64,000 bases of DNA from an uncultured Gammaproteobacteria bacterium (GTDB taxonomy: Bacteria; Pseudomonadota; Gammaproteobacteria; DRLM01). The notes beneath the pieces were generated by a model that was not told where the DNA came from, ran no database searches, and saw nothing but the letters and a program-made list of their open reading frames with translations. The stretch spans positions 800,001 through 864,000 of the forward strand of contig CAVSNY010000007.1 in NCBI GenBank assembly GCA_963729605.1. The letters are read 5' to 3'. A program made the position numbers and the translations under genes. Below are positions 1 through 64,000 of this stretch, one piece after another. Numbering within the stretch: the stretch's first letter is position 1; every line of letters starts with the position of its first letter.

Positions 1-653
<653 letters not shown>

Positions 654-763
654 ATAACACCCAAGTAGTTTGGTGTGTGCTCGAATGAAGTACCCAGCCT
701 TTTACAGCTTTTTCCGAATTGTCAGTGACGGCGGGTCCATGAGCCTGTCGCCTGAAACCAGTT

Positions 764-881
764 TGCCTGGTGGCCATAGCGAGCGGGAACCACCCGATCC
801 CATTCCGAACTCGGAAGTGAAAACGCTCAGCGCCGATGATAGTGTGGGAGTATCCCATGTGAAAGTAGGACACTGCCAGGC
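764..881 (+). rRNA. rrf: 5S rRNA
   Basis: TGCCTGG...CCAGGC terminal helix; CCGAACTCGGAAGTGAAA, GCCGATGATAGTGTGGG; about 118 nt, downstream of 23S. Confidence 0.98.
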
Positions 882-890
882 TTCTATTCC

Positions 891-926
891 AAACTCCCGG
901 TACCTCAGGTGCCGGGAGTTTTTTTT
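891..926 (+). terminator. Rho-independent terminator of the rRNA operon (T1)
   Basis: AAACTCCCGGTACC-TCA-GGTGCCGGGAGTTT stem followed by a T-run. Confidence 0.9.
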
Positions 927-1047
927 CGACGCCGGATTGGTTTTGCAGCAAATCAACCTCATTACATTAAGTGAGCGGCTGGCGGTTTGATCCGCGAGTT
1001 TGCTTGCTGTTGAAGTTCTTCTATACAGGCCTTTCTAAGGCTGGTTT

Positions 1048-1081
1048 CTGTCCGGGCGACTCCGCCCGGACAGTTTTTTTT
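1048..1081 (+). terminator. Second intrinsic terminator (rrn T2 or end of a small RNA)
   Basis: Perfect 11-bp stem CTGTCCGGGCG-ACTC-CGCCCGGACAG followed by T8. Confidence 0.85.
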
Positions 1082-1299
1082 CACTTCGAGCTTTCGTAGC
1101 GTCGTGCATGGGGCTGATCCGTGATCCCGTGCCGCGTACTTATCTCTCCCCGTCGGAATTTGTCTTTTTATCTCACGGCCACCGACCGCTCGAAGGCATG
1201 ACTTGTCGCCGTTCCCCATCCATGCTTCACTGGGCGGGACGGTTTTTCTCCCTAAGCTCCACCGGTCCGGTTTGCCGGCGATGACGAGGAAACGAGATC

Positions 1300-1740
1300 A
1301 TGGACGCCTATCGAGATATTCTAGTTGCCATCGATTTTTCCCCCGCGGCTGACGGTGTGGCGCGGCGGGCGTTTGATATCGCCGCGCCCAATAACGCCCG
1401 GCTGAGTTTCATTCATGTGGTGGAGTACCTGCCTTTTGTCATGGACAATGAATTGATGATGCCGCCCACGCTGGATGTGGAGGCGCAATTGATGAGCAAT
1501 GCCCGCGCGCAACTCGCGAAACTGATGGCGCGGCTGGGCGGCCCCGCCGCAGCGGAGCAGTTGGTGGAACTGGGTTCCACCAAGGTGGAAATCCTGCGCA
1601 TCGCGACCGAGCGGGCCGTTGACCTCATCGTGGTGGGTAGCCACGGTCGTCACGGCTGGGCGCGGATGCTGGGTTCGACGGCCGATGCGGTTTTGCATGG
1701 CGCCGGCTGCGACGTGTTGGCGGTGAGGGTAGAGGAGTGA
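1300..1740 (+). CDS. Universal stress protein (UspA family)
   Basis: YRDILVAIDFS N-terminus; DLIVVGSHG...LGSTA..VL...CDVLAV; 146 aa; GAGG RBS. Confidence 0.95.
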   Translation: MDAYRDILVAIDFSPAADGVARRAFDIAAPNNARLSFIHVVEYLPFVMDNELMMPPTLDVEAQLMSNARAQLAKLMARLGGPAAAEQLVELGSTKVEILRIATERAVDLIVVGSHGRHGWARMLGSTADAVLHGAGCDVLAVRVEE

Positions 1741-1800
1741 CGACGTTTTGAATATTGGCGCTGCACCGTCAAAAAAATTAACCGGCACGCGATAGGATTC

Positions 1801-2358
1801 ATGGACTACAGCATCGACTCGGGCTGGCTGATCCCGGCCCGCCACACACCCTCACCCAATCACGATGAGCGGCCGGCCGGCTGCGACATCGATCTGCTGG
1901 TGATCCACGGCATCAGCCTGCCGCCCGGCGAATTCGGCGGACCGTGGATCGACGCCTTGTTCTGCAATGCGCTGGACCCCGCCGCTCATCCCTATTTTCG
2001 CGAAGTGGCCGGCTTGCGGGTGTCGGCCCATGTGTTGATCCGCCGCGACGGCGACGTGGTGCAATACGTGCCTTTCGAGCGGCGCGCCTGGCACGCGGGT
2101 CTGTCGTGTTTCGCGGGGCGGGAACGTTGCAATGACTTTTCGATCGGCATCGAATTGGAAGGCTGCGACGATTTGCCTTATCGCGACGTGCAATACACCC
2201 GCCTCGCCGCGGTGACCCGCGCCTTGCTCGCCGCCTATCCCGCGCTCAACGCGGAACGCATCGTCGGCCACAGCGACATCGCGCCCGGCCGCAAGACCGA
2301 TCCCGGCCCCGGTTTCGATTGGCCGCGTTTTCGCGCGTTATTGCATGTCAACACTTGA
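1801..2358 (+). CDS. ampD: 1,6-anhydro-N-acetylmuramyl-L-alanine amidase AmpD
   Basis: VIHGISLPPG, VSAH, RAWHAG, NDFSIGIELEG, GHSDIAPGRKTDPG. Confidence 0.97.
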   Translation: MDYSIDSGWLIPARHTPSPNHDERPAGCDIDLLVIHGISLPPGEFGGPWIDALFCNALDPAAHPYFREVAGLRVSAHVLIRRDGDVVQYVPFERRAWHAGLSCFAGRERCNDFSIGIELEGCDDLPYRDVQYTRLAAVTRALLAAYPALNAERIVGHSDIAPGRKTDPGPGFDWPRFRALLHVNT

Positions 2359-2390
2359 ATGTTGCCGCCGTAGCCTGGACACTTAAGCCC

Positions 2391-3281
2391 ATGGTGTTAT
2401 TTGCGATCCTCTTTTCTTTGCTTATCGAACGCGTCTGGGACACGGTGACGGATCTGCGTTCGCCCGTCTGGTTCGAGCGTTACGCCGATCGTATGCGTCA
2501 CCGCCTGGGTGCGGATCGCCTGTGGGACGGACCGCTCGGCGTCTTCCTGATTTTGCTCTTCCCCTTGCTGGCGGTGGCCTTGGTTCAGCTCGCCCTGGCG
2601 GCGATGCTGGGCCTGCTGGCCTTCGTGTTCGCGGTATTGGTGTTGTTGTTTTCTCTCGGTCCGCGCGATTTGGAAAGCGACGTGCAGCGTTTTCTCGCCG
2701 CTTGGGAACAGGGCGATCAGGCTCAAGCGCGCGCCGCGGCCCGTCATATCACCGGCCTGTCGTTCGAACCCGCCGACCCCGCCGCGTTGGGCAAAGCGGT
2801 GGTGGAAGGCATTTTGGTCGCGGCGCACGAGCGCATCGTCGGTGTGATTTTCTGGTTCGTGGTCCTCGGTCCGGTAGGCGCCTTATTGTTTCGTTTGAGC
2901 TGCGTGTTGAAAGATAAATATCCGTACGCCGGCGAGACCGGCGGTTTCGCGCAGGCGGCGTTGGTCTTGCACGGCGTGCTGAGCTGGCTGCCCTGCCGCC
3001 TCACCGTGTTGGGTTACGCACTCACCGGCAGTTTCGGCGATGCCATGCACCGCTGGCGCGATGAAGCCCCCGGGTGGGCGCGCGACTGGCTGGCCGGCAA
3101 CCGCCAAGTGCTGGTGGCCGGCGGTTTGGGTGCCTTGCAGGTCGAGCAGGAATTATCGGAAGAGGAAACCGGCGGCGTGTCCACCCAGTTGGTGCGCGCC
3201 GCGCTGGCCTTGGTATGGCGCACGGTGTTGTTGCTGGTGGTGGTGATCGCGGTGATCACCCTCGCCAGTTGGGTCTCGTGA
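2391..3281 (+). CDS. ampE: AmpE / CobD-CbiB-like membrane protein
   Basis: Directly downstream of ampD; multiple TM segments; FSLGPRDL and VIFWFVVLGPVGA motifs; start moved to ATG 2391. Confidence 0.8.
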   Translation: MVLFAILFSLLIERVWDTVTDLRSPVWFERYADRMRHRLGADRLWDGPLGVFLILLFPLLAVALVQLALAAMLGLLAFVFAVLVLLFSLGPRDLESDVQRFLAAWEQGDQAQARAAARHITGLSFEPADPAALGKAVVEGILVAAHERIVGVIFWFVVLGPVGALLFRLSCVLKDKYPYAGETGGFAQAALVLHGVLSWLPCRLTVLGYALTGSFGDAMHRWRDEAPGWARDWLAGNRQVLVAGGLGALQVEQELSEEETGGVSTQLVRAALALVWRTVLLLVVVIAVITLASWVS

Positions 3282-3315
3282 GTCAACCGCTACACGCGCA
3301 TTTCCCGGAGAGAGT

Positions 3316-3915
3316 GTGGAACACACCACTTGGGTGGATTTAATCCGCCACGGCGAACCGGTGGGCGGTCCGCGCATCCGCGGCCAGTCCGACGATCCGT
3401 TGACCGAACTCGGCTGGCAACAAATGTGGCAGGCGGTGGGCGAGGACGCGGCGTGGCAAGTCATCGTCAGCTCGCCGCTCACGCGCTGCGCGGCCTTCGC
3501 CCGCGCCTTGGCGGATAAACACGGTTTGCCGCTGCACGTCGAGCCGCGTTTCAAAGAGATCGGCTTCGGCAGTTGGGAAGGCCGCGGCCACGACGACTTG
3601 GCGCGCCGCGAGCCCGAGCGTTATCCGCGCTTTCGCGACGACCCTTTGCGCTACATGCCGCCGGACGCCGAGCCCGTGCCGGCCTTCATGGCGCGGGTGG
3701 CGGAGGCCTGGGGCGAACTGCTCGCCGCGCACGCCGGCCGCCGGGTCTTGGTGGTCTGTCACGCCGGGGTGATTCGCGCCGTACTCGCCGCGGTGTTGGG
3801 CGCCGGGCCGGAGCATCTCTTTCGCGCGCAAGTGGACTACGCCAGCCTGACCCGCTTCGCGGCGCCGCCGCACCGTCCGCCCAGCCTGATTTCACACGCC
3901 GCGCCGCTGACATGA
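3316..3915 (+). CDS. Histidine phosphatase family protein (CobC-like alpha-ribazole phosphatase)
   Basis: LIRHGE, SSPLTRC, EIGFGSWEG, VCHAGVIR; coupled to btuF. Confidence 0.85.
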   Translation: MEHTTWVDLIRHGEPVGGPRIRGQSDDPLTELGWQQMWQAVGEDAAWQVIVSSPLTRCAAFARALADKHGLPLHVEPRFKEIGFGSWEGRGHDDLARREPERYPRFRDDPLRYMPPDAEPVPAFMARVAEAWGELLAAHAGRRVLVVCHAGVIRAVLAAVLGAGPEHLFRAQVDYASLTRFAAPPHRPPSLISHAAPLT

Positions 3916-4799
3916 AAACCTTGATCGCGCTGTGCGCCTTGCTGAGTTACGCGCTGACGGCGCAGGCCCGGCTGGTTCTCAACGATGACGAAGGCCGTCA
4001 ACTCAATTTAAACGCGCCCGCCGCGCGCATCGTTTCGCTGGCGCCGCACGTGACGGAATTGCTGTTCGACGCCGGCGCCGGCGACAAACTGGTTGGCACG
4101 GTGGAATACAGTGATTATCCGCCCGCCGCGCGCGCCGTGGCGGTGGTGGGTGACCATGCGCGTCTCGATGTGGAACGCATCGTCGCCTTGCGGCCGGACC
4201 TGGTGGTGGCCTGGGGCGGCGGCAATTCCCCGGCCGACATCGCGCGCTTGCGGCGGCTGGGTGTGCCGGTCTTCGTCATCGTGCCGCATCATTTGGACGA
4301 CGTGGCGCGCCATCTCGAACTACTGGGACAACTCGCGGGCAGCGCGGCGGCCGCGCGGCCGGTGGCGGCGGCGTATCGCCGCGAGTTGGCGGCGCTGCGC
4401 AAACGCTACGCCGACCGGTCGCCGGTGACGGTGTTCTTCCAGGTGTGGCATACGCCCTTGATGACGGTGGGCGGCGATCAACTCATCAGTGAAGTGATCG
4501 CGTCGTGCGGCGGGCGCAACATCTTCGCCGGCCTGCGCAACCTGGCGCCGACGGTGTCGGTGGAGGCGGTGCTGGCGGCGGACCCCGAGTTGATCGTGAC
4601 CGGTTCGGAGCAACCCGCCGCCGAAGTCCTCGCCCACTGGCGGGCCTGGCCGCAACTGCGCGCGGTGCGCACCGGACAACTCGCCGCCATCGCCCCCGAC
4701 GATCTCCATCGCGCCACGCCGCGGGTGCTGCGCGGCGCGCGCGCGTTGTGCGAGACCTTGGAAGGCGCGCGCGCTGTGCGCGGAAAGAAAGGGCCGTAG
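3912..4799 (+). CDS. btuF: Periplasmic cobalamin-binding protein BtuF-like
   Basis: Signal peptide MKTLIAL..AQA; RIVSLAPHVTELLF, VEYSDYPPAA, CGGRNIF, VSVEAV; ATGA overlap with the upstream gene. Confidence 0.88.
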   Translation: MKTLIALCALLSYALTAQARLVLNDDEGRQLNLNAPAARIVSLAPHVTELLFDAGAGDKLVGTVEYSDYPPAARAVAVVGDHARLDVERIVALRPDLVVAWGGGNSPADIARLRRLGVPVFVIVPHHLDDVARHLELLGQLAGSAAAARPVAAAYRRELAALRKRYADRSPVTVFFQVWHTPLMTVGGDQLISEVIASCGGRNIFAGLRNLAPTVSVEAVLAADPELIVTGSEQPAAEVLAHWRAWPQLRAVRTGQLAAIAPDDLHRATPRVLRGARALCETLEGARAVRGKKGP

Positions 4800-4912
4800 C
4801 GGCTGTATCCGTTAGACTCGTCCACGCCCACATGAAAAAATTTACATCCGGTCTGGGTCAATTTAACGTGCATTTCTAGCCGATACTCAAACTGGCATGG
4901 CCCGGGGGGCGA

Positions 4913-5008
4913 TTGATCAAACTACTACACGCCGCTGATTGGCAAATCGGCACACTCTTCGGGCAGTTCGAGCCCGACGAAGCGGCGCTACTCGCGGAGG
5001 CGCGGCTC
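4913..5008 (+). pseudogene. N-terminal remnant of an SbcD/Mre11-like metallophosphoesterase
   Basis: MIKLLHAADWQIG..FGQFEPDEAALLAEARL matches phosphoesterase motif I (LHxADWQIG); similarity stops at the stop codon of the convergent gene. Confidence 0.7.
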
Positions 5009-6524
5009 AGAAGCGATAAGAAATTTCCAGACCAAGTTTTTCCGCGGTCTCGCCGCGGCGTTCGCCGAAGGCCGCGCCGGCGCGGAAACGCGAAGCCACG
5101 AGTTCGAGCTGCCAATTGGTGAGTTCTTCGATACCGAGCACGAGGTTGATCTCGCTGCCGATGTCGGTGTCGATGCCGTCCGGGTCGTAGTCGAGGCGGG
5201 CGTTGCGGATCTCGTCCATGGGCTGGAGCTGGCGGTAAGTATGAAACACCAGGTCGAGTGAGTTTTTGCCGAGAAAGCGGAAACCGGCGGCCAGTGTGCT
5301 GATCGCGATGTTAGACAACTCCGGCCGCAGCAAATCGCCGTAATAGCGAAAGCCGGTCACGCCGCGGAATTTGTCGTCGTTGTCCTGCAGGCCTGACTGG
5401 CGGTAATTGCCATCAACGCCGTCGTCGGGATCATCGTCACCGCTGCCGATCGCATAACCCGCGGTGAACGTCAGCCGCCCGGGAAGCTCGGTCTGCCAGT
5501 TGACGCCGAGGTCGATGGCCGCGCCGCGCACGCGCCGGCGCTCCACGCCATCGACGATACGGTGATCGGCGTCGACGGCGGGGTCGTAATCGATGACGCG
5601 TTCTTCGCCCCATACCACACCGCTGTCGAGCCAATAATAGAGACGGTCATCGTTCGGAAGTTTCCAGCGCCCCTGCGCGCGCCAGCCCAGCCAGAATGCG
5701 TCGAGATCGCTTTCATCGCGGAACTCGCTGCGCACCAGCGTGCCGGCGCGTTCGGTGTCGGAGTGGTCGTATTGCGCGAGCAGAAATAAACTGCGTTCGT
5801 TGCGGCTGTCGATTTTACGCGTGGCGCTCGCGAGCAGCCGCAGCAGTTCATCCTCCTCGGGAGCGAGACGAGTTTCCCCGGTACCGGTGCGCGCGAGTTC
5901 CTGAGCCAAGGCGACCTCAATGCTCAGGTCGTTGCTGTTGTAGTGCACGCGTACCGCATCGAGATCGTCGGCCCACCACCATTCGCGGTCGTCATTGAAA
6001 TTCTGACGGCCGATCTGGTAACTCACACTATTGTTTAACCAGCCGCCGCTGTAAAACCACATCTCACCGCGCCGCCACTGCGCATCGCCGTCGCGATCAC
6101 CGCTCTCGGGTTCGTAGTCGCGCCGGCCGGTAGTCTTTGCTTCGATGAAGACTGCGCGCTGCTCGGCGTATTCGTAGAGCAATTCCAGATCCAGCACGCC
6201 GTCAATGCGGTCGAGACTGTCAGGCTCAACGTCGAATTCGAAATCGCGCCGCCGTTCGAAACTGGCCTCCAAGCCGCCGCCCACGGTGAGGGGCCGGCCG
6301 AATATGTCGACGATGATTTTTTTATCCGGCTGTTTTTCGTCCGGGCGTTGCGTGAGCAGTTGGGCGCGTTCAGTCGGCGCGACTTCGCTAAGGCGTTGGT
6401 CATTACTGGCGTTCGCGGTGCCGTTGTCAGACGGGGCTGAGAACGCCGCGAAGACCGGCAGGAATAACAGGCACAAGGCCTCGCTTACCCGATGCCGCGC
6501 GAATCGTAAATAGCGTGACTTCAT
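5007..6524 (-). CDS. Alginate export (AlgE-like) outer-membrane beta-barrel
   Basis: N-terminal signal; QIGRQ..DDREWWW.DDLDA, YAIGSGD, YRQSGLQDN..KF.G...FRYYG.LL.PELSN, DIGSE; C-terminal YRF; start ATG 6524 overlaps upstream stop. Confidence 0.88.
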   Translation of the reverse strand: MKSRYLRFARHRVSEALCLLFLPVFAAFSAPSDNGTANASNDQRLSEVAPTERAQLLTQRPDEKQPDKKIIVDIFGRPLTVGGGLEASFERRRDFEFDVEPDSLDRIDGVLDLELLYEYAEQRAVFIEAKTTGRRDYEPESGDRDGDAQWRRGEMWFYSGGWLNNSVSYQIGRQNFNDDREWWWADDLDAVRVHYNSNDLSIEVALAQELARTGTGETRLAPEEDELLRLLASATRKIDSRNERSLFLLAQYDHSDTERAGTLVRSEFRDESDLDAFWLGWRAQGRWKLPNDDRLYYWLDSGVVWGEERVIDYDPAVDADHRIVDGVERRRVRGAAIDLGVNWQTELPGRLTFTAGYAIGSGDDDPDDGVDGNYRQSGLQDNDDKFRGVTGFRYYGDLLRPELSNIAISTLAAGFRFLGKNSLDLVFHTYRQLQPMDEIRNARLDYDPDGIDTDIGSEINLVLGIEELTNWQLELVASRFRAGAAFGERRGETAEKLGLEISYRF

Positions 6525-7567
6525 GTCAACACCGGCAATGGTTTTACATTCGCCAGAGGATCTTTCAATTCGGCCGCGGCGCGCTGTTCGCACAGCGCCA
6601 GCAAGGCCTCACTATATTGTTGGCGTTCTGCATGTAGGGTGCTGAGATAGATGTGACGCATGAGAGTAAGCAAAGTATAAACACGGATGGCGGTCCGCGT
6701 CTCATCGCCGGCGAGCGCGGCGTAATGTTCGACCAGCGTATTCTCAACCTCCAGCAGCGCCGCGGGATCGCCGGATGCACGCAGGCTTTGTTCGGTGATA
6801 TGGCCGACGAAGTTACCGATATCGAGTCCAGGGTCTCCCGCGCAATAGAGATCGAAATCCAGCAGCCACAGCCGTTCACCGTCGATGATGATTTGATCGG
6901 CATAGAAGTCGCGGTGGATACCGCAGGTGCGTGACGGCGTGAGCGCCATGCCGATACGGGTGGCGGCGTGTTTCAGCCGCTCGAGACGTAAACACCACGC
7001 CGGCCGCTGCCGGGCCACGTCGTCGAGCCGCGCGCGCAGGATGCGCAGTTCGTCGATCATGCCGTGGCGGCGCCGGGGCGCGATGTCCGCGCGGTGGATC
7101 TTGTAAGCCGCCTCGGCGATACGCCGCGCCAATTCCACGCCGCGTTTCCCCGCGAGCAATTGCGTGGCCTCCATGCCCGTCACTTTGCATTGCAGATTCA
7201 GGCGCAGCGGTTTGATATGAGCAATAGGCGCGGGTACCAAGATATGATCCAGGCTGTCTTCATCGAAGCCGTGCCGCTGAAAATTTTTCAGCAGTTCAAA
7301 GGCGCTGCGGCCCGAGCGCTGTCGGCGGATCTTGCCGATCAGCAGACATATCTCGTTACACGCGTGATTTTCGAACGCGTATTCGATGACGGCGCGGCGG
7401 CCAACTTTGTGGCGTACCAGCGTAACCTCCACGAGTGGCAAACGCAGCACGGGATGGAGTTCGCCATGCTCCTGAAAAATCTCGGCGGCCACGGCCGGAT
7501 TTAATGCGCAGCCTAAAGTGGGCAGCGCCGGGTCATCGGGGAGCGCCGCGCTCAAGCGGGCTGGCAT
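6521..7567 (-). CDS. APH/choline-kinase-fold phosphotransferase
   Basis: IGK, IHRDFYADQI and LLDFD (Brenner-type motifs), GDPGLDIGNF. Confidence 0.85.
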   Translation of the reverse strand: MPARLSAALPDDPALPTLGCALNPAVAAEIFQEHGELHPVLRLPLVEVTLVRHKVGRRAVIEYAFENHACNEICLLIGKIRRQRSGRSAFELLKNFQRHGFDEDSLDHILVPAPIAHIKPLRLNLQCKVTGMEATQLLAGKRGVELARRIAEAAYKIHRADIAPRRRHGMIDELRILRARLDDVARQRPAWCLRLERLKHAATRIGMALTPSRTCGIHRDFYADQIIIDGERLWLLDFDLYCAGDPGLDIGNFVGHITEQSLRASGDPAALLEVENTLVEHYAALAGDETRTAIRVYTLLTLMRHIYLSTLHAERQQYSEALLALCEQRAAAELKDPLANVKPLPVLT

Positions 7568-8637
7568 TGCCGCACGACCTCCTGCCACACCGCCATTAGC
7601 GCATCGACTTGCGCCTGCACCGAAAAACGCCGCAGCGCCGTCATGCGGGCGGCCGTACCCATCTGCCGCGCGCGTTCTGGATCGGCAAGTAACCGCGCGA
7701 GGACTTCGGCGACGCGTGCCGGCGCGTCGGCGGGGACTACATAACCGTCATGTCCATCGTTGATCATCTCGGGAATGCCGCCGACCGCCGTGCCCACTAC
7801 CGGCACGCCGCAGGCCATGGCCTCCATCAGGCTCACCGGCATGCCTTCGGAACGGCTGGTGAGTACGCCGACCGCCGCGCGCTGCCACCACTCGCATACT
7901 TGGCTTTGATCGGCGGCGCCGGCCAAGAAGACCGACTCGTCGAGACCGAGCCTGCGCCGCTCGATTTCAATCAACGGTCGCGCATCGCCTTCGCCGATGA
8001 TGGCGCAGCGAAACGCCAAGCCGCTATTACGCAGCAAGGCGCAGGCTTGTAATAGCATGGGCAGATTCTTCACGGGGTGGAGGCGGGCGACGCATATGAT
8101 CCAAGGCGGTGTCTCAGTGGTGCGCGGCCCGGGCGCGAACTGGCGGGTATCGATTCCACAGGGAATCACGTGGAGTTTTGCGCGCGGCGCGCCGAGTGAG
8201 CTAGTCATGTAACGGGCATTGGCTTCGGCGACGGTGATCACCGCCGCGGCGGCGTGGCAGCGCGTAGCAAAGTCCGCGGGCGGGCGGTCGTAAATATCGT
8301 AGCGATGTGCTGTAAAAGTGTAGGGCAGCCCTGTGGCGGCAGCGAGTGTTCGCGCGGTTTCGGTGGCGCGTGTCGCGAAATGCGCGTGTATGAGCTGAGG
8401 GCGGAATTGCCGCAGTGCGGCTTCAAACTCCGCGGGATCATAACAGGCTATGTTTTCAAGGCCGTTCTCTACCACCACGGCATGGCGCAAGGTCTCGGCG
8501 GGACGACGGCGCGATAATATCTGCACCTCCACGCCACGGCGGCGCAGCTCGGCGATCTCGTTGGCAATGAAGGTCTCGGAAAATTTCGGGAAGACGTTCA
8601 CCACGTAAGTGATGCGTCGTAGACTGGAACCGTTCAT
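7552..8637 (-). CDS. Glycosyltransferase family 4 (WcaL/AmsK-like)
   Basis: FPKFSETFIANEI, HAHF, FTAH..DIY, VARL..VK, EGMPVSLMEAMA (EX7E). Confidence 0.93.
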   Translation of the reverse strand: MNGSSLRRITYVVNVFPKFSETFIANEIAELRRRGVEVQILSRRRPAETLRHAVVVENGLENIACYDPAEFEAALRQFRPQLIHAHFATRATETARTLAAATGLPYTFTAHRYDIYDRPPADFATRCHAAAAVITVAEANARYMTSSLGAPRAKLHVIPCGIDTRQFAPGPRTTETPPWIICVARLHPVKNLPMLLQACALLRNSGLAFRCAIIGEGDARPLIEIERRRLGLDESVFLAGAADQSQVCEWWQRAAVGVLTSRSEGMPVSLMEAMACGVPVVGTAVGGIPEMINDGHDGYVVPADAPARVAEVLARLLADPERARQMGTAARMTALRRFSVQAQVDALMAVWQEVVRQCQPA

Positions 8638-9872
8638 CGCAAACCCTCGATGATCTCGGTCACGCGTCTGGCATTACCGTCCCAGGTGTACTGCGCCAAA
8701 ATCGTGTGAGCGGCCGCCATGCCGAGGCGATCCTGAAAAGTGGGGTCGAACAGCAGCCGCTGGCAACAATCGACGAGACCGTCGAGATCGCCTGCGCGGT
8801 AAAGCAAACCGTTTTTGCCGTGTTGCACGAGCTCGCCGATTTGGCCGACGTCGGAGGCCACCACGGCGGCGCCGCAGGCCATGTATTCGAACAGCTTGAG
8901 CGGCGAGAAATAGAAATCGTGCTTGAGTTGCGGATAAGGCGCCAGCGCTACATCGAATTCCCGGATCACGGCGGCGATGTCGCGATGTCCCAGTGCACCC
9001 GTGAACACCACCCGTTCCGCCAAGTCGAGCTCGGCGAAACGCAATTGCAGCGGCGCGCGCAGCGGGCCTTCGCCCACTACTATTAGTTGCACGCCCGGAA
9101 AATCACCGACCACGCGCTGTAGTAATTCGGGCAGGCATTCGACGCCATGCCATTGCCGCAGACCGCCAACGAAACCCAGTACGGGCCCGTCGCCCACGCC
9201 TAGCCTGGCGCGCAGTTGCGGCGAGCGCGGCCCAGGCTGGAACAGCTCAGGATCGACGGCATTGGGCACGACGTGCACGCGCTCTTCGGCGACGCCGCAA
9301 CGGTAGGCATGTTCTGCCAATGGTCGCGATACCACCAGCACCGCGTCGGCTTCGCGCAATAAACATTGTTCCGCGCGTGCCGCGAGGTCATCGGCGGCGC
9401 CGGCGCGATAGGTGGCGTGTTCTTCGGCAAGCGGCGCATTGAGTTCGACCACCAGCGGCCGGCCGGTGGCTTTGCTTAAGGCCACCGGCGCGAGCGAATG
9501 CAGCGCGGCGCGCGCGTAGATGCAGTCGGGCGGCACCCGCGTGTAGCGCCGCAGCAGATGAGTCGCGAGGTGGCGGTCGTAGATAATGCGGCGCAGGTCT
9601 TTTGCGAGCGAGCTCTGGCTCTCGAGCAATTCACCGTACGCCTCGACGGTGTCAACGCAAGCAAGCAGTTCGTCGCTGGCCGGAAAATGCACGAACTTGG
9701 CGGCGAGCGGCTCGGGGGTATCCCAGCCGCTCGCCGTGGCCATCGGCGAAATCAGTACGACCTGGTGCCCCGCGCGGCCGAGCGCCGCGACCATGCTGCG
9801 CACATGCACCGCCGCGCCTTTATGGCCCAGTACCGGGATGCCGTAGTCGGGCGAGAGATAGAGTATTTTCAT
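8634..9872 (-). CDS. Glycosyltransferase family 4
   Basis: MKILY..DYGIPVLG.KGAAVHVR, ELNAPL, FVGGLRQWHG, FYFSPLKLFEYMA; ATG 9872 overlaps upstream stop. Confidence 0.93.
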   Translation of the reverse strand: MKILYLSPDYGIPVLGHKGAAVHVRSMVAALGRAGHQVVLISPMATASGWDTPEPLAAKFVHFPASDELLACVDTVEAYGELLESQSSLAKDLRRIIYDRHLATHLLRRYTRVPPDCIYARAALHSLAPVALSKATGRPLVVELNAPLAEEHATYRAGAADDLAARAEQCLLREADAVLVVSRPLAEHAYRCGVAEERVHVVPNAVDPELFQPGPRSPQLRARLGVGDGPVLGFVGGLRQWHGVECLPELLQRVVGDFPGVQLIVVGEGPLRAPLQLRFAELDLAERVVFTGALGHRDIAAVIREFDVALAPYPQLKHDFYFSPLKLFEYMACGAAVVASDVGQIGELVQHGKNGLLYRAGDLDGLVDCCQRLLFDPTFQDRLGMAAAHTILAQYTWDGNARRVTEIIEGLR

Positions 9873-11311
9873 AAGCGTGCGTCCGAGACCGGTCGGTTGG
9901 CCAGCGGCGGATACCGGCCAGGCAATTCCGTTTCGGCTATGAGCAAATGCGGAAACATATCCGGATTGGCCAGATCTATGGCCGCGGCGGTGTGCGCCAG
10001 GCGATGTACCCACATCGCCCAGCCCGGCCGCTGGTGTTCGAACACGCTCACCGCGGTTTTCAGCAGCCACCAGGCGTAGCAGCCAGGCAGATTGCCGAGC
10101 CAGCCGCGCGGTACCTGACTGCGGTAACTTTCATAAACGTGCGCGGCAAACTGCCGCGCGTGGTGGTCCGGCGCCTGATAAAGGGCCTGCGCATAACACA
10201 GCCGCGCAAGCAGGCGCGAGAGATCCAGCATCGGGTCGGCGTTGGCGGCGGACTCGAGGTCGATGAATGTCACTTCACCGGCAGCGAAGAAGATATGGTC
10301 GGGCTTGAGATCGAGGTGGGCGGGCACGAAGACACCTTCGGTCCACGCCTGGCGGATGCCGTTGAGTGTGGCGGCCACCGTATCATGCAGATAAGGCAGG
10401 GCCGCGCTCAGACTGCGCGCCACTTTTTCCATGGCGGTGGTCAGGTCGATAAACGCTAGGCGGCGATTAAGTGTCGCACCGCTGAGGTGCCAGTCCGCAA
10501 GTACCGTGGCGAGCCGCACGGCCTCGCCATGATCGGCGCATTGTTGCATGAGAAGACTGAGCAGAGGTGTACCCGTCGCGGCGCGCTGGATCTCGATGCC
10601 GCCGACCGCATCATGAAACACGGTGTCCACCACCTTCTTGAACGGTGGAGCCGGCGCTGGCGCATAGCCAGGCGGCGCGACCAAGCCGGCGCTGGCGGGT
10701 GCGTAGACCTTCACATAAAACCGGCGTTCGGCCTGCTCGCCGCTTTGCTGCTCGCCGCGCACGCGTGCTCGCATGACGGCGGAGAGTCCAGCGCGCCAGC
10801 GCACCGGTTCCCAGCTAATGTCGAGCATGCGCCATTCCTCCGCGCCAAACACGGCCGCGCAGCGTGATCCGAATATGCCGGGCAGGTCCGCGGTAATTTT
10901 GCACAAGGCCGGCAGCGCGTGATCGGTCGGGAAACGGGTGACCAATATGGCGAGTTCGTCGAGGAATGCGTAGCGCGGCATGGGTATTTGTTCGTCATGC
11001 GCTGCGCCGAGCATATCCAGGCGACGCTGCCGCGACCGCAATTTTTTCTGGTCGGCGTATAAATACGCCATCAGCCATACCACCTGTTCCGCCCCATCGG
11101 CATGGCGGCGCAAGTTGATTTCGTAATGCAGGATGCAGCGAGTCGCGCGGCGGTAGCGCAGTCGTTCGAGCCGGCAGGCTGTGAGCCGCCACTCTTCCGG
11201 CGCGCTCAGCAGCCCTTCGAAGTAACGCGCCATGCGCTGGGCATCGACGGCAACCGCGAGACTCGGAAACAGCGGGTCGTCGAGATAGAAAAGCGCGGTG
11301 GTGTTTTTCAT
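9869..11311 (-). CDS. Second APH-fold phosphotransferase with N-terminal extension
   Basis: FYVKVY, AHLDLKPDHI, FIDLE, ADPMLDL; FPTDHALPAL motif. Confidence 0.8.
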   Translation of the reverse strand: MKNTTALFYLDDPLFPSLAVAVDAQRMARYFEGLLSAPEEWRLTACRLERLRYRRATRCILHYEINLRRHADGAEQVVWLMAYLYADQKKLRSRQRRLDMLGAAHDEQIPMPRYAFLDELAILVTRFPTDHALPALCKITADLPGIFGSRCAAVFGAEEWRMLDISWEPVRWRAGLSAVMRARVRGEQQSGEQAERRFYVKVYAPASAGLVAPPGYAPAPAPPFKKVVDTVFHDAVGGIEIQRAATGTPLLSLLMQQCADHGEAVRLATVLADWHLSGATLNRRLAFIDLTTAMEKVARSLSAALPYLHDTVAATLNGIRQAWTEGVFVPAHLDLKPDHIFFAAGEVTFIDLESAANADPMLDLSRLLARLCYAQALYQAPDHHARQFAAHVYESYRSQVPRGWLGNLPGCYAWWLLKTAVSVFEHQRPGWAMWVHRLAHTAAAIDLANPDMFPHLLIAETELPGRYPPLANRPVSDARL

Positions 11312-13158
11312 TAGGCCACCGCCCCACGCGCCAAGGTTTGCTCATCGGCCGGCGACGGTTCGCTCTGCCATAACTTGCGGTAAGCTCCATGGCCGCGCAA
11401 CAGCTCGTCATGGCCGCCCACCGCGACGACACGGCCTCGCTCCAGCCATATCACGCGGTCGGCGGCGGCGGCGCTGCCTGCGTCATGGGTAATGTGCAAG
11501 GTGCTGCGGCCCTTGCGCAGTCGTTCGAGCGCTTTGCGCACCAGGCTGCGGCTCTGCGCGTCGAGGCCCGCCAGCGGTTCGTCGAGGATTAAGATGGGCG
11601 CATCGCGTACGACCGCCCGCGCGATGGCGATACGCTGGCGCTGGCCGCCGGACAAGGTTTTGCCGCGCTCGCCGGCTGGTGTGTCGAAGCCCTGCTCCAA
11701 TTGCTCGATGAACCCGCGCGCGTCGGCGAACTCCGCCGCGCGCAGGATCGCCGCGTCGTCGGCATCGAGGCGGCCATAAGCGATGTTGTCGCGCAGACTG
11801 CCCTCGAACAACACGGCCTCCTGTGGCACGACGGCGATCTGGTCGCGCAGAGAATTTAGCGTGTAATCGCGGAGGTCGCGGCCGTCGACCAGCACGCGGC
11901 CGACCGTAGGGTCATAGAAACGCAGCAGCAGATGGGCCAAGGTCGATTTGCCGGCGCCGCTCGCACCGACCACCGCGACGTGTTCACCGGGCGCGATGAC
12001 AAGGCTGACGCCGTCCAATATTATGCCGCCGCGCGCATACGCGAAACCTACTTCTTCGAAACGGATTTCGCCGCTCAGCCGCGGCGCGGTGACAGCGTGG
12101 GGGAGATCACGGATCTCGGGTTCGGTCTCGAGCACCTGGATCACACGCTCGGTACAGACGCCGACGCTCGCGAGTTTGGTGGTAATGTCCGCCATCTTCT
12201 GTATCGGTTTGTGCATTGAGCGCAGATAAGCGACGAAGATCAGCAGATCGCCGGCGGTGATTGCGCCGCTCTGCACCCGCGTCACGCCGAACCACAACAC
12301 AGCGCAGGTACCGATACCGAGGATAACCTCGACGATACGCGTGAGCCGCGCCTCGAGCCGCGCGGCCTTGAGGCCGGCTTCGAGATTCTGCTGCTCGTGA
12401 TCGACATAGCGCGCCTCTTCATGAGATTCGCGCGTAAAGGCTTGCACAAGCTTGATGGCCCCGATGCGTTCGTTGAGCCGGCTCGCCAGCCGGCTCTCCT
12501 GATCGCGCTGGCGGCGATTGACGCTGCGGATCCGCCGCGCGAACAGTTTGCCGCAGACCGCGAGCAGCGGCAGCACGGCCATCGCCACCAGGGCGAGTTG
12601 CCAGTCCAGCCATAACATGATAGCCAGCATGCCGAACAGGAATAGACCGCGTTCGCCGAGGGTCACTATGGTTGAGACTAACAATTCACGCAGAGTGCGA
12701 ATGTCGGCGGTGAGGCGCAGCAATAAATCACCTGACTGATTCTGGTCGTGGAAGGAATGTGAAAGGCGCTGGATGTGGGTATAAAGCTGGCGACGTATAG
12801 CTGCCACCACCCGTTGGCCCACGCTCTTGAAAATATAGGTGTGGCCGAAGCCGAGTACGCTCGCCAAGGCAACGATCACCAATATCGAAAGCGCGATCAC
12901 TGCGAGCAGCAAATCATTGCGGCCCGCCAGTTGCGGAAACCATTGCAGCAGCCAGACATCAGGTACCGGCATCAGCAGAGTGTCGAAAACCAGCTTGAGC
13001 GGCCAGGGCTTGAGCAGTTGCAGCATCGCCACCGCGGCGAGACAAAAACCACCTACGGCGAGCAGCCGCCAATAGGGGCGGAAGTAGCGGCCGAAGTGGT
13101 GTCTGGCTTTGCGTAACAGGATCAGCCGGGTGGGTGGTTCTGCCGGCACGATGTTCAT
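11311..13158 (-). CDS. ABC transporter, fused permease/ATPase (MsbA-like exporter)
   Basis: TM N-half; Walker A GASGAGKST, LSGGQRQR, ILILDE. Confidence 0.95.
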   Translation of the reverse strand: MNIVPAEPPTRLILLRKARHHFGRYFRPYWRLLAVGGFCLAAVAMLQLLKPWPLKLVFDTLLMPVPDVWLLQWFPQLAGRNDLLLAVIALSILVIVALASVLGFGHTYIFKSVGQRVVAAIRRQLYTHIQRLSHSFHDQNQSGDLLLRLTADIRTLRELLVSTIVTLGERGLFLFGMLAIMLWLDWQLALVAMAVLPLLAVCGKLFARRIRSVNRRQRDQESRLASRLNERIGAIKLVQAFTRESHEEARYVDHEQQNLEAGLKAARLEARLTRIVEVILGIGTCAVLWFGVTRVQSGAITAGDLLIFVAYLRSMHKPIQKMADITTKLASVGVCTERVIQVLETEPEIRDLPHAVTAPRLSGEIRFEEVGFAYARGGIILDGVSLVIAPGEHVAVVGASGAGKSTLAHLLLRFYDPTVGRVLVDGRDLRDYTLNSLRDQIAVVPQEAVLFEGSLRDNIAYGRLDADDAAILRAAEFADARGFIEQLEQGFDTPAGERGKTLSGGQRQRIAIARAVVRDAPILILDEPLAGLDAQSRSLVRKALERLRKGRSTLHITHDAGSAAAADRVIWLERGRVVAVGGHDELLRGHGAYRKLWQSEPSPADEQTLARGAVA

Positions 13159-14468
13159 GACGCTACCCGCAGTGACGGCATTGCCGTGCGACGCGGTATT
13201 TGCAGATGTGCCGCGGCAAATTCGCCGATGCGCTGCAAGCCGTGCATGTCAATTAAGCGCCGCGCATGGCTGGTTGCGCCGGCTGGGAGCGCAGCCATCC
13301 AGGCGCCCAGATTGTGAGCGGTGAGCTGGTCGGGATGCAGCATGTCGATGACGCCGAGTGCATGTAGTCGTTCTGCGCGAATGAGCTGCTCGCGCCGCGG
13401 TACGACGCGCGGCACCACCAGCGCGGGTTTTTCAAAAGACAAGACTTCACCCACCGTGTTATAGCCGCCCATGGTGATGACGAAAGCGGCGTCGCGCAGC
13501 AGCCCGGCCGGCTCGCTGATGAACTCGATCACTTGCAACGCCGGTCGTGTTGCGGCGATAGCGTGCAACCGTTCGCGGCTGGCCGTCTCCATGTAGGGAC
13601 CAGTGATGAGAATTGCGCTGGTAGCGTCGGGATAAGACGCTTGCGCGAAGGCGAGCGCGAGCGCTGCGCCGTCCTGGCCGCCACCCACCAGGCACAGCCC
13701 GTAGCGGCCTTGCGGTTTGATTTTCTCATGGCTTTCGCCGCCGTCGCGCGCCGGGTTTAGCAGGCGCGCACGCTGGTCGAGATAACCGGTGAAGCGGAAT
13801 TTGGCCGCGATGTCGTCGGGCAGGCAGTATTCGCTGCGCGGATCGTAGACGCGGGAATCGCCGTAAACCCAAACCTCGTGATAATAATTGCGCAACGCCT
13901 CGTAGCAATGCGCCCGTTCCCACTCGCGCCGCACGGCGGCGGGCTCATCGCGGATGTCGCGCATGCCGAGCACGCAGCGGGTACCGCCGTTATCGCGCAA
14001 ATAGCGCAGAGCCTGATCGAGTTCACCATTGATGCCGCGCACTACATTGTCGATGATCAGCAGATCCGGGCGGAAAGATTTGACGGTGGTGAGCACCATC
14101 TGCGAACGCAGCGCGACGATTTCACCAAGCGGCAACGAAAGGTGACGCGCGCCGTAAGCACCATCGGCATTTTTACTCAGTGCCGGCAGCACCACCACGT
14201 CGCAACCGCGCGGCAGTTGGAAACGACCCGCTTCACGCGCGCCGGTGATTAGCAGCACGTCGGCCGCGAGGTCGCCCGAGGACAATGCCTGCGCCAGCAA
14301 AATATTGCGGCGGATATGTCCCAGTCCCATGGTGTCGTGTGAATAAAGCAGGATGCGGGGTTTGCTGCGCTGATCGCGTGGTCGCTGCCATTCATGTAGT
14401 CCGCATTGCGCCACGGCGGAAACAGGTTTGGTCAACAGGCTGAGCCAATCATCGCTATTCTTATACAT
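13155..14468 (-). CDS. Predicted GT-B glycosyltransferase (COG4671-like, GT28 C-terminal domain)
   Basis: ILLYSHDTMGLGHIRRN, LGMRDIRD, VGGGQDG, MGGYNT..E, VPR...EQLIRA; ATG 14468 has an AAGGA RBS. Confidence 0.85.
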   Translation of the reverse strand: MYKNSDDWLSLLTKPVSAVAQCGLHEWQRPRDQRSKPRILLYSHDTMGLGHIRRNILLAQALSSGDLAADVLLITGAREAGRFQLPRGCDVVVLPALSKNADGAYGARHLSLPLGEIVALRSQMVLTTVKSFRPDLLIIDNVVRGINGELDQALRYLRDNGGTRCVLGMRDIRDEPAAVRREWERAHCYEALRNYYHEVWVYGDSRVYDPRSEYCLPDDIAAKFRFTGYLDQRARLLNPARDGGESHEKIKPQGRYGLCLVGGGQDGAALALAFAQASYPDATSAILITGPYMETASRERLHAIAATRPALQVIEFISEPAGLLRDAAFVITMGGYNTVGEVLSFEKPALVVPRVVPRREQLIRAERLHALGVIDMLHPDQLTAHNLGAWMAALPAGATSHARRLIDMHGLQRIGEFAAAHLQIPRRTAMPSLRVAS

Positions 14469-14513
14469 CCCGAGCTTTCCTTGTTGGATGAATTTGATGG
14501 GACGAAGTGACAG

Positions 14514-14530
14514 AGCAGAGACCATGCCAG
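14514..14530 (-). promoter_or_regulatory. Sigma54 (-24/-12) promoter for the glycosyltransferase operon
   Basis: Minus strand CTGGCATGGTCTCTGCT = GG-N10-GC, ~45 nt upstream of ATG 14468; adjacent sigma54 activator gene. Confidence 0.75.
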
Positions 14531-14613
14531 GGTCGGCGATGCACCCGGCTTTTTGAAATTCTTGAATTTTTCTGGGTGGAGGCAATAACGCGCGCGCAAT
14601 CGCCCATGAAGAC

Positions 14614-14650
14614 GGGTGATATGCCCCACCCAATTGGGGTGACTACACCC
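14614..14650. promoter_or_regulatory. Candidate tandem upstream activator sites
   Basis: GGGTGATATGCCCC (14614-14627) and GGGTGACTACACCC (14637-14650), 23 bp apart, ~85-120 bp upstream of the sigma54 motif. Confidence 0.55.
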
Positions 14651-14683
14651 AGTTCAGCAATTACCCGCGAGATACAAAACCAG

Positions 14684-15061
14684 TTACGGCAGGCGTTGGT
14701 TCGATAGCGCGTAGCTGATCGTCTGCGCCAGCGTGGGTAACGGAAAAGGTTTGATCAGGCAGGCGGCGGCACCGGCGCGCTGCAGCTCGTATTCGCAACG
14801 TAACGAGCTGTCGGCGGTGATGGCGATAACGGTGATGCCGCGCACCGCGAAGTTTCGCACTAAGCTGAGACCGCTGGCGTCAGGTAATTGCATATCGACC
14901 AGCAACAGGCGGGGAGTGTGGCGAGCGAGCACGCGCTGCGCTTCGGCCGCGGTCGCGACGGTGATGATGCCGAGTCCGCGCCGCGTCAAGTAACGCTGCA
15001 CCACTTTGCGTAAGATACAGTTGTCGTCAATCATGAGGATGTCGGTATTGTGCATGTGCAT
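14684..15061 (-). CDS. Single-domain response regulator (CheY-like receiver)
   Basis: ILMIDD, LLLVDMQLPDASG, ITA, LIKPF; start uncertain (15055-15118). Confidence 0.85.
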   Translation of the reverse strand: MHMHNTDILMIDDNCILRKVVQRYLTRRGLGIITVATAAEAQRVLARHTPRLLLVDMQLPDASGLSLVRNFAVRGITVIAITADSSLRCEYELQRAGAAACLIKPFPLPTLAQTISYALSNQRLP

Positions 15062-15188
15062 AACCCGTCGGATTTCTGCCTCAGGAAGCAGGCCACCGCT
15101 CACACAAGTGTCAATCATTCATGCCCAGCTAGATTTTTTAACGAATGGATTGCTGTTGCGTAACCCGCGGGTGAAATGGCCGCATCGG

Positions 15189-16604
15189 TCAATTGACCGC
15201 ATTGATACCGTATTTTTCCATGCGGTAGCGCAGCGTGTCGCGTGTGAGGCCTAGCAGTTCGGCGGCGCGTGTGACGTTGCCGTGGGTGCGTTGCAATGCC
15301 TCTATCAGCAGGCGCTTTTCCATTTCGCCGAGGTTGAGAGTCCCGGCGGCCGGTGCGGATTGGTCAGTTGCGGTAGTGGACGAGGGCGCGATGAATTGGG
15401 TCGGCAGCCCGCTGTCGATCGGTAGTTGCGCGATGTCGATTTCCGCGCCCGAAGTCATGAGCACCAGCTGTTCCATCATGTTGCGCAGTTCACGCACGTT
15501 GCCGGGCCAGCTATAAGCACGTAATGCGCGTTGCGCGGCTGCGCTGAGCCGCATTGGCGGTTTGCGGTAACGGCCGGCATGTTCCTGAAGCATGTGCTCG
15601 GCCAAAGTGATAATGTCGTCGCCGCGCTCACGCAGAGGCGGCAACCGGATTTGCACGACTCGTAGCCGAAAATAAAGATCCGCACGGAATTTGCCTTGCG
15701 CCACCAGTTGTTCGAGCTGGCAATTGGTAGCGGCGATGATGCGGGCGTCGACCTGTTTGTCACGCAGACCGCCGAGCCGTCGCACGCTGCGGCTTTCGAG
15801 CAGCTTGAGCAGTTTGGTTTGCAGGACGGGTTCCATGTCGCCGATTTCGTCGAGGAACAGCGTGCCGCCGTCGGCGGCCTCGACCAGCCCCATCTTGCGT
15901 TCGCGTGCGTCAGTGAAAGCACCGCGTTCGTAACCGAACAGCTCGGCTTCCAACAGGTGGGCCGGAATGGCGGAGCAGTTGACCTCGATGAATGCGCCGC
16001 CGCGGCGTGGCCCGTCGAAATGGAAGGCGCGCGCGACCAGTTCCTTACCGGTGCCGGTCTCGCCGGTGATCAGTATCGAGGCCGGCACGCCGTCGGTGAG
16101 ATCACGTTCGGCCTCGAGCAACCGGGTGATCTGCCGCTTGAGCGCGAGCATGGGCGGCGATTCGCCGCGCAGTTTGGCCAGGCCGCTGCTTTCGGCCTGT
16201 TTATGCCGGTAATAATCGAGCGCGCCCTCCAACCTTTCGTGGCGGGCGACTTTCTCGAGCATGAGCCTGAGCTCCTTGAGCTCCACCGGTTTGGTGAGAT
16301 AGTCGTAGGCGCCGGCTTTCATCGCCTGCACCGCGATCTGGATGTTGCCTTCGCCCGTGATGATGACGATGCGCACGCCGTTGTCGATGCGGCGGATGCG
16401 GCCGATGAGTTCGACGCCGTCGCTGTCGGGCAGGCGGTAGTCGAGCAGGATGACGTCGGGCTTGAAGTCTTCGAGTTCGGCGAGCGCGGCCTTGCCGGAA
16501 TTCGCGGTGTGGACGTCGAAGCCGGCGTTTTGCAGAAAAAGCCGCATGTTCTTGGCAAGGGTCGGCTCGTCTTCGATGATGAGGATAGCCGGTAACGAAC
16601 TCAT
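15189..16604 (-). CDS. Sigma54-dependent response regulator (NtrC family)
   Basis: Receiver (IIEDE, LDYRLPD, KP); AAA+ GETGTGKE, ELFGYERGAFTDA, LFLDEIG, WPGNVRELRN; Fis HTH; ATGA overlap with the kinase. Confidence 0.96.
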   Translation of the reverse strand: MSSLPAILIIEDEPTLAKNMRLFLQNAGFDVHTANSGKAALAELEDFKPDVILLDYRLPDSDGVELIGRIRRIDNGVRIVIITGEGNIQIAVQAMKAGAYDYLTKPVELKELRLMLEKVARHERLEGALDYYRHKQAESSGLAKLRGESPPMLALKRQITRLLEAERDLTDGVPASILITGETGTGKELVARAFHFDGPRRGGAFIEVNCSAIPAHLLEAELFGYERGAFTDARERKMGLVEAADGGTLFLDEIGDMEPVLQTKLLKLLESRSVRRLGGLRDKQVDARIIAATNCQLEQLVAQGKFRADLYFRLRVVQIRLPPLRERGDDIITLAEHMLQEHAGRYRKPPMRLSAAAQRALRAYSWPGNVRELRNMMEQLVLMTSGAEIDIAQLPIDSGLPTQFIAPSSTTATDQSAPAAGTLNLGEMEKRLLIEALQRTHGNVTRAAELLGLTRDTLRYRMEKYGINAVN

Positions 16605-17995
16605 GGACGTGCCTCCGTTGGGAAACGCAGGTGCACGGTGGTGCCCTTGCCGATGTCGCTGATAATGGTAATGTGAGCGCCGTGACGGTCGGCGATGCGT
16701 TTGACCAGCGCCATGCCGATGCCGAGGCCACCGCGTTTGGTCGTGGAACGCATCTCGAAGATCTGGTCGAGCCGTTCGCGGGGGATGCCGTATCCGCTGT
16801 CGCTGATCGAAATCTGCACGGCGCGGCCAGCGTCGGTGCGCGCGCCGCGCACCGTAAGCCGGCCGCCCTCCGGCATGGCTTCGAAGGCGTTGGCGAACAG
16901 GCTGTTGAACATCTGCGTAAGCAGCCGTACATCGCCGTTGATCTCGGCCAGAGCTTCGAACTCGGTGTCGAGTTGCACGCCCTGGCGCTGCATGCAGCGG
17001 CTGAAGCCGCTTAAACATTCTTCGAGCACGGCTTTGAGCTGCGCCGGCTGGAAATCGCCCGCGCCCGGTTGCGAGAAGATCAACAGTTCACGCACCCATT
17101 GCGCCAGGCGATCGGTCTCGGCGATGACGTCTTCGGCGATCTCACGGGCGCCGGCATCGGCGGAGGTTTCCAGCGAGAGCTCGGCGCTGGAACGAATCGC
17201 GGCGAGGGGGTTGCGGATGCTGTGGGCGACCGCCGAGGCCATCTCACCGACCGCCGCCATAGTTTCGGTCTCGACGAGTTTTTCATGCTGATGATGGATG
17301 AGTCGGTTGGCGCGGAATACGATCCAGAACAGTGAAATGTATAACAGCAGACCCGCCAGCACCGCACCCGTCCAGACCAGCTTGCGGCCCTCTTCGATAG
17401 TGTCGAACAAGTCCGTCGGCGATCTATAGATCTCAACCACGCCGATTACGCGGCGGTGGTCGCGATCCCAGATCGGGAGATAATTTTCGACCGCATGGTT
17501 GTTGGCGTCGAATTGTATGTGCTCGGCCTTAATTCCCTCGTTGAGCTTCTGGACTTCGAAAACCAGCTGGCCGCGCAGGGCCCGGTCCAATTCATGGTTA
17601 TCGCTGAATCGCTTGCCGACGAGCTCGCGGCTGGTCGACCAAGCCACGCGCCATTCCGGCGTGTAGAAATTGACACGCAGCACGTCAGGCATGGCGGCGA
17701 TGTAACTGAGGTCGAAGGGATTGACGGGGTTCAGATCGACAGGCGGGACGACGGACAGATTGAGATCACCTTTGGTATTGAAGATGCTCTGCAGAAAATG
17801 CTGTAAATCCGCGGCATCGCGTGCGAGTAGATTCTTGGCGAGAAAGTCGCTGATGAAGGTGGCGGAAATCGCTCCGCTGGTGAAAATCACTACGAAGCTC
17901 AGCAGGGCGAATGATCTCAGCAGATTAAAATGCCTGCCCGCGAGACCGCTGCCAGCGCTCCCATCGTGGCTATGGGAGAGTACGTCTGCCGTCAC
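16601..17995 (-). CDS. Membrane sensor histidine kinase
   Basis: Two TM helices with a periplasmic domain; H-box VAHSIRNPL, N-box NAFEAM, DSGYGI, GLGIGM; AAGGAG RBS before GTG. Confidence 0.95.
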   Translation of the reverse strand: MTADVLSHSHDGSAGSGLAGRHFNLLRSFALLSFVVIFTSGAISATFISDFLAKNLLARDAADLQHFLQSIFNTKGDLNLSVVPPVDLNPVNPFDLSYIAAMPDVLRVNFYTPEWRVAWSTSRELVGKRFSDNHELDRALRGQLVFEVQKLNEGIKAEHIQFDANNHAVENYLPIWDRDHRRVIGVVEIYRSPTDLFDTIEEGRKLVWTGAVLAGLLLYISLFWIVFRANRLIHHQHEKLVETETMAAVGEMASAVAHSIRNPLAAIRSSAELSLETSADAGAREIAEDVIAETDRLAQWVRELLIFSQPGAGDFQPAQLKAVLEECLSGFSRCMQRQGVQLDTEFEALAEINGDVRLLTQMFNSLFANAFEAMPEGGRLTVRGARTDAGRAVQISISDSGYGIPRERLDQIFEMRSTTKRGGLGIGMALVKRIADRHGAHITIISDIGKGTTVHLRFPTEARP

Positions 17996-18161
17996 GGATT
18001 ATTCTCCTTAATTCTGTGCTAGACCAAGCTGCCGCCCACAAGAGCCACCGCCCGGGGTCCTTGCAGGCATCACGTGTATTTCATTGTATGGCATAGTAGA
18101 GACGATTCCAGTTGATTCTTGCATACTTCCCAGAGCACGGTTGATATATTAGGAATCCGGA

Positions 18162-19067
18162 ATGCTTAGATGCGGAATCGATCTCGGCGGCACCAAAATA
18201 GAAGGCATCGCCTTGGACGAACGAGGTGCGGTGTCAGCGCGCAAACGCATCGCCACGCCGAGCGGCGATTATCGGGCGACGCTCGCTGCCATCGCCGACT
18301 TGGTGGCGGAGTTGGAGCGAGGCGCGGGCGAGCGGGCCACACTGGGCATCGGCACACCGGGGGCCTTGTCGCGGGCCAACGGTCTTTTGAAAAATTCCAA
18401 CTCGGTGTGTTTGAACGGCCGGCCCTTGGATAAAGATTTGTCCGCGTTATTGAACAGGCCGTTGCGGATCGCCAATGACGCCGATTGTTTCGCGCTGTCG
18501 GAGGTGGTGGACGGCGCCGCCGCCGGCGCGGCGGTGGTGTTCGGCGTGATCCTCGGTACCGGGGTCGGCGGCGGCGTGGTGGTGCACGGCCGGTTGTTGC
18601 AGGGTCCCAACGGCATCGCCGGGGAATGGGGCCACAATCCCTTGCCCTGGCCGCGCGACGATGAGCGTCCCGGTCCGGCCTGTTATTGCGGTAAATACGG
18701 TTGTATCGAAACCTGGTTGTCCGGGCCGGGTCTGGCGCGCGATTTCGCCGCGGTGAGCGGGCGGTCGCTCACCGCCGAGCAGATCGCGCAACTCGCCGCG
18801 GAGGGCGATGCGGCTTGCGCCGCCGCGCTGGCGCGTTATGAAGACCGCTTGGCGCGGGCCTTGGCGAGCGTGATCAATATTCTCGATCCGGAGGTGATAG
18901 TCCTGGGCGGCGGGCTTTCAAAGCTGAAGGGTCTTTATCAAAACGTGCCCGCATTATGGGGGCGCTATGTATTTTCCGACCGGGTCGATACCCGTCTGGT
19001 GCCGGCGCAACATGGCGACGCCAGCGGCGTGCGCGGCGCGGCGTGGCTGTGGGAGAACGGGTCGTGA
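18162..19067 (+). CDS. mak: ROK family sugar kinase (fructokinase Mak-like)
   Basis: GIDLGGTK, NDADCFALSE, GTGVGGG, GEWGH, CYCGKYGCIE, HGDASGVRGAA. Confidence 0.9.
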   Translation: MLRCGIDLGGTKIEGIALDERGAVSARKRIATPSGDYRATLAAIADLVAELERGAGERATLGIGTPGALSRANGLLKNSNSVCLNGRPLDKDLSALLNRPLRIANDADCFALSEVVDGAAAGAAVVFGVILGTGVGGGVVVHGRLLQGPNGIAGEWGHNPLPWPRDDERPGPACYCGKYGCIETWLSGPGLARDFAAVSGRSLTAEQIAQLAAEGDAACAAALARYEDRLARALASVINILDPEVIVLGGGLSKLKGLYQNVPALWGRYVFSDRVDTRLVPAQHGDASGVRGAAWLWENGS

Positions 19068-19462
19068 AATTTCGTGGGGCGCGGCGGCCGCTGCGCTGGT
19101 TCGATCTGTGGCGTGGTTTAGGGTGGTCGATGATCGCCGCGGTGCTGTATCTCTCTTTGATGCCCAATCCGCCCAGCCTCGATGTCAGCGCCGGCGACAA
19201 ATGGAGTCACGCGGCGGGTTATGCCGGATTGATGCTGTGGTTCGCGCAACTTTACGCGCGGCCGCTGCACTGGCGTTTGGCGGCGGGGCTGATCGGCCTG
19301 GGCGTGTCGATCGAATTCGCTCAAGGCATGACCGATTACCGCAGCTTCGAATACCTCGATATGCTGGCCGACGCGAGTGGCGTGTTCATAGGCTGGTGGC
19401 TGGGCGGCACGAGATTCGGCGCAATATTGCAACGCGCCGAGCGTCTGGTCCTCGCGCGATAA
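19064..19462 (+). CDS. VanZ-like small membrane protein
   Basis: LSLMP, DKWSH...Y, IEFAQ....R..E..DMLAD; GTGA overlap with the upstream gene. Confidence 0.85.
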   Translation: MKFRGARRPLRWFDLWRGLGWSMIAAVLYLSLMPNPPSLDVSAGDKWSHAAGYAGLMLWFAQLYARPLHWRLAAGLIGLGVSIEFAQGMTDYRSFEYLDMLADASGVFIGWWLGGTRFGAILQRAERLVLAR

Positions 19463-19469
19463 CATTTAA

Positions 19470-19620
19470 GGAAGCTCTGAAAAATCCATCACTGGATTTT
19501 CAGAGACGAAAGCCAAAAAATGTGATTTTTGTTTTTCTTCATTTTCTCGAACGCGTACGGGTTCGAGTAAGGGCGGCGCATCCCTGTGCCGCAAGGAATC
19601 TCTGATAAATCACAGCTTCC
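19470..19620. mobile_element. Non-autonomous MITE, IS5-like ends
   Basis: 151 bp; left end GGAAGCTCTGAAAAAT, right end (reverse complement) GGAAGCTGTGATTTAT; TTAA directly on both sides; lies between convergent genes. Confidence 0.7.
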
Positions 19621-19625
19621 TTAAG

Positions 19626-20477
19626 CTACGCCTCGGCGACGATATAGGCGACCCAGCCTTCTTGATTCTCGGCTCGCAGCGTGTCGCGGTAAGTGCCGGT
19701 GCCCTCCCACTGTTCCTCGTCATCGTCGTCGCCCGGGCTTTTCTCGAACTCCTCCCAATAAACATGCACGCGCGAGAACCCCGCCTCCTGCAAGAGTTCG
19801 CGCAGTTCCGGCAAGGTCCATAGCCGCCATTCGTAGGTGAAGGCCTTGCGCAGCATCGAACCGTCGGAAAAACGAAAATGGATGTGGCAGAGGAAATCGT
19901 GGGTGATGGGATTGAACTTGGCCTGATCCCAGATGTAGATAAAATCCTGGTCTTCGATCTCGCGCTCTTCTTCCAGCACGCTCATGGTCTCGGTACCGCC
20001 CAGCAGGTCGAGTACGAACAGGCCGTCCTCCTTCAAACCGGCGCGCACCGTCTCGAAATAATGGCGCAACGCGCCGCGCTGTTTGAACACGCAGTAGCTG
20101 AAATTCATGGCGCAGGTGACGTCGGCCTTGACCGCCAACGGGTCGAGCACATTGGCGTGATGTAGAGCAATCCTATCGCTTACCGCGCGCCCCGCCGGCT
20201 TGAGATTGTGTCGCGTGCCCCAGGCCAAGGTGTCCTGGCAGAGATCGACGCCCACCGCCGTGCGTTTCGGATGCGACTTGACCCACTCCACGCAGAGCAG
20301 CGCCGTGCCGCAGAAATCCTCGCGCAACACGCGGGGTTTTTTGCCGCGCAATTCCTGATAGCGGTCCACGAAAAACTCCACCTCGAAGTCCGCCGCCTGC
20401 ACCGAGTGCTGATAAAGCACATGACGGTCGGCGCGCTGAGCCAGGGTGGCGCCGCGTTTTTTGGGATGTTTTGCCAT
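19626..20477 (-). CDS. Class I SAM-dependent methyltransferase
   Basis: LREDFCGTA motif I variant, GVDL, AMNFSY, GLFVLD, AFTYEWRLWTLPE. Confidence 0.88.
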   Translation of the reverse strand: MAKHPKKRGATLAQRADRHVLYQHSVQAADFEVEFFVDRYQELRGKKPRVLREDFCGTALLCVEWVKSHPKRTAVGVDLCQDTLAWGTRHNLKPAGRAVSDRIALHHANVLDPLAVKADVTCAMNFSYCVFKQRGALRHYFETVRAGLKEDGLFVLDLLGGTETMSVLEEEREIEDQDFIYIWDQAKFNPITHDFLCHIHFRFSDGSMLRKAFTYEWRLWTLPELRELLQEAGFSRVHVYWEEFEKSPGDDDDEEQWEGTGTYRDTLRAENQEGWVAYIVAEA

Positions 20478-20752
20478 GGTGATTGCGCTATGTTGTCGAA
20501 GGTCCGCCATTGTATCGGCGCCGGCGCGGCGCGTCCACGCGGCCGCCGCGCGTTGGGCTGGACCGCCGCCATGGTGCGGCGCCTCTTGCCCGCGGGGTGT
20601 CGGCCTTGTAAAAAGAGGGAGGATGCGGACGCGGAAATTTGCCCTGGAAATTCCCCGTGGGTTGTCGTGGGCGCCGGGCGAGGATTATTACGCGCGCATC
20701 GCGCTGCGCGTGCAATCGTACCATTTGATCGGGCAAGCTTGAGGGCGGAAAA

Positions 20753-21409
20753 ATGAATCGGGATTTTTGGCAGGCACGCTGGGACGAAGGCCGCATCGGC
20801 TTTCATCAAGATGAAATCAATCCTTATCTCGAACGCTATTGGCGGGACGTGAACGTCGCGGCGGGCGGTCGGGTGTGGGTGCCCTTGTGCGGCAAAAGTA
20901 AGGACATGTTATGGCTGCGCCGCCAGGGTCACCCGGTGCTGGGCGTCGAGATCGTTCCTCGCGCCGTGGAGGCCTTTTTCGCGGAGAATGATTTGATCGC
21001 CGAGACCCGCCAACAGGGCGCTTTTACGGTATGGGAAAGCGAGGGCTTCACCCTTTATTGCGGCGACGTTTTTCAACTGACGGCGGCGGACGTGGCCGAC
21101 GTCGCCGGCGTCTACGACCGCGCCTCGCTGATCGCCTTGCCCCCCGCGCTGCGCGAGCGGTATGCCGCCCACCTGCGCGCGATCCTGCCGGCCGCCGCGA
21201 ACATTTTATTGGTGACCATGGATTATCCGCAGGCCGAGATGCAGGGCCCGCCCTACGCCGTGACCGAGCAAGAGGTCGCGGCACTGTACCAAAAATATTT
21301 CGACATTGAACAAGTGCGCGCCGAGGATATCCTGGCGGCCGAACCGCGCTTCCAAGAACAGGGGCTGACGCGTTTGCAGGAGAAGGTGTACGTGCTGAGG
21401 GCGCGTTGA
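20753..21409 (+). CDS. tpm: Thiopurine S-methyltransferase
   Basis: FWQARW..G.IGFH, VPLCGKSKDM, YDRASLIALP, GPPY. Confidence 0.95.
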   Translation: MNRDFWQARWDEGRIGFHQDEINPYLERYWRDVNVAAGGRVWVPLCGKSKDMLWLRRQGHPVLGVEIVPRAVEAFFAENDLIAETRQQGAFTVWESEGFTLYCGDVFQLTAADVADVAGVYDRASLIALPPALRERYAAHLRAILPAAANILLVTMDYPQAEMQGPPYAVTEQEVAALYQKYFDIEQVRAEDILAAEPRFQEQGLTRLQEKVYVLRAR

Positions 21410-21737
21410 CACCTCGGCGGTGCGCGTCCGGCTATGCGCGGCCCCGCCGTTTGCTTTGCTGATTTGCGGTGGTCGCGCACAGCCAAATAGCTTGTTGCAC
21501 ACCGTTTGCGTGAGTCCGCAAGGATGCTGTCTTTGATGTCGTCTTCCGGGCCGATCGTCGTCATCTTCAGGACGAACGCTAATTGCTTTTTGCGCGGCGA
21601 GGTCACTCGCGGGCGCCGCGATGTGTGGCCCGGCGTGCGTTGAGCCGGCAGGTGGCGCCTATTCGCGGTCGCCGGGCTCGGCTGAGTGGTGTGACGAAGA
21701 CCAAGGGCATGATGCAGGCGCCGGCGATGCCGGGCGA

Positions 21738-22115
21738 TCACGCCTCGTGGGTGCGTGCGCCGCCCAGCCGGAGGGCCGCGATGGCCAGGGCTAGGCATAG
21801 GCCCGCGGCGGTCCAGAGCACACCGCCGAGGTGTATCGTCGCGAGCCAACCGAAACCCGCGCATGCCATCGTTAAAAGAATCGCACTGAGCCAGGGATAA
21901 ACACGCGACAGCGCAACGCCGCCGCCGGTGATCACCGCGAGCAATAACTCGAGTGAGGCCGCGCCTTGCAGCAGCGCATCTTTGTTGGCACGCGCCTCGA
22001 GGTAGAGGGCATAGCCGTGCCAAACCATGAAGATCACGGTGGCGACGCCTGCGAGCGCCAGCCAGCGTCGCGCGTGCGGCATCCATCGGCCGGTATCGGC
22101 TGCCGTCTTGTTCAT
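21738..22115 (-). CDS. Hypothetical membrane protein (about 4 TM)
   Basis: ATG 22115 overlaps upstream stop (ATGA); hydrophobic segments; last gene of the operon. Confidence 0.6.
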   Translation of the reverse strand: MNKTAADTGRWMPHARRWLALAGVATVIFMVWHGYALYLEARANKDALLQGAASLELLLAVITGGGVALSRVYPWLSAILLTMACAGFGWLATIHLGGVLWTAAGLCLALAIAALRLGGARTHEA

Positions 22116-22426
22116 GGCCAACGCCACGCGAGTGCGCCCAACAAGCCGAGCAGCGGCCCGAACACCCTGGTAGCGCGCACCCAGTTCTTGGAATACCCGC
22201 CGAGCAGCGTGCACGCGGCGCCGCACAACATCAGCAGGCCCAGGCCGATGCCCGCGCTCAGCAATAAACCCAATGCGGCCCATAACAGCCCGAAGCCTGC
22301 CGCGAGGCAGCATAGGCCGAGCGCGCGGCGCAGTCTGACGGAAGGCAGCAGTGTGCCCGGTTCATAAAACCAGGCGATGCCCGCGCTCAGCCAGCCGCCG
22401 CTCGCAATCAGCAGCCAGCCGGTCAT
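22112..22426 (-). CDS. Small membrane protein, DUF3325-like (PepSY operon companion)
   Basis: 104 aa, hydrophobic; ATGA overlaps at both ends; position after the PepSY-TM gene. Confidence 0.6.
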   Translation of the reverse strand: MTGWLLIASGGWLSAGIAWFYEPGTLLPSVRLRRALGLCCLAAGFGLLWAALGLLLSAGIGLGLLMLCGAACTLLGGYSKNWVRATRVFGPLLGLLGALAWRWP

Positions 22427-23907
22427 GCGTTCGACTCCTGTAATGAGGCTGCATGCGGCGACCCGCGGCGTCGCCGCCACGCCAGCGCGATCAGCGCCGC
22501 GCCGCCGGCATAGCCGGCTTCGACGCCGGTGAAGACGCCGTTGAATGCAACACCGGCGATGACGGTGGCGGCGCAGATCAAGGCCGCGACGCCGAGGCCT
22601 AGCCGCAAGGCCGTGCGCGGCGAGGTCACGGCCAGCGCCGCGGCGCCGAGCCCCCACACGACGAGGAAACAGGTGAACAGCGCATCGGCCGGTTCCCGTT
22701 CGACGCCCGCCAGCGGCGGCCATTGCACGTGAAGCAAGGCCGCGAGCGGCAGCGCGAGCATGGCGAGGGCACCGCCGCCGCCGAGCCCGGCGACCATGCG
22801 CGCGGGCCAGCCGGCGGGCGCGCCGAACAGTCCGGCGTGGCGCGTGCGCCGCTCCGCCCACAGCGACAATCCCGACAGCATCAACGCTGCGGCCGCCAAC
22901 CCAAGCAACGCATAAATCGCTTTGAGGAGTGATCCGCCCCAATCGCCGAAGTGCAGCGGCATCATCATGTCGTGCAGGCGACCGGCGGCATCGTACTCGC
23001 GCGGATCGAGTGTCGCGAGCAGCGCACCGTTCGCAAAATCGAAATCGGCGCCGGCGCGATGGCGCTGCACGAGTTCCCCCGGCAGATCGCCGCGCACCTG
23101 CACGACGACCGGCTGTTTCTTGGGGCGGTGCAAGTCGATGAACACGGGCTGCAAGCCCGGCACCGTGGCTTGCGCTCGCGCGAGCAGCGCATTCAGCGTG
23201 GTGGCGCCGCCGTTGGCGGCCGACGGCGCGTGTGTCTGCTCGGCGACCGCAACGCCGCGCTGGTGTTGAACGAATTCATAAGCGGGAATGATGAGTCCAT
23301 AAAGCCCCAGCCAGACGCCCGTCAGTGCGATGACGAGGTAAAAAGGCAGACCCCACACCGCGAGCGTCTTGTGCGCATCGGACAGCGCGAGCCGCACGCT
23401 GCGGAACCAGCGCTGCGTGAACATTTCGCGCAGAATTTTTTTGTAGAACAGGATACCGCTCAGCAGCGACGCGAGCATCGCGAAGCCCGCGACGCCGATC
23501 AGCCAGCGGCCTTCGTGCCCCATGAACAAACGGGTATGCAGGTTGACGAAGAAATCCGCCAGCAGGCTGTTGCCGGCGCTGACCGTGCGGCCGCAGCGGT
23601 CTATCGCAAGACGCGAGCCGTCCTGCAAGCGGAACAGGTAATGGCCGTGCTCATGTTCGGGCAGCGTGATGCGCCGCAAGGCCTTCACGTCCGCCATTTG
23701 GCTGAACCGCGCGAACACGGCGTCCGCGTCCAGATCACAGCGCTCCGTCTGTGCCTGGACGCGGACCTCCGACCACCGGTTGAGCTCATCCTTGTACACC
23801 GCGAGCGCGCCGCTGACACACAGCAGGAACAGCAGCAGTCCCAATGCGATCCCGCACCAGGTGTGCAATTGATAATGCCGCCGCACGGTGTGTCCTTCCA
23901 TGGCCAT
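22423..23907 (-). CDS. PepSY-associated TM helix protein (FoxB/PiuB-like)
   Basis: Four conserved His motifs: LHTWCG, NLHTRL, DAHK, PLHFGDWGG; SG..LW. Confidence 0.9.
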   Translation of the reverse strand: MAMEGHTVRRHYQLHTWCGIALGLLLFLLCVSGALAVYKDELNRWSEVRVQAQTERCDLDADAVFARFSQMADVKALRRITLPEHEHGHYLFRLQDGSRLAIDRCGRTVSAGNSLLADFFVNLHTRLFMGHEGRWLIGVAGFAMLASLLSGILFYKKILREMFTQRWFRSVRLALSDAHKTLAVWGLPFYLVIALTGVWLGLYGLIIPAYEFVQHQRGVAVAEQTHAPSAANGGATTLNALLARAQATVPGLQPVFIDLHRPKKQPVVVQVRGDLPGELVQRHRAGADFDFANGALLATLDPREYDAAGRLHDMMMPLHFGDWGGSLLKAIYALLGLAAAALMLSGLSLWAERRTRHAGLFGAPAGWPARMVAGLGGGGALAMLALPLAALLHVQWPPLAGVEREPADALFTCFLVVWGLGAAALAVTSPRTALRLGLGVAALICAATVIAGVAFNGVFTGVEAGYAGGAALIALAWRRRRGSPHAASLQESNA

Positions 23908-23921
23908 GATGCAAGGTCGGC

Positions 23922-25115
23922 TTAATCCGCCGCCGCGACTTTATTGGCGGGGATGGCCTCCGCCTGCGCGAGCGCGCGGTTCAGTAGCTCGACGGCCTTG
24001 TCCTGATTCTTCATGTCCAGGTGTTCGGAGGCGAGCTTGCGCAGCACGATGGCTTGCAGATAAGGGTCCTTGATCTCATTCGCCAATGCCGTGGTCTTCG
24101 CGACGAGAGCCTGCGCGTCATCCTGCCGCTTCATGCGGTACATGTTTTTGGCGATGCGGATATAGCCTTCGGCGCGGTGATAGGGGTCGGCGATGGCGTC
24201 CGCCGCCGCGATGCCCTGCTCGAAGCGATGGCTCTGGCCGAAATTGCGCGCGATCTCGCTCTGCACCGCATAGGCCTCTTCGCCGGCCGGCAGTCTTTGG
24301 GCGATCTTGACGCCGCGTTCCAAGGCCTGCGCGGCGCGCTCGCGTTCACCTTTTTCCGCCTGTTCCCCACCGAGCATCGCGAGTGCCTTGGCCTGTTGCA
24401 GTGGATTGTCGATGCGATCGACGAGCTGTGCGACTTCATCGAACACGGCGAGCGCCTTGTCGCGATGGCCGACATCCATCAGATGGGCGCCGGCCTCGTT
24501 GAACATGATGGCGCGCTCATAAGGATCGCTGAGGCTTTGCGCGATGCCGTAGGCCTCGTAGACCAGTGGCACCCCTTCGGCGCGCTCGAGGTAGCGGTAG
24601 CCCGCGCCCGTGCCCGACAGCAGCTCCGAGCGCAGCACCAGGTCTTCGACGCGGTGAGAGCGCTCCGCACTCTGCACGAGCAGCTTGCGTGTTAGTTCCG
24701 GCTGTTTGGCCTTGGCGGTCTTGCTCGCGAGCTTCCACGCGGTCTTCACCCATATCTCGGTATCTTCGATGGTGTCGAGCAGCGCGATGGCGCGTTCGAA
24801 ATCACCCGTGGAGGCGATCTCGTTGGCGGTGTGGCCGATGACGTATTCACGCACGTATTTGTCCTTGATGCCGTTCGCAGCCTCCTTCGACCGCTTGAGT
24901 AGCTGCCGGCTCTTCTCTTCCTGCCCCACGCTTTGGTAAAGATTGGCGAGCTGGGCTAACAGCGAGGCCTCTTGGTAAGAGCGGCCGGTGCCGGCGGGGT
25001 CGGCGGCGAGCTGGGTCTCGAGCCTCACGTCTTCATGCGCGAGCAGCGCGGTCGGTTGCAGCAGGCCCAGTGCGCCCGCGATACCGAGCGCCAGCAATAA
25101 GGGTTTTTTCTTCAT
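23922..25115 (-). CDS. Exported TPR-like helical-repeat protein
   Basis: Signal peptide ending ALLA-HED; repeated ~33-40 aa units (DPY..A); AAAGGAG RBS. Confidence 0.85.
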   Translation of the reverse strand: MKKKPLLLALGIAGALGLLQPTALLAHEDVRLETQLAADPAGTGRSYQEASLLAQLANLYQSVGQEEKSRQLLKRSKEAANGIKDKYVREYVIGHTANEIASTGDFERAIALLDTIEDTEIWVKTAWKLASKTAKAKQPELTRKLLVQSAERSHRVEDLVLRSELLSGTGAGYRYLERAEGVPLVYEAYGIAQSLSDPYERAIMFNEAGAHLMDVGHRDKALAVFDEVAQLVDRIDNPLQQAKALAMLGGEQAEKGERERAAQALERGVKIAQRLPAGEEAYAVQSEIARNFGQSHRFEQGIAAADAIADPYHRAEGYIRIAKNMYRMKRQDDAQALVAKTTALANEIKDPYLQAIVLRKLASEHLDMKNQDKAVELLNRALAQAEAIPANKVAAAD

Positions 25116-25169
25116 CGTCGGATTCTCCTTTGGTTAAAAATGCATGTCTCTATTGGCCCGCCGGGGCCG

Positions 25170-27644
25170 CTAGAGCTTCCCTTCCAGCGTCAGGAAGAAC
25201 GAGCGCGCCGAGCCCTCATCCTCCTGTTCGAAAAACACCAGGTTGCCCGCCGCGTCGTAGGTGTGGCGCGGCCGGTTTTTCTCGATCTCGAGCAGATTGA
25301 CCGCGCTCAGGCGCAGGTTGAGCCGTTTGTTCACGCGATGCGCGAGATAGAGATCGAGATAATGCGAGGGCTCCTGACTCTGCACGCGGCGGTTGGCGCC
25401 GACGATGTCGTGCTTCTGCATGGGGCCGACGCGGTTGTAGTTGACGCCAATGTTGCTGCGCCAGGGCTGGTGTTCGTAATCGAAGCCGAGATTGAGGATG
25501 TACGACGGCTGCTCGTTGATGCGGCGTTTCTCGCCCGTGACGCGGTCGCGCGTCGACGAGGCCAGCCACGAGTAGTTGCCGCGCAGCGTGAGGCCGCGGA
25601 GCCCGGCGTCGTCGAGCTTGCGCGAGCCGTCGAGCTCGGCGCCCCACAGCTCGCCGCTGTCGATGTTGACCGGATGCTGTTCCCAGCGGTCGTTGCCGGC
25701 GTTGAACCGGGTCTCCTTCTCGACCAGATCGGTGAGATGGCGATAGAACAGATTCAATGAGGCGACGCCGCGTTTCTCCGCGAAAAACCGCTCCACACTG
25801 GTCTCGATTCCCAGCGCGGTTTCCGGTTTCAGTTCTGGATTCCCGACCTTGTCGGGGTCGTCCTCGGTGCCGCTCTTGATCTCGGAGAACGGCACGAGGT
25901 CGTCGTATTTGGGTCGGCGAATGCTGCGCGTCACGCTCGCGCGCAGATTGGTGGTATCGGTGAGATTGTGCAGGCCGTGCAGCGAAGGTCCGACATGCAG
26001 GTGATCGGCGAGGTCGCGCTCGACGCCGTCATAGTTGCTGTGGCCCTGCACGTATTCGAGCCGCAGCCCCGGCGTGATCACCGTCTTCGGACTGTAGATA
26101 TATTCGTCCTGGATGTAGACGGCGTATTTGTGTTCGCGCACCTCGGCCCGCCGCTCACTGAGGTCACTTTCGTCGAGCCGCTTCCAAGTGCGCTTGGTCT
26201 GATCCCAGTCCGACAGTGTCCACTCGACGCCGCTTTCGAGCGAGTGTTTGCCGCCGATCACCCAGAGGCCCGATCCGCGCGTGCTGATGCCGTGTTCGTA
26301 GGTGCGGTCGAGCGCGCCCGCGGCGAAACTCAGGTCCTGCACCGCGTCGCCGCGCCTGCCCTTGTAGTCTTGCTGGTCCTTGCGCTCGTCCTTGTATTGA
26401 ATCTCGGTGCCGAGCTTGTAACGCGTGTCGGCGTCGGGGCGGTGTTGCCATTCGAGATCGGCCCCCGCGTACTGGCGCACCTTGACCGCGTTCATGAACT
26501 CCTGGTCGCCGAGATTGGCCTTTTTGTGGCGGTTGCGATCCTTGTCCTCTTCGGAATAGAACAGCTTGGGGTCGACGCGGAAGGTGTTGCGGGAGGAGGG
26601 CGTCCATTTGAGGCGCGAGCCCAGTGAATATTCCACGTGTTCGCGCACCTCGAAATCCTGTTCGCGGTTTTTGAGGGTGCCGAGATCGGCGCCATCATAG
26701 TCGCGCCGGTCTTTGGTGCGGACGCCAAAGCGATTCTGCAGGCTGCCGTTCACGGTATAGCCGAAGCGTGGCCCGCTCTCGCCGTAGGAAAAGGCCGCAT
26801 TGCCCATCTTGCCGTCGCCCGGCGCCTCCGGCATGACCCCCGCGCCGAGCTTCCAGGTGACGGTGCGCTCGGTGGGTATTTTTTTCAGCACGATGTTCAC
26901 GGCGCCGGCGATGCCTTGGGCGTCCATGTCCGCGGTCGGCGTGCGGATGATCTCGATGCGCTCGACCTGGCTCGCGGGGAGCTGGTCGATGGCGAACTCG
27001 CGGCCGGTGACGGGACGGCCGTCGAGCAGGATCTGGGTATAGTCCTTGTGCAGGCCGCGGAGGCGGGCGTCGTTGTTCTCGCCGGGCGGTCCGCCGAAAC
27101 TCACGCTCGGCATGCGCCGTATCACCTCGCCCATGCTGACATCGCCGAACTTCTCGATCTCGCCGGAGCCGATGATGATCTTCGCCGCGGAGAGGCTCTG
27201 GCGCTCGTCCATTTCATCGAAGGTACTGCGTACCATGATCTCCGGCATGACCAAGGCCGGATCGGTGGCGCGCGCCTCGATGGCGATGGTGCCGTTCGCC
27301 GTCACGCGGTAACTCAGGTCGGTGCCGATCAGGAGCAGGCGCAGCGCCTGTTCGACACTGTAGTTGCCGCTGAGGCCCTGGGTATGCCGGTCGCGCACGC
27401 TCGCGAGATCGAAACTGATCGCGAGGCCCATTTCCTGTTTGAGCCGCAACAGGGCGGCCGCCAGCTCACCGGGCGGGATGTCGAAGCTTTTGGTCTCCGA
27501 CGAAAACTGGAGCTGGCTGGCGCCGCTGTCGCGCTGCGCGAGCCGCAAATCCTCGGCGAACGCCGCCGACCACGGTAGACACGAAATGAAGACGAATGCA
27601 CTGGCGGCCGAAGAGCTCCGCGGCCTGAATACTCCCTTGGTCAT
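25170..27644 (-). CDS. TonB-dependent receptor with N-terminal STN signalling domain
   Basis: FDIPPG.L..AL...GLSGNYSVEQAL..LL.GT STN domain; plug RLRGL, ERIEIIR, AGAVNIV; GNPELKPE; barrel C-terminus. Confidence 0.93.
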   Translation of the reverse strand: MTKGVFRPRSSSAASAFVFISCLPWSAAFAEDLRLAQRDSGASQLQFSSETKSFDIPPGELAAALLRLKQEMGLAISFDLASVRDRHTQGLSGNYSVEQALRLLLIGTDLSYRVTANGTIAIEARATDPALVMPEIMVRSTFDEMDERQSLSAAKIIIGSGEIEKFGDVSMGEVIRRMPSVSFGGPPGENNDARLRGLHKDYTQILLDGRPVTGREFAIDQLPASQVERIEIIRTPTADMDAQGIAGAVNIVLKKIPTERTVTWKLGAGVMPEAPGDGKMGNAAFSYGESGPRFGYTVNGSLQNRFGVRTKDRRDYDGADLGTLKNREQDFEVREHVEYSLGSRLKWTPSSRNTFRVDPKLFYSEEDKDRNRHKKANLGDQEFMNAVKVRQYAGADLEWQHRPDADTRYKLGTEIQYKDERKDQQDYKGRRGDAVQDLSFAAGALDRTYEHGISTRGSGLWVIGGKHSLESGVEWTLSDWDQTKRTWKRLDESDLSERRAEVREHKYAVYIQDEYIYSPKTVITPGLRLEYVQGHSNYDGVERDLADHLHVGPSLHGLHNLTDTTNLRASVTRSIRRPKYDDLVPFSEIKSGTEDDPDKVGNPELKPETALGIETSVERFFAEKRGVASLNLFYRHLTDLVEKETRFNAGNDRWEQHPVNIDSGELWGAELDGSRKLDDAGLRGLTLRGNYSWLASSTRDRVTGEKRRINEQPSYILNLGFDYEHQPWRSNIGVNYNRVGPMQKHDIVGANRRVQSQEPSHYLDLYLAHRVNKRLNLRLSAVNLLEIEKNRPRHTYDAAGNLVFFEQEDEGSARSFFLTLEGKL

Positions 27645-27668
27645 GCTGTCCCCCCGGAAACTATTGTT

Positions 27669-27715
27669 GTTAACGATTCTCATTATCATTATTTACTAAC
27701 TGAGAATTATTATCA
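27669..27715. promoter_or_regulatory. Tandem Fur boxes
   Basis: Minus GATAATGAGAATCGTTAAC (27669-27687, 16/19 to GATAATGATAATCATTATC) and TGAGAATTATTATCA (27701-27715, one mismatch to the 7-1-7 core). Confidence 0.88.
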
Positions 27716-28009
27716 ATAGGCGGGGACGAATTTGGTGTAAATAACCGCCGTTGGCTGTCATGGTCGGGAAGGGACGCTGACAGGAGCGGAGGGCACGTGG
27801 ATCGGATGGAGGGAATGACCCGGAGGCGAGGCATCGACCGCGGGCGGCCGCGCGGCTGCCATCCCACTCGTAGAGGTCAGATGCCGCTGGATTTCATGAC
27901 CGCGTCCGGCCGGCGCCTGGAGTCGCGGTCTACTCGGGTCTCGCGGAGGTGGTTACGGCGCGCCTCGACGGCGGATCGGCTGCGAGGCGGCTAGGCCCGT
28001 CACCTTTGC

Positions 28010-28780
28010 TTATCGGCCATATTGACGTTGGATCTCGCGCAGCCGCGGCACGGCGAGCCCCGCCGCGTCGGCATGAGCCAGCGCGCGTTGCAGCCGCGCC
28101 GGCGCCGTGCGGCCCATGCACTTGTGTTCGGGGTCGGCGGCGAAGGCCTCGAGCATGCCGTCGATCAGCCGGGCGCGCGGCAGCTCGCGGCCGGTGAGCC
28201 ACGCCTGTATGTCCATGACGTCGTCGGCGAGCGCGCGGGCGAGGGTCTCGTGGTTGCGCCACAACTCGCTCACGGTGCCGCCGGTGACGAGACCGGCGAT
28301 GTTGATGGTGAGGATGTAGACGTTCTTGCGCACGAGTTCGTATAGCAGCTCGTCGTCGCTCGCGAGCGTGCGGGCCGGAATGCCGACCGCCGTCAACGCG
28401 TCGCTGATGGTCGCGGCATGCGGACCGGCGGCCGGCGACGGCAGCAGCACCTTGCTGTCCATGCCCTTTTTCTTTTCGAACCACACGGCGATCACGGTGG
28501 GATCGGCGATGTCGTGGGCTTGCCAGTCGCGCGGCAGCAGTTCGTTTTGCAGCAAACAGAGACGGTCGCGCCACGCCGGCGGGATCGCGGCGAGCGTCGC
28601 GTGCAAATCGTCTTCGGCGACCGCGACCAACACAAGCCGTGGTGCAGGCATCTGCGCGGCGGCGCGCGTCATGTCCATGCCGCGGGTGATGGGGTAGACC
28701 GGATGGCCGCCGCGGAGGAAACCGCGGGCGAATACGTTGCCCAGTTCGCCCAAGCCGATGATGACGACCGGTTGTTGCAT
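28010..28780 (-). CDS. Conserved hypothetical Rossmann-fold protein (ketopantoate-reductase-like)
   Basis: VIIGLGELG nucleotide-binding motif, LLQNELLP, ELVRKNVYILTINIAG; AGAG RBS. Confidence 0.75.
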   Translation of the reverse strand: MQQPVVIIGLGELGNVFARGFLRGGHPVYPITRGMDMTRAAAQMPAPRLVLVAVAEDDLHATLAAIPPAWRDRLCLLQNELLPRDWQAHDIADPTVIAVWFEKKKGMDSKVLLPSPAAGPHAATISDALTAVGIPARTLASDDELLYELVRKNVYILTINIAGLVTGGTVSELWRNHETLARALADDVMDIQAWLTGRELPRARLIDGMLEAFAADPEHKCMGRTAPARLQRALAHADAAGLAVPRLREIQRQYGR

Positions 28781-28943
28781 GATGACTCCTTAAGTTTAAA
28801 TTTGTCGTGTTGCCGCGCGCAGTGAGTGCTTTACGCAGGCGCGAATTTAAACACGCGGATTAGTTGTTACGCGATGGTGAAATAATCTGTTTGGAAACCG
28901 GTTCAAAATTTAAATACATCCCAAGCGGAACTGATGCGTCATT

Positions 28944-29067
28944 CTCCCTCTCCCGCGGGCGGGAGAGGGTAGGGGTGAGGGCGCGGCGATGATGCCCATC
29001 ACTACCTGAGAGTGTCTTTCTTCTCTCTTCCCTCGTCATGGCCCTTTCCTGCTGGCGGGAGAGGGGA
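28944..29067. repeat. Inverted pair of CCCTCTCCC/GGGAGAGGG REP-like elements
   Basis: CTCCCTCTCCCGCGGGCGGGAGAGGGTAGGGGTGAGGG (28944-28981) and a degenerate inverted copy (29030-29067). Confidence 0.7.
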
Positions 29068-29134
29068 CGCGTTTCCTTCCCGCGAAAGCGCAACCGGTTT
29101 TCAGGGCGTAGTGGATACGCGCAACGCGGCGCGT

Positions 29135-29683
29135 TCAGTTCCAACTCCGTTGCCAGAGGGTTTCTTGTTTACCAAGCTCGCGGGTAATCACTCGCGCCAG
29201 TACGAATAATAAATCCGAAAGCCGGTTGAGATAAATCAGGGCGTGTCCGTTGATGCTGGAGTGCCGCTGCAGGGCGACCACCCGCCGTTCGGCGCGCCGG
29301 CACACGGCGCGGACGAAATGGCAGGTGGTCGCTTCCAAGCCGCCGCCGGGCAGGATGAATTCCTTGAGGTGGGGCAGGTCGGCGTTGTAGTGGTCGATGA
29401 GTCGCTCCAGCCGTTCGATGTCGGCCGGGCTGATCATGCTATGGCCCGGGATGCACAGCTCGCCGCCGACGTTGAATAAATCGTGCTGAACGCGGATGAG
29501 ATGGCCGTGGATGGCGTCGGGCAGTTTGTACGACAGGAGTACGCCGAGCGCGCTGTTGAGTTCATCGACGTCGCCGTAGGCCTCGACGCGGGGATCGTCT
29601 TTGCCGACGCGGCTGCCGTCGCCGAGCCCGGTGTCGCCGGCGTCGCCGGTGCGGGTGTAGATTTTGGAAAGGCGGTTGCCCAT
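29135..29683 (-). CDS. ATP:cob(I)alamin adenosyltransferase, PduO type
   Basis: KIYTRTGDAGDT.L, EAYGDVDELNS, FILPGG, RAVCRRAER, YLNRLSDLLF. Confidence 0.96.
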   Translation of the reverse strand: MGNRLSKIYTRTGDAGDTGLGDGSRVGKDDPRVEAYGDVDELNSALGVLLSYKLPDAIHGHLIRVQHDLFNVGGELCIPGHSMISPADIERLERLIDHYNADLPHLKEFILPGGGLEATTCHFVRAVCRRAERRVVALQRHSSINGHALIYLNRLSDLLFVLARVITRELGKQETLWQRSWN

Positions 29684-29690
29684 GTCGACC

Positions 29691-30353
29691 TCAACTGTCC
29701 GTCAAGCGGTATTCGATGGGCAGCACCATATCAAAATGGCCGTTTTCCAGCCAGCCGCCGATGTCGTCGAGGCGGGGAATGTCCCGCAGGGTGCGCAACG
29801 CGGCGCGGTCGATGAGGCCGTGACCCGACGAGGCGAGGAGATGGATGCCGCTCAGCCGGCCGTCGATCTCCACCCGCAGCGCGACGGTCACCTCGCCCTG
29901 CCAGCCCTGGCGTCTCGCCAGCGGCGGATAGACGAAATAAGGCGCGAGCGCGTCGCGCAGCCGCGCTTGCAGGCGTTGTTGTAACACGTGATCGTCGCGC
30001 GGGGGTGGGACGAATGCCGCGCCGGCAGCGGCGGGCAAATCATCGGCCATGATTGCGGACGACGGCGCGTCGGCGGACGTGCTGGCAATTTCCGGATCGG
30101 CCGGCATGGCCGGGACGGTTGCAACGGAGACTGCGGTGTTCGATACAGGCCGGGGTTTGATAATGGCGGGCGACGGAGTCGGTGCGGCGGCGCTGGCCGG
30201 TTCTGAAGACGGCGGCGGCGCCAAAGAAGTTAAGCTCACCGTGAGCGGCCTCACCCCGGCGGGGTGAGGCGCATCATCGAGGATTAAATAGGCGAGCAGC
30301 CCGCCGTGCAGGGCGACGGAGAGTAATAAAAAGCGGGCTGAATGCGGGGTCAT
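29691..30353 (-). CDS. Energy transducer TonB
   Basis: TM with SVALH, Pro/Ala-rich linker, YPPLARRQGWQG.V, SSG...D.AA; start ATG 30353. Confidence 0.9.
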   Translation of the reverse strand: MTPHSARFLLLSVALHGGLLAYLILDDAPHPAGVRPLTVSLTSLAPPPSSEPASAAAPTPSPAIIKPRPVSNTAVSVATVPAMPADPEIASTSADAPSSAIMADDLPAAAGAAFVPPPRDDHVLQQRLQARLRDALAPYFVYPPLARRQGWQGEVTVALRVEIDGRLSGIHLLASSGHGLIDRAALRTLRDIPRLDDIGGWLENGHFDMVLPIEYRLTDS

Positions 30354-30360
30354 GATTCCA

Positions 30361-32184
30361 TCATAGCGTTGGGCTGTAGCGCGCTTCGATGAAGACGGCG
30401 CGGCCCGCGCTGTTGAAGCCGTCGGCCAGTTCGTAACGTTTGTCGAAGGCATTTTCGAGCTTGCCGATCAAACGCCAATCTTTTTGCACGCGCCATTGCG
30501 CGCTCAGATTCACCAGGCCGTAACCGGCGTTGTAGGTATCGGAAAAGGCCGAATCCTTGCGCTTACTTTGTAGAATCAGATCGGCGCCGACTTGATACGC
30601 CGTTTGCTCGTACACCAGCGAGGTGGTGAGGCTGCGTTTCGCGCGGCGCGGCAGCGGTTCGCCGCTGGTTTCGTTCTTGGGATCTTGCACGATGCCTTCC
30701 ACGCGCAGGCTGACGGGTTGCAGGTTCAGGGCGTAACTCAGTTCCACGCCGCGGATGCGGGCCTTTTCCACGTTTTGATTGGCGCCCTGGATGGGGCCGA
30801 GAAAACCGTCCGGATCGGTGAATTCGATGAGGTCTTCGATGCGGTTGTCGAAGAGATTCACCGCCACGGTTTGGCGTTGGCCGATGCGCTGGCGCGCGCC
30901 GACTTCAAGATTGCGCGAGGTCTCCGGCTTGAGGTCGGGGTTGCCGCCGAAACCGAAACGGTCGGTGGCGTCCGGCGCGCGGAAGCCGGTGCCGGCCGCG
31001 GCGGTGAAGCGGGTGGCCGGCGACAATTTAAAACCATATTCCACGTTCCAGGTGCCGTGGCCGCCGAAGCTGTCGTGATCGGTGTGGCGTCCCGCCAGCA
31101 GCAGATGATGTGCACCCCATTTGATGTCGTCTTGCAAGTAAACGGCGTTGACGTCGGTGGCCTCGTCGAAGCCGGTGCCGAACACGCTGGAGGAGGCCTT
31201 TTCCCGCGACAGCATCAAGCCGGCGGTGAGCAATTGCCGCGCGTCGAGTTGCACATCGTTCTGCCAGTCGAGTTGATTGCGGCGGGTGTGCGCGAAATCG
31301 TCGCCTTGGTTTTGATCGATCTCGTCGCTGGCCTGGCTGAGCCGCAAGGTGCTGACCCACGCGTCGCGTGGCGCGGCTTTGAGCGCGAGGCTGGTGGCGG
31401 TGTTTCTGAAATCCTGGTCCAAAGGCGTGAGGAAGAAATCGAAATATTCGGTATTGCCGGCGCTTTGCCAGCGGCGCAGCTCGACGTCGAGCGGGCCGAA
31501 CTCGCGCCCGGCGTAGAGATTGAAGCTGAGATTGTCATGGCCGCGCGCTTCGCTGGCGTCCTGGCGGGTGGCGAAACCGTCGCTGGCGTAGGCGCTGGCG
31601 TCGATGCCGGCGCGGCTGGTGCCGTCGCCGAAATGGACGCCCAGGTCGTGACTGCGGGTGCCGTAGCGCCCGGCGCCGAACGCGAAATAACCGCGCGCGC
31701 CCTCGGCCGCCCGGCGGGTGATGATATTGATGACGCCGCCGATGGCGTCGGAGCCATAGAGGCTGGAGCGCGGGCCTTTCACCACTTCGATGCGTTCGAT
31801 CAGATCGGGACGGATGTTTTGCAGGGCGGCGCCGCCGATGGTGCCGGGGTTGATCTTGACGCCGTCAATCATCACCAAGGTGTGATTGCTCTCGGTACCG
31901 CGCAGAAACAGCGAGGCCGGTTGACCGGCGCCGCCGTTGCGGCCGATATCGAGCCCGGCGTGCAGGCGCAACAAATCCGCCACATCGACGGCGGCGCTGC
32001 GTTCGATGACGTCGCGCTCGATGACGATGACCGGCGCCAGGGTTTGATCGGCGATTTGCGCGGTGCGGGTGGCGGTGACCACGATCGCCGCGTCATCGGC
32101 GGCATGCAAGGCGCTGCCGCCGGCGGCATACAGCAGTGAAATCAAGGTAATTTTTTTTGTAAAAGATTTTTTTGGCAAAGACAT
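30361..32184 (-). CDS. btuB: TonB-dependent vitamin B12 receptor BtuB
   Basis: IVVTATR TonB box, FLRGTESNHTLVMIDGV, ERIEVVKGPRSSLYGSDAIGGVINIIT; cobalamin riboswitch upstream. Confidence 0.93.
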   Translation of the reverse strand: MSLPKKSFTKKITLISLLYAAGGSALHAADDAAIVVTATRTAQIADQTLAPVIVIERDVIERSAAVDVADLLRLHAGLDIGRNGGAGQPASLFLRGTESNHTLVMIDGVKINPGTIGGAALQNIRPDLIERIEVVKGPRSSLYGSDAIGGVINIITRRAAEGARGYFAFGAGRYGTRSHDLGVHFGDGTSRAGIDASAYASDGFATRQDASEARGHDNLSFNLYAGREFGPLDVELRRWQSAGNTEYFDFFLTPLDQDFRNTATSLALKAAPRDAWVSTLRLSQASDEIDQNQGDDFAHTRRNQLDWQNDVQLDARQLLTAGLMLSREKASSSVFGTGFDEATDVNAVYLQDDIKWGAHHLLLAGRHTDHDSFGGHGTWNVEYGFKLSPATRFTAAAGTGFRAPDATDRFGFGGNPDLKPETSRNLEVGARQRIGQRQTVAVNLFDNRIEDLIEFTDPDGFLGPIQGANQNVEKARIRGVELSYALNLQPVSLRVEGIVQDPKNETSGEPLPRRAKRSLTTSLVYEQTAYQVGADLILQSKRKDSAFSDTYNAGYGLVNLSAQWRVQKDWRLIGKLENAFDKRYELADGFNSAGRAVFIEARYSPTL

Positions 32185-32311
32185 GCGGACCGTTTCCTGT
32201 TTTGTCTGCGCGCACCCACGCAGGTTGTAGTGGTGGTGCGCAGTGGAACAGGCAGGCCGGCAGGACGAAACGACATCCGCCAGCATTGCCCGCCGCAACA
32301 CTGCGCTTCAT

Positions 32312-32508
32312 CAACCTCAGGCCGGTCTCCGGGCTTGTGAGTGGATCGCTCCTGGCGGGCCGCCTTCCCACGCGATGCGCAGTGGCGATTGGCCCGTCTT
32401 TGCTCACTTACCGTTGCGGGGGCAGCGCCGGACTTGCTCGTGATAGCGAGCGCACCGGCTTCCCGTTTCATCCCGCGCTTTGAGCGGCGCGGAACACCTG
32501 ACGGTTTG
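32312..32508 (-). ncRNA. Cobalamin riboswitch
   Basis: Minus: AGGTG..GGGATGAAACGGGAAGCCGGTG..AAGTCCGGCGCTGCCCCCGCAACGGTAA..GCCACTG..GGGAAGG..AAGCCCGGAGACCGGCC (B12 box). Confidence 0.96.
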
Positions 32509-32519
32509 AACGAGGCCGC

Positions 32520-32549
32520 ACTGTACGGCGGCGGGCTGGAAGCTGTCAA
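32520..32549 (-). promoter_or_regulatory. Sigma70 promoter for the riboswitch-btuB transcript
   Basis: TTGACA-N18-TACAGT just upstream of the riboswitch 5' end. Confidence 0.65.
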
Positions 32550-32999
32550 GCCGCTTGCGACTCGGCGGTTGTTTTGGCCGTCCTAAGGCCCCGTTGAACC
32601 TAAATATCAATAATTTATGCAAGGCGGCGGGCTGACGGTCGGGATGCGGCGACCCGTCTCTCAAGTGTGCGGGTCGGCGGCCGTTAAATTCGCCATAGGA
32701 ACTGTCGAGTTAACGAAGCGTGTGATGTCGATATTGCGTAAAGGACTGCGACGACGTGCCGTTATAGATAGTGCCAAGGATGATCGGCGGAGTGGCGATT
32801 TATCGGAAAGGCCGGCCGCTTACAAGGAGTGATTCTGCTGAGGGAGGTGCCCAGGGTCGGGTGTGAAAGGCAAGGACGTGTCGTTGGTCGTGCGGCGTTT
32901 GCGCCGGCACGGATTCAATGCGGTAGCGACGCAAGGGTCTGCGGATTTTTCAATATTGCCTCTGTTTTTGATTGAAAGAACAGCGAAGAGGAAACGATC

Positions 33000-33947
33000 A
33001 TGAATAAATTTGTAAAAATCATCACCACTGCGGGCTCGGCGGCGCTGATTATGAGTGGTACTGCCATGGCCGATCCGCCCGCCAATTTCGATGTGTGGAG
33101 CGTGAGCAGCGGCAACATTTCGTTCGGTGACTATGATAGCGGCACCGCCGGTACGCAAACGTGCCCCGCCGGCTTTACTTGCGGGACACCGGTGACAGGC
33201 TCCGGATTCCTGCAACGTCAGGTCGTGAATAATGTCTCCGGCGCTCAATATTTTCAGACTATCGTGGCGCCGGAAGGCGCGACCGGCGCGCCTGCCGCTC
33301 TGGTTTTCGCCGATGAAACCTTCGTCAGGGTCGGTGCCAGCGGTGTGTCGGGTAAACAGCATGCCCTCGACTCCTCGGTATCCGGCATCGAAACCACCGA
33401 TGTCTCGACGTCCACCATGCTTAATTCGGGATGGGCGTCGGGTGGATCTTTTAACGATTTGCAAATCAGTCAATCGATCACCTTGACCAACAATAAATCG
33501 ACCACGCCGGAAGTGACGCTTTTTAACGGATTCACCTTCAATCAAAACGGCACCAACGCCGCGCCCACCGGTAAATTCCTGGACGTGACCCAGGGCGTGT
33601 TGATCGAAGGCGACGCGAACATCGCCAATAACACCGGCGATGACGTGCAGAAATTCGTGATGCGGCAAGCCTCAGGCAATCTCAACGGTGCCGCGCATGT
33701 CTTGGCCTCACCGGTATTGCTGCCGGGCAATGGCAGCGACTTGGCCTGGTCGGCCACCGATGACGTAAAAGTCATCTGGGTAGGCCAGCAAATGATTAAA
33801 TCGGGCGTGGAGTCCTTCCGTTATCAGTTTTACGACAACCTCACGTCGGTCGCCGCCGATTCCATTTCGGATTTCGAAGTGGGTCAAGCGACGCCCTTCA
33901 GCTGGGTCAATCCCTTCTCCACGACACCGGGTTTGACCGTGCCTTGA
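33000..33947 (+). CDS. Secreted hypothetical protein, S/T/G/N-rich, probably beta-rich
   Basis: Signal peptide ending AMA-DPP; GAGG RBS; CPAGFTC pair; own terminator. Confidence 0.85.
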   Translation: MNKFVKIITTAGSAALIMSGTAMADPPANFDVWSVSSGNISFGDYDSGTAGTQTCPAGFTCGTPVTGSGFLQRQVVNNVSGAQYFQTIVAPEGATGAPAALVFADETFVRVGASGVSGKQHALDSSVSGIETTDVSTSTMLNSGWASGGSFNDLQISQSITLTNNKSTTPEVTLFNGFTFNQNGTNAAPTGKFLDVTQGVLIEGDANIANNTGDDVQKFVMRQASGNLNGAAHVLASPVLLPGNGSDLAWSATDDVKVIWVGQQMIKSGVESFRYQFYDNLTSVAADSISDFEVGQATPFSWVNPFSTTPGLTVP

Positions 33948-34012
33948 TTTGACTTTAAACAGTTTGCTTGCCGGATCTCAATCCTACGCATTTGCATGCA
34001 TCTTACCGGCGC

Positions 34013-34042
34013 GGGGAGGGGAAACCCTCCCCCTTCTTTTTT
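34013..34042 (+). terminator. Intrinsic terminator
   Basis: GGGGAGGG-GAAA-CCCTCCCC followed by CTTCTTTTTT. Confidence 0.85.
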
Positions 34043-34163
34043 GAGCCCTGGTAAATCTCAAACGGCCATCCTCCTTTCCCGTTTCCCTGCTTTTTCCCCG
34101 ATCGCCCGAATGTTGCTACCATGGTGAACAGTAGGCATTAAATTAGATAAAGTCAGCGGGGCG

Positions 34164-35120
34164 ATGGAACAAACTTTTTATCGGGATTTAGATCAGGGCA
34201 TCACCGTCATCGACACCGGTTATCATCGTCCGGGTTTTGATGCCAGTTATTTGCTGTTGGCGGGCGACGAAGCGGCCTTCGTCGATGTGGGTACCGCGTT
34301 TTCCGTGCCGCGCTTATTGCGGGTGCTCGCCGAAAAAAACATCCCGCGCGGACAGGTGCGGTATGTCATGGTGACGCATGTGCATCTCGACCATGCCGGT
34401 GGCGCGGGAACTTTATTGCGGGAACTGCCCGAGGCGCAGCTCATCGTGCATCCGCGCGGCGCGGCGCACATGATCGATCCCGGCAAATTGATCGCCGGTG
34501 CGACCGCGGTGTATGGCGACACGGCGTTTCGCGATTTATATGGTGAGATCGTCGCGGTACCCGCGGCGCGGGTAATCGAAGTGGACGATGACTTTAATCT
34601 GCATTGGAACGAGAGACCGTTGCGGTTTCTCGATACGCCGGGCCACGCGCGCCATCACTACAGTATATACGACGAGACCAGCCGCGGCATTTTCACCGGC
34701 GATACCTTCGGCTTGTCGTATCGCGAATTCGACAGCGCGCAAGGGCCGTTCATCTTTCCCACCACCACCCCCGTGCAATTCGAACCGGCGGCGTTGCATG
34801 CTTCCATAGAACGCTTGCTGACCTTGCCGGCCGACTGGCTTTATCTCACCCATTATGGCCGCGTCGGCGATCCGCCGCGCCTGGCCGGGCGTCTGCATGT
34901 GCTGATCGATGAATTCGTCGCTTTGGCGAACGATGTGTCAGGTACGGGAGACGAGCGGCAGCGAAATTTGGAAGCGGGATTGTCGGAGATTTTATTGCAG
35001 GCGCTGGATGTCCACGGCTGTACCTTGCCGCGGGCTCGTGTCTTGGAATTGCTGGCCGTGGATGTACGGCTCAATGCCCAGGGTTTGGCGGTGTGGCTGG
35101 ATCGTCAGGCGCGCTCTTGA
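34164..35120 (+). CDS. MBL-fold metallo-hydrolase
   Basis: THVHLDHAGG, TPGHARHH, FTGD, THYG. Confidence 0.93.
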   Translation: MEQTFYRDLDQGITVIDTGYHRPGFDASYLLLAGDEAAFVDVGTAFSVPRLLRVLAEKNIPRGQVRYVMVTHVHLDHAGGAGTLLRELPEAQLIVHPRGAAHMIDPGKLIAGATAVYGDTAFRDLYGEIVAVPAARVIEVDDDFNLHWNERPLRFLDTPGHARHHYSIYDETSRGIFTGDTFGLSYREFDSAQGPFIFPTTTPVQFEPAALHASIERLLTLPADWLYLTHYGRVGDPPRLAGRLHVLIDEFVALANDVSGTGDERQRNLEAGLSEILLQALDVHGCTLPRARVLELLAVDVRLNAQGLAVWLDRQARS

Positions 35121-35130
35121 CGTGCATATG

Positions 35131-35754
35131 TTACGGCGTGGCGATGAGCTGCGGCGGCAGTGCCGCCAGATCCTCCGGCCGATCGATGTCGGTCCGTTCC
35201 GGTAATAAACACCAATGCTGGTTCATCTCGCGCAGCCGCGCGAGGGTGTTGGCCAGCACCGTGGCGCGGCCCCACGCCATGCCCTCGAACAAGCGCGGCT
35301 GCGCGCGGCGCAAACCGATCAACCAATAACCGCCGTCCCGCGCCGGACCCACTACCGCGTCGGCGCCGTCCGCCAGCGCGGTGACGGCCTGTTGCAGATC
35401 CCGGGTCGTCATGCCCGGACAATCGCTACCGGTGAGGATGACGTATTGCGCGCGGGTCAGCGCGTCATCAAAAGCCTGGGCCATGCGCGCGCCCAGGTCG
35501 CCGCCGCTTTGATTGTGCAGGCTGAGCGGCCACGAGACGCGCGCCGCGCTGAAAAAGGCATGGCGGGTATCGGGACTGCACCACAACTCCACCGGATAGT
35601 CCGCCGCGCAGACCGTGGCGAGGGTGTGCCTCACCAGCCGTTCATGCAAGGCCGCCGCTCGCGCCGCGCCGAGGGCGGGAATCAAGCGGGTTTTGGCCTG
35701 TCCGGCGATTGGCGCCTTGGCGAAGACCAGGATGCGCGCGGAGGGGCCGTTCAC
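35131..35754 (-). CDS. TIGR04282-like transferase 1 (CofC-like fold, rSAM/ArsS-associated)
   Basis: VFAKAP..G.AKTRLIP, Q.GGDLGARM, GSDCP, GPARDGGYWLIG, DIDRPEDL; GTGA overlap. Confidence 0.9.
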   Translation of the reverse strand: MNGPSARILVFAKAPIAGQAKTRLIPALGAARAAALHERLVRHTLATVCAADYPVELWCSPDTRHAFFSAARVSWPLSLHNQSGGDLGARMAQAFDDALTRAQYVILTGSDCPGMTTRDLQQAVTALADGADAVVGPARDGGYWLIGLRRAQPRLFEGMAWGRATVLANTLARLREMNQHWCLLPERTDIDRPEDLAALPPQLIATP

Positions 35755-36443
35755 GATTTCTTGCCGCCGCTGCCGTAACGCCGCAGCAAGTCTCGCGGGT
35801 CGGCGCCGAAAAAATAAGCCAGGCGCAGCCGCCACATCAACCACACCGTAGACGCTATCCCGTGGCTTTCCCAGCGGCGGCTGGAGGTGATGACGCGTTC
35901 ACGCAGGCAGAGCGGCCGGCCGGATCTTTTCAAGACGCGCGACAGCGCGATGTCTTCCATCAGCGCGATGTCGGGGAAACCACCCACGCTTTCGAACAAG
36001 CGCCGTTCGACGAAGATCGCCTGATCGCCGGTGGCGATGCCGGAGAGCCGCGAACGCAGGTTCATCAGGGCTTCGATGAGGCGGAGCGCGGGATGGCGGC
36101 CGGATAAACGCACATCGAAGCGGCCCCAGCGACGCCCGCGGCGAGATAACCCTTCGGCGATTAACCGCGCGCAGTCATGCGGTAAAACGCTGTCGGCGTG
36201 CAAAAACACCAGCACCTCGCCACCGGCCAGCCGGGCGCCGGTGTTCATCTGCCGGGCGCGGCCCGGCGCGGAATGGACGACCTGGTCGGCGAGCGGCGCG
36301 GCGAGCGCGGCACTGCCGTCGGCGCTGCCGCCGTCCACCACGATGAGTTCATGTCCCGCGCGCCGCAGCGCTTGCAGCGGTGCGAGCGCGGCGGTGATGC
36401 CGGCCGCTTCATCGAGCATGGGAATGATGATGGATAGCCGCAT
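35751..36443 (-). CDS. TIGR04283-like GT2 glycosyltransferase (ArsS-associated)
   Basis: LSIIIP..DE, VDGGS.D, GRARQMN.GA, FLHAD, ATGDQ, ALMED, TSSRRWE. Confidence 0.92.
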   Translation of the reverse strand: MRLSIIIPMLDEAAGITAALAPLQALRRAGHELIVVDGGSADGSAALAAPLADQVVHSAPGRARQMNTGARLAGGEVLVFLHADSVLPHDCARLIAEGLSRRGRRWGRFDVRLSGRHPALRLIEALMNLRSRLSGIATGDQAIFVERRLFESVGGFPDIALMEDIALSRVLKRSGRPLCLRERVITSSRRWESHGIASTVWLMWRLRLAYFFGADPRDLLRRYGSGGKKS

Positions 36444-36514
36444 GGATTGGGCGTCGATGGATTAGTCGGTGTAAGGTGAAGGCATAAGGCGCGGGCCTTT
36501 GCATCGGTCCCGTT

Positions 36515-36661
36515 TCAACAACAGCCGTTTTCGTTGCTGACGATCTCTTCCGGCACCAGCGTCAAGAGCGAGTTGTCGTAGCTCACCGGACAGCACAAGC
36601 TGGGTTGCAGGTCCATGGCGCCGCGTGAGTAACGGTCGAGTACCGCGGAATGAATGTTCAT
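36515..36661 (-). CDS. 48-aa Cys-Cys small ORF / internally deleted ArsM-like methyltransferase remnant
   Basis: Hand translation MNIHSAVLDRYSRGAMDLQPSLCCPVSYDNSLLTLVPEEIVSNENGCC*; AAGGTGGA RBS; below the ORF-track cutoff. Confidence 0.7.
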   Translation of the reverse strand: MNIHSAVLDRYSRGAMDLQPSLCCPVSYDNSLLTLVPEEIVSNENGCC

Positions 36662-36763
36662 GGAATCCACCTTGTATAAAAATAGAAAAGGTAAAAGGGT
36701 TTTTTATCTTCTTCCCGGTTTTTGCGCGGGGAAAAAAGCCTCTTTTTCCGCTATTTTCGCTAT

Positions 36764-37732
36764 TCAATCTTTTACCAGCGCGCCGCCGCAACTGCTGCCC
36801 TGCCCGGCGGTGCAGCCGTAGCAATGGTCTTTCACCACGATGGGATTGCCGGTGAGGTTTACCCCCATGAGGTCTTTGATGTGCGTGCGCGGACGGTCGT
36901 TGAGGCGCAGCGGCAGGGCGAGCATTTGATTGAAATCGCAATCGTAGACATACCCTTGCCAGTCGATGCTGATCAAATCGCGGCACATCACCGATTCGAG
37001 ATTGGCGTCTTGGTGGGCCTCATGCAACAGCGTCATGTAATCCTCGAACTGCCCTTTGGAGATCAGCGTGCTGCCGAAACGTTGGATGGGCATATTGGCC
37101 AAGGTGAAGAGTTGATTGAAGACGATGCCGTATGCATCACTCAGGTGTTGTTTATAGTCGGCCTGCAATGGACCTTGCGCGGGCGGTAATGACGGTCCTT
37201 GCGGGTTGTACACCAGATTCAAGATCAAACCGCTGTCCGGTTGGCCGTAACCCAAGGCGTTGAGTCGCTGCAGTGCGCGAATGCTGGCGGCGAATACGCC
37301 CTTGCCGCGCTGACGGTCCACATTGTCTTCGAGATAACAGGGCAGGGAAGCAATGGCCTCGACGCGTTGCATCGCGAGGAATTCGGCCAAATCTTCCTGC
37401 CCCGGTTCTTCGAGTATGGTGAGATTGCAGCGGTCGATGACTCGTATGCCTTGCGCCCGCGCGGTACGCACGATGTCGCGGAAGTGGGGATTCAATTCCG
37501 GTGCGCCGCCGGTGAGGTCGAGGGCGCCGATGTTCGCGGCGCGCAGATAGGCCAGCACCTGCTCCACGGTTTCACGCGTCATGATTTCGGTGCGGCGCGG
37601 CCCGGCGTTGACATGGCAGTGCAGGCATTGCTGATTGCAGAGATAGCCCAGATTGACTTGCAGCGTCTCCAGCTTGTTACGACGCAGGGCGGGGAAACGG
37701 GTTTGCTCCAGTAGAGGCAAGGTGGCTAACAT
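36764..37732 (-). CDS. arsS: Radical SAM protein ArsS (TIGR04167-like, DUF3641), Cys form
   Basis: LQVNLGYLCNQQCLHCHV, DLTGGAPE, VMCR..IS, YDCDFNQML, HCYGCTAGQGSSCGG. Confidence 0.93.
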   Translation of the reverse strand: MLATLPLLEQTRFPALRRNKLETLQVNLGYLCNQQCLHCHVNAGPRRTEIMTRETVEQVLAYLRAANIGALDLTGGAPELNPHFRDIVRTARAQGIRVIDRCNLTILEEPGQEDLAEFLAMQRVEAIASLPCYLEDNVDRQRGKGVFAASIRALQRLNALGYGQPDSGLILNLVYNPQGPSLPPAQGPLQADYKQHLSDAYGIVFNQLFTLANMPIQRFGSTLISKGQFEDYMTLLHEAHQDANLESVMCRDLISIDWQGYVYDCDFNQMLALPLRLNDRPRTHIKDLMGVNLTGNPIVVKDHCYGCTAGQGSSCGGALVKD

Positions 37733-37757
37733 GGCTGCATCCTTGGTTGGTTGAACA

Positions 37758-38495
37758 TCAGTCTTCCGCGCGCGCCGGGTCGGGCGCGGCTTTGCTTTTG
37801 TCGCGGATCTTTTTTACCACAACCGGGAGCAAGGCGAACACGCCCAATAAGCCGAAGGCCGCCAGCGTCCCGGCGGAGAGAAGCTCGCTGGTGGAATTGA
37901 TGCGGCCCAAGGATAACCCCAGATTGGCGAAGACGAAACTGCCCGGAATAATCCCGAGAAAGGTGGCCGCCACATAGACGCGGACCGAGACGGGCGTGAA
38001 GGCCGGCGCGAGATTCACCAGCCAGAACGGAAACAGCGGCACCAGGCGCAGGAACAATAAATAGTGGAAGGCGTTTTCGTGAAAGCCGGCGATGAGTTTG
38101 TCGGCGCGCTCGCCCAATCGCCGCCGCACGGTCTCGGCGAACAGATAGCGGGCGGCGAGAAACACCAAGGTCGCACCGAGGGTGGCGGCGATCACGATGA
38201 TGAGCGTGCCCGCCCAGCGGCCGAACAGCATGCCCACCGCCAGCGACATGATCACCCCGCCCGGCACGCTGAGCGCCACCGCGCCCGCGTAAATCAACAG
38301 GGCCGCGGCGAGCGTGGTCCAGTAATGTTGCCGGGAGAAACTCAACAGAGCGTCGCGGTTTTCCTTAAGCGTATCGAGGCTCAGCCACTCGTTGCCGCCC
38401 AGGGCGAAAAAGGCGCCGATACCGCCGGCGAACACCGCGATGACGGCGAGCTTGAGCCAGCGCGCGGAAGTGGAATGTGGTTTTTTTCTAGCCAT
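37758..38495 (-). CDS. TVP38/TMEM64 (DedA superfamily) membrane protein
   Basis: SVPGG, G..FG, ATLGA...F..ARY, LRLVPLFPFWLVNL, GIIPG. Confidence 0.93.
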   Translation of the reverse strand: MARKKPHSTSARWLKLAVIAVFAGGIGAFFALGGNEWLSLDTLKENRDALLSFSRQHYWTTLAAALLIYAGAVALSVPGGVIMSLAVGMLFGRWAGTLIIVIAATLGATLVFLAARYLFAETVRRRLGERADKLIAGFHENAFHYLLFLRLVPLFPFWLVNLAPAFTPVSVRVYVAATFLGIIPGSFVFANLGLSLGRINSTSELLSAGTLAAFGLLGVFALLPVVVKKIRDKSKAAPDPARAED

Positions 38496-38690
38496 GGGTT
38501 ATTCCGTGGGCTCGTATCGGCGCGGTGCCGCGGCGACTGATTGATCGATCTTTACGCCCAAGACGCCAAGTTTTTCTTTGCCATGGAAGAGATTTTTTTC
38601 CGCGTCCTTGGTGGTCAAGCAGTCTTTCCAGGTTTTCCTCAGTATAGCCGCCGTCGTGCGGGGGCGGCGGGATCGTCGCGATGATGATGT

Positions 38691-38717
38691 AGTCGCACGG
38701 CGCGCCGAGACCTTACG
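38691..38717 (-). promoter_or_regulatory. Candidate ECF promoter (copy 2) upstream of dedA-arsS
   Basis: Minus CGTAAGG-N15-CGACT, identical boxes and spacing to the motif at 41177-41203. Confidence 0.5.
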
Positions 38718-38970
38718 AATTTTTTTTATCGGCGCCGAGCCTGGCCCGGATGCGTTGTTTGGCCTCGTCGGAGAGTGGCGGCGCGGCGGTTGTGTCGAGG
38801 TGCTCGGGTAAGTGCCGCGTCGCCTGTCGGAGGAAAAGCAGTTGGCGCCGATAGCGGCTGCACAATGTGCAGATCATCAGGTGCATACGCACCGCGAGGC
38901 GTTTACCGATCGGCAGCGGGCGATCCAGCGACAACGACACCATTTGGCTGACTTCTTTGCACGATAACAT
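38713..38970 (-). CDS. Zinc-finger (zf-HC2) anti-sigma factor
   Basis: MLSCKEVS, HLMICTLC (HxxxCxxC); start overlaps the sigma stop. Confidence 0.9.
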   Translation of the reverse strand: MLSCKEVSQMVSLSLDRPLPIGKRLAVRMHLMICTLCSRYRRQLLFLRQATRHLPEHLDTTAAPPLSDEAKQRIRARLGADKKNS

Positions 38971-39545
38971 CACGTCTTGTCCTCGCCCTGACGGTGGAAC
39001 CAGTTCGCGTCCAGGCACTGCCGCATGCGCAGGCGGGCGCGCGACAATATGACCCACAGGTTGTTGGTCGTATCGATGGCCAATTCCTGACAAATGGCTT
39101 CGGTGCTGAGGCCATCGAGTTCGCGCAGCATCAAGGCGTCGCCCATGCGCGGCGGCAGATGTCCCAAACATTCTCGGAATATCCGCCAGAATTCTTTTTG
39201 TTCGAGGGCCTTGTCCGGGTCTGACCATTGACTGACGTCGATCCGCCAGTGGCCGTGTTGATCGAACAGGTCGGCGGTCTGATCGGCGGCCGCGTCGATG
39301 TCATCGCCCAGCGGCCGCTCCCGCCGCGCCTTGCGCAGATGATCGACGATCTTGTGTTTGAGAATGCCGATGAGCCAGGTCCGCTCCGAGGACCGGCCGG
39401 CGTAGCGCGCCTGCATGGCGGCGAGCAGGGTGTCCTGCACCAGATCCTCGGCCAGCGGGCTATCGCGCAGGCGCAGCATGGCGTAGCGGTAGAGGGCGTC
39501 GCCGTGTTGATCCAGCCACTGCTTGGGGTCGCTCGCGGTCGGCAT
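38970..39545 (-). CDS. ECF RNA polymerase sigma factor (TIGR02943-like)
   Basis: LYRYA..RLRD...AEDLVQDT, TWLIGILKHKIVD, FDQHGHW, IC.EL....NLWVILSRAR.R.RQCL. Confidence 0.94.
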   Translation of the reverse strand: MPTASDPKQWLDQHGDALYRYAMLRLRDSPLAEDLVQDTLLAAMQARYAGRSSERTWLIGILKHKIVDHLRKARRERPLGDDIDAAADQTADLFDQHGHWRIDVSQWSDPDKALEQKEFWRIFRECLGHLPPRMGDALMLRELDGLSTEAICQELAIDTTNNLWVILSRARLRMRQCLDANWFHRQGEDKT

Positions 39546-39594
39546 GGTTGTCGTGAGTCCGGTTCAGGGTAAGGCCGCGCTGCGGTCATGATAG

Positions 39595-41028
39595 TTATTT
39601 TCCGCGCAGGCGGAAAATCCGTTTGAGCCATTTTCTCGCGCGGGGCGTCAACCCCGCCTTGAGGCGTTGGTCGGCCACCCGCCGGTTGATCTGCGCCAGG
39701 GTTGGATAAATGTGGATCACCCCGGACAGATCCTTGGCCTTCATCCCGTTGGCGAGGGCGAGCACGTATTCGTGGATGAGTTCACCGGCGTGCGGCCCCA
39801 CCAGCGTCGCGCCCAATAATTTTCCCCGGGGGCCGGTGATGATTTTGGCGAAGCCGTCGGTCTCGCCGTCGGTTTGCGCGCGGTCGATGTCGTGAAAGGG
39901 GAAGGTGTAGACCTGGTGCGCGATGCCTTGTCGGCGCGCCTGGTTTTCCGACAGCCCCACCCGCGCCACTTCCGGGTCGCTGTAGGTGCACCAGGGGATG
40001 ACCCGTTGTTCCACTTTGGCGGGCAGATGGAACAGCGCGTTGCGCAACACCACGCCGGCCTGATGTTCCGCCATGTGGGTGAACAGATACGGGCCGGTGA
40101 CGTCGCCGCAGGCGTAGATGTGTTTGACGCTGGTGCGCAGGCGCGGGTCGGTGCGGACGTAACCGCGCTCATCGAGTCGCACGCCGGCGGCGTCCAGCCC
40201 CAGGTTTTCGCTATTGGCGCGGCGGCCGGTGGCCAGTAACAGGTGCGAGCCGTTGACGGTGAGGGTGGCGCCCGCGTGTTGTTTGAATGTGAGCTGGAGA
40301 TCACCGGTTTGACCGCTGACCCCCAGCGTTTCACTGTCGAGCAACACATTGACTCCCTCGGCGCGCAGGCGCCGTTCCACCACGGCGGCCGCGTCCCGGT
40401 CTTCCACCGGGAGCAATTGCGGACCACGTTCGATCAGCGTCACCTCGCTGCCGAGGCGGGCGAAGGCCTGGGCCATTTCCACGCCGATGGGACCGCCGCC
40501 CAGCACGAGTAAACGCGGCACCGGTTCGCGCAGAGTGAAGACGGTCTCGTTGGTGAGAAAGGGCACATCGGCCAAGCCCGCGATGGGCGGCACGGCCGGC
40601 CGCGAGCCGGTGGCGATGACGAAATTCTTCGCGGTGAGGCGGCGGCCGTCCACCTCGAAGACGTGAGGATCGGTAAAACGGCCCGCGCCGAAAATCACCT
40701 CGATACCCATGTCGCGGAAACGTTGCGGATTGTCATGCACTTCGATGGTGGCGATGACCGAGTTCACCCGATCCATGACTTGGCCGATATCCACCCTAAG
40801 ACTGTGGCCGGGCAGGCCGTAACGCTGCGCGGTCCGCGCCAGGTGCGCCACCTTCGCGGTCTGGAGCAGGGCCTTGCTGGGCACGCAGCCGGTCCACAGG
40901 CAATCGCCGCCCAGCCGGTGTTTCTCGACCAGGGCCACCTTGGCCCCCAGGGTGGCGGCGCCCGCCGCGGCCACCAGCCCGCCGGAGCCGCCGCCGATGA
41001 CGCAGAGATCGAATTCCGTTTTAGGCAT
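39595..41028 (-). CDS. Pyridine nucleotide-disulfide oxidoreductase (LpdA/MerA-like, lacking MerA C-terminal Cys pair)
   Basis: IGGGSGG, GGDCLWTGCVPSK, GGGPIGVE, ACGD, HIYPTL; GGAG RBS before ATG 41028. Confidence 0.92.
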   Translation of the reverse strand: MPKTEFDLCVIGGGSGGLVAAAGAATLGAKVALVEKHRLGGDCLWTGCVPSKALLQTAKVAHLARTAQRYGLPGHSLRVDIGQVMDRVNSVIATIEVHDNPQRFRDMGIEVIFGAGRFTDPHVFEVDGRRLTAKNFVIATGSRPAVPPIAGLADVPFLTNETVFTLREPVPRLLVLGGGPIGVEMAQAFARLGSEVTLIERGPQLLPVEDRDAAAVVERRLRAEGVNVLLDSETLGVSGQTGDLQLTFKQHAGATLTVNGSHLLLATGRRANSENLGLDAAGVRLDERGYVRTDPRLRTSVKHIYACGDVTGPYLFTHMAEHQAGVVLRNALFHLPAKVEQRVIPWCTYSDPEVARVGLSENQARRQGIAHQVYTFPFHDIDRAQTDGETDGFAKIITGPRGKLLGATLVGPHAGELIHEYVLALANGMKAKDLSGVIHIYPTLAQINRRVADQRLKAGLTPRARKWLKRIFRLRGK

Positions 41029-41176
41029 CGGCGGGTTCTCCAGGGGCGGTCCGGCGGGGCGTAACGACGGCCGGGATGGCCGGCCGGCAGGTTTCACCGT
41101 AACGGTTTTGGGTCGGCCGGGCAAACACTTGGCGGGCGAAGAGGGGTGAATGAACATAGGCCATGGTTGCTTGATC

Positions 41177-41203
41177 AGTCGTGTCAGCCCGCGATTCCTT
41201 ACA
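41177..41203 (-). promoter_or_regulatory. Candidate ECF promoter (copy 1) upstream of the reductase-sigma operon
   Basis: Minus TGTAAGG-N15-CGACT at the head of the operon that encodes the ECF sigma. Confidence 0.55.
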
Positions 41204-41324
41204 AGACTGGCGGCAGGGCGGGCGGCTTGGGGTATACTGCCTCAAAACGCGTACCCGATTGCGGCCGCTCCGCGGCCCAGGCGAATAAGCGATATCACAA
41301 TAAAATGGCCGGGCGGGAAATAAC

Positions 41325-42482
41325 ATGAAACTCGATCTCTTTTTGCAAATGATGGTCGATGAAGGCGCCTCCGACCTGTTCATCACCGCCGGGGTCGTGC
41401 CCAGCATCAAGGTGCATGGCACGGTGGAGCGCGTCGGCGACGAGGCACTCAGCCCGGAACAGGCCCGCGCCATGGTCTACGCCGCCATGAGCGAGGCGCA
41501 AAAGCGCGAATTCGAGACCAGCCGCGAATGTAATTTCGCGCTGCAAAAACCGGTGCTGGGACGCTTCCGGGTCAATGTCTTTCAACATCAAAACAACATC
41601 GGCATGGTGTTGCGCCGCATCGAAACTTCGATTCCCACTTTCGCCGAGTTGCAACTGCCGCCCCTGCTCGAAGACCTCAGCATGACCAAGCGGGGCCTGG
41701 TGCTGGTGGTGGGTGCCACCGGCACCGGCAAGTCCACCACGCTCGCGGCGATGATCGGCCACCGCAACCGCAACGATCGCGGCCACATCCTCTGCATCGA
41801 AGACCCCATCGAATTCGTGCACGCCCCCGCGTCCAGCATCATCACCCAGCGGGAAGTGGGCATCGACACCGATTCCTTCGAATCGGCCTTGAAAAACGCC
41901 CTGCGCCAGGCGCCCGACGTGGTGCTGGTGGGCGAGATCCGCAGCCGCGAGGCCATGGAGCACGCCATCGCCTTTTCCGAAACCGGCCACCTCTGCGTCG
42001 CCACCTTGCATGCCAGCAACGCCGCGCAAACCCTCGACCGCATCGTCCATCTCTTCCCGCGCGACCGCCGCGACCATTTGCTGCTGGACCTGTCGCTCAA
42101 CCTCAAGGCCATCGTCGCCCAGCGGCTGGTGCCGCGCGCCGACGGCGGCGGCCGCCGGGTGGCGATGGAAGTGATGCTCAACACGCCGCTGGCGGCCGAC
42201 CTCATCCACCGCGGCGATACCCATTTGTTGAAGGACTTGATGAAGCGGTCCGCCGAGTTGGGCATGCGCACCTTCGATCACGCGGTGCACGAGTTGTACA
42301 ACCAGGGCGAGATCAGCTACGAGGACGCCTTGCTGCACGCCGATTCGCCCAACGAGGTGCGGCTGATGATCAAGCTCGGCAAGAATGGTGACCCCCGCGC
42401 GCTGTCGGCGGGCGTGGACCGGGCGGGGCTGGTGCGCAAGCAGGACGAAGAGCCGTCCCTCACGCAAATAAAGCCGAATTGA
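41325..42482 (+). CDS. pilU: PilT/PilU family type IV pilus ATPase (PilU-like)
   Basis: ASDLFITAG, GATGTGKSTT, IEDPIEF, LRQAPD, ETGHL...TLHA, GMRTFD, ADSPNEVRL.IK. Confidence 0.9.
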   Translation: MKLDLFLQMMVDEGASDLFITAGVVPSIKVHGTVERVGDEALSPEQARAMVYAAMSEAQKREFETSRECNFALQKPVLGRFRVNVFQHQNNIGMVLRRIETSIPTFAELQLPPLLEDLSMTKRGLVLVVGATGTGKSTTLAAMIGHRNRNDRGHILCIEDPIEFVHAPASSIITQREVGIDTDSFESALKNALRQAPDVVLVGEIRSREAMEHAIAFSETGHLCVATLHASNAAQTLDRIVHLFPRDRRDHLLLDLSLNLKAIVAQRLVPRADGGGRRVAMEVMLNTPLAADLIHRGDTHLLKDLMKRSAELGMRTFDHAVHELYNQGEISYEDALLHADSPNEVRLMIKLGKNGDPRALSAGVDRAGLVRKQDEEPSLTQIKPN

Positions 42483-42503
42483 TTTCAGCGGAAAAAATCG
42501 TTT

Positions 42504-42568
42504 AGACGCCAAGAGAGCCAAGAAGGATTTTTTGAGGTTTAAGAAAAATCCTGGGCGTCTTGGCGTCT
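42504..42568. repeat. ACGCCAAG-type inverted repeat between convergent genes
   Basis: AGACGCCAAGAGAGCCAAG...CTGGGCGTCTTGGCGTCT with inner AGGATTTTT/AAAAATCCT. Confidence 0.7.
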
Positions 42569-42587
42569 CGAAATGAACAATAGTTTT

Positions 42588-43877
42588 TCAGCGCGCGGGC
42601 GTGCGTTCGAAGACGATCTTGCCTTTGTACAGCGTCCAATCGACCCGGCCTTTCAACTGCCAGCCGGTGAACGGGGTATTGCGGCCGCGACTCACCATCT
42701 TGGCGGGATTCAAATCCCAGTAGTCTTCCGGGTTGAATACGCAGACATCGGCGCGCGCCCCGACGCTGAGGGTGCCGGCGTCGATGCCGAGCAAACGCGC
42801 CGGCTGCAACGTGAGCCGCGCGATCAAATCGTTCAGCGGCAGTATGTTTTCTTCAACCAGACGCAGGCTCAAAGGCAGCAGGGTTTCCAGCCCGGAGATG
42901 CCCGGCGCGGTCTCGGCGAAGGGGCCGCACTTGGCGTCGCCGTCATGGGGCTGATGATCGGAGCAGACCGCGAGCAAGGTGCCTTTGGCGAAACCTTTGC
43001 GCAGGGCATCGCGGTCGCGTTCGGTGCGCAGCGGCGGATGGACGTGGCACTGGCTGTCGAAATAGCCGAGGTCGATCTCGGTGAGATGGAGATGATGGGC
43101 GCTGACGTCGGCGCTGACCGGCAGGCCGTCGAACTGGGCGCGCGCCACCATGCGCACCGCCTCGGCGGTGGAGAGCTGGCTGAAGTGGGCGCGCACCCCG
43201 GTCTGGCGGATCAAGGCGAGGTCGCGCGCCACCGCGACGGTCTCCGCCGCTTCGGGGATGCCGGGCAGGCCCAACCGGGTGCTGATCTGGCCTTCGTGTA
43301 CGCAACCCTTGTTGCGCAGCCAGGGGTCCTCGGCATGTAGAAATACCGTGAGGTCGTGGGTGGCGGCGTATTCCATGGCGCGGCGCATCACCAGGGTATT
43401 GCCGATGGGGTGGCGGGCATTGCTGACGCCGACGCAGCCCGCGGCCTTGAGCGCGCCCATCTCGCTGATGCGTTCGCCCTGCAACCCTTGGGTGAGGGCG
43501 CCGATCGGCAGTACGCGCACCAGGCCGGCGGCGCGGGCGCGCTGCTGAATCAGGGTGGCCACCGCCGGGGTGTCGATCACCGGGGCGGTGTCGGGCGGGC
43601 AGCAGAGGGTGGTGATGCCGCCGCTGGCCGCCGCCGCGGTCTCACTGGCGATGGTGGCCATGTGTTCCTCGCCCGGTTCGCGGAGGTGGGCGCGCAAGTC
43701 CACCAGGCCGGGACAGACGATCCGCCCGCCGACGTCGATCTCGCGGTCGGCGTGAAAACCCGCCGGGGCCGGCCCCACCGCGGCGATGCGGCCGTCGGCG
43801 ATCCATAGATCAAGCCGCGAGTCGAGCTGGTTGGCCGGGTCGATCACCCGGCCGCCGTGCAGGCGGAGACGCATCAT
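42588..43877 (-). CDS. pyrC: Dihydroorotase-like protein, probably inactive PyrC'
   Basis: Amidohydrolase motifs, follows pyrB; DLRAH instead of DxHxH and HFSQLST instead of HxxHxST. Confidence 0.88.
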
Positions 43878-44854
43878 GCCGCTTTCCCTTCTCCCAAAGG
43901 TACCGTGCCCATCGCCATGGCCATCACCGCCATGCGCACCGCGATGCCGTGGGTGACCTGCTGCAATATCACCGACCGCGGCCCGTCCGCCACGCCGGAG
44001 GCGATTTCCACGCCGCGGTTGATCGGGCCGGGGTGCATGACGATGGCGTCGGGCTTGGCGGCCGCGAGTTTGTCCTCCGTCAGACCGTAGAGCTGAAAAT
44101 ATTCATGTTCGCTCGGCAGCAGCGCGCCCTGCATGCGCTCGTTCTGCAGGCGCAGCGCGATCACCACGTCGGCGCCTTTCAGGCCCGCGCGCAAATCGTG
44201 GAAGACGTGCACCCCGAGGGCCTCCACCGCGGTGGGGATCAGGGTCTTGGGCCCGATCACCCGCACCTCGTTGACGCCCAGCGTGGTGAGCGCGTGGATC
44301 TGCGAGCGCGCGACGCGCGAGTGCAAAATATCGCCGACGATGGCCACGGTGAGCGGCGCGAATTCGCCCTTGACCCGGCGGATGGTGAACATGTCGAGCA
44401 TGGCCTGGGTGGGATGGGCGTGGCGGCCGTCGCCGGCGTTGACCACATGCACGTGCGGCGCGACGTTCTCGGCGATGAAGTGGGCCGCGCCCGACTCGGC
44501 GTGGCGCACCACGAACATGTCGCAGTGCATGGCTTCGAGGTTGCGCAGGGTGTCGAGCAGGGTCTCGCCCTTGGTGGTGGCCGAGGCGGTGATGTTGAGA
44601 TTGAGCACGTCCGCCGACAGCCGCTTGGCCGCGAGTTCGAAGGTGGTGCGGGTGCGGGTGCTGGCCTCGAAGAACAGATTGACGATGGTCTTGCCGCGCA
44701 GCAGCGGCACTTTTTTCACTGTTTGTTCGGTGACCCCGGCGAAGGATTCGGCGAGGTCGAGTATCTCCACCAGCAAGGCCCGTTTCAAACCTTCGACGCT
44801 GAGGAAGTGGCGCAGCCGGCCCTGCTCATCCAATTGAATATTGCGCTGTATCAT
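43874..44854 (-). CDS. pyrB: Aspartate carbamoyltransferase catalytic subunit
   Basis: [44 protein letters not shown]. Confidence 0.98.
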
Positions 44855-45390
44855 GCGGCGTTGGACGTTCCCTGTTGCCCCGTCATCCGCCGCGTTTGAC
44901 GCTGAGGCCGAGCGGGGCGGGGCCGGTGCAGTTTTACCTGTTCGCCGGGCGCGAGGTCCATTTGCATGCCCACCACGTCGGCGTTGATCGGCAGTTCGCG
45001 GCCGCCGCGATCCACCAGTACCGCCAGCAGCACGCCGGCCGGCCGGCCGTAATCGAAGATTTCATTCAAGGCGGCGCGGATGGTGCGGCCGGTGTACAAC
45101 ACGTCGTCCACCAGCACGATGTGGCGGTCGTCCACCGTGGTCGGCAGCTGCGAGGGCCGCACCGCGGGATTGAGGCCGATGCGGGTGAAGTCGTCGCGGT
45201 AAAACGAGATGTCGAGTTTGCCCAGCGGCTCGCTGAGGTTGAGCAGGCCGTGCAGGCGTTCGGCGACCCACACGCCGCCGCTGTGGATGCCGATCAGCAG
45301 GGGATCGCGGACGCCGCGCGCCGCCAGCCGCCCTTGCAGGTTGGCGGCCATGTTCTCGATCAGCTTATCGACGTCGTGTTCTTGGTTCAT
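44851..45390 (-). CDS. pyrR: PyrR regulator / uracil phosphoribosyltransferase
   Basis: [35 protein letters not shown]. Confidence 0.96.
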
Positions 45391-45845
45391 CGTGTCGCGC
45401 CCGCCCTGTGTGCATGGTCCGCCAGCCAGCTTTCCAAGATGATTTGCGCGGCGAGGCGGTCGAGTTCTTCTTTCGCCGCGCGGCTGCCCGGTGTCTTGCG
45501 GCGGCCGCTCTGCGCGGCCCGTTGCGACGCCTCGTGCGAGGATAGCCGTTCGTCGATCAAGTGCACCGGCAGGCCGTAGCGTCCCTGCAATTGCGCGGCG
45601 AAGGCCCGCACCGGCGCCGCCAGCGCGTGTTCGCGGTCATCCATGTGTTGCGGCAGGCCGACCACCAGGGCCTCGGGCCGCCAGGCCGCCAGCAGTTCGG
45701 CGATCTGCGCCCAGTCCGGCTGTTCGCCGCGCACCGCCACGCTGGCCAGCGGCCGGGCGCTGCCGGTCAGGGTTTGCCCCAGGGCGACCCCGATGCGTTT
45801 CTTGCCGTAATCGAAGCCGAGCAGGGTGCCGGGATTGCCGCTCAT
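45387..45845 (-). CDS. ruvX: YqgF/RuvX RNase H-fold nuclease
   Basis: LGFDYGKKRIGVA, VVGLP, DERLSS, D..AA.IILE; ATG 45845 overlaps upstream stop. Confidence 0.94.
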   Translation of the reverse strand: MSGNPGTLLGFDYGKKRIGVALGQTLTGSARPLASVAVRGEQPDWAQIAELLAAWRPEALVVGLPQHMDDREHALAAPVRAFAAQLQGRYGLPVHLIDERLSSHEASQRAAQSGRRKTPGSRAAKEELDRLAAQIILESWLADHAHRAGATR

Positions 45846-46405
45846 GCGTGGCCGATTTGGGTGGAGAGCTGGGTGACATCCACACCCATCAAGGCCGCCG
45901 CCGCCTCCCAGCGCCGTTGCCAGGGGGTTTGAAAGATGATCTGGTTGTCGGCGGGGCCGGACAGCCAGACGTTGTCCGCCATTTCCTGTTCCAACTGGCC
46001 CGCGCCCCAGCCGGCGTAGCCCAGCGCGACGAAGATGTCGCGCGGTCCCTTGCCGTGGGCGATCACTTCCAGAATGTCTTTCGAGGTGGCGAGGGCCAGG
46101 CTGTCGGAGATGCGCAGGGTGCTGTCCCATTCGCCGGCCGGGGCGTGCAGCACGAAGCCGCGCTCGGTCTGCACCGGACCGCCCATGAACACCGTGTGCT
46201 GGCGGGCCGCCGGGTCCTCGGCGTCGATCTGCATGTGTTCCAGCACCTCGCCCAGGGTGAGGGTGAGCGGGCGGTTGATGACGATGCCCATCGCCCCCTG
46301 GCCGGTGTGTTCGCAGATATAGGTGACCGTGCGCTGGAAATTGGGATCGTCCAGGGTGGGCATGGCGATGAGGAATTGGTTGGAGAGGGAGAGCGTGTTC
46401 ATCAT
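45842..46405 (-). CDS. algH: YqgE/AlgH family protein
   Basis: FLIAMP..DPNF, GIVINRP, GGPV..RGFVLH, GYAGWGAGQLE.E...N.WL, GHA end. Confidence 0.95.
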   Translation of the reverse strand: MMNTLSLSNQFLIAMPTLDDPNFQRTVTYICEHTGQGAMGIVINRPLTLTLGEVLEHMQIDAEDPAARQHTVFMGGPVQTERGFVLHAPAGEWDSTLRISDSLALATSKDILEVIAHGKGPRDIFVALGYAGWGAGQLEQEMADNVWLSGPADNQIIFQTPWQRRWEAAAALMGVDVTQLSTQIGHA

Positions 46406-46570
46406 GACGATAGTATCCGCCGAATCGCGATGCGCTGACAAGCGAGCGGCCTAAACCTGACGCCGCCGCTGGCGGCGGGCCGGGGTCACCAAGCGAAGTA
46501 ATAATTTGAAACCGGCGGATTGCTTGGTGTGGGTTTTCGCGACGTAACGCGATCCCCGGCGGCTTGTAAA

Positions 46571-47446
46571 TCAATCCGAGGCGAAACGGTTGCCGCTGAG
46601 AAATTGCCAGGTGCGGGTGATGTTGACGATGTCGTAGTCCTTGCGGATTTCCGGCGGGAAGGCGGCGTAGGGGGCGGCGAGATGGACGATGCGGACGGCG
46701 GCGTCGTCCAGGGCCTTGTGGCCCGAGGAATGGGTGATTTCGACCCGATGGATGGAGCCGTCGGGTTTGAGCGCCACGTTCATCACCAGATGCCCGGAGA
46801 GATTGAGGCGCCGCGCCTCGTCGGGGTAGTTGAGGTTGCCGATCCGCTCCACCTTTTGCCGCCAGGCCTCCATATAGGCCGCGTCGCGGTATTCCCGGCT
46901 GCGCGAGGTGATGGTGAGCTGCCGCGGGATTTTGCTGTAGGCATTGAACGAGTGCTCGATCTCGGCGCTGAGCTGGGCGATTTCCTGGCCGCGCATGATG
47001 AGCTGGGCGGCGGAGGGCATCTCGGCTTCGTAGTCCGGCGTCGTCTCCGCCGCCACTGGCCGCGGCGCCGCCGCGGGGTCGTCGCGGGTAACGAGCCGCG
47101 GCGCTTGCGGCGCGCGCGGCGTCGCCGCGGTGCGCGGCGGGCTGATGATGTCGTCGCGGCCGTCGATGGGCAGGGACGCGGCCGTCGGCGGCGGACGGGT
47201 GGGCCGCACCGGCTGCGCGTTATTGCCGCCGCCGTCCTGATTGGCTTGCGCCAAGTAGTCCGCTTCGTCCGGGGCCTGCTCGCTTTCCTCCTGGGCCAGG
47301 ATCACGTCCAGGGTCGGAAAGTGGTTTTTTTTGACGGGTTCGGAGCCGCTGAATACCACCCCCAGCACGATGATGGCGTGCAGGGTGATGGAAATGAACA
47401 GGGTGAGTCCCAGCCGGTCGGCGGCGCTGACGGTGGTCGTGCTCAT
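46571..47446 (-). CDS. Energy transducer TonB (TonB3-like)
   Basis: DRL..TL..S..LH, YLAQANQ.GGG, W..KVERIGNLNYP, SSG...LD.AA, ITRTW.F. Confidence 0.9.
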   Translation of the reverse strand: MSTTTVSAADRLGLTLFISITLHAIIVLGVVFSGSEPVKKNHFPTLDVILAQEESEQAPDEADYLAQANQDGGGNNAQPVRPTRPPPTAASLPIDGRDDIISPPRTAATPRAPQAPRLVTRDDPAAAPRPVAAETTPDYEAEMPSAAQLIMRGQEIAQLSAEIEHSFNAYSKIPRQLTITSRSREYRDAAYMEAWRQKVERIGNLNYPDEARRLNLSGHLVMNVALKPDGSIHRVEITHSSGHKALDDAAVRIVHLAAPYAAFPPEIRKDYDIVNITRTWQFLSGNRFASD

Positions 47447-47967
47447 GGGGCGGCCGTCCCGCCGGCCGGCAGGTGTTTGAGGGTGAGCCCGGCCACCACG
47501 CCGCTCACCAGGCCGAAGACCAGCGCGGCGCTCATCAACGGCGGGAAGAGATGCAGCAGCGCGTCGTGGGGGATGAACAGTCCATAGGCGGTCCAGAATT
47601 GCGCCGCCATATGCGCCAGCGCCGCCAGCAGGCTGTAGCCCACCGGACCGAAAACGCCCGGCAGCCAGCTGGCGAGCCGGAGCGCGGCGAGGCTGGCCAG
47701 TGCCCCGGCCAGGCTGAGGGCGAAGGCCGGCGAGAGAAAGGTGCCGATCAATAGGCTGCCCACCAGTACCCGCAGCAACGCCACCCAGGCCGCCGTGGTC
47801 CAGCCGTAAAGCAGGAGGACGATCACCGTCACCACATTGGCTAGGCCGGGTTTCACGCCGGGCAGCGGGCTGGGCAGGGCGCTTTCCGCGACATGAATGG
47901 TGATCGCCAAGGCGGTGAGCCAGGCGATGCGGTGGTCGTCGCGGGTGGTGGGTATCGTTACGCTCAT
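47443..47967 (-). CDS. Gx transporter / heptaprenyl diphosphate synthase component I-like membrane protein
   Basis: ES.LPSPLPGVKPGLAN, LR...GS, SLAG, S..AA.AH..AQ; follows the NusG-II gene. Confidence 0.88.
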   Translation of the reverse strand: MSVTIPTTRDDHRIAWLTALAITIHVAESALPSPLPGVKPGLANVVTVIVLLLYGWTTAAWVALLRVLVGSLLIGTFLSPAFALSLAGALASLAALRLASWLPGVFGPVGYSLLAALAHMAAQFWTAYGLFIPHDALLHLFPPLMSAALVFGLVSGVVAGLTLKHLPAGGTAAP

Positions 47968-48013
47968 GCAATCGCTGTTGGTTGGCCTGTTTATCTCGGG
48001 TGCGGCGTTTTCC

Positions 48014-48231
48014 CTAGTGTAGCGCTTCGCAATTACGCGAACATTTGCTCTGCGATGAAAGATCAAACTGTTTCATCATTCCCCTCCTCGAACGAGGGCG
48101 CGCTAGCGCCGGGGGGTGAGTTTCAAGGCGCAGTGAACCTATGGCTCGGATTCACAGTGTATCAACCACCCCGCTCCTCCTTAGATACGAGGAGAGGTTT
48201 CCGTTCCTGAATTTATCACGCACTACACTGG
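48014..48231. mobile_element. Degenerate MITE with IS630-like ends containing a REP-like pair
   Basis: CTAGTGTAGCGC versus reverse-complemented CCAGTGTAGTGC ends; inner CCCCTCCTCG..GAGG and CTCCTCC..GAGGAGAGG hairpins. Confidence 0.5.
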
Positions 48232-48345
48232 CGGACGCTGGGTCGCGGATTTTAAATCCAAGCGCCAAGGCCGCCCGGAAAAACGCCATGAGAAAAATCT
48301 TGGCGTATTGGGCGGCTGATCCCCGGTGCATCGGCTCGCCAATAT

Positions 48346-48705
48346 TTAGAAATTGATGCTGTCGAAACGCGGCCGCCCGCCTTGCAGGCTGACGGTGATG
48401 CCGTTGGGCAGGCAGGCGGCCAGGTCGCCGGCGTGGGCCAGCCAGCCGCTGTGCACGCACTGCTGGCCGCGGCAGGGCGAGGCGAGAAAACGCACCCGGC
48501 CGTCTTTTACTTCGATGAGGCTGTCGCCCAGCGGGCCGTGCACGGCGAGCTGCTGGTTGCGGCTGAGCGGTAATTCCAAGGTCGGCTGGCCGCTGGCGGC
48601 GATGCGCGCCACGCTGGCCGGGCCGCCGTCGCCCCAGTAATGGCTGTACAGCACGGGCAGCAGCGCGACCGCGATTATCAGCACCAGCCAATCGGCGCGG
48701 GTCAT
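48346..48705 (-). CDS. NusG domain II-containing protein
   Basis: MTRADW + TM, GPLG, SPC..Q.CVHSGW, ACLPN, FDSINF; TGATG coupling to apbE. Confidence 0.88.
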   Translation of the reverse strand: MTRADWLVLIIAVALLPVLYSHYWGDGGPASVARIAASGQPTLELPLSRNQQLAVHGPLGDSLIEVKDGRVRFLASPCRGQQCVHSGWLAHAGDLAACLPNGITVSLQGGRPRFDSINF

Positions 48706-49808
48706 CACGGCTCGCCGATCACCACGGTGGGCGGCGGGTCCACTTCGAAGTGGATGCGCTTGGCCATGGCCGGGGTCATGTACACCGTGCGGTCGCCGGC
48801 CACCAGCATCGCGTGTTTGAGCCCCATGCCGCGCACCACCTCCAGCCAGTCCTCCGGCCCGGCCACCATCAGCGCGGTGGAGGCGCCGCCGCCCATGCCG
48901 CCGCCGGGGTAGACCACCGTGGCCGACATCGCGCCCGCGGCCGGATAACCGGTACGGGGATCGAGGATGTGCTGATAACGCCGGCCGGCGTAGGTGAAGT
49001 AACGTTCGTAGTCGCCGGAGGTGAACACGCTTTCGTCGCCCGCGATTTCCAGCGAGGCGAGCACGCCGGGACCGCGCGGGTCGCGGATGCCGATGCGCCA
49101 GGGTTGGTCGCCGCGCCGGCCGATGGCGCGCAGGTCGCCGCCGGCGTTGACGATGGCGTTGGCCACGCCGTGCCGGCGCAGCGTTTCGACGGCGCGGTCC
49201 ACGCCGTAACTCTTCACGTAGGCGCCGAAATCCAATTGCACCGCCGGATTGCGGCTGCGCAATTGGTCGCCGTCCAGCTGCAAATCGTCCATCGCGGGAT
49301 GGAGCGCGACCCGTTCTTTGACGGCGTCGGGATGGGGCGGCGGTACATTGGTCGGCCGCTCGTCCATTTGGAAACCCCATAGTCCGAGCAGCTGGCCGAT
49401 GGCCGGATTGAACAGGCCGCCGCTCTGCCGCGACAGCGTCTGCGCGCCGCGGATCACCTCGATTTGATCCGGCGCCAGGGTGACCGCTTCGCCGCGCGCC
49501 AGGCGCTCGTTGATTTCGGTGAGCGGCCCCGGTTCCCAGGCGTGCCAGCGGTGATGTAATTCATCGAGGGTCGCGATGGCCGCCGCGCTGGCCCGCTGGG
49601 CGGTGGCCTCATCAACGCCCCAGATACTGATGTCCACCAGGGTGCCGAAGGCCAGGATTTGTTCCTGGTGCAGCGGTTCGACCGGGCGGTCGCAGGCGGT
49701 GAGCCACAAGGTGCCGAGCAGCGCGAGGCCGCCGGCGAGCCGCGCGCCGCCGTGTTGTGTCGGGCGGCTACGGCGTCGTGTCACGCGCGAGGCGGGGGAG
49801 GGACCCAT
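48705..49808 (-). CDS. apbE: FAD:protein FMN transferase ApbE
   Basis: Lipobox LTAC, FGT, FNPAIG, LDFGAYVKSY, NAGGD, W.IGIRDP, TSGDYER, HILDPRTG. Confidence 0.94.
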   Translation of the reverse strand: MGPSPASRVTRRRSRPTQHGGARLAGGLALLGTLWLTACDRPVEPLHQEQILAFGTLVDISIWGVDEATAQRASAAAIATLDELHHRWHAWEPGPLTEINERLARGEAVTLAPDQIEVIRGAQTLSRQSGGLFNPAIGQLLGLWGFQMDERPTNVPPPHPDAVKERVALHPAMDDLQLDGDQLRSRNPAVQLDFGAYVKSYGVDRAVETLRRHGVANAIVNAGGDLRAIGRRGDQPWRIGIRDPRGPGVLASLEIAGDESVFTSGDYERYFTYAGRRYQHILDPRTGYPAAGAMSATVVYPGGGMGGGASTALMVAGPEDWLEVVRGMGLKHAMLVAGDRTVYMTPAMAKRIHFEVDPPPTVVIGEP

Positions 49809-49811
49809 GGT

Positions 49812-50783
49812 TCATTCCGTGCCGCCCCGGCGGGTCTGGTGTTGCCGTGCGATGTAGTCCATGAATTGCCCGCCGATGTCCAAACCGTACAAGGCGTCCA
49901 GTTCGCGGATGCAGGTGGGGCTGGTGACGTTGACCTCGGTGAGGTAGTCGCCGATCACGTCGAGGCCGACGAAGCTCAAGCCTTTTTCACGGAGGGTGGG
50001 ACCGACTTGCGCGCAGATCCAGCGGTCGCGTTCGCTCAAGGCCACCCCCACGCCGCTGCCGCCCGCCGCGAGATTGCCGCGGGTCTCGCCCGCGGCGGGG
50101 ATGCGCGCCAAGGCGTAAGGCACCGGCTCGCCGTCTATCATCAAGATGCGTTTGTCGCCGTCGCGGATCTCCGGCAGGTAACGCTGGGCCATGATGTAAC
50201 GCGAACCGGCGCGGGTGAGGGTCTCGATCACCACGCTGATGTTGTGATCGCCGCCGTGCAGGCGGAAGATCGCCAAGCCGCCCATGCCGTGCAGCGGTTT
50301 GAGAATGATGTCGCCATGCTGTTTCAGAAAGGCGCGGATCTCGGCGGCGCTGCGCGTCACCAGGGTCGGCGGCGTGCACTGGGGAAACCAGGCGGTGTAG
50401 AGTTTTTCATTGGCGTCGCGCAGGCTTTGCGGCTTGTTGAGCACCCGCACGCCGGCGGCCTCGGCGAGTTCGAGCATGTAGGTGGCGTAGAGATATTCGC
50501 TGTCCACCGGCGGGTCTTTGCGCATCAGTATCGCGTCGAGCGCCGCCAGCGGCCGCGTAGCGTGGGCGCCGATGTCGAACCAATGCGTGAGGTCGTCGCG
50601 CACCGTGATACGCCGCATCCAGCCGAAGGCCTCGCCATCACGCAGGCCGAGATCGCCCAGTTCCATGTAATGCAATTCGAAGCCGCGCCGCTGCGCCGCC
50701 AGCAGCATGGCGAGGGTGCTGTCTTTTTTGGGGTTGATGGTGTCGATGGGGTCCATCACCACGCCGAGTTTGATGGTCATCAT
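49812..50783 (-). CDS. gshB: Glutathione synthetase
   Basis: VMDP....KKDS, MRKDPP, NEK, KPL.GMGG, GDKR, RGNLAAGG, EVNVTSPT. Confidence 0.98.
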   Translation of the reverse strand: MMTIKLGVVMDPIDTINPKKDSTLAMLLAAQRRGFELHYMELGDLGLRDGEAFGWMRRITVRDDLTHWFDIGAHATRPLAALDAILMRKDPPVDSEYLYATYMLELAEAAGVRVLNKPQSLRDANEKLYTAWFPQCTPPTLVTRSAAEIRAFLKQHGDIILKPLHGMGGLAIFRLHGGDHNISVVIETLTRAGSRYIMAQRYLPEIRDGDKRILMIDGEPVPYALARIPAAGETRGNLAAGGSGVGVALSERDRWICAQVGPTLREKGLSFVGLDVIGDYLTEVNVTSPTCIRELDALYGLDIGGQFMDYIARQHQTRRGGTE

Positions 50784-50790
50784 CGGCTTT

Positions 50791-50940
50791 CAACGCAAAG
50801 GCGCCAAGGCGCAAAGAAAGATTTCATCGCTTGATTGGCGGTGCTCGGGTAATGACGCACGGTCATTGCAGTGTCGCTCGCGTAAAAATGTAGTCTGAAA
50901 AAACCATGGCATGAACTCGCCGTCTTCACGCCTTTGCGTG
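50791..50940. repeat. ACGCAAAG-type inverted repeat pair
   Basis: CAACGCAAAGGCGCCAAGGCGCAAAG ... CTCGCCGTCTTCACGCCTTTGCGTG. Confidence 0.6.
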
Positions 50941-50954
50941 GTGATTTTAAAAAT

Positions 50955-52250
50955 TTAAACGGTCTCCGCGACCTCGCGCGCCGCCGCCACCAAGGCCAGG
51001 CGCGCGATCACGCCGTAGGCGTAGAAACGGTTGGGGTTGGCGTCGGGCGCGCGGTTGCGGTCCGGGTTGTTGCAACATTCGGCGAAGGCCAGCGGTTCGA
51101 AGGCCATGCCCGGCGCGTTGAGATTTTCGTCGGGGCCGCGGCCGGTGTGGATGCGGTAGAAACCGCCCACCACGTAGTGGTCCATCATGTACACCACCGG
51201 TTCGGCCACCGATTGCCGATCGCCCCAGGTCTCGAAGGTGTAGACGCCTTCCTGCAAGATCACTTGGCTGATCTCCTGGCCGCCTTTGCTGGCCGCCATT
51301 CTGGTGCGCTGTTTACGGTTGAGGTCGCGGACCTCCTGCTCCGAGTGGACCATCATCACCCCCATGCCGTAGGTGCCGGCATCGGCCTTCACCACCACGA
51401 AGGGGCGCTTGTCGATGCCGTATTCATCGTATTTGCGCTGGATGTTGACGAGCAGGGTGTTGACGTTTCGCGCCAGACACTCTTCGCCTTCGCGTTTGGT
51501 GAAGTTGATCTCGCCGCATTGCAGGAACAGCGGGTCGATCAGCCAGGGATCGATGTCGATGAGCGCGGCGAATTCGCGGGCCACCGCGCGGTAATGAGTG
51601 AAGTGATCGGACTTGAGGCGGTTGGACCAGCCCAGCACCAGCGGCGGGCTCACCGGTTGGTCGAGATTTTCCAGGATCGCCGGTCGGCCGGCGGAAAGAT
51701 CGTTGTTGAGCAGGATCAGGCACGGCGTGAAACCGACGACGCCGAGTTTGTCGCCGGTGCGTATCAAGGGTTCCAGGCGCACCCGGCGGCCGGAGGGCAG
51801 GCCGATCTCGGTGGGTTCGCGCACTTCATCGAGCAGGGAACCGACCCGCACCTCGAAGCCCGCCTTGCCGATGATCTCGACCAAGGTGGCGACGCTCTCC
51901 ATGTAGAACAGATTGCGGGTGTGGTTCTCCGGGATCAGCAACACCTTGGCCGCCGCCGGGCACACCCGTTCAATCGCCGATTCCACCGCTTGAATGCACA
52001 GCGGGATGAAGGCCGGATTGAGATTGTTGAATCCGGCGGGGAAAAGGTTGGTATCGACCGGCGCCAACTTGAAACCGGCGTTGCGCAAATCCACCGAACA
52101 ATAAAAAGGCGCGGGGGTTTCCCGCCATTGGCCGCGGAACCAGCTTTCAATGGCGGTTTGCCGGTCGAGCAGATGCCGCTCGATGGTGAGCAACGGGCCG
52201 GTGAGGGCCGTGGTGAGATTGGGGACCGCGTGCAGATGTTCGATGCTCAT
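50955..52250 (-). CDS. gshA: Glutamate--cysteine ligase
   Basis: PFYCSVDLRNAGFKLAPVDTNLFPAGFNNL, LLNNDLS, KADAGTYGMG, ENLNAPG; upstream of gshB. Confidence 0.96.
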   Translation of the reverse strand: MSIEHLHAVPNLTTALTGPLLTIERHLLDRQTAIESWFRGQWRETPAPFYCSVDLRNAGFKLAPVDTNLFPAGFNNLNPAFIPLCIQAVESAIERVCPAAAKVLLIPENHTRNLFYMESVATLVEIIGKAGFEVRVGSLLDEVREPTEIGLPSGRRVRLEPLIRTGDKLGVVGFTPCLILLNNDLSAGRPAILENLDQPVSPPLVLGWSNRLKSDHFTHYRAVAREFAALIDIDPWLIDPLFLQCGEINFTKREGEECLARNVNTLLVNIQRKYDEYGIDKRPFVVVKADAGTYGMGVMMVHSEQEVRDLNRKQRTRMAASKGGQEISQVILQEGVYTFETWGDRQSVAEPVVYMMDHYVVGGFYRIHTGRGPDENLNAPGMAFEPLAFAECCNNPDRNRAPDANPNRFYAYGVIARLALVAAAREVAETV

Positions 52251-52357
52251 AGACCACCATTGAGTCGACGCCGGAGGGCCGAATCATAACACAGGCCCGC
52301 CGCGCCGCCGCGCGGGTGTTTAAGACGGTATTATGGAAGTTGCGGATGTTGCCGTGA

Positions 52358-53089
52358 CTAGACGAAGTCGCCCCAGCGGGCGAGCAGCGCCGCCAACGCG
52401 GCGACCGCCGCGGTTTCGGTGCGGAGGATGCGCGGTCCCAGCCGCAGACCCGTGTACCCCGCTTGTTTGGCGAAGGCGATTTCGTGATCGGTGAGGCCGC
52501 CTTCGGGGCCGATCAGCAAGCTCACGGGACCGCTGGGAGCGGGCAGCGCGCCGAGCGTGGTATCCGCCTCGGGGTCGAGCACCAGCGCCGGGCCCGTGGC
52601 CGGTTCGGCAAGCCAGGCCGGCAGCGTGCGGGGCGCGGCGATTTCCGGCACGTGATTGCGGCCGGATTGTTCGCAGGCGCTGATCACCACGGCTTGCCAG
52701 TGTTGCACGCGTTTATCCAGGCGTTCGCCGCCGAGTTGCACGCCGCAGCGTTCGGTGAACAGCGGGATGATGCGCTTCACGCCCAGTTCCACCGCCTTTT
52801 GCACCGTGTAGTCCATGCGTTCCCCGCGCGAGATGCCTTGCGCCAGCCACACGTCGAGCGGCGGTTCGCAATCCCGTTGGTGATGAACGTCCACCCGGAC
52901 GAGCACGCGGCGTTTGTCGACGGCCTCGATCACGGCGGCGAATTCACCGCCTTGGCCATTGAAGAGAATCAGCGGCGCGCCCGGCGGCAAACGCAATACG
53001 CGGGCGACGTGATTGGCGGCGGTGTCGTGCAATTGTACGGACGAGCCGCTGAGCAGCGGGGCGGGGTGGTATATACGAGGGCTGCGCAT
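52358..53089 (-). CDS. rsmE: 16S rRNA m3U1498 methyltransferase RsmE
   Basis: HVARVLR, QKAVELGV, ACEQSGR, IGPEGG, LGPRILRTETA. Confidence 0.96.
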   Translation of the reverse strand: MRSPRIYHPAPLLSGSSVQLHDTAANHVARVLRLPPGAPLILFNGQGGEFAAVIEAVDKRRVLVRVDVHHQRDCEPPLDVWLAQGISRGERMDYTVQKAVELGVKRIIPLFTERCGVQLGGERLDKRVQHWQAVVISACEQSGRNHVPEIAAPRTLPAWLAEPATGPALVLDPEADTTLGALPAPSGPVSLLIGPEGGLTDHEIAFAKQAGYTGLRLGPRILRTETAAVAALAALLARWGDFV

Positions 53090-53296
53090 GGCTGGGTAGT
53101 CGGGTGAAAACGATGGCGCTACTTTACTAAGAACGTCGTGCGTAAGGCCACTGTTTTGCTGGAGTCGCGAATGTCGGGTGGACGCGGAACAGATGCTCGC
53201 GAGGGCGGTAGGAGATGGGCGCCGATTCGTTTGTCGCCGTGGCGTGGGTCGCGATGGTAGGCCGCGAAAAATCATTCCGCGGCTGGACCGCCATGT

Positions 53297-54661
53297 TCAT
53301 CCACGAGTGGCGAATTGTATGCCTTGCCACGCCGCCTCCGCCATCAGTTGAATCTCCGGCGGGGTGATGACATAGGGCGGCATGAAATACACCACGTCGC
53401 CCAGCGGCCGCAGCAGCACGCCTTTTTTCAACGCGTGTCGATAGACGCGCAGGCCGCGGCGTTCCTGCCAGGGATACGCTTCGCGCGCCGATTTATTTTT
53501 TACCATTTCGATGGCGACGATCATGCCGCACTGGCGCACCTCGGCCACATGCGGGTGGTCGGCGAACTCGGCGGTGGCTTCCCGCAAGTGGGCGGCGAGC
53601 GCGTGATTTCGTTCTATGGTTCGATCCTGCGCGAAGATGTCGAGGGTGGCCAGCGCCGCGCGGCAGCCGAGCGGATTGCCGGTGTAGCTGTGCGAGTGCA
53701 GAAAGGCGGTGAGATTCTGGTAATCGTCGTAAAAGGCCTGATAGATTTCTTCGCGGGTGAGCACCGCCGCCAAGGGCAGATAACCGCCGGTGAGGCCTTT
53801 GGAGAGGCACATGAAGTCGGGTGTGATGCGCGCCTGTTCACACGCGAACAGCGTGCCGGTGCGGCCGAAACCCACGGCGATTTCGTCGGCGATGAGGTGC
53901 ACGCCGTAGTCATCGCAGGCCGCGCGCAGCAATTGCAGATACACCGGATCGTACATGCGCATGCGGCCGGCGCACTGCACCAGCGGTTCGACGATGACGG
54001 CGCACACCTCCTCGGCGTGCCGTTCGAGCGCCTGACGCATTGGCTCGAATAGGCGCGCGGAGTGCTCCGCCCAACTGGCGCCCGCCTCGCGCTGGAAACA
54101 ATCGGGAGAGGCGACGGTGATCACGTCCATCAGCAAGGGCCGGTAGGTCTGTTTGTAGAGCGCCACGTCGCCCACCGCCAGCGCGCCGAGGGTCTCGCCG
54201 TGATAGCTGTTGTTCAAGGTGATGAACCGGGTTTTTTTCACCGCGCCGCGATTGCGCCAATAATGAAAGCTCATTTTCAACGCGACTTCCACGGCGGAGG
54301 AGCCGTTGTCGGCGTAAAAACAGCGGGTGAGGCCGGGCGGCGCCAGGCCGATTAGACGTTCGGCGAGTTCCACGGCGGGCCTATGGGTGAAACCCGCCAG
54401 CAGCACATGTTCTAACTCGTCGAGCTGTTCGCGCAGCGCGGCGTTGATGCGCGGATTGGCATGGCCGAACAGGTTTACCCACCACGAACTGATGGCGTCG
54501 AGATAACGTTTGCCGTCGAAGTCCTCCAGCCATACGCCTTCGCCGCGCCGGATCGGGATCGGCGGCAGGGTTTCATGGTCCTTCATCTGGCTGCAAGGGT
54601 GCCATAACACGGCCAGATCGCGGGCCGTCAGGGCGCTGTTGTTGGATTGTTTGCGTGACAT
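53297..54661 (-). CDS. bioA: Adenosylmethionine--8-amino-7-oxononanoate transaminase
   Basis: WHPCSQM, DAISSWWVN, NGSSAVEVALKM, YHGET, DEIAVGFGRTG, SKGLTGG, HSHSYTGN. Confidence 0.96.
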   Translation of the reverse strand: MSRKQSNNSALTARDLAVLWHPCSQMKDHETLPPIPIRRGEGVWLEDFDGKRYLDAISSWWVNLFGHANPRINAALREQLDELEHVLLAGFTHRPAVELAERLIGLAPPGLTRCFYADNGSSAVEVALKMSFHYWRNRGAVKKTRFITLNNSYHGETLGALAVGDVALYKQTYRPLLMDVITVASPDCFQREAGASWAEHSARLFEPMRQALERHAEEVCAVIVEPLVQCAGRMRMYDPVYLQLLRAACDDYGVHLIADEIAVGFGRTGTLFACEQARITPDFMCLSKGLTGGYLPLAAVLTREEIYQAFYDDYQNLTAFLHSHSYTGNPLGCRAALATLDIFAQDRTIERNHALAAHLREATAEFADHPHVAEVRQCGMIVAIEMVKNKSAREAYPWQERRGLRVYRHALKKGVLLRPLGDVVYFMPPYVITPPEIQLMAEAAWQGIQFATRG

Positions 54662-54736
54662 CCGTGTGTTGTCCGCTTGGCCGGGCGAGCTAGGTTAACA
54701 CAGGGGATATTGCGGCGGTAAACAGCGACCAATTCA

Positions 54737-54831
54737 TGTCGGGATTATTTACAAGGCGTTTAGGTCGCGGTCCAAACGTAATGAAAGTTTCTATAGAAAT
54801 AGGGACTTAAAAACTTGGCAAGCCAATTGCT
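54737..54831 (+). promoter_or_regulatory. PEP-CTERM enhancer box plus sigma54 promoter
   Basis: TGTCGG-N5-TTTACA (54737-54753) and TTGGCAAGCCAATTGCT (GG-N10-GC, 54815-54831) about 62 bp downstream. Confidence 0.75.
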
Positions 54832-54973
54832 CTAGCTGGACTGCGGACGTATCGCGCCGGTTTCCACTCAGTGAAACCACAAAAGCCTTCCACGGATGCA
54901 ACTTCACGATGTAACGGGTTACGGATTCCCTGCTTTGCGCGTTGTTTGGTTACACAAAGCACTAGGGTGATTC

Positions 54974-55948
54974 ATGAGTAAACGTTTGTTTGGTTCATTA
55001 GCCATATTGTTGAGCATGAGCGGCGCGGCCGTCGCGGGGCCGGTGATCACGCCGGTGATACTCGAAGGCAATTACATTCGTACCACTATCGGGCACTACG
55101 GCACCTTGGGTAACGGTTATGCCGCACCGGGCTTGCAGTACGACGCCTCGGGCGCCGGCAGTTTCAGCGGCGGCGATTTTCTCACGCCGGGCTCGCCTTG
55201 GGACTACTTCACGATGAAGGCCGATCAGACCGGTGGCGTCACCGGCAACAACAATGATCCCGGCGCCGGCCAGCACGATTTTAGTCCCCTGTTTTTGGAG
55301 GATCTGAGCGGTCTCAACGGTTTTGATAATCACGTGCGTTGGGTCGGCGTCAGCGAATCGGCCAGGCTCACCAACGAGTATTTTTTCAACGACGACGACC
55401 AGCGTATTCAGGTCCTTACCACGATTACCGCGTATAGCCGGCTCAATAACCTGGTCTTCGCGCGCAGCATCGATCCGGATCAGGATGCCGGATACGGCAC
55501 GACCGATACCGTCAACGGCCGCGGCTACGACGCCAATAATGACGGCGACTACGACGATCCGGGCGATGTCGCGCCGCAGAACTGGGTGCATTCGCAAGGT
55601 CCCTACAGCGGGCTGGTCTTGGGTTTATTTTCAAATTCACCCTATGCCCATGGCACCGGCGTTTCTTCCGGCTGGGAAATCGATCCCGATTTCTTTCTCG
55701 CGATGAATGACGATGGCGACGGCGATCATACCCTGGGCCTCGCCTTCAACCTGGGCGATTTGCTGCGCGATGAATCGCTTTCTTTCACCTATTCCTACGT
55801 ATTGGCCGCCAGTTTGAGCGCCGCGGCTCTGCCCGCGCAAGATGTGCAAAGCCGCGGCGTACCCGAGCCGGATACGCTGGCGCTGCTGAGTTTGGGGGTG
55901 GTTGGGCTAGGGGCATTCGCTCGTCGCCGGGCGCGCGATAACAAATAA
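54974..55948 (+). CDS. PEP-CTERM sorting domain protein
   Basis: Signal peptide; D/G/N-rich body with DANNDGD; C-terminal VPEP-TM-RRR. Confidence 0.93.
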   Translation: MSKRLFGSLAILLSMSGAAVAGPVITPVILEGNYIRTTIGHYGTLGNGYAAPGLQYDASGAGSFSGGDFLTPGSPWDYFTMKADQTGGVTGNNNDPGAGQHDFSPLFLEDLSGLNGFDNHVRWVGVSESARLTNEYFFNDDDQRIQVLTTITAYSRLNNLVFARSIDPDQDAGYGTTDTVNGRGYDANNDGDYDDPGDVAPQNWVHSQGPYSGLVLGLFSNSPYAHGTGVSSGWEIDPDFFLAMNDDGDGDHTLGLAFNLGDLLRDESLSFTYSYVLAASLSAAALPAQDVQSRGVPEPDTLALLSLGVVGLGAFARRRARDNK

Positions 55949-55975
55949 CAACTATAAAAATACAAACTAAAAATT

Positions 55976-56000
55976 GACGGCCCGTAAGGGCCGTTTTTTT
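55976..56000 (+). terminator. Intrinsic terminator
   Basis: GACGGCCC-GTAA-GGGCCGTT followed by a T-run. Confidence 0.85.
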
Positions 56001-56084
56001 GTACTCGGAAAAGCAGAGTTGCAAGGGCGGTTCAACGCGAGATTATCCCGCGCGTTGACTGGGCGTGTTAAAAAATATTTCTAA

Positions 56085-56111
56085 GGGACCTCTGATTTAT
56101 TCAGAACTTCC
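56085..56111. repeat. 27-bp imperfect palindrome related to the MITE ends at 19470-19620
   Basis: GGGACCTCTGATTTATTCAGAACTTCC, compare GGAATCTCTGATAAATCACAGCTTCC (19595-19620). Confidence 0.55.
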
Positions 56112-56974
56112 TAGGCCGGTTTGCTTTGTATGCCGAGGTTGCGCCAGATGCTGGTGGTGGGTCCGGCCTGGTTCATGGTGTAGAAATGCAGGCCAGGCGC
56201 GCCGCCCTGCAACAAGGTGCGGCATAGGTCGGTAACCACCTCGAGGCCGAAGGCGCGCAGGGATTTCACGTCGTCGCCGTAGGCCTCCAGCCGCTTGCGT
56301 ATCCAGCGCGGGATCTCGGCGCCGCAAGCGTCGGAGAAACGGGCGAGTTGCACGTAATTGGTGATGGGCATGATGCCCGGCACGATGGGTAGATCCAAAC
56401 CCATTTTTTCGCAAGCGTCCACGAAACGGAAATAGGCGTCGGCGTTGTAGAAATATTGGGTGATCGCCGCGTCGGCGCCGGCCTGCACTTTGCGTTTGAA
56501 ATTGCGCAGGTCCGCCTCCGCGTTGAGTGCCTGCGGGTGAAACTCCGGATAGGCCGCGACTTCGATGAAGAAGTGATCGCCGGTCTCGCCGCGGATGAAT
56601 TCCACCAGTTCGTTGGCATAGCGGAATTCGCCGGCCTCGCGCATGCCCGAAGGCATATCGCCGCGCAGGGCCACCAGGTGGCGGATGTTTTGCGATTTAT
56701 AGTTGTCGAGGATTTGCCGGATGTTGGCCTTGGTGGAGCCGATGCACGACAAGTGCGGCGCCACGTCGATGCCGGTTTCTTGTTTGATCTCGCGCACGGT
56801 TTCGAAGGTGCGTTCCTGAGTCGAACCGCCGGCGCCGAAGGTCACCGAGGCGAAACAGGGTTTGAGCGGCGTGAGTTCGGCGCAGGTCTCGCGCAGCTTG
56901 GCCGCGCTCTCCGCGCTTTTGGGCGGGAAAAATTCGACGCTGTAGGCTTTGGGGTAAATTTTTTGTGATTTCAT
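56111..56974 (-). CDS. metF: 5,10-methylenetetrahydrofolate reductase
   Basis: SVEFFPPK, SVTFGAGGS, APHLSC, ALRGD, AAYPE.HP, ITQYF, LHFYTMN. Confidence 0.97.
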   Translation of the reverse strand: MKSQKIYPKAYSVEFFPPKSAESAAKLRETCAELTPLKPCFASVTFGAGGSTQERTFETVREIKQETGIDVAPHLSCIGSTKANIRQILDNYKSQNIRHLVALRGDMPSGMREAGEFRYANELVEFIRGETGDHFFIEVAAYPEFHPQALNAEADLRNFKRKVQAGADAAITQYFYNADAYFRFVDACEKMGLDLPIVPGIMPITNYVQLARFSDACGAEIPRWIRKRLEAYGDDVKSLRAFGLEVVTDLCRTLLQGGAPGLHFYTMNQAGPTTSIWRNLGIQSKPA

Positions 56975-56989
56975 GGCGGCCCATCAAAT

Positions 56990-57100
56990 GTAGGGTGGGT
57001 TAGGCGTACGGCGCCTAACCCACCAGACGTCGCCGCAGGCGACTCACTGTGTCGCCCATGGCGACGGATCGGTGGGTTACGCTTCGCTAACCCACCCTGC
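56990..57100. repeat. REPIN-like doublet of GTAG-family REPs
   Basis: GTAGGGTGGGTTAGGCG..CGCCTAACCCACC and inverted GGTGGGTTACGCTTCGCTAACCCACCCTGC around a palindromic spacer. Confidence 0.8.
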
Positions 57101-57114
57101 ATGCCACATTCAAA

Positions 57115-58533
57115 TCAATACCGGTAGTGATCCGACTTGTACGGACCCGTTTTCGGTACGCCGATGTATTTGGCCTGCTCGTCGCTGAGCTCGGTGAGCA
57201 CGGCGTTGAGCTTCTTCAATTGCAGGCGCGCGACCTTTTCGTCGAGGTGTTTCGGTAGCGTGTAAACGCCGACCGGATATTTGCCGGAGTCGCGTTCGCT
57301 CCAGAGTTCGATTTGCGCGATGGTTTGATTGGCGAACGACGAACTCATCACGTACGAGGGATGGCCGGTGCCGCAGCCGAGGTTCACCAGGCGGCCCTTG
57401 GCGAGCAGGATGATGCGTTTGCCGTCGGGGAAGATCACGTGATCGACCTGCGGCTTGATCTCTTCCCACTGGTATTTCTCGATCGAGGCGACGTCGATCT
57501 CGTTGTCGAAATGGCCGATATTGCAGACGATGGCCTGGTCTTTCATCCGGGCCATGTGATCGTGGGTGATGACGTTGTAATTGCCGGTGGCGGTGACGAA
57601 GATGTCGGCCTTGTCGGCGGCGTAGTCCATCGTCACCACGCGGTAGCCTTCCATCGCGGCCTGCAATGCGCAGATCGGATCGATCTCGGTGACCCACACC
57701 TGCGCCGACAGCGCGCGCAGCGCCTGGGCCGAGCCCTTGCCGACGTCGCCGTAGCCCGCGACCACGGCGATCTTGCCGGCGATCATCACGTCGGTCGCGC
57801 GCTTGATGCCGTCGACCAGCGACTCGCGGCAGCCGTACAGATTATCGAACTTGGACTTGGTGACCGAGTCGTTGACGTTGATGCCGGGGAATTTCAGCTC
57901 GCCGCGCGCGTGCATCTGATAGAGGCGGTGCACGCCGGTGGTGGTCTCTTCAGTGACGCCGCGGATGGCCGCGAGATTCTTCGAATACCAGCCCGGCTGC
58001 GACGCGATGCGCTTTTTGATCGCCGCGAACAGGATGCGTTCTTCTTCGCTGGTCGGCTTGCCCAGTACCGATGCGTCTTTCTCCGCGCGCGCGCCGAGGT
58101 GCAACAGCAGAGTGGCGTCGCCGCCGTCGTCGAGGATCATGTTGGCGGTGCCGCCGTCATGCCATTCGAAGATGCGGTGGGTGTAATCCCAATATTCTTC
58201 CAGCGTCTCGCCCTTGATCGCGAACACCGGCGTGCCGGCCGCGGCGATGGCGGCGGCGGCGTGGTCCTGGGTCGAGAAGATGTTGCACGAGGCCCAGCGC
58301 ACGTCGGCGCCGAGCGCCTTCAAGGTCTCGATCAGCACCGCGGTCTGGATGGTCATGTGCAGCGAACCGGCGATGCGTGCGCCCTTGAGCGGCTGGCTCG
58401 CGGCGTATTCGTCGCGGATGGCCATCAGCCCGGGCATCTCGGTCTCGGCGATGCGGATCTCTTTGCGGCCCCAGTCGGCGAGTTTCAGGTCGGCGACAAT
58501 AAAATCGCCCGAAGATTGAACGACAGCGTTCAT
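57115..58533 (-). CDS. ahcY: Adenosylhomocysteinase
   Basis: [54 protein letters not shown]. Confidence 0.99.
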
Positions 58534-58550
58534 GGTGTATCTCCTAAAAA

Positions 58551-58620
58551 CGAGAGCGCCGTTTCAAGGAGCCGCTTTCCTCGAGCCTGGCGGGGATTCC
58601 GCTGCAGCGCCCCTCGAGGA
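58551..58620 (-). ncRNA. SAH riboswitch
   Basis: Minus CCTCGAGGGGCGCTGCAGCGG..CCGCCAGGCTCGAGG..AAACGGCGCTC directly upstream of the ahcY RBS. Confidence 0.92.
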
Positions 58621-58635
58621 TAGCGGCGATGAAGC

Positions 58636-59796
58636 TTAAATACCCGCGGCTTTGCGCAAGGTCTCGGCCTTGTCGGTGCGCTCCCAGGGCACGTCGATGT
58701 CCGCGCGGCCGAAGTGGCCATAAGACGCAGTCTGACGATAGATGGGTTGCAACAGGTTGAGCATGGTGACGATGCCGCGCGGGCGCAGGTCGAAGGTTTC
58801 GCGTATGAGCTCGATGATGCGCGCCTCGCTGATCTTGCCGGTGCCGAAGGTGTCGACCGCGATCGAAGTCGGCTCGGCGACGCCGATGGCGTAGGACACC
58901 TGGATCTCACAGCGGTCGGCAATGCCGGCGGCGACGATGTTCTTGGCGACGTAGCGGCCGGCATAGGCCGCGGAACGGTCCACTTTGCTCGGGTCTTTGC
59001 CGGAGAAGGCGCCGCCGCCGTGGCGCGCCATGCCGCCGTAGGTGTCGACGATGATCTTGCGGCCGGTGAGGCCGCAGTCGCCCACCGGGCCTCCGATGAC
59101 GAAGCGGCCGGTCGGGTTCACGAAATATTTGGTGTCTTTCGACAGCCACTCTTCCGGCAGCACGGGTTTGATGATTTCTTCGATGACGGCTTCGACCAGG
59201 CTGGCCTGGCTGATATCGGGTTTGTGCTGGGTGGAGAGCACCACGGCTTCGACCGCGACGGGCTTGGCGCCGTCATAGCGGATGGTGACCTGGCTCTTGG
59301 CGTCCGGGCGCAGCCACGGCATGACGCCGTTCTTGCGCAGCTCGGCCTGGCGGCGCACGAGGCGGTGCGCATAGGTGATCGGCGCGGGCATCAGCACGTC
59401 GGTTTCGTTCGTGGCGTAGCCGAACATCATGCCCTGGTCGCCGGCGCCCTGTTCGTGATTCTCGGACTCGTCCACGCCCATCGCGATGTCGGGGGACTGC
59501 TTGCCGATGGCGGACAGCACGGCGCAGGACTCCCAGTCGAAGCCCATCTCGGAGCTGTTGTAGCCGATCTCCTTGACGGTCTGGCGCACCACGGCCTCGG
59601 CATCGACCCAGGCCTCGGTGGTGACTTCGCCGGCTAGGACCACCATACCGGTCTTCACGAGGGTCTCGCAGGCGACCCGCGCCTTCTTGTCCTGGGCCAG
59701 GATCGCATCCAGGATCGCGTCGGAAATCTGGTCGGCGACCTTGTCAGGATGCCCCTCCGAGACCGATTCGGAGGTGAATAAATGCCAATTGCTCAT
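58636..59796 (-). CDS. metK: S-adenosylmethionine synthetase
   Basis: [35 protein letters not shown]. Confidence 0.99.
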
Positions 59797-59844
59797 GTGT
59801 CCTTGTCCTTGTGGTGCGGCGGCGGAAATTCCGCTCTCGAATGA

Positions 59845-60080
59845 AATAATTAATTAAGGCGGTACGCCTGCGCCCTGTAAGGACCGCCCAATTTTAAGCG
59901 GCTAATATTAACGTGCCCACCTGCACAGTGCCAGCCCATGGGGCGATATCTATCGCGCGGCCTGGCTGGCGCCCTTGCAAGATCGGCCGTCTAGGGCTTT
60001 TTCTCACTCTTAACGTACAAATATGACAGCACGGTAGGAGCCACCGGCGCTGAGCGTAAAACCCGCTGGCGTCATTAAGG
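59845..60080 (-). ncRNA. Candidate structured 5' leader of metK
   Basis: Several hairpins, possible pseudoknot and a terminator-like stem with a competing pairing; family not recognised. Confidence 0.4.
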
Positions 60081-60674
60081 TAGGGATACCGGGGAAACTC
60101 ATTGAATGGATAGTGGGCGGTTGCCTGGGTACCCATCATTGACATGGCACGGTTATTCTTTCGATCCCACGCGCAAAAGACAAGAAGTCGTCGATTGCAC
60201 GCTGATTTTTAAACGCAAGATCGAACCTCCCTTTACGACCCCATCCGTAATAATTACGGCTATTCCATCAACGGGTTGTTCGTCCTTATCATCAAGAGGG
60301 TGCAATGTCAATCGCGAGAGGGTTTTAATGACGCGCCGTTTCTTCTGGCCTTGTGCTTGCCCAAATGGGGCGGGTGAGCGAAAATTGCCGGTTCTTGCCC
60401 CCGGTATAGGGGGCGTGGTGTGCCATGAGACGGCCTATGAGCGAGGCCGGTGATTTACCGGGTTGAGTCAAGGCCGCGGGTGGCGAGCGGGGTTGGTAGG
60501 TGCCGCCGCCGGCGGATGCCGCGGGGCGCGGTGTGGCCGCCGGTTCCCAAACCTGCTTGGCCTTAACCACCCCGAGCCAACGAATGCGAGTGCGCCATCG
60601 CGCTATGAACAAGCCGCGAGTGTTTTTATTGAGTTTATTGGTTTTGGTATTGCAATTCATTTTAGGAGATATAC

Positions 60675-62672
60675 ATGCCCGCGCGTAGAGAACTCGCTAA
60701 TGCCATCCGTGCCCTCAGCATGGATGCGGTGCAAAAGGCCAACTCCGGTCACCCCGGGGCGCCCATGGGAATGGCGGACATCGCCGAGGTGTTGTGGAAC
60801 GATTTCATGCATCACAACCCGGCCAATCCCGCGTGGCCCAACCGCGACCGCTTCGTGTTGTCCAACGGCCACGGCTCCATGCTGATTTATTCTTTGCTGC
60901 ACCTTACGGGCTACGACCTCGGCATCGAGGACCTGAAGCAGTTCCGCCAATTGCACTCGCGCACCCCCGGCCACCCCGAATACGGCTACACCCCCGGCGT
61001 CGAGACCACCACCGGCCCGCTGGGCCAGGGCATCACCAACGCGGTGGGCATGGCCATCGCCGAGAAGATGCTGGCCGGCCAGTTCAATCGTGACACTCAC
61101 AAGATCGTCGATCACTACACCTATGTGTTCATGGGCGACGGCTGCATGATGGAAGGCATTTCGCACGAGGCCTGCTCGCTGGCCGGCACGCTCGGCCTCG
61201 GCAAGTTAATCGCCTTCTGGGACGACAACGGCATCTCCATCGACGGTCACGTCGAAGGCTGGTTCACCGACGACACCCCGATGCGTTTTGAATCCTACGG
61301 CTGGCACGTGGTGCGCGGCGTGGACGGTCACGATAGCGAGGCCATCAAAAAGGCCATACAAGAGGCGCGTTCCGTCAACGACAAGCCCTCGCTGATCTGC
61401 ACCAAGACCGTGATCGGTTACGGCGCCCCCAACCTCTGCGGCAGCCACGATTGCCACGGCGCGCCGCTCGGCAACGACGAGATCGCGGCCACCCGTGAAA
61501 ACCTCGGCTGGAGTCACGCGCCGTTCACCGTGCCCGACGAGATCTACGCCGGCTGGAACGCGCGTGACAAGGGCGCCAAGGCCGAGGCCGCCTGGGCCGA
61601 GAAGTTCGCGAAATATAAAGCCGCCTTCCCCGATCTCGCCGCCGAGTTCGAGCGCCGCGTGATCAAGGGCGAACTGCCGAAGGACTGGGCCAACAAGGCC
61701 AAAGACTTCGTCGCCGCGTGCAACAGCAAGGCCGAGAAGATCGCCACCCGCAAGGCCTCACAGAACGCCATCAGCGCCTTCGCACCGGCCCTGCCCGAGA
61801 TCGTCGGCGGCTCCGCCGACCTCGCCGGCTCCAACCTGACCTTGTGGAAAGAGGCCAAGGGCATCAGCAACACCGTGTCCGACGGCAATTACATTTACTA
61901 CGGCGTGCGCGAGTTCGCGATGTCCGCCATCATGAACGGCATCGCGCTGCACGGCGGCTTCATCCCGTTCGGCGCCACCTTCCTCACCTTCTCCGACTAC
62001 GCCCGCAACGCGGTGCGCATGGCCGCTCTGATGAAGGTCCGCAGCATCTTCGTCTATACCCACGACTCCATCGGCCTCGGCGAAGACGGCCCCACCCATC
62101 AGCCCATCGAACACGTCGCGTCCCTGCGCATCATCCCGCACATGCATGTGTGGCGTCCCTGCGATACGGTGGAATCCGCGGTGGCCTGGCAATCGGCCAT
62201 CGAGCGCAAAGACGGCCCGAGCAGCCTGATCTTCTCGCGCCAAGCCTTGATTCCCAACCCGCGTAACGATCAGCAGATCGCCGACATCCGCCGCGGCGGC
62301 TACACCCTGGTGGACTGCCAGGGCGCGCCGCAGGCCATCATCATCTCCACCGGTTCCGAGGTGGAGATCGCCGTGGCCGCGGCCAAGGCGCTCAGCGACA
62401 ATGGCGTGAAAGTGCGCGTGGTGTCGATGCCCTGCACCAACATCTTCGACGCGCAGGACGCCGCCTACAAAGAAAGCGTGCTGCCGAAGAACGTGAAGGC
62501 GCGCGTCGCGATCGAAGCGGGGGTGTCCGAATACTGGACGCGCTTCGTCGGCGACCAGGGCAAGGTGATCGGCATCAATCGTTTCGGCGAATCCGCGCCG
62601 GCTCCCCTGTTGTACAAGGAGTTCGGCTTCACCGCGGAGAACGTGGTCAAGGCGGTGCAGGAACAACTGTAA
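60675..62672 (+). CDS. tkt: Transketolase
   Basis: [45 protein letters not shown]. Confidence 0.99.
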
Positions 62673-62681
62673 GAATTTTTT

Positions 62682-62756
62682 CAACGCGAAGGCGCGAAAG
62701 ACGCGAAGATTTTTCGACTAATGATCTTGCTCTTCGCGTCTTAGCGCTTTGCGTTG
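62682..62756. repeat. ACGCGAAG-type inverted repeat
   Basis: CAACGCGAAGGCGCGAAAGACGCGAAG...CTTCGCGTCTTAGCGCTTTGCGTTG. Confidence 0.75.
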
Positions 62757-62777
62757 GACGTATTGATTTTTTAGTAA

Positions 62778-63794
<1,017 letters not shown>

Positions 63795-63802
63795 GCGAAA
63801 AA

Positions 63803-63890
63803 CCAACGCAGAGACGCGAAGGCGCGAAGGGTATGAATGGTGATTTTCATGACCGCTCTGTATTCTTCGCGTCTTGCGTCTTTGCGTTGG
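63803..63890. repeat. ACGCGAAG-type inverted repeat
   Basis: CCAACGCAGAGACGCGAAGGCGCGAAG...CTTCGCGTCTTGCGTCTTTGCGTTGG. Confidence 0.75.
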
Positions 63891-63961
63891 ATTTGTTTTT
63901 TGAGAGTCATGGGCTAAGGCCGCGGTCCTAGCCGATGATTCTTAAGTTATGAGGAGTAAGC

Positions 63962-64000
63962 ATGTCCGTAATTAAAATGACCGACCTCGATCTCGCCGGT
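63962..64000 (+). CDS. pgk: Phosphoglycerate kinase, N-terminus only (runs off the right edge)
   Basis: GAGGAG RBS, MSVIKMTDLDLAG, position after gap. Confidence 0.9.
   Translation, partial: MSVIKMTDLDLAG

What the first reader, a model, noticed from the sequence alone, without database searches (positions are those of the whole stretch)
36515..36661. Unannotated 48-aa ORF: the two Cys-Cys ends of an ArsM-like methyltransferase joined in frame
Seen: RBS plus MNIHSAVLDRYSRGAMDLQPSLCCPVSYDNSLLTLVPEEIVSNENGCC*, lying between arsS and the GT2 gene. From recall, AV..RY..GA......LCCPV.YD...L..LP.EI is the N-terminus of ArsS-linked methyltransferases, which continue DYGCG and often end in GCC. Inference: an internal deletion removed the catalytic core but kept frame, RBS and both vicinal dithiols. 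It is either a clean pseudogene or a minimal As(III)/metal-binding chaperone.
Basis: partly seen in the sequence, partly recalled or inferred. Interest (0 to 1): 0.75.

Follow-up and report, generated by a model that had tools for sequence, protein, structure and literature searches.

The report
Leftover stub of a deleted arsM gene
The 48-codon reading frame is what remains of an arsenic methyltransferase gene after a clean in-frame deletion of 325 codons, and it looks like an ordinary decaying gene remnant, not a new small protein.

Summary
The ORF is real. It lies on the minus strand at 36515-36661, between arsS and a TIGR04283 glycosyltransferase gene. A same-genus genome (G003) has a 373-aa ArsM-type methyltransferase at this spot. 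The window differs from it by an exact 975-bp (325-codon) deletion. The stub keeps residues 1-42 and the last 6, and loses the SAM-binding core and the Cys174/Cys224 equivalents.

The deletion ends lie in an imperfect 14-nt in-frame direct repeat (KDYGC / NENGC). That alone explains the kept frame, the ribosome-binding site and a Cys at position 47.

It is not an assembly artefact: contigs from three other studies bridge the same junction.

Six 48-aa variants exist, all with the same junction. Their 15 amino-acid changes are spread evenly over the columns. They include Y28D, L32F and P37R at positions invariant in 120 full-length homologues, and one Cys loss (C48R). The stub diverges about three times faster than neighbouring proteins on the same contigs.

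A second same-genus genome (G001) has arsS directly followed by the glycosyltransferase gene, with no arsM at all. Of 23 other ArsS-bearing relatives, 13 lack this ArsM type.

Verdict: a drifting pseudogene remnant.

The parts
36515..36661 (-). 48-codon remnant of an ArsM-type As(III) SAM methyltransferase gene. It holds codons 1-42 and the last 6 codons plus stop of the ancestral ~373-codon gene.
   Evidence: sequence. (975-bp in-frame deletion against G003). (no Pfam or NCBIfam match of its own).
36522..36535 (-). Surviving copy (AACGAAAACGGCTG, coding NENGC) of an imperfect 14-nt in-frame direct repeat. The deletion junction lies at its 5' edge (AGC AA|C).
   Evidence: G003 has AAAGATTACGGCTG (KDYGC, codons 43-47) and AACGAAAACGGCTG (NENGC, codons 368-372), 11/14 identical and 975 bp apart.
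36666..36673 (-). Shine-Dalgarno-like AAGGTGGA inherited from arsM, 4 nt before the ATG.
   Evidence: The same sequence lies before the G003 full-length gene.
36662..36763 (-). arsS-arsM intergenic spacer (102 nt, A/T-rich) with a hairpin at 36726-36751. It is conserved in G003.
   Evidence: Single-base length differences in homopolymer runs in contigs of other studies (table 4).
36764..37732 (-). arsS, radical SAM (seleno)protein of the arsenosugar-type cluster, intact (322 aa).
   Evidence: TIGR04167 467.1 bits (cut-off 300); PF12345 and PF04055.
35751..36443 (-). TIGR04283-family GT2 glycosyltransferase, intact (230 aa).
   Evidence: 277.1 bits (cut-off 182).
35131..35844 (-). TIGR04282 / DUF2064 transferase. 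This is the longest ORF; the true start is probably further in, since the family match begins at residue 38.
   Evidence: 213.6 bits (cut-off 134).
37758..38495 (-). VTT/DedA-type membrane protein, upstream neighbour on the same strand.
   Evidence: PF09335 85 bits. Same position in G001, G002 and G003.

Best explanation
The ORF is a pseudogene remnant of arsM. An ancestor of this lineage carried the operon VTT - arsS - arsM - GT2 (TIGR04283) - TIGR04282. A single deletion between two imperfect 14-nt direct repeats removed 975 bp, codons 43-367. The repeats lie in the same reading frame: one codes KDYGC at the start of methyltransferase motif I, the other NENGC at the C-terminus. The mechanism is inferred to be replication slippage or illegitimate recombination.

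Because the repeats are in frame, the product is automatically an open 48-codon frame. It keeps the original promoter context, RBS and start, the N-terminal Cys-Cys, a Cys at position 47 and the terminal Cys. No selection is needed to explain any of these.

The stub lacks the SAM-binding fold and the Cys174/Cys224-equivalent metalloid site, so it cannot methylate arsenic. It has since drifted neutrally in a lineage now seen in several habitats. It may still be transcribed and translated as a passenger of the operon; this was not tested. The arsS-GT-GT genes remain intact without arsM.
For: (1) Deletion. Window and G003 are 94-95% identical on both sides of a 975-bp gap. The two blastn segments overlap by 14 nt.

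(2) Parent enzyme. G003 P0002 (373 aa) matches arsenic methyltransferase structures 4FR0/4KW7 at E 1e-37. YGCG aligns to Cys72, ISNC to Cys174 and GCL to Cys224. Its best NCBIfam matches are ArsM models. All of this region is missing from the window.

(3) Full length in relatives. The gene is full length in 11 of 60 other relatives searched, including 4 of the 11 other genomes of the order.

(4) Not an assembly artefact. Contigs of three other studies cover the junction without an insert (table 8):
- X2 record 9: 7178 nt, 0 gaps.
- X3 record 20: 762 nt.
- X7 record 25: 28361 nt, covering the whole 35751-37732.

(5) Relaxed constraint.
- Six distinct 48-aa variants share the junction.
- Their 15 inferred amino-acid changes fall on columns as a uniform model predicts. 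For example, 5 of 15 fall in the 18 of 48 columns with at most 3 changes in the family.
- The same spread is far from family-like rates (binomial P about 3e-7).
- Y28D, L32F and P37R hit columns invariant in 120/120 homologues.
- All 4 differences between X2 and the window in the ORF are non-synonymous, against 8 non-synonymous and 9 synonymous in GT2.

(6) Faster divergence. The ORF differs at 18/192 residues (9.4%) against 55/1747 (3.1%) for ArsS, GT2 and VTT on the same four contigs. These comparisons all share the window branch, so they are not independent.

(7) Cysteines not spared. One Cys-changing event was observed (C48R) against 1.35 expected under neutrality. No ORF-breaking event was seen against 1.15 expected (P(0)=0.32).

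(8) No substitute gene. No other ArsM-type gene was found in this genome, which is 94.5% complete.

(9) arsM is dispensable nearby. Same-genus G001 has arsS followed by GT2 after 19 nt and no arsM.
Against: - The frame is intact in all six variants and in the three bridging contigs, and three of the four cysteines are kept in all six. This is compatible with weak selection on a thiol peptide, though chance explains it. Broken versions would not have been found by a protein search for 26-84-aa products.
- The RBS and operon position are kept, so a peptide may well be made.
- ORF nucleotide divergence from X2 (4/147, 2.7%) is lower than in the downstream spacer (6/71). The numbers are small.
- dN/dS against G003 over 42 codons is 0.28 (3 non-synonymous, 3 synonymous). 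This is uninformative and includes the branch of a functional gene.
- No DNA of the other five variants could be read, so there is no proper dN/dS within the deletion lineage.
- No expression data were obtained.
Confidence: 0.85

Rival explanations
1. The stub has been co-opted as a small thiol peptide. It would be translated from the old arsM RBS and use Cys23/Cys24 and Cys47/Cys48 to bind As(III) or methylarsenite, or to act as a redox relay, perhaps handing substrate to ArsS.
For: - The RBS, start and frame are kept, and the ORF is open in six variants and three bridging contigs.
- The stub keeps the probable equivalents of the N-terminal cysteine pair of arsenic methyltransferases. Passages of PMC6138428 describe that pair as the redox pair (Cys44/Cys72 in CmArsM), not the metalloid site. 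Position 47 matches Cys72 by alignment.
- arsS and both transferase genes stay intact without arsM.
Against: - The kept features follow automatically from an in-frame repeat-mediated deletion.
- Substitutions are spread uniformly and include radical changes (G14D, S21R, Y28D, P37R) and a Cys loss (C48R).
- Cys changes occur at the neutral expectation.
- Divergence is about 3x that of neighbours.
- The metalloid-binding pair (Cys174/Cys224 equivalents) is deleted.
- G001 keeps the same operon with no stub at all.
- No independently arisen short version was found among 26-84-aa proteins.
Confidence: 0.08
2. Assembly artefact: the assembler collapsed a full-length arsM between two short repeats.
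For: The break lies in a short direct repeat. The window's own reads could not be examined: no run held more than 0.34 of the sampled words.
Against: - A 14-nt imperfect repeat is far too short to collapse an assembly.
- Contigs assembled independently from three other studies carry the same junction.
- Five further 48-aa versions come from other assemblies.
Confidence: 0.01
3. Recurrent hotspot deletion: the repeat pair makes the same deletion arise repeatedly. On this reading the short alleles in different samples are independent events and full-length and short alleles coexist in populations.
For: - The direct repeat is present in G003.
- GT2 protein distances do not place G003 clearly outside the deletion carriers: window-G003 11 differences, window-P0137 11.
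- There is a recombination mosaic here: arsS dS 0.53 against GT2 dS 0.086 between window and G003.
Against: - All six short forms share V41, where G003 has L41, and the same 3'-type junction sequence.
- G002 lacks the C-terminal repeat copy; its gene ends DDGAACC.
- No full-length allele at more than 90% identity other than G003's cluster appeared.
- In any case this changes the history, not the nature, of the stub.
Confidence: 0.06

Closest known systems
ArsM / AS3MT As(III) S-adenosylmethionine methyltransferases (CmArsM, PDB 4FR0/4FS8/4KW7)
   Same: The full-length orthologue in G003 aligns to CmArsM at E 1e-37, with the Cys72, Cys174 and Cys224 positions conserved. Its best NCBIfam matches are ArsM models. 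The stub is 85% identical to that orthologue over residues 1-48.
   Different: The stub has no methyltransferase fold, no SAM motif and no Cys174/Cys224 equivalents. Even the full-length relatives fall below every ArsM model cut-off: NF040538 347.5 against 500, NF008823 195.5 against 263, NF038099 140.1 against 400. They also carry an invariant C-terminal Cys-Cys. Whether CmArsM has that pair was not checked here.
Arsenosugar biosynthesis cluster arsM-arsS of cyanobacteria
   Same: ArsS and the TIGR04283 and TIGR04282 transferases are all over their cut-offs and in one operon. Passages of PMC13598754 say ArsS adenosylates DMAs(III) to DDMAA. Passages of bioRxiv 10.1101/2022.09.23.509062 say arsS uses the methylarsenite species made by ArsM and is co-transcribed with arsM.
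   Different: Here the arsM partner is reduced to 48 codons, and no other ArsM-type gene was found in the genome. The cluster therefore lacks its own source of the published ArsS substrate.
Deletion pseudogenes formed between short direct repeats (replication slippage / illegitimate recombination)
   Same: The break lies within an 11/14-identical direct repeat. One repeat copy is left, the flanks are colinear and the remnant has drifted since.
   Different: Nothing essential. The only unusual feature is that the repeats are in frame, so the stub stays open and looks like a designed mini-protein.

Membership tests
ArsM / AS3MT arsenite methyltransferase (the 48-aa ORF itself) | Class I SAM-dependent methyltransferase fold with motif I (DLGSGxG) | tested here: not met
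   No Pfam or NCBIfam family at E<=0.01. Motif I of G003 (LDLGSGGG, residues 61-68) lies inside the deleted codons 43-367.
ArsM / AS3MT arsenite methyltransferase (the 48-aa ORF itself) | Four conserved cysteines (Cys44, Cys72, Cys174, Cys224 in CmArsM; passages of PMC6138428) | tested here: not met
   Only the N-terminal pair has counterparts: C23/C24 (probable, not aligned by phmmer) and C47, at the YGCG position aligned to Cys72. The Cys174 and Cys224 equivalents are deleted.
ArsM / AS3MT arsenite methyltransferase (the 48-aa ORF itself) | Descent from an ArsM-type gene (homology of what is left) | tested here: met
   87% identity to G003 over residues 1-47. It matches the N-termini of 11 full-length genes at E<=3e-11. 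The DNA is colinear with G003 arsM on both sides of the deletion.
ArsM (the full-length parent type, G003 P0002) | Score over a curated ArsM model cut-off | tested here: not met
   NF040538 347.5 bits (cut-off 500); NF008823 195.5 (263); NF038099 140.1 (400). It is ArsM-like, but a separate subfamily.
ArsM (the full-length parent type, G003 P0002) | Conserved catalytic cysteines aligned to a solved ArsM | tested here: met
   Cys72, Cys174 and Cys224 of 4KW7/4FR0 align to C47, C173 (ISNC) and the C of GCLSGA.
Arsenosugar-type ArsS cluster | ArsS (TIGR04167) with TIGR04283 and TIGR04282 transferases in one operon | tested here: met
   467.1, 277.1 and 213.6 bits, all over their cut-offs. All are on the minus strand at 35131-37732.
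Arsenosugar-type ArsS cluster | A functional ArsM supplying DMAs(III) | tested here: not met
   Only the 48-codon stub is present. No other ArsM-type match was found in the 94.5%-complete genome.
Pseudogene (non-functional remnant) | Loss of the parent's selective constraint | tested here: met
   The spread of 15 substitutions fits a uniform model and rejects family-like rates. Divergence is 9.4% against 3.1% in neighbours. Cys changes are at the neutral expectation.
Pseudogene (non-functional remnant) | No product, or a product without function | not testable with these tools
RNA runs held at most 0.13 of the sampled words.

The most novel reading that the evidence does not exclude
The stub is translated and has been kept as a 48-residue dithiol peptide, the N-terminal redox pair of ArsM set free. 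It would serve the ArsS/glycosyltransferase module, for example by binding or reducing imported methylarsenicals, in a lineage that no longer methylates arsenic itself and lives on methylarsenic made by neighbours.
Probability: 0.05. Interest if true: 0.6.

Novelty: already known. Interest (0 to 1): 0.15.

Why it matters
For the stub itself, it matters little. It is a tidy example of how a deletion between in-frame short repeats leaves an open, RBS-equipped micro-ORF that mimics a designed mini-protein. That makes it a useful warning for small-ORF discovery and for annotation: this gene should be flagged as an arsM pseudogene, not a new peptide.

The by-product is more interesting. The arsS-GT-GT module stays intact after arsM is lost here. 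It is also intact in G001, which has no arsM. This ArsM type was not found in 13 of 23 other ArsS-bearing relatives. This suggests the module often works without an ArsM of its own, either on methylarsenicals made by other organisms or on another substrate. The published role of ArsS does not predict that.

Tried and rejected
- Junction-specific degenerate pattern in JGI metagenome contigs and in GTDB representative genomes: 0 matches in each. The window's own genome may be left out of these scans by design.
- Short-protein search (26-84 aa) for independent short versions: only the stub's own cluster appeared, 1 candidate.
- TIGR04290 (recalled as the ArsS-linked methyltransferase family) in the own genome: only weak generic methyltransferase hits. 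The parent type turned out to match ArsM models instead.
- dN/dS of the stub against G003: 3 non-synonymous and 3 synonymous changes, too few to decide.
- Fisher comparison of non-synonymous to synonymous changes in the ORF (4:0) and GT2 (8:9) for X2: suggestive only. I did not compute a P value in a call.
- Run X1: it covers only 36632-36921 of the ORF region and ends in 14 unlike letters, so it says nothing about the junction.
- Source reads and RNA: no run held more than 0.34 of the sampled words, so the window's own reads were not examined.
- Earlier notes of this scan near the place: none.
- Promoter and terminator scan: nothing above shuffle expectation near the ORF.
- Structure and complex prediction: not run, since nothing in the evidence called for a binding claim.

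Full report
**What is there**

The ORF exists as described, but on the minus strand (36515-36661, 48 codons plus TGA). AAGGTGGA lies 4 nt before the ATG. A slightly longer frame from a GTG at 36670 starts inside that Shine-Dalgarno-like sequence. The family alignment puts the start at the ATG, with M at column 1 in 116 of 120 homologues.

The ORF sits in a minus-strand operon:
- a MerA-like FAD oxidoreductase (39595-41157);
- an ECF sigma factor gene in between (38970-39545);
- a VTT/DedA membrane protein (37758-38495);
- arsS (36764-37732; TIGR04167, 467 bits, cut-off 300);
- the ORF;
- a TIGR04283 GT2 (35751-36443; 277 bits, cut-off 182);
- a TIGR04282/DUF2064 transferase (35131-35844; 214 bits, cut-off 134).

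The ORF itself matches no Pfam or NCBIfam model.

**What it derives from**

Searching 61 genomes (the window's own plus 60 relatives) with the 48-aa product gave 20 with a match at E<=1. Apart from the window's own genome, 11 matched at E<=3e-11, and every one of those lies at the start of an open frame of 366-406 aa.

The closest relative, same-genus G003, encodes a 373-aa protein (P0002) between arsS and the same GT2 gene.
- P0002 matches solved arsenic methyltransferases (4KW7, 4FR0; E about 1e-37).
- YGCG aligns on Cys72, ISNC on Cys174 and GCL on Cys224.
- Together with Cys44, these are the four cysteines that passages of PMC6138428 describe as conserved in all arsenic methyltransferases. 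Cys174/Cys224 form the metalloid site and Cys44/Cys72 act as a redox pair.
- P0002's best NCBIfam hits are ArsM models, all below their cut-offs. The parent is therefore ArsM-like but a subfamily of its own.
- That subfamily is large: 8000 proteins at E<=1e-20, which is the search's own ceiling. The best 120 listed are 370-378 aa long.

**The deletion**

blastn of the window against G003 gives two colinear segments, 94% and 95% identical, separated by 975 bp present only in G003. The two segments overlap by 14 nt in the window.

Codon by codon, the sequences read:
- window: ...ATC GTC AGC AAC GAA AAC GGC TGT TGT TGA
- G003 at codons 40-47: ...ATC CTC AGC AAA GAT TAC GGC TGC
- G003 at codons 366-374: ...TGC TGT AAC GAA AAC GGC TGT CGT TGA

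The two G003 sites are an imperfect direct repeat (AAAGATTACGGCTG / AACGAAAACGGCTG, 11 of 14) in the same reading frame. The junction lies at the AA at its 5' edge.

A deletion between in-frame repeats is in frame by construction and leaves one repeat copy. This explains three things at once:
- the frame is open;
- a Gly-Cys sits at positions 46-47 exactly as in the enzyme's YGCG;
- a plain search aligns residues 1-47 to the N-terminus without a gap.

What was lost is residues 43-367: motif I, the whole Rossmann fold and the Cys174/Cys224 equivalents. That the mechanism was slippage or illegitimate recombination is inference from this anatomy.

**Is it real?**

The window's own reads were not available; the best run held 0.34 of the sampled words. 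However, contigs assembled from three other studies cover the junction without any insert (table 8):
- X2 record 9: 7178 nt, covering 35751-36805, 0 gaps, 34 other letters.
- X3 record 20: 762 nt, covering 36452-37216.
- X7 record 25: 28361 nt, covering the whole 35751-37732. Its 4 single-base gaps all lie in intergenic runs.

X1 does not reach the junction. The protein database holds a cluster of six distinct 48-aa sequences, five of them from other assemblies. Assembly collapse is therefore rejected for the lineage.

**Is it under selection?**

All six variants share the junction and V41, where G003 has L41. This points to one ancestral event.

*Where the changes fall.* Relative to their consensus I count 15 amino-acid changes: A6V, S12L, R13H, G14D, V18L, P20S, S21R, S21G, Y28D, D29N, S31L, L32F, L36V, P37R and C48R. 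The consensus and the count of events are my own reading of six sequences, not a tree-based reconstruction.
- I estimated column-wise rates by parsimony on a tree of the 120 full-length homologues.
- 3 of the 15 changes hit the 12 columns that never change (Y28, L32, P37).
- 5 of 15 hit the 18 columns with at most 3 changes.
- These 18 columns carry 1.0% of the family's changes but are 38% of the columns.
- The observed spread fits the uniform model (P(>=5)=0.72) and rejects family-like rates (P about 3e-7).

ArsS, GT2 and VTT differ at 55 of 1747 (3.1%). The Fisher P of 1.5e-4 is overstated, because all comparisons share the window branch.

*Synonymous and non-synonymous changes.* For X2, where the DNA differences are listed, the four differences in the stub are all non-synonymous. 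GT2 has 8 non-synonymous and 9 synonymous. Table 3 lists 29 of the 34 differences on that X2 contig.

*Cysteines and stops.* Under neutrality, 15 amino-acid changes would be accompanied by 1.35 cysteine changes (1 seen, C48R) and 1.15 ORF-breaking changes (0 seen, P=0.32). Broken versions would also have escaped the protein search.

There is thus no sign of constraint, old or new. With 48 codons and six sequences, a weak constraint on a few residues cannot be excluded.

**Context of loss**

No other ArsM-type gene was found in the window's genome, which is 94.5% complete.

Same-genus G001 (96% complete) has VTT - arsS - GT2 - TIGR04282 with only 19 nt between arsS and GT2. It has no match to P0002 at E<=1e-8.

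Among the 61 genomes:
- ArsS is over its cut-off in 24.
- A full-length P0002-type gene is present in 11, of which 10 also have ArsS.
- So 13 of the 23 other ArsS-bearing genomes lack this ArsM type at E<=1e-20. More distant ArsM types are not excluded.

These counts include one unpublished genome (G050: ArsS plus full-length ArsM). Losing or lacking arsM beside arsS is therefore common in this group.

Published work gives ArsS the role of adenosylating DMAs(III), which ArsM makes. I read only passages of PMC13598754 and bioRxiv 10.1101/2022.09.23.509062. How the module works without ArsM is open.

**Verdict**

This is a pseudogene remnant of arsM made by one in-frame, repeat-mediated deletion, drifting since (confidence 0.85). 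The peptide may still be made as an operon passenger. A co-opted dithiol peptide is not excluded (about 0.05-0.08), but nothing supports it.

Of its two proposed outcomes, the pseudogene is the supported one.

Noticed in passing
window 35131-38495, with G001 locus L042 2214-5274: The arsS-GT2-TIGR04282 module is intact without any arsM here and in same-genus G001. Of 23 other ArsS-bearing relatives, 13 lack the P0002-type ArsM at E<=1e-20. The module may often depend on methylarsenicals made by other organisms, or act on another substrate.
   Followed up: partly
window 35751-37732 against G003 (L025): Mosaic divergence between the window and G003: arsS has dS 0.53 (omega 0.13), but the adjacent stub has dS 0.11 and GT2 dS 0.086. 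The last 46 nt of arsS aligned here are identical. This suggests a recombination breakpoint inside or at the 3' end of arsS.
   Followed up: partly
window 36726-36751: A/T-rich hairpin (GCGGGGAAAAAAGCCTCTTTTTCCGC on the + strand) in the arsS-arsM spacer. It is conserved in G003, with single-base length differences nearby in contigs of other studies. Its role is unknown.
   Followed up: no
window 32303-32516 (-) and 30361-32301 (-): Cobalamin riboswitch (Rfam RF00174, 111.6 bits) directly upstream of a 646-aa ORF that looks like a TonB-dependent receptor by eye. That ORF was not scanned against families.
   Followed up: no
window 58547-58621 (-): SAH riboswitch (RF01057, 54.4 bits).
   Followed up: no
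window 1-881 (+): The 3' end of a 23S rRNA gene and a 5S rRNA gene lie at the start of the window.
   Followed up: no
window 37758-41157 (-): A MerA-like FAD-dependent disulfide oxidoreductase (NF004991, 534 bits, under its cut-off of 620) and a VTT/DedA membrane protein lie upstream of arsS on the same strand. An ECF sigma factor gene (38970-39545) lies between them. VTT is next to arsS in G001, G002 and G003 too.
   Followed up: no
window 33000-33947 (+): A 315-aa ORF with a signal-peptide-like N-terminus and no Pfam match.
   Followed up: no
family alignment of P0002 and P0008-P0126: The ArsS-linked ArsM-like subfamily has an invariant C-terminal Cys-Cys (120/120 and 119/120) and an invariant N-terminal LCC, in addition to the canonical ArsM cysteines. 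G003's own copy ends in Cys-Arg, the single exception.
   Followed up: partly
G025: One relative (97% complete) has a full-length P0002-type ArsM but no ArsS at E<=1e-30. This is the reverse of the pattern seen in the window.
   Followed up: no
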